From: Octopus vulgaris
Lineage: Eukaryota
Direction of reading: 5' to 3'
DNA length: 64,000 nucleotides
NCBI GenBank assembly: GCA_951406725.2
Contig: OX597831.1
Span: 11,656,001-11,720,000, forward strand
The first letter of the stretch is position 1. The number at the start of each line of letters is the position of its first letter. Positions 1 to 64,000 of this stretch are shown here, one piece after another. The notes below the pieces were generated by a model. The model ran no database searches and was not told where the DNA came from. It was given only the letters and a program-made list of their open reading frames with translations. Position numbers and translations under genes: made by a program.

Positions 1-14220: not shown

Positions 14221-15465
14221 GACTGGATCACCATCCAGATGGAGCCACAGATGCCTCAATCTCAGCGCGTGCCTGCGCATCATCAGCCGAGGCATCCCCA
14301 GCCCACCCTTTAACGGTTGTTGGCAGCGAATAGAGCGTCCCACAAGCGTATTCGAACCCTTCCACAAGAAGCGGAAGAACTGTCTTTCCAGCTTGCTCAA
14401 CCACGAATCAGGGCAGGGAACGACGGTTAGGCGGTAGGTGATGACCGATGCGATGAACACATTGTCTACCTCCGCCCTTCCTGGCTCAATTTTCGCAGCA
14501 ATGGCTCAAGAGACATTACATACAAAAGCGGGGAGAGAGGACACCCTTGACGAAGCGAGCGTTTGAAGCTGAGCGGCTTAGATAAAAAACCGTTCATCCG
14601 AACTACCGAATCGATGTTGTTATAAATTTCAATGATCCACCTGAGGAAGCTAATACCCAGGCCGAACTGTGCCAGAACGGACACCAGGTAATGATGGTCT
14701 ACCCTTTCAAAAACCTTTGATTGGTCTAAATCGACCACTGTCCCTCCCTTGCAAGAATCATTATGAAACCCTTCCACAGTGTACTGTAGAAGATGGAGAT
14801 TATCCTGAATGGTTCTACCGGGAAACGGCACATACCTGTGCCTTCCCGATCAACTTATTCGGGTCCTTTCTGACAAGCCTCACCACCTCCCGGCGCACAG
14901 ATCTGGGAATGAACCCATTCTGCTGCCAGTTCGCGTAGACATTTGCCAGCAGGTGACCGAACAAGTCTGGCATACTCTTATACAGTTCATAGGGTAGACC
15001 ATCCAGTCCCGGTGCCTTACCCGCGTCGCAGTGCACCATACCCTCAATTACCTCCTCAGGCGTGATCGGCCCTACACAACACTCCGCGTCAAGCTCCGAG
15101 AGGCGCGGCAGCCCGGCGAGGAAATCCGTTAGGTCCCTCTTATTGACCGGTCCGCTTCCTCCACCCCGAAAAGCTAGGTGAAGTGCTCCTGAAAGACCTC
15201 ACGCATCTCTTCGGGTTCGTTTATTAACTTACCTCTTTGGTTCATCAAAGATCGAATTGTGCCATCGTTTACACGTTGGGCTTCCACCACTCAGGCCCAT
15301 CCTGTTGCCTTGATTCCTTCACAACCCAATGTACGAATCCTGGCTCCAACAATACAACCCATATGCTGGGCTTCGAGATGCTGGTTTAACGCCAGTCTCT
15401 TGGCCGTCACCTGAGCTGCAGAGCCAGATTCCATTGCTTCCTCCAAGTCTTTAGCTAACGCTAAT
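14221..15465 (-). mobile_element. L1/Tx1-clade LINE ORF2 (reverse transcriptase) relic with internal deletions
   Basis: KAPGLDGLPYELY; GRTIQDN; DLDQSKVFERVDH; RQGCPLSPLLY; FFRFLWKG...KGGLGMP; frameshifts and no YADD. Confidence 0.9.
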
Positions 15466-15475
15466 CCCTTCCTAG

Positions 15476-15510
15476 TATATATATATATATATATAAAAAC
15501 TGAGAATGTG

Positions 15511-15553
<43 letters not shown>

Positions 15554-15733
15554 GTGAATCCCTAAAACTTGAGAACTACACAACCAATTTCATTCAAATA
15601 TAACACATGCCTTACTTAGGGTCCATATAGTGTCATGGGCAAAAAAATGTTTAACTTCTAGCCCACAGCAATATCATATCTTCTCCACTATTTCAGTATT
15701 ACGTGTTAAAAGTGAAATAAAAACATCTCTCTA
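15476..15733 (+). mobile_element. Second Helitron-like 5' fragment (single unit)
   Basis: TATATAAAAACTGAGAATG(TGTC)n followed by one unit and the same 3' flank (TTTCAGTATTACGTGTTAAAAGTGAAA) as at about 12940-12970. Confidence 0.75.
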
Positions 15734-15774
15734 TTGTATGTATATGGATGTATATATATACATGTATATATATG

Positions 15775-15811
<37 letters not shown>

Positions 15812-15842
15812 ACATGTATATGTATACATGTATGTCTAGATG

Positions 15843-15886
<44 letters not shown>

Positions 15887-16668
15887 TGTACATATAATAT
15901 ATACCCATATATATATATACACACATATATACATGCATACATATATCTACACCCATACACACACCTCCACCCACCCACACACCCATTCTGGATTCTGCCT
16001 AAGTGGTTATTGATTTCAAATACCTTCGGTCTCACACAACTAATAATAAGAAGGACTTCTTCACACGCAAGTGACCAGTCTGGAGTGCCTGCAACAAGCT
16101 TCACAACAATTATCAATCAAATGTTTTAAACTCAACAAGCCTGACCCTCGTTTGAGCTTGTGTAGAGAGTATCCTTCTTTATGGAACCAAAACTATGAAT
16201 CTGAAAAAGGAAATTGAAGATTATGTTGATGGTTCGTATACAACATTTTTATGAGGAATCTAAACATCTCGTAGCAAGAGCACAAGAACGAAGATGAGAT
16301 TTATGGGTATATTCCACCCATTTCTACTGTCATTCTACGGTAATTCGAAACTGAACCGCTAGGTAGCCGGTCAGATATTAGGGTCAAGCCACAGTAATTT
16401 CAGGCGATCATCCAATCAGCGTCAAACCAAAGCTTGATTCGATTTACTAGAATTTTTCTCCTTATGCTTCTTATAAGAAGGCGGGTTTTGATGGTAATCA
16501 CGGAACTTTGAGTCAGTCTCACGTTGTGTCTCCATTCTCAACACATCCAGCCGATGACCGACAGTAGACAGAAATTTTCGTCGCCACGAATACAGCGCAA
16601 TTATTTCCCACTTGTAATGGGCAGGCACAGATTGCTATATCCGTTAACTGGTCGTAAGCCCTAAGCGG

Positions 16669-16728
<60 letters not shown>

Positions 16729-17974
16729 TATGTATTTATTACTGTTAGTTTTTGTAAAAGACCAACACAGTTAAAACATTTTGTGCAGTAAAGAAATTTC
16801 CGGTTAATCGTTCTCGGCTGGTGTAAGTTATTTCTTCACGCGACTCGAGAAATACATTTTCATTCAGTAACTCAGCCAGTCGTCACTTCAGTTCAGCCGA
16901 CAGGAACAAACCGCACCAACACACTACAACCACGACACTGCTATCACTACTCAATGCAAAGAAGGTGTTGCTGGCTACGGCTATTGTACTGAGCAACATG
17001 CCTCATCGTATGTTATGTTTGGTGTCTTCCGGGCTCTAAGACTGTACGACGACTAAATTGTTGATATTGGCAGAAATACATACAAGAAACTAAGGATCCA
17101 CCAAAGATAATAGAGACAGAGATTCTTGGCCACGGCATGGCTTAAGGGAGGAGATATATTTACGACGGGCTTGTTCTCAGCGTCACTACACGTGTTTCAA
17201 TAGCATGGTTTATTCTCATATATGAAATCCATTAAAAATCACGCAACATTACGTAAATTCATATTGTTACGTAACCATTCCATTTCATCAGATGATATTC
17301 AGCTAAATATTTTAGCGAAAAAATACGATAAATCTGTTTGGTTATGAAACCCTCTTCCCTCATAGAATTTCACCTTTCAGACTCGTTTAACTGAGGTAAG
17401 AGTATTTTGGGACACCGCAATGGTTCGACCTATTCGAGTCTCTTCAGTTAAAGCTACTCTCGGATCAATGAATCTAAACAAGAACTGTTGCTCTTATTTA
17501 GCACATTCACTTTCGAATCTGCCGGAACAATATTAAGAGTGAATATATACGCAGATGTTTTGCTTCTCTCTGTTCTTCGGTACATGATCAATTATCATAA
17601 CTTTCTGTAAATTTTTTTTTAAATGTAACACCATTCTAGAGAAATCTGATTAAACTGTGGATTCCAATGTGTAAGTTAATTAAATATTAATTATGGAATT
17701 TTCCTTCTTGGAGATTGATTGTTTTCGCTGCAACTAAGGATCTCAATCTACCCTTTCAAAAATCAATTTAACCCATAAATGGGACCCTGATGGGTACTAC
17801 CGTTTCACATCAGAACTGACCTGGGAGTAAGGGTAATTAAGGGATGATACCATGCTCCCCACAACTGCAGAACTCCAAAAATGGAATCTCGCCACTGGAT
17901 GCCGTTAAATGTCATACCCAGGAAATTAACTGTCTCAGATCATTGTAATATTAGTATATTATTGCTATATTTCT

Positions 17975-18125
17975 AATCGTGCGAAGACAATTCGCCGACA
18001 GACAACAATTCACCGTTTGGATAATTGGCTGATTGGACAATAACTCGACATGTGGAAGTATCGATCATGGAGTATCTGTAAGTTGTCTTTTGGCCAACTG
18101 CCTGTCGATGAATTGTGCGTCTACC
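17975..18125. mobile_element. Short MITE-like element with degenerate TIRs
   Basis: ACAATTCGCCGACAG at the left end versus CTGTCGATGAATTGT at the right end. Confidence 0.4.
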
Positions 18126-18304
18126 ATATCTAATAAGCTGACCTACCAACTTTTGTTAATCTAGATTGTAGGGGACAGTTGTAACAACATTTTGAACACA
18201 CCCTACTAAGCACTGACTAACATACGGAATGCAGTCGGGACCGCTTTGCGATAGTTTTGTGATAAACTGGGCAAAACTTGTGAAACGCTGCAGACTGCTA
18301 AACT

Positions 18305-18890
18305 CTTTTGCAGGCACAACAGGTTCAAGTATGATAGAGAGGAAGTGAGAGACAATGAGAGGTGTGCGAAGAAGAGGAGTGTCAGAACATCAGAGCTGAC
18401 TGAGAAAATTCGCAGTTTTCTTGATGAAGACCATCGCGTATTTATTATGGCAATGAGCATACAATTCGGAGTTGGTGCGGAAACTGTACGCAGAATTACT
18501 CATGAAGATCTGAATGTGCACAAGATTTGTGCAAGGTTTGTTCCCTGGGTACGCAGGGACGAGAATGTTCACGATCAACTACTTGACAATGATAGGCATC
18601 ATAATTTCCCCTTACCCCCCCCCCTACAACTCAGACCTTGTTCCCTGTGACATTTGGTTGTTCCTCAGACTGAAGGAGGACCTCAGAAGCAGTCGTTTGT
18701 AGGATGAAGGAGGCTGTGACAAGGGTCCTTCCCTTTCGAGAACTTCAAAAGGGTCCCCAGGAAATAGCTGGGCTTCTATATTGAAGTCAGAAGATCCTAT
18801 TTTCAAAAAGATTAAAGTTTTGTATTTCTTTGAAATTAATAAACGTCTCTCTTGAAAATGTCTGAAAACTTGTAGAATGAATCTTGCATG
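18305..18890 (+). mobile_element. Internally deleted mariner transposon relic
   Basis: VRRITHEDLNVHKICARFVPWV (WVPxxL-like) joined to PPYNSDLVPCDIWLFLRLKEDLR (YSPDLAPxD-like); the catalytic middle is missing. Confidence 0.85.
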
Positions 18891-18932
18891 TGTATACATA
18901 TGTATATGTATATGTGTGTGTTTGTGTGTATA

Positions 18933-20185
18933 CATGGTACGTAAGGTATTTGAATACATACCTTTTTGGGGTCATTGTTGCATTTTTTTGCCAACTCTGT
19001 ATAATCTTCGTTTCAGAAAATAATAATGGCAGACCCTCAGCTTACTCAAAAAATGAAGAGACATGCTGTTATTGTGGTTATAAAGGTTGAGCATAGCGAT
19101 TTAGAAATATCTCGATTTTTAAAAGTTGCCAGATCTTTCGTCTACAAAGTTTGTAAGGAGCTAAAGACTGAAGATAGAAATGTATCACCAATATCAAAGA
19201 ATAGAAAGCATTCTAAATGCTCTGAAATTATTATAACACCTGAATTTATCCAGCAAGTTCAACAGACCATTGATTGCAATCCCAGAAAGTCCATGAGGTC
19301 AATTGCAAAAGATCTCCATGTACCAGAAGGAACAGTCAGAAATGATGTCCACGAAGACATCAGATATAAGTCTTATATGATGAGTAAAGGTCAATTTGTC
19401 AGAAAAAGCAAAAGAAAATGACTACATCAAATCTAAAAGGCTCTTAAACAAACTGTAAAATCCAGCAGAAGATTTTATTTGGTTTTTCTCAAATGAAAAA
19501 TACTTCGACCAAAATCAAGAAGTTAACAAATGAAATGACAGATGGTTAGGTGTGAAGTTCCAAGTGTTATGTATTCAAAATTTCCCGCAACTGTCATGGT
19601 TTTAAGAATTGTCAGCGATGAAGGACATGTGATGCTTCTTTACTTTTTCCCACACGACTTTAGAGTTAACTAGAGTTAACACCTACATTGATGTCCTGGA
19701 AACAATTGTTAATCCCTGGATAGACAGTATATGCAATGGAAGGCCACATGTGTTTCAGTAAGACTCTGCACTATCACTCAAGGCTCTCGTAACACAGGAA
19801 TGGATGGCTGAAACTTTTAATTATCACATAACCCCTAACATTTGGACTCTTAATTCCCCAGAGCTTAATCCATTCGACTATTACATGTGGAGCGTTATTG
19901 AGAGGGAGCGGTCAATAAACATGCCCATAACACCAAAGATTCTTTGAAAGTTGCCACAGTCAGAGTAATGTTCAAATTGAACCAGGACCATTTGATTTGA
20001 GCGTGTAGATGATTTAGATCTCATTTAGAAGCAGTTGCTGATGAAAAAGGTGGCTTTATTGAATAACATTATAGAAAAGAAGGTTTATTTTTATCCACAT
20101 AGCATTTTTTGATAAAGTTATTATCTGTTATTATATATGTTTTTTTATAAACATAAATTTGTCCTCGAATATCCTACGCACCCTG
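18933..20185 (+). mobile_element. Near full-length decayed DD37D (maT-type) Tc1/mariner transposon
   Basis: TA-flanked imperfect TIRs CATGGTACGTAAGGTATTTGA / TCGAATATCCTACGCACCCTG; transposase from 19026; motifs FSNEKYF and FQ*DSA-x-NSPELNPFDY with 37 residues between the last two Asp; stops and frameshifts present. Confidence 0.9.
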
Positions 20186-20208
20186 TACACACACACACAC
20201 ACATGCAC

Positions 20209-20246
<38 letters not shown>

Positions 20247-20429
20247 GTGTGTGTATGTATGCATTTGTATATATATATACACATAAATAAAGCATACATA
20301 ATGTATATATGTATATATATACATGCATAAATTATGCATACATACATATATACATACATATATATATGTATATGTACCTGCGTGTACCTGCGTGTACCTG
20401 CGCCAACGCGTGTTTCCGTTTGTGCAACC

Positions 20430-20610
20430 CAAGACACACACATCGCTTGATAACCGGTGTTGAATTGTTAACAACACAGTAAACTTAGCGGTTTAGTATA
20501 AGAAACCGATAGAAAAAAGCCCCAGTGTTTAACAAAAAGAAAAAAGCACAGGGCCCGGTTTCTACGACTCAAATTTTCAAAGAGCTGCCCTTCATGACTG
20601 AAACTAGTAA
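20430..20610 (+). mobile_element. Degenerate SINE family A 3' half
   Basis: ATCGCTTGATAACCG...AACTTAGCGGTTTAG...ACCGATAGAA...ATGACTGAAACTAGTAAAAG. Confidence 0.65.
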
Positions 20611-21496
20611 AAGAACGGAAGTGTTGAAGAATTTAGCGTAAAAGAGAATAGCAAGACATTTCGGGGGAATCCGCTTTTTGAAATGCAATTTTGAAATATA
20701 TTTCTGTCATATTAGTCTGGGCAATTTAGATAAAACACTCTACATCAAATGAGAACAAATACAGCGGGGAAAGAAGGGAGAGATGAGGGATACAAAGAGA
20801 GAGAGAGAGAGAGATGGAGAAAGAGAGAGAGAGAGTGTGTGTTAAAAAAATGGCGGAATCTATATGATAGAGAATTCTCGGCTATAATAACAAAGCGTCA
20901 TATTTTATTGTGTGAGAAATACGGTGATGTGATTATGATTACGCGAAAATATAATTATATCAGATTATACAGGATGATTCAAATGTAAATATTTTGCCAC
21001 CAAACGGAATCAAATAAGTTACCAAATATTCCAAGCGATTAATGGGTCTTTTTTCTCTTTTTTTTATGCGTTTTCTGTTTTTGGTGCTAAATATGAATTA
21101 AAGCAGGACGGTTAGTTAAGAGAAACGTTCGGTTCAGAATTACGGAATATTTAATGAGGAGAACTTTTCTCTAGGAATTCAGTTTTAAATAAAACAAATG
21201 ATATTAAGAGATAATGATATTGATATCGTATGTGACTATATGTGCGTGCGGATAGGCATGTAATTAGGGATATATGTATATCCATACACAGACAAAGACA
21301 CAAGCATACACACACACGGATACACACATACATACACTGATATATATATATATATATATATACTCACATGAATTCTGCCCCTCCGTGTGCATACACATAC
21401 TCACACACATGGGCACACATACACGTATATACGCACATGCATATATATATGTGTGTGTGCGTGTGTGTGTGTGAGTGAGTGTATGTATGCCTATAT

Positions 21497-21545
<49 letters not shown>

Positions 21546-21546
<1 letters not shown>

Positions 21547-21695
21547 GGCAATCCCTCGACTATCGCGGGTGTTAGGTTCCAAAACCTGCCACAGAAATAA
21601 CTAAAATCAAAAAATATATAAATACCTATCGGCCGCAGAAACCCGGATTTACTGAGAGCGCGTTAGGTGAACCGCGATATGGCAAGGTATTACTG
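21546..21695. mobile_element. Tigger/pogo-like MITE
   Basis: TIRs CGGCAATCCCTCGACTATCGCGG / CCGCGATATGGCAAGGTATTACTG, preceded by TA. Confidence 0.65.
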
Positions 21696-21735
21696 TGTGT
21701 GTATATATATATATATATATATAACATGCATGTGA

Positions 21736-21766
<31 letters not shown>

Positions 21767-21767
<1 letters not shown>

Positions 21768-22320
21768 TAGGCTGCAAAGAAATTCTTGTCGCATTTTTGA
21801 CATGATCACTTCGAAGTTACTTTTTCAATACTTGTAATAAAATAAATATTAGATTTTACATCCTTATATGGTTTCTTTCTTTCTTTGTAAATTATTTTAT
21901 ACAACAGTAATTCACTTCGAATCGATTTTACCATTTTTAAATGCGTTTACATCCGACTCAAACTAATTCAAGAGAAGTCTCTCAGCACTGGAAGCGTCGA
22001 GAAATATTCGTTCTGTCTATGGAGATGAAGCTTTAAGAATCCTGACAGCCAGCGATGGTTTGATCAGCTTTGCTTGGAAGATGTCCCTCTTGCCGATTCC
22101 GTTTGATCAGGACAACAAAGTTCTGTCAAAATTAAGATTCCGAAAACCGTAGCTGAAGAAAATCCAAAGCAAACATTTCGGTCATAAAGCATTTTCATGA
22201 ACAAAGAAAAGTGTCTAAATTTGGTCAGTGGTTCCATCATTATTTAACTGCTTCTCGTCATTGAACAGTAGACAAACTTTCTACCCAATATTTCCTGGCT
22301 AGAATCATTATAAGTGCATG
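21767..22320 (+). mobile_element. Highly decayed mariner relic
   Basis: TTAGG-type start; translated patches FKRSLSALEASRNIRSVYGDEAL, QRWF, LEDVP, and FLARII. Confidence 0.6.
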
Positions 22321-22634
22321 TATGATATTTTCAGTCAGAAATAATTTTGCAAAACTGTCGTATGTGGGACTTACTACATTTTTGAAAAATGCTAAGCCGT
22401 TGTACTACACTCTAAGGCAGCTGAAGATACGATAGTTTGACCAAAAGAATCGGCTATTGCAAGCAAAAATAGATATTAGGAAAAGAAAAACACATTTGGC
22501 CAAATCTGGACATACAACAGTTTTACATAATAGCTACGATATATATCCACATAGGTGTATATATACGTATATAAATATACATATATATGGAAATATACCT
22601 ACATAGATATCTATCTAGCAAAATAAATAAATAA

Positions 22635-22693
<59 letters not shown>

Positions 22694-23051
22694 GGGAGAA
22701 TTCACAAAAGTGTGTGTGTGTGTGCGTGCGCTAGCACACAGCAATGCGATCAGAGAGCTCATGTGTATGTGTGTTTATTATAAGATCTCCTTAAATAGAT
22801 AACCACACACTATTCTTTTAATGAATACTAGAATCCGAAATTGTTTGCAGAGACAATTGTGAAATTAGTCTGAAAATACAACCATAAAATGTCACTGTCC
22901 TGCGCACTCTTCCACACTTTGACGAACAACAAATTGTCTTAAACAATCAGAATGCTTTTGTTTGGCTACTAATTGTGTTTGTGAGTGTGTGTGTGTGTGT
23001 GTGTGTGAGGCATCAATGGATATATATATACATACACACACACATAGCAGC

Positions 23052-23345
23052 AAGAGTGGCTGTGTGGTAAGTAGCTTGCTTCCCAACTACATGGTTCCGG
23101 ATTCAGGCCCACTGCGTAACACCTTGGGCAAGTGTCTTCTGCTATAGCCTCGGCGTGACCAAAGCCTTGTGAGTGGATTTGGTAGACAGAAACTGTTCTT
23201 GAGCAAAACACTTGCTCCAGCCCACTCAGCTGGCAAAAATGAATAACGTTGCGATGGACTGGCGTCCCGTCCAGCTGGGGAACACATACGCCATAGAATC
23301 CGGGAAACCGGGCCCATGAGCCTGGGTAGGTTTTAAAGGGACACA
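23052..23345 (+). mobile_element. SINE family A head joined to a different SINE-like 3' segment
   Basis: Family A head to about 23195, then TGAGCAAAACACTT...TCAGCTGGCAAAAATGAA...GCGATGGACTGGCGTCCCGTCCAG. Confidence 0.75.
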
Positions 23346-24439
23346 TTTATATTTATTATATTTATATAATAACTATAATATATATCATAATGATATTTAT
23401 TCAGCGATTTGAAGCGACAAATTTTAAATATAAGCAAATGACTGAAAAATGATCAGCTAACTTCAGGCAGAATCGGACTCACAAATCGACGCTTTCATGG
23501 CTCCTTGCGAATCTGATTGGTCAAACCATCAATTTCAGTCAAATTTAGTTAATATTTACTTAAACTGTCTTGACACTACATAAATAATATTTTTATAAGC
23601 AAACCCGAAAGGCTTTGCGAGTTACGGAAATTTACCAAATCGGGTGTTGGAAGAGATATTATCTTTAGAATGGACAAAACAGGAGGAAACACGTGGATGG
23701 AAGAGTAGCTGAAGGGGTCATAGATGTGCGACAAAAGATTTCCTGACAATGGATATACGATCAAATAAGAACAATAATAATTGAAGAATGAATAAATATA
23801 TAATGCGTATGTTTATTTGAGCAGGAAAAAAATGACCGTCCCGAAATACAATATATATATATTGTATTTTAGTGTGTAGTCCAGCTTTAAAAACTGGGTT
23901 TAGCATGATTTAGAGGCGGGGTTGCATTATATTTCTCACAGATTGTTTGTATGAAGTTTCCGTTCAGAGCTCGAAGTATAAAGACTTTTAAAGTTTTGTA
24001 ATTGAAACTCCATGCCGTCTACATAGAAATAATCATACTTGCTCCTACCATTTTTCTACTCCCTTTTTAAAGTCTTCTGCTCTCTCTCTCTCTCTCTCCA
24101 GCTTCCCCTCTCTCTTTCTCACCACTCCTGTTTTCCAACACTATTCTACACAACTTATCTCGTGCTTCTTTAATTTCTCTCTACTCATTACCACTCACCG
24201 CTTCTTCTTTTACTTCTTCTTCTTCTTCTCCTTCTTCTTCTTCTTCTTCTTCTTTTTCTTCTTCTTCTTGTACTTCTTCTTTTCTTCTTCTCTTTCTTCT
24301 TTTTCCTCCTCCTCCTCCTCCTCCTCTTTCTCCTCCTTAATCGCCTTCTTCTTCTTCTTCTTCTTCTTCTTCTACTACTATTACTACTACTACTTCTACT
24401 ACCACTACTACTGCTGCTGCTTCTACTACTCTCCCCCTC

Positions 24440-24482
<43 letters not shown>

Positions 24483-24766
24483 GTATTCCTCTCTCACGCA
24501 CACACATCATTATTCCCCTTCATTTTATCCATTCCAATGCTGGTTCGCCTCCTGCGTCGTTCCTTACACCTGACACCTCTCCACCCTCCCCTTATCCTCC
24601 TTCCAAACCTTAAAAACAATGGCCGCCATCATGCCGTGAATGTTCCCGTCACAAGGCGTCTGTTTCTCAACACACACTACATGCAGTTAACAAAGACAGA
24701 TCAGTTTGATCAATTATTAATAAACACAGTCTCTACACTGCCACCCTTCCCGGCATACCTCAACCG

Positions 24767-24830
<64 letters not shown>

Positions 24831-25259
24831 ACACTATCAATGTCACAATAATTTCGGAGAGCGAGGGCAGAGGCGATTGTTTTTGCCATCTCTCTCTTTC
24901 TCTCTCTCTCATTTTCTCATTTTCTTCTTAATCCCCGCTCTTATTAAACACCTCCTCCTCCTCCGCCTCTCTCTCCTCTTCCTTTCCTCCCTCTTCTTTT
25001 TTTTCTTTTTCTTCTTGTTCATTTATTTCTTATTGTTGCTGCTGCTGTGTTGTTGTTGTTGTTGTTGTTGTTGTTCTTCTTCTTCTTCTTCTTCTTCTTC
25101 TTCTTCTTCTTCTTCTTCTTCTTCTCCTCCTCCTCTTCCTCCTCCTCATCTGCCCCGTCCTTCAACCTTCCGTTCTAACTCCCACCGCCTCGTTTACCTC
25201 TCTCTACTCCCCTCCGCTCACTTTTCTTTTGCATTGTGAACACCAGCTACCACGAGCCA

Positions 25260-26280
<1,021 letters not shown>

Positions 26281-26949
26281 ACAAGCACTTACAAATAACA
26301 TACGCAATTCAGACCACTTCTGATTTTACCACCGTCACCACCACTACTACTATTAATATTATTTCTACCATACACACATACATATATACATACATACGTA
26401 TATACATACATGCAAATATACGAGATATCTGCAGTTACTCTATCCAGATTACAAGTGCAGGTTTATACCTGTAATTATTGGGGCCCTGTGATGTGTTACA
26501 CACTGTTTAAATACCAATTTTGAAAAATTAAGTTTCTCAAAACCAGAAAGGAGGTAGCTGAATCGAAGACTACAAATCCAACCCATCACTGGAACTGTAA
26601 AAATCTGTAAAACTTTCCAGAAGTTTACCATTTAAATACATATGAGCATGTCTAGATATGAGAATACATACATGAAGCATACAAATTTCCACACACATAC
26701 ATACATACATACATGCATGCATGCATACATACATACATACATACATACATACATACATACACACATACATACATACATACATACATACATACATACATAC
26801 ATACATACATACATACATACATACATACATACATAAATACTTACATACATAAATACATACATACATACATAAATACATAATACATATGCTCATCATTATT
26901 TACATTATTTACATTTGACGGATATTTGTCCTCATCTTGTTTGTTGTTA

Positions 26950-26995
26950 AACACAACGTTTCGGCTGATATATCCTCCAGCCTTCATCTGGTGTC
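26950..26995 (-). ncRNA. Minimal hammerhead motif (core CAGAUGA, U4A)
   Basis: GACAC-CAGATGA-A-GGCTG-GAGGATATAT-CAGCC-GAAACGTT-GTGTT. Confidence 0.65.
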
Positions 26996-27300
26996 TTCGG
27001 GGAAATTCCGAACCTGGGTTCCATTCTTAAGGTATCTCTACATCTACACAGGAAAGTTAGATGGCTTGAAAGACGAGCTCGTTTTTGATGGAGTTTCTCT
27101 CTATATCTCCATTGAAGTCTGATGTCGCTTCTGTACCGATTAGATAATACAGTTCTATGTTTAAGAGAGGAGGAATTATGTACATTATTTGCATTATTTA
27201 CATTGGAGATGATATTGAAGAGATGAGGAATTATATATATTATTTTCATTATTTACCTTTGACCTTAGGAATGAGAACCCAGGTACGAAATTTCCCTAAG

Positions 27301-27345
27301 AAACCCGATGAAGGCTGGAGGGTGTATCGGCCGAAACGTTGTGTT
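27301..27345 (+). ncRNA. Minimal hammerhead motif (core CCGAUGA, U4C)
   Basis: AAAC-CCGATGA-A-GGCTG-GAGGGTGTAT-CGGCC-GAAACGTT-GTGTT. Confidence 0.65.
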
Positions 27346-28160
27346 AACAACAAATAAGATGAGGATAAATATCCGTCGAATGTAAATAATATAAATAATT
27401 CCTCATCTCTTAAATATAGAACTGTAATACGTTCATCACTTTATATTTTACTCTTCAAAATTTCATTTAAATTTCATACAATTTATCTTGTGTACCAATT
27501 CGCCATTGCATCTAAGTTCGTCTCCGCTTAAACTAGATGTCGGCAAAGTGGTTAGTATCGACCACTGGAGATCCATACGATTTCTAAAATTAAGGGTGCC
27601 GAATTATTAGCGAACGGGGTCTTGAAGAGCGTCGGTAATTTACGGCTAAAATTCACTAATTTCCTACATAATATACATGCAATATTAACTAAAATTCACC
27701 AAATAAATATTTCACATGTCAATATAAAATGGCTGAATTTTAATAGTTTTTTTTATCATCTTGGTAAAGTATTTAGATTAAATTTCTTTAAATATTTCTT
27801 TATTTTACAAACAAGCCGTAAAAATGTAGCGAGGGGCAGAATCGAGCGTACGTTGGACAAAAAAGCTTCCAACTTATTTCTCTTCCTACTTCCCATTCAT
27901 TTATGTTCAAAAATTCAAATGAGTTGTAAAAGAGTACTCAATACACATTGTAGAGTATATTTGTGCAAATCCTTCTTTAGCTAGTCGTGCTTTTATGCGT
28001 GGATGATTGTTCAGCTTTGACACGTCAATAATCCGGAAAAGGAATTGTTTTTATTGCCATTTCAGTTGCGTATACACCTCAGAAACGAAGATAAACTCCC
28101 GCAAATAAGCATCTTTTGATGGACTCTCTGTCTCTCTCTCTCTCTCTCTCTCACCATATA

Positions 28161-49142: not shown

Positions 49143-49348
49143 AAGATGGCAGAACCGTTAGCATGCCGGGCGAAATGCGTAGCCGTATTTCGTCTGCCGT
49201 TACTTTCTGAGTTCAAATTCTGCCGAGGTCAACTTTGCCTTTCATCCTTTCGGGGTTACGCACTGGGGTCGATATAATCGACTTAATCCGTTTGTCTGTC
49301 CTTGTTTGTCCTCTCTGTGTTTAGCCCCTTCTGGGTAGTAAAGAAATT
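49143..49348 (+). mobile_element. tRNA-derived SINE family B
   Basis: TGGCAGAACCGTTAGC (A-box-like), GAGTTCAAATTC (B-box-like), CTGGGGTCGATATAATCGACT, tail GGGTAGTAAAGAAAT. Confidence 0.85.
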
Positions 49349-49552
49349 GGTTTTAGAATGTCACAGGAATGAATATTGCCAGACAGATGGCAGAAGAAAA
49401 TCTGTTGACTAAGAACGAGATGGTTGGATAATATTGGAGAATATATACATGATCTCAATTGGTGAAGCTTGGGAATCTAGCTGGAAAGTTTAATGTCAGT
49501 TTGGACCTTTCGGAGCCTAAGGACTCTCACCCCCACTCCACAACACACACAC

Positions 49553-49592
<40 letters not shown>

Positions 49593-49659
49593 TCCTTCCA
49601 GGAATAGTGGATGCTGGAGATGGCTCAATTACTCAAAGACGCCATCGCATTTTTGTACC

Positions 49660-49785
49660 AACCACTGTTTTTGAGCCACTTCCACACTAGTTTTCACTTC
49701 CTCATCACTGGAATAATGTTTGCCTCTCAAACCCTCTTTCATGCGGCCGAAGAGATGATAGTCTGAAGGTGCTAAATTTAGTGTA
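49660..49785 (-). mobile_element. Mariner C-terminal fragment
   Basis: LNLAPSDYHLFGRMKEGLRGKHYSSDEEVKT; same family as 28161-28472. Confidence 0.85.
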
Positions 49786-50122
49786 ATGCAAAATTGCGTT
49801 TGTTGTAACTCCTCATACAAACAAACACACACACACATGTATATATATATATATATTTATATACAAAGAAAGATAGGGGTTATGGGTGTAACCCACTATG
49901 GGATATCATTTATCCAGAAACAGGTTAAGAAGTAATTTTAAGATTTCATTAATTTATAACATGACTTTTAAAATCTGTATTTGTATTATTACCTTATCTA
50001 TTGATTTATATATTTTGTATGCTTTTGATGTTCTCATTTGTAAAATGAATAAATAATCCAAAATTATAATATCCGTAAGTTGATGAACAAGCTAAAATTG
50101 TTTCTCCATTCTCTTATTTGTT

Positions 50123-50212
<90 letters not shown>

Positions 50213-50221
50213 TATATATAT

Positions 50222-50283
<62 letters not shown>

Positions 50284-50918
50284 GGAAACAAATGTATGTG
50301 TATATGTTTGCAGTGGACTCCTACACAATTTCCATCGCTTAAATTTAACTCGCACTTGCTTAGTTTGTAGAATTTCAACTGCAAAAATTTACTTCGTTCA
50401 AATTACAATTCTTGAAGTTCTTTTGTCAACGTTCCACGCCTCCTAATTAAATTTTCCTCAATTCCAGAAATAATCCAAACTGAAATTTTATTTTATTTTT
50501 TTCTTTCTCCAAATTATTGATAAGAAAATACAAAAAGAAAAGGCAACCAATTCGCATCTTATCCTTTAATTCTTCGTGTTATCTCGGTCTTTTATTTTCA
50601 ACAAATCTTATCTTAGCCAATAAAAACAGTTAGACTTGATGTCGTCAAAATTTAATATCTTTTAAATTTCGAAATTCACCGATCTTCTATCGAATATAAA
50701 ATGGCATGTACTAAGAAAAAAACCAAATGAAAAAAAAAAAAAATGAAAACGAAATGAAATGAAAACAGAAACAAAGAAAGAAAATAAATATAAAAAGATT
50801 TTTTTTTAAATTTACCAAAACAAATTCGATGTCAAAAAATGGTAAATAAAATATCAGAAAACAATACGCATAGCAAGAACAACAATAACAACAACAACAA
50901 CAACAACAGCAGCAGCAG

Positions 50919-50949
<31 letters not shown>

Positions 50950-50967
50950 AATAATAATAATAATAAT

Positions 50968-51410
50968 AATGCCTACTAAAGGCACAAGGCCTGAAAAGTT
51001 GGGGGAGAGTACGCACGTGTTTTATTGGTACTTAATTTATCGACCTCGAAATGACGAAAGGTAAAGTCGTCGTCAGCGGAATTTGAACTCAGAACGTAAA
51101 TACGGACGAAATGCCGCTAAGCATTTTGCTCGGCATGCTAACGATTCTTCCAGTTCGTCACTTTGATTAATAATAATAATAATAATAATAATTATTATTA
51201 TTATTATTATTATTATTATAGTCTTTTCTACTCTAGGCACAAGGCCCGAAATTTTGGAGGAGAAGCCTAGTCGATTATGCAACTGGTACTTAATTTATAG
51301 ACCCTGAAAGAATGAAAAACAAAGTCGATCTCGGCGGAATTTGAACTCAGAAAGTGAAGACAGACGTTTTGCTCGGCATGCTGACGATTTTGGCTCTTCG
51401 CCACCTTGAA
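50968..51410 (-). mobile_element. Two tandem SINE family B copies separated by (AAT)n(ATT)n
   Basis: Both have AGGCACAAGGCC(T/C)GAAA...TGGTACTTAATTTAT...GCGGAATTTGAACTCAGAA...GCTCGGCATGCT(A/G)ACGATT. Confidence 0.85.
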
Positions 51411-51414
51411 TCAC

Positions 51415-51513
<99 letters not shown>

Positions 51514-51529
51514 TATTATAATAATAATA

Positions 51530-51596
<67 letters not shown>

Positions 51597-51611
51597 GTAT
51601 CATTATTATTA

Positions 51612-51910
51612 TTATTTATTCTTTTATTAGCCACAAGGACTCACATACAAAAACAGGACGATGCAATGGGTTTTCCGCGTGTACACAATATGATAACAAT
51701 AAAAATTGAACAAATTAAAACTCCCAATAGCGGACACGCTTTAAGGTCCTCGTGGAAAAATCCACAAAAGCCACGCGTGAGTGAACAACGGGACAAGAAC
51801 CCTTCTCCTTTATTTTTTTTTACAGGTGCCCGCTCAGAATTGGTCCTTTCACACTGGCCATTCTTCCAACATTCGTCCGCCTTTCAACAAACGGAAGGTA
51901 ATAAATACAA
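51612..51910 (-). mobile_element. Probable LINE (L1/Tx1-like) 3' end
   Basis: Minus ORF ends FVERRTNVGRMASVKGPILSGHL*, followed by a UTR ending CCTTGTGGCTAATAAAAGAATAA and an (AAT)n tail; clade assignment is from recall only. Confidence 0.5.
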
Positions 51911-53049
51911 CATGTAAGAAGCGAAAGGAACAAATAAATGTTAAGAACGTAAGCATTTGATGTTCTGTTTTTGAATAAGATTATTGTAAAAACTTTGTGT
52001 GTTCGGCAGCTTGTGACCCCACTCCGAGTTCCTCTTATTAATGTCACCAGTAAATTCCTACTTACTTAGTTTAGCTTTTACTCTTGTTACTTGTAGTTCT
52101 TATCATTTTATTTTCGTTGTTTTTCGTTTTGCTTTTGGTTTTAATTTCGTAAGATTTTGTGGGGTTTTTTTTTCATTATTGTTTGTGTGAGTATGTGTAT
52201 AGTTATATATGTGTGCGTGTGTGTACGTGTGTATGTATTTGTATATATGTATATATTAAATTATACCGATAATGGCGTTCACGGTACTACATTGCAGCGA
52301 TGATGGTTATGATGATGATGATGACGACGACGACTACGATGACTACGACGATCATCATGATGATGACGACAACAACGATAATGAGACGATGATTATGATG
52401 ATAATGATGATGTCGATGGCGGCGTCAGCACCTACATCGGTAATAAAGCAGTTAACAAGAGGTTCTTAAAATGAATAAAATTTCTACTGCGAATGTAAAC
52501 AGATAACGAACGCCATCTGTCGTGAAAATAAAATAAAATACGTATAACTCTATTACAATTTCGACGAAATACACAACAAATAAGAGAAAAAGAGCAACAA
52601 CAAAGAGAATAACAACGAAAAACACTAGAAAAACAAAACTCAATACTTGTGAAATAAATGTTATATGATCAAACGGTGCTGCGAAATAAAAACTAAAGAA
52701 AGTTAAGACTAAAACAAGAGGAAGTGTCATGGCGAATCGTCACTGGTTTGCAACGGTGAATGAACGTCGTATGATTAAGTCAACGACATTTTAAATATAT
52801 TACAAAGTTTATCATTATGAAGAAATCAGTAGAGAAGTACAACATGATTTCTTCGCAGTTTTTCGTCAACTTTTTCTTCTTATAGACTGGGTTCAGCAGA
52901 CGCCGTCGCTCATATTTATCTTTGCAACAGAAATACCTCCTTAAAATGGCTTCTTAAAGTGGGCGAACTGACAGAGTCGATACGGCATTTGGATAAAATT
53001 GAGGCCTCGCAGTATTTATAACGATTCTATGTTCTATGAGTTGTGAAGA

Positions 53050-53365
53050 CGGGTTGATAAGTGGTTAGGGATATTCCGCTCATGATCGTGAGGTCGTGTT
53101 GGTCGATTCCTGACGGTGCGCTTTGTCACTTTATTTCCAGTTACACCAAACCCTTCAGCTGGCAAAAATGAGTTGTACCTGTAATAATACACAACGGCCA
53201 GCCTGGTCACACTTTGTGTCACGCTGAATCTCAATGAGAACTACGCTAAGGGTACGCGTGTCTGTGGAGTGCTCAGCCACTTGCACGTTAATTTCACAAG
53301 GCGGCTGTTCCGTTGATCGGATCACCTGGAAGCCTCGTCGTCGCAACCGACGGAATGCCAGTTTT
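53050..53365 (+). mobile_element. tRNA-derived SINE family C
   Basis: AGTGGTTAGGG (A-box part), GGTCGATTCC (B-box), central TCAGCTGGCAAAAATGAG shared with about 23226. Confidence 0.7.
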
Positions 53366-53981
53366 ATGTGCTGCGAGTTCAGATCCCACCGAGGTCAAGT
53401 TTGATTTTTTCAGCCATTCGGGTAACCGAGGTGATGAATTGAGAAAACCGGACCGGATACCCGGGGGTATACATTCCGGAACTACATGCTCTAAGTTCAA
53501 ATCCGACAAGAGTCAACTTTAGTTTTCATTTTTCTCGGTTCGATATGAAAAAAATAATAATAAACTGGTTTAATGTATTTGGAAGGACAAGAAGAAAATG
53601 GAATGGGATGCCTTACGACATTCGGATTCTTACATCCTGAATTCACACCCTGATATAGCATACCCGGTCTAACATCAACCACTGGTACCCTGGGTACGTT
53701 TAGTGGCGTCGACTTCCCCCAATAACATGGCAGACAATTACAAGAAATCTGAAAGAATACAAGGCATAAATATCACGTGATCGTCTGATCATTAATAAGA
53801 AGTTTCTCAATAACTCTAAGAGCAGCCATGATCGATAGAGTTCAATAACGTGTACGTTTGTATACACATAGATATAAACATATATATACATACAGACAGA
53901 CAAGCACAGACACATATATATAAACATATACATGTTCGTGTGCGCGTATATACATTACATATGTTCATATAATATATATAC

Positions 53982-54020
<39 letters not shown>

Positions 54021-54258
54021 TATATACATACGTACATACAAATATATAGTGTGTTTGTATATATTTATATATATTTATATGTGTATAGATATATATTGTA
54101 TGTGTGTGTACGCGTGCGCGCTGTGTATACATTTTAATGCTTGTATCTCAAGTACATTTATTTTTCTGCCTCTCTCTCTTTCTCTCTCTCTCTCTCTTTC
54201 TCTCTCGCTTTCTACGTCTCCATCTTGATACATATGTGTGTGAGCGTGTGTTGTGTGC

Positions 54259-54320
<62 letters not shown>

Positions 54321-54352
54321 ATGTATCTATGTTTGTACGTATATATTTATAC

Positions 54353-54390
<38 letters not shown>

Positions 54391-54752
54391 TGTGTAACAT
54401 ATTACAGAATTTTCAACATAGAATTTTGACTTCATTTCTCTTGATTAAGTATAGATATTTTCTTCAAAATGGCGAATGACATTCTGTGGTTTTTCAAGCG
54501 TTAAAAATAAAATCTAAAATAATATCGGGGGCAGAATAACAAAGAAAAAAAAAAAAGAACGAAAACACGATGCGTAATTGTTGAGAGCTTTGGGAAAAAT
54601 AAAATTATATTCAATGTAAAAATAACCATAAATATACACAAAATATATAAAAAGAACATTGAAAATATGAAAAATTATAAGAGGTGACAAATTTCCAAGG
54701 AAGTAGGTGCTAATGTGTATCAAAAATATAAAAACCTGGGCTAAAATGACAC

Positions 54753-54790
<38 letters not shown>

Positions 54791-55107
54791 TAATAATAAT
54801 AATAATAATAATAATAAGCTAACGATATAAAGAGGTGTTTAAATTACTGCAACAAAGGGGCAAATATGTGTCTTCTCTCCTCGGGTCGTTTGCGTGATTG
54901 TATTTATGTGATGACATTCATTTTCACAACCTTTTTGTTGCCAGAATTTCTTTTACATTCGGATGCATTCAAACACGTTACTTAGTTGCTTTTTTGGCTA
55001 ATATTTTAATTTTTTTCTTTTGTCTTTTCATACTTGTATGCGTGGTGCATGTCAAGACTTTATAAAATCAGTTCTGCCTCTCTATCTTAAATAAGTACGT
55101 GTGTATG

Positions 55108-55142
<35 letters not shown>

Positions 55143-55229
55143 TATATATATATATATATATGGAGAAGATAAGTGTATTCCAATGGAAGAAGAAATGCAT
55201 ACGTATATATATATATATGCATACATACA

Positions 55230-55269
<40 letters not shown>

Positions 55270-55344
55270 TATAAGCAACAGAAATTTATAATACATATAT
55301 ATAACATATACAGCAGAAATTCAACAAAACCTGTTATATACATA

Positions 55345-55407
<63 letters not shown>

Positions 55408-55409
55408 TA

Positions 55410-55795
55410 TGTTTTATTTGTTCCTGTCATCTGACTGCGGCCATGCTGGAGTACCGCCATGAGAGGTTTTTGTCGAACAAATCGACCCTAGGATTCTTTC
55501 ATTTTGAAGCCTATTACTTATTCTATCGGCCTCTTTTGCCGAACCGCTAAGTTACGGGGACGTAAACACGTCAGCATCGGTTGTGAGGCGGTGTTAGGTG
55601 ACAAACGCACACACATACACACGCACATATAGGATTAGATTCTTTCAGTTTCCGTCCACCAAATCCACTCACGAAGCTTTGGTCAACCCGAGGCTATAGT
55701 AGAAAACACTTGCCCAAGGTGTCAAACAATAAGACTGAACCCGGAACCATGTGGTTGAGAAGCAAACTTCTTACCACGCAGCCACGCCTGCGCCA
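55410..55795 (-). mobile_element. Full-length SINE family A
   Basis: Reverse complement of 44647-45095 from GACTGCGGCCATGCTGGAG to CTTACCACGCAGCCACGCCTGCGCC. Confidence 0.9.
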
Positions 55796-56313
55796 ATGCA
55801 GTACTTTACTTTATATAACGTGAGAAAACGAAATAATCTATCACAAAAACCACAGGAAAAGCACCAGAAGGGCAGTGTTTGTTAATACATACAGATAAAT
55901 ATCTAAGGGGAGAGAAGGGGAGAGAAGGAGAAAATTCAGGATAAAGTGATCGGTGTGTGTCTGTATTGTACCCCGCTATTTGGTATGTGTTTATCTGTAT
56001 ATATAAATGGCAAGATGTGTGTATGTGTGTGTGTGTGTCTGTACGTGAATGTATAGTATTTTATATATTACAATAGAGTTAATAGTCAAACTTTGCCTAT
56101 TTTGTTTGTTTCTTTGTTTTTCATATTATTTTCCTTGATTTGTACCATATTCAAAAGAGAATATCTATGGACATTATCGCCAAGACACATATCATACTTT
56201 CACAAATTCTTGCCCTGTCAACACGACAGAGTCTTGACAATTCCGTTGTAGTCCGTTGTGAGCGCGATAAATATATAAGAAATAAATATGAGCAAGATAG
56301 ATATATAAATAAG

Positions 56314-56350
<37 letters not shown>

Positions 56351-56895
56351 AGATGTGTACGAGTTTAGATGAATAAATCATTTGACAGAACAGAACCCCT
56401 GCAGATATTAACCTTTACTGAGATATGAAAACCTTTACAGACAACACAAATATATATTTAGGAAAATTACGTAGAGCTCCATGGAACATTAACTTTATAA
56501 AAGAACTCTGTTTTTTCTATATAATCAATATTTTAGGGAATATCTAGCTCATTGCTTCTCAAACATTTGCTGTTTTCTTCTAAATATTTGTCTCCTCTTT
56601 TTATTAACTCTTTTTCAGCGCCTCATTGTTACTACTTAGTAAAATTTAATGTACCACATATACTTATGTGTATTTATGCACACAGAATTCAGAACATTAA
56701 TAATGCTACAGGTGTAGTGACTGACTCTATTGTCTGTATGAAAATACAAATGAATTTTAAGGATATGTTTGAAAATATTTGTTTTCTTGTGATTTACCTT
56801 GCACTTACTTTGCATTGTTTTAGCCTTACCCACGATCTTTTATACAATATATTCTACACAATGTTTCATAGTAATTATTCCATTATATATATATA

Positions 56896-56925
56896 CTAGC
56901 AGTAAAACCCGGTGTTGCTCGGGAT
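56896..56925 (-). mobile_element. Helitron 3' terminus
   Basis: Minus strand CCCGAGCAACACCGGG hairpin, short spacer, CTAG, then T: the canonical Helitron end. Confidence 0.7.
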
Positions 56926-56949
56926 TAAAATGGTAGAGGTTTTAATTGC

Positions 56950-57139
56950 TTTGGTCATGTGACTGCGGGCATACTAGAGCACCACTTTTAGTGGAAGAAA
57001 TTCACAACAGAATTTATTCTTTGTAAGCATAGTACTTATTCTATCGGTGTGTATTGCAAACGACTAAGTTATGGGGACGTAAACACAGCAACATAGGTCA
57101 TCAAGTCATGGTGGGGGTACGAGCACAGACACGGACAAA

Positions 57140-57140
<1 letters not shown>
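56950..57140 (-). mobile_element. SINE family A 3' half
   Basis: GACTGCGGGCATACTAGAGCACC...AGTACTTATTCTATCGG...CTAAGTTATGGGGACGTAAACAC. Confidence 0.75.
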
Positions 57141-57184
<44 letters not shown>

Positions 57185-57249
57185 GCATATATATATCATA
57201 TATATATATATATATACAAAAATATATATACATACATATATATATGCAC

Positions 57250-57282
<33 letters not shown>

Positions 57283-57508
57283 TAGATAGATAGATAGATA
57301 GATATGTGCATATATATATATACATGTCTATATACAAAAGTATATGTATGTATATACAAGTATATATATATAAAGATATATATATATATAGGCATATATA
57401 TGTATATATATGCAGGAATATAAATATACGTGTATATATAAGAATTCTTTGCGTAATAAGATAAAAAAACCAAGGCGGTATAGCTATTAGAGCAATTATA
57501 GATAGAAG

Positions 57509-57560
57509 GTCTTACAGCTGTTTCTAGGGTATTAATTAATAATATTCCTTCATCGGAGAC
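57509..57560 (-). ncRNA. Hammerhead motif of the same family as 9640-9687 (core CCGAUGA)
   Basis: GTCT-CCGATGA-AGGAATATT...AATACCCT-A-GAAAC-AGCT-GTA-AGAC; the 3' flank (GCCTTGG.TTT..TATCT) is also shared. Confidence 0.75.
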
Positions 57561-57990
57561 GGTGTGAGAGGATAGTTAAGTCATGGTTAGTTTCGATGTG
57601 ATATAAATAGAGTGAGGTGGAGGAAAGAAAATAGATGCAAGATATGTATGGGTATTGAATTTGTAAATCCGTTTTATAGGCATAATGGTATATATGCAAT
57701 ATTACAATATCCTATGAGTAAAGTCCAAAAGTCCAACAGAGTTTAATATGAGTCCTTGCAAATATAGAGTATCTAAGCAATGTAAGAATCCCTTATGAGT
57801 GAGGTCCAGCAGATTTTTAAAGTTGGTCATTCCCAGTAGGGAATTTATATACAGTGTTGCAGAGTCAAAGGTTTATATTTAAAATGACATTTAAAAATAT
57901 ATATATATACATGTATATATATATTAGATGTATATATATATATATACATGTATATATATATACATATATATACATGTATACATATATACA

Positions 57991-58064
<74 letters not shown>

Positions 58065-58227
58065 GTTATCGCCATACTAATATGGCATTCTTATAAAAAT
58101 AAGAAAAAAGCTGTCCGCTTATTAGCTCCATGAGGCCATCGCCTTAAGTTAGCTATTTGATACACAAACTGTATCCATATAACCTTCGAACAAGGGAGGT
58201 CAGTCGCTCCACACTACTTGACCGGCA

Positions 58228-58269
58228 GCTACAGACGCGTTTCGGAGTATTGCCCCTTTTCAATGCAGC
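58228..58269 (-). ncRNA. Hammerhead motif with a U3-A8 covariant core
   Basis: GCTGCA-TTGAAAA-GGGG-CAATA-CTCC-GAAAC-GC-GTC-TGTAGC; 6-bp stem I, palindromic ACGCGT stem III, GUC triplet. Confidence 0.7.
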
Positions 58270-58298
58270 GTAGCCAGCCAGTAGGTGTCGCTTCCGAC

Positions 58299-58340
58299 AA
58301 TCTCTGTTCGATGGTTTTATAAAACCATCGAACAGAGATT
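58299..58340. repeat. Perfect 42-bp palindrome
   Basis: AATCTCTGTTCGATGGTTTTA|TAAAACCATCGAACAGAGATT. Confidence 0.95.
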
Positions 58341-58367
58341 ATTTTCTCTCCCTGTTTATTTCTGAGT

Positions 58368-58406
58368 TCCTTTCTGTTGAAGAGCGTAGGCTCGAAACTT
58401 AAAGGA
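58368..58406 (+). ncRNA. Degenerate minimal hammerhead motif
   Basis: TCCTTT-CTGTTGA-A-GAGC-GTAG-GCTC-GAAAC-TT-AAAGGA; A6U substitution and an incomplete stem III. Confidence 0.55.
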
Positions 58407-58506
58407 CTTTCTCACTTCCCGAGTGTTAAACTTTTTGTCTTTTAAACACCCGTTTTCGTCTTTTGTTTTGTTTGTTTATTTGTAAATTCCAACAATACAT
58501 GTATAT

Positions 58507-58945
58507 TCATTCCAACGACGCCGTGAACGCTACATTATCTATATGATGTGGAAAATATTCCATCAGCACTGTCCGAATGATGTTGGCATCACCTTCAAAA
58601 TACATGCAAGACTTGAACTCCGTGCCATCCGTCCACAACAAAAATCTAAATCGCATCTCATAACAACAATACGGCACAATTATTTCACCTCAATTGGACC
58701 CGCTCTCTTCAATATTACACCAGGACACGTCAAAACAGAAACTGACCACACAAAATTCAAGAAGTCTTTAGACAAATTACTTCAAACAGTTCCGGACAAA
58801 CCACCCGCAAACAATAACTCTCTGCTCGAATGGGCCTTGATACCCAAATCCTGAATTGAAAGACTTCGCCAGGTGGTGCTATTAAGTTACACATGGGCTG
58901 GGCCAACACTGGCCAAAACCTTTCTAAGTTATTTAAAGTTATTCT

Positions 58946-58950
<5 letters not shown>
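58507..58950 (+). mobile_element. 3' end of a second CR1/L2-group LINE family
   Basis: RHNYFTSIGPALFNITP...KFKKSLDKLLQTVPDKP, followed by a structured 3' UTR and short (TAAGTTAT)-like tail repeats. Confidence 0.8.
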
Positions 58951-59014
<64 letters not shown>

Positions 59015-59299
59015 GACATGGGATACGCATTGTTAAAGTTTTGTTGGACACTTATTCCAAGAACGCATACTTAAATTGTATGCATTTTCTATGAAAAGTG
59101 GATGTATTTGCATTTTCAAAGGGGTTTTGTCCCGTGTTATAAACCCCCATTAGTGCGTGTTAAATAATATTGCAAGATGGTGGAATTCTGGAAATCATTG
59201 AGCTTTATTATATACATATGCCTGTGTGTCTGTACATCTATAGGACGAAAGGGAATAGAAGATACATAAAAACAAAGCATGTGTTCTCATGTATATATA

Positions 59300-59331
<32 letters not shown>

Positions 59332-59439
59332 AACATATACATATATGGGTACAGGACGTCACCAACTGTGCAAACAACATGGAATACATGAACACAGGAC
59401 AAGTAAACACAGAGAAGAGACCCTTCATCAGTTGATAGA

Positions 59440-59676
59440 GGAAACTGTGTGGAAGCCCGTCGTATATATATATCTGTATGCCTATATGTGTATATGTATA
59501 TATACACATATATATGTATATATGTGTGTGTGTATATATGTAACTTAGCGGTTCCGCAGAAAAAACAACCGTTAGAATAAGTACTAGGCTTACAAAGAAT
59601 AATTCCAGGAGTCAATTTGCTCGGCGAAAGGCGGTGCTCCAGCATGGCCGCAGTCAAATGACTGAAACAAATAAAA

Positions 59677-59680
<4 letters not shown>
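59440..59680 (+). mobile_element. SINE family A 3' half
   Basis: TAACTTAGCGGTTCC...GGCGGTGCTCCAGCATGGCCGCAGTCAAATGACTGAAACAAATAAAAG. Confidence 0.85.
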
Positions 59681-59743
<63 letters not shown>

Positions 59744-61026
59744 CATACATACATACATACATACATACATACATACATACATACATACATACATACATAC
59801 ATACATACATACATACACTCACACACACATATATATATACATACTTCTAGCAAATTCACCGAAATGAAACCGGTCGTTCCGAGACTCTTGCAGAAGACAC
59901 GTTCTCCAAGTGCCCCACGGTGTCACTAAACCCCCAATCACATAGTTGGGAAGCGAGCTTCTAGACCAAACATCCTTGCCCGTGCCAATTTAAGAGTGAT
60001 TTGGTTAGTATTTCCAGCAGGCTGTGCGTACGACCATCTTGTTGTTCAGTCGTCGTTACACAGATCTCTGAAACAACATTGAATGGCCGTCATTTTGATC
60101 TGTATTGACCATGTGACCATATGTAGCTTTGATCGTGTCAGATTCCACACCAATCTTTAGAAGTGTCCCTAATAGCAGCATCCATACTTTGTGTTCTTTA
60201 TATTCGAGACCATTCCACACCACATCATCAATGGGCGAACTCTCTGTCTGTCTCCCTCTCTCATTCTCTTCCTCTCTCTCTCTTTCTGTCCCTCTCTTTT
60301 TCTCTCCCTCTCTTTCTCTCTCCCTTTCTGTCCCTCCCTCACATTCTAACTTAGACAATCATATACATCGTCACTCCCTCCTTTTCCCCCTCTTTCTCAC
60401 AAATTTTTGTCACTGTTTTCACCTCTATTCATCTATCTATCGATCACAGGTTTATCAGACTCTCTCCCCCCCTCTCTCTCTCCCTTTCTCTCCAACTCTC
60501 CCCCACCTCTCTGTCTCTTCTATCTGTCTCTCCTACTTTTTGTATCTCCCTTTCTCCTACTCACTGTCTCTCCCACTCCCTGTCTCTCTCCCTCTCTCTT
60601 CCTCTCAATCTCACCCCTTTTTTTCTCTGGTGCTCACGCTGATGGTACCTCCTCTCTCTCTAACTATCTATCTCTCCTACACCATTTCTTCTTCTCTCAG
60701 TCTTTCTCTCTCTCTCTCTCTCTCTCTTCCACTCAATCTCACCCTCTTTCTCTGGTGCTCACTCTCTCTCTTTCTCTCTCTTTCTATACCTTAATATGAG
60801 TATCAAAATGTCAGCATGTCTACATAATATCTGTGTATTTCACTCGTATATACACCCACTGGACCCCACATACATAGACGCATACACACACACACACACT
60901 CACACACACACACACACACATACACACACACACACATACACACATTTATATATATCTATATACATATCTAACTTTTAGTTCATTTTCCCTATATATAATA
61001 GATAATGGTAGATAGATAGATAGATG

Positions 61027-61089
<63 letters not shown>

Positions 61090-61141
61090 GGACAGATAGA
61101 TAGATAGATATCTTGACAGACAGACAGACAGACAGACAGAC

Positions 61142-61218
<77 letters not shown>

Positions 61219-61261
61219 TATAGATAGATAGATAGACAGACAGAAAGATAGACAGACAGAC

Positions 61262-61297
<36 letters not shown>

Positions 61298-62071
61298 GCA
61301 TACATGCACACGTACGTACATACATATTCACATAAATATTTCTTCATCTATCTGTCTATCAATCTAATCATATACCTCGATCAATTTTCGCTCTCTTTCT
61401 TTTTCTCCCTCACTTTATCTCCCTATCTGCCTGTCTGCCTCTCTCTCTGTTTATCTGTATATCTATCTATCTATCTTTCTGCTTATCTATCTATCAGCTT
61501 ATCTATCTATATTTGAATGTGTGTGCGTGACTGCATGAGTGTGATTGTGTGTGTGTGTTTTATGTGTATGTGCTAGTGTTCCTGTTTATACTTTTATTGT
61601 ATGTATGTGTGATGTATATATATATATATATATATCACAGTCTGACATGTCTATCGAAAAGCTTGCTCTGACCATCAAAAGAAGACAAACACATAATGAA
61701 GCAGAGGAGCAGAAAAATTAGCAAAAGAACGACAACAACACCAACAACAACAACAGCAACAACCCAAAAAACCCGTAATGTAAAAATGTCCAACATATTC
61801 TCTTTTATTCTGTGTTGAGGTGCTAAAACCAAGTGCGCCTGCTGCCAGTGTGTCCAAGTGTCCGTTTTTCGGTCCATTAATAATTCTAACACTTTCACCA
61901 AACCAGAAGTTGTACAATAGACGGGCACACACACGCAAACACACACACACACACATGGGCAAGGACACGCACGGACGCATACACACGAGCATTCGGACAC
62001 ATACAATAGGACAGACATGTATACATACTCATACACACCGACACACAAGAGCACACACGCGCAGATATGTA

Positions 62072-62117
<46 letters not shown>

Positions 62118-62207
62118 CATATAAACATATATCTATGTATATGTGAAGACATATATATGTATCTATCTATCCCTCTGTCTCTCTCTCTCTCTCTACACAC
62201 ACACATA

Positions 62208-62264
<57 letters not shown>

Positions 62265-62610
62265 GTATATATAGATACATGTATATATTCATATATATAT
62301 ATATGTATACATATATAAATATATGCATGTGTGTTTGTGTGTGTATGTGTGTTTGCACATATATATATATATATATATATATATGAAACACTCAGACGCG
62401 AGAACCTCACAGTGCCTAGCGCATGCGCACACATGCATATCCACGTAGCTAAAAACTATTCACTTATTAACCAAAACCTATCACTTTCTAACACACAATC
62501 ATTCCTCCTCACACACCTCATCCTTACCATTCCATATGTGTATACCAGCATATATACACATATATATATAGATAGATGCCTACATACACATATATACACA
62601 CATACTCATT

Positions 62611-62670
<60 letters not shown>

Positions 62671-62944
62671 GTTCTGTGTGTGCGGAGAGGAATCACGCAC
62701 ACTGACAACCGATTCCTAATAGATTTGTTGTTTGTTTTATTGAATTCTTTGTAGTCTGACATCGAGGTTATTAGTTTTGGCAATCTTAAACCAGTTAGAC
62801 AGCGAAACATTTTTCCCAATGTACATTTGATTTCTCTCAATGCCCGCTAACTGTTTTCAAAAACAGCCATTTCTTTATTCTCTTTCGTCTCGCCGCCTTT
62901 TCCACCATTGATGTATATATGTGTATGATTAGCTAATATATATA

Positions 62945-62990
<46 letters not shown>

Positions 62991-63149
62991 CCATACATAC
63001 GTATATATATGTGTGTATATATATATATATATGTATGTGTATCTTTGTGCGAAATGGGTGGGTATTTCGTTGTGTTGGGGTGATTATATATATTGTAAAC
63101 TTATCAATAACTCAATAAATATTACATATATAATATATACATATAATGC

Positions 63150-63196
<47 letters not shown>

Positions 63197-63316
63197 GGAA
63201 ATGTGCACATTTTTGTCTTTCATATTTCTATAGCATTTGTGACCACAATTTCATGCCAATAGCATTATCACATCTGTGATTTGTGTGCACGCATATATAC
63301 ATGTGTGTGTATGCAT

Positions 63317-63363
<47 letters not shown>

Positions 63364-64000
63364 CGTCTGTGTCTGTGGCTGTGTATGTGTCTGTTTTTAT
63401 CTATATGTGTGTAATCTTGTAAACTGATAACGCTCTTACATTTACGGACGAATACACATTTACAGGTATATACATTTTATGAATAATATATATATATATA
63501 TATACATTTATACAATGATATATAAGTCCCGTTAAACGAATACATCATCCTAAATAAGGATATGAAAAGTACATGTACATATATATTTACATACAGGCAC
63601 TTAAATATATATATATATATTCGTATTTTGTATTTATAGTTAAGTGTGTGTGTGTGTGTGTATGCGTGTGTGTTTGAGTTAGTATTCTGAGATAAAATAT
63701 ATGTATGTATAAAAAATTTTGCATTAGCCTACGTAGTATCTATCATTCTATCTTCTCTATCTAGCTATCTGTCTATCTGTTTCTCTCTTTCACTCTTTCT
63801 CTCTCTTTGTCTTTCTATATATAAATATGTATGCCTATGTATACACATAGATATACAAACATAAACGCACCTCATATATATATATATATATATATATAAA
63901 CATATAAATATATATGTTTGCATGTACGTATTATAAAATCATGGGAAGTGTGTAATACAAATTTTATGATACAAGTATATATGAATATTTGTATGTATAT

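Follow-up and report, generated by a model that had tools for sequence, protein, structure and literature searches.

How did two hammerhead ribozyme motifs come to face outward around a perfect palindrome within 180 bp of the Octopus vulgaris genome? The pair lies in a 64,000-nt stretch of contig OX597831.1 (hereafter the window), AT-rich animal DNA dense in microsatellites, and public contigs resolve its surroundings into three abundant repeats placed end to end between two TA microsatellites. A (TA)n-rich microsatellite (57897–58061), the likely insertion target, adjoins the 3′ end of family A (58062–58320, minus strand; 5′ end at 58320, 3′ end at 58062), a hammerhead-bearing, non-coding retroelement end. 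There follow a 20-nt mirror copy of A's 5′ end (58321–58340, plus strand), which lies outside the family's usual sequence; family B (58341–58493, plus strand, right edge approximate), a 5′-truncated repeat; the 5′-truncated 3′ end of a LINE (58495–58949, plus strand, left edge about 58490–58501), comprising a protein C-terminus plus 3′ UTR; and a (TA)31 microsatellite (58950–59011) at the LINE's 3′ end. The outward-facing ribozymes are likely a by-product of this repeat pile-up, without joint function, and the layout is assembled from known parts, i.e. 5′-end palindromes and opposite-strand hammerhead pairs that are already published. Our main reading, that a ribozyme-cut A RNA was reverse transcribed by run-off, acquired a self-primed 20-nt mirror and was joined to an older, resident B, has in our estimate about an even chance (roughly 0.5) of holding as a whole.

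Hammerhead positions below follow the usual numbering. The minus-strand motif (58228–58269; motif A), noted as a hammerhead in a preliminary description of this DNA, is intact. A scan with strict type I criteria matched it and nothing else in the window, and had no match in 60 of 60 block-wise dinucleotide shuffles. It has a helix I of 6 bp, a helix II of 4 bp and a helix III of 2 bp with the palindrome ACGCGU, and its conserved core is complete (UUGAAAA, a U3-A8 variant, then GAAA and the triplet GUC). The predicted cut falls between 58234 and 58233, about 170 nt from 58062, where A's 3′ end meets the (TA)n tract. Helices of 6, 4 and 1–2 bp with a palindromic loop have been termed canonical, and the U3-A8 core variant has been described for Penelope-like element (PLE) hammerheads (PMC4209133); motif A is canonical in helix sizes, unlike the minimal PLE hammerheads of the same source. 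In helix sizes and the weak, palindromic helix III it resembles the canonical metazoan type I hammerheads of non-LTR retrozymes (PMC7229834; bioRxiv 10.64898/2026.07.22.740005), from which its U3-A8 core sets it apart. Its loop 2 reads CAAUA vs. CAAAUA in the canonical metazoan/Schistosoma type, its internal loop 1 carries U...UAC as in UCCA:GUAC of the Schistosoma-type hammerhead (PMC2632901), and the residues of the loop 1–loop 2 contact match, by eye and in sequence only, those of the Schistosoma ribozyme (PMC2632901). Motif A is predicted to work as a dimer, since two copies fold at minimum energy into a double hammerhead of −25.9 kcal/mol, more stable by 6.1 than two monomers. The Rfam hammerhead models matched neither motif even at E 10, and over the 64 kb Rfam gave nothing at gathering score, with hairpin-type chance matches only at E 10; these models may not cover forms with a weak helix III and a U3-A8 core. 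An exact-pattern scan for motif A found nothing in viral contigs, and three matches in metagenome contigs were dismissed, being short, due to chance and devoid of hammerhead context.

The plus-strand motif (58368–58406; motif B) is present and, as first described, degenerate. It carries U for A6, an extra base between positions 9 and 10.1 and a G→U change at 16.2 that breaks the palindromic 15.2–16.2 pair in the window copy; it failed both the strict scan and one relaxed at position 6, and was found by a looser scan run without a shuffle control. Its core reads CUGUUGA in place of an intact CUGANGA, and the letter A is absent as the majority at 58377 among the 40 of 71 difference rows listed. 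The extra base and a G10.1–C11.1 pair link it to minimal PLE hammerheads, which cleave poorly in vitro, whereas its U at position 6 does not (PMC4209133). The majority of B copies also share the palindromic 15.2–16.2 with that type (PMC4209133), since a majority G at 58399 (83–91% of depth) restores it in other B copies. The earlier suspicion that this copy may be dead applies to the plus motif and not to the minus one. No exact-pattern match to motif B occurred in viral, metagenome or prokaryote contigs, and the B half has an unstable fold (z −1.09). As had been noted, the two motifs show no sequence relationship: 277 of 300 shuffles attained their best local score of 15. Dual hammerheads on opposite strands, 100–700 bp apart, have been noted in Schistosoma (PMC4209133); the present pair differs from these in that its two sequences are unrelated to each other. 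The loose scan also yielded another degenerate hammerhead-like motif at 48982 (plus strand). A same-family inverted pair of minimal-hammerhead repeats lies at 26895–27430 (cores at 26990 minus and 27305 plus, one mismatch per core; arms 88.6% identical over 140 nt), in the classic layout of an inverted pLTR.

Whether A and B belong together was judged from public contigs aligned to 58062–58945. The data comprise four of the 24 listed runs, under three organism labels, with 32 of 28,538 contig pieces, 24 of 1,236 loose ends, 40 of 71 difference rows and, among the joints listed (21 more exist), four with A at both ends. These contigs carry no strand and their depth figures are not copy numbers; summed contig depth was rejected as a copy number because the measure is defined as none. 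All parts of 58062–58945 are covered by thousands of contigs in three large runs, and family A is covered in all four runs; within the window itself neither A nor B has a second copy. Of the 40 listed difference rows, 33 belong to the LINE and seven to B (about 155 nt); A (259 nt) has none, and its sole listed variant is a minority one-base insertion at 58277. A is therefore likely a young copy. At the seven B positions the letter of the window accounts for only 1–21% of contig depth, and most B copies have about nine more bases after 58432, i.e. the window copy bears a deletion; B is therefore likely an older copy of a very abundant repeat unrelated to A. The age contrast, read as it is from 40 of the 71 difference rows, could soften, and B may have subfamilies nearer to the window copy than the majority is. 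A contig in the run labelled X6 (record 17; 58380–58510, depth 3.4, 10 differences and one gap in 132) apparently bears B's deletion as well and might represent the orthologous site under another organism label.

The two families also have different usual neighbours. One contig of run X8 (record 25) is identical to the window over 58076–58320 and has 36 other letters that by their coordinates lie beyond 58320, and the loose ends at 58320 (eight contigs in X4, 11 in X6) share one continuation, which differs from the palindrome's right arm. At 58359–58367 loose ends of 46–132 contigs a row, in the three large runs, lead into other sequence upstream of B, and no contig bridges A and B (58320–58341) among the 32 of 28,538 pieces listed. 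Co-occurrence of both motifs in other copies had been proposed as a check, and in the public contigs the halves continue differently. We thus hold with good confidence that A and B arrived separately, at different times. The preliminary description had offered a fold-back or template-switch junction of Penelope-type reverse transcription joining two families; the fold-back and the two families are borne out, and the single template switch gives way to families that most likely came at different times.

A one-step mixed insertion, in which a Penelope-type reverse transcriptase dimer started from A RNA at one strand of the target and from B RNA at its complement, or else changed template, and so made a two-family inverted pLTR, would produce the classic head-to-head inverted pLTR geometry (PMC8557442), of which the window holds the same-family example at 26990/27305. 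The PAc enzyme, a predicted dimer, cleaves and extends both strands (PMC11167929), and B is well covered in run X8, which we guess to be RNA. Such an event is nevertheless unlikely: B has rare alleles at seven places (1–21% of depth) and lacks about 9 nt, where A has no listed majority difference, the diverged LINE adjoining B's 3′ end suggests that B has long been resident, and, as a weak indication, B's deletion appears to recur under another organism label in the X6 contig.

The same contigs bear on the other option raised at the outset, the viroid-like one, in which a single ambisense unit would hold a ribozyme for each polarity. A TATAAAA present on both strands at the centre of the palindrome (58315–58324) might drive it. 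The layout itself and the rod-like A half speak for it. In the contigs listed, however, A and B continue elsewhere into different, unbridged sequence, the outcome that the preliminary description had named as refuting, and therefore do not form such a unit; they differ in divergence, the plus motif has two core defects, and the B half (z −1.09) does not extend the self-pairing over the whole stretch. Viral, metagenome and prokaryote contigs gave no genuine match to the patterns, and the TATA sequence was created by the fold-back. We regard this as the least likely reading of all and give it almost no weight.

Under separate arrival, the palindrome needs an origin of its own. It is perfect and spacerless over 42 bp (58299–58340), as first reported, and its left arm is the 5′ end of family A. 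It is the only complex palindrome longer than 18 bp in the 64 kb, other long ones being microsatellites, and its chance expectation is about 1e-7 per window (fold z −9.9). The right arm (58321–58340) matches the reverse complement of 58299–58318 at 20 of 20 positions, vs. 13 of 20 for the rod's own 3′ arm, and was on this ground rejected as a native part of the rod described below. We therefore consider the palindrome very probably a self-primed fold-back. Comparable structures of 18 and 38 bp at the pLTR 5′ ends of Pen2 and Pen3a in Adineta vaga have been ascribed to self-priming, and a rotifer PLE 5′ junction was joined by microhomology (PMC3846280); PLEs in general show inverted copies at the 5′ end and target (TA)n (PMC8557442). 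The present junction resembles these 5′ ends in its head-to-head geometry, microhomology without a target-site duplication (TSD), AT-rich target and candidate 30–40-nt tail (PMC3846280, PMC8557442), a TSD being unreadable in (TA)n. It differs from the PLE palindromes of PMC3846280 in that another family lies beyond the palindrome, its axis sits at a predicted hammerhead cut and no parent ORF was seen; that source moreover places such self-priming on an antisense template and not on cDNA. A scan for the pattern at the palindrome's edge gave no match in prokaryote genomes. As a side effect, the fold-back gives each hammerhead a TATAAAA about 50 nt upstream on its own strand, which, judged by sequence, could drive divergent transcription as a by-product.

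What set the 5′ end of A, at which the mirror begins, is suggested by the other copies of the family. The 5′ part of A is predicted to fold into a 144-nt rod (58177–58320, minus strand), which extends helix I, carries the hammerhead at the tip and has its 5′ base at the copy's 5′ end. The fold scores −60.9 kcal/mol (z −6.24), a value that none of 200 shuffles reached, and over 42 nt the arms are 69% complementary. In other A copies, the 30 consensus letters beyond 58320 read as the 3′ half of a second hammerhead-like motif on the minus strand, with a helix II of four pairs (GTGG/CCAC) and a 7-nt loop, then C-GAAA, a helix III of three pairs with a 1-nt loop, A17 and the triplet GUA. This motif was read from loose ends of median length 12–14, within which neither a CUGANGA core nor a helix I was seen, and its 10.1–11.1 pair appears to be A–C, not G–C. 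By eye it resembles the hammerheads of the Hydra clade, including Hydra-1_Obim (PMC8557442, File S2), in the 3–4-pair helix III and 1-nt loop; both also have an extra base ahead of GAA and target (TA)n. Its predicted cut would leave a 5′ end 1 nt beyond 58320, at the rod base, and the window copy of A starts 1–2 nt inside that end.

Three A copies, the window's included, break within about 2 nt of this predicted cut. Among the four listed A-to-A joints, two do so (rough chance 0.002, post hoc and from few events). In X1 the joint breaks at the predicted end and continues into a filler that opens with 10 nt reverse-complementary to 58142–58151 (chance about 0.0006, post hoc), which suggests the same self-copying at another site. 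In X4 the joint breaks within about 2 nt upstream of the predicted end and runs head to tail into an A 3′ end 37 nt short of 58062. Given separate arrivals and a fold-back, we think it fairly probable that A's 5′ end was set by ribozyme cleavage. The same nesting and fold-back could also have followed a 5′ end set by the transcription start, the rod base or chance truncation, the upstream motif being incomplete or inactive. That motif is known from its 3′ half alone, the rod base coincides with the same position, the boundary count is three, minimal hammerheads cleave poorly in vitro (PMC4209133) and cleavage is dispensable in PAc, which inserted in vitro without it and gave no RNA reads with ends at the cut (PMC11167929). 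Such an origin would leave it to coincidence that GAAA...GUA predicts a site to which three breaks come as close as about 2 nt, and a reverse transcriptase, which travels 3′ to 5′, should stall where it enters the rod and not where it leaves; we rate it as possible but doubtful.

The X1 filler also bears on the idea that the palindrome is an assembly or library artefact, a fold-back chimera joining two repeats, as it is a comparable self-copied filler in another A copy at the same boundary. Perfect, spacerless arms and the lack of a bridging contig among the 32 of 28,538 pieces listed would fit a chimera; the mirror, however, ends after 20 nt and enters a different repeat, unlike the read-long fold-back that we would expect, and such palindromes are published for PLEs (PMC3846280). 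An artefact is in our view very unlikely.

In the main reading, a B copy would first have sat in a (TA)n array, and the LINE and, later, A would have inserted at its two edges. For A and the LINE alike, the 3′ end lies on (TA)n and the 5′ end faces B, as would be expected if both inserted there. The A template RNA would have been cut beforehand, in vivo, by the upstream hammerhead-like motif, giving a 5′ end 1 nt beyond 58320. Penelope-type reverse transcription would then have been primed at the (TA)n target and run off at the cut RNA end; the cDNA 3′ end would have folded back, which would take no more than a short run of untemplated A's or an AT overlap of 2 bases, and primed the copying of 20 nt, and the new end would have joined B via a microhomology of 1–3 nt.

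Family A is likely a Penelope-type pLTR or a retrozyme-like retroelement end. It shows traits of pLTR insertions (a 5′-end palindrome, partial tandems and a hammerhead near a 3′ end on (TA)n), the listed joints including two head-to-tail and one opposite-strand arrangement. Its 3′ part (58062–58175, minus strand) forms five small hairpins (z −3.45), so that both parts are highly self-paired (z −6.24 and −3.45); by likeness to PAc, these hairpins are candidate start sites for reverse transcription. The 3′ ends at 58062 and 58099, seen in one contig each, point to a candidate optional tail of 37 nt (58062–58098, minus strand) that contains small hairpins, this offset having the size of the optional 30–40-nt 'tail' of PLEs (PMC8557442, PMC11167929). 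A contains no long open reading frame, and no reverse transcriptase/GIY-YIG ORF linked to it was seen among the sequences available for the family. It resembles non-LTR retrozymes (PMC7229834; bioRxiv 10.64898/2026.07.22.740005) in its non-coding, highly self-paired RNA; unlike them, it has a second, different motif of the same polarity upstream and forms no tandem array of 150–450-bp hammerhead units in the window, where it is present once; two head-to-tail joints are listed from the contigs. In O. vulgaris, PLEs make up 6.83% of the genome, with 31 recently active families (PMC13282606). None of the family motifs matched in the supplement of that paper, and 10 short motifs (from A, B and the upstream motif) gave a single 12-mer match in the supplement of PMC8557442, in unrelated-looking GC-rich sequence.

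We tentatively propose, as a conjecture on which we would not insist, that A encodes no protein, depends on Penelope elements and has been active recently, and that one of its strands bears two dissimilar hammerheads in tandem. The upstream one would by its cut make the 5′ end of a locking, viroid-like rod and the downstream one would sit at the rod tip, genomic copies starting at the upstream cut and ending in self-primed hairpins. The significance of the locus is carried by family A, through the link of its 5′ ends to a predicted ribozyme cut. If the account is true, the junction is an in vivo record of a ribozyme-cleaved RNA used as insertion template, and inverted PLE junctions arise by fold-back at the run-off end; should the boundary hold genome-wide, it would mark in the genome that ribozyme-cut RNA had served as template, which for PLEs is an open question. 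The role of hammerheads in PLEs has been stated to be unclear (PMC8557442). With a young, abundant A that starts at a predicted cut, counts of 5′ ends in a single assembly could address that role, and would also test the self-priming model of PLE palindromes (PMC3846280). In the literature searched, outside which lay subscription papers, Repbase-type libraries and the supplements of PMC7229834 and the bioRxiv paper, we found no work that links PLE fold-back junctions to a hammerhead cut or names families A or B.

The LINE piece beyond B shares 44% identity over 119 aligned residues with the C-terminus of P0002, an AP-endonuclease/reverse transcriptase protein that carries PF00078, PF14529 and PF03372; the piece itself had no Pfam match. 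Reading 58495–58506 as a microsatellite residue was rejected because the segment lies in the LINE's reading frame. The same LINE family has another, very short 3′ end in (TA)n at 34166–34248, the translation of 4417–4746 (minus strand) resembles the C-terminus of a related LINE, and broken pieces of a LINE reverse transcriptase occupy 14110–15198 (minus strand; PF00078, E 6.8e-12 at 14466–14846). The frames of 18255–19421 (plus strand) resemble Tc1/mariner transposase N-termini, and gave only weak helix-turn-helix Pfam matches, below the cut-off.
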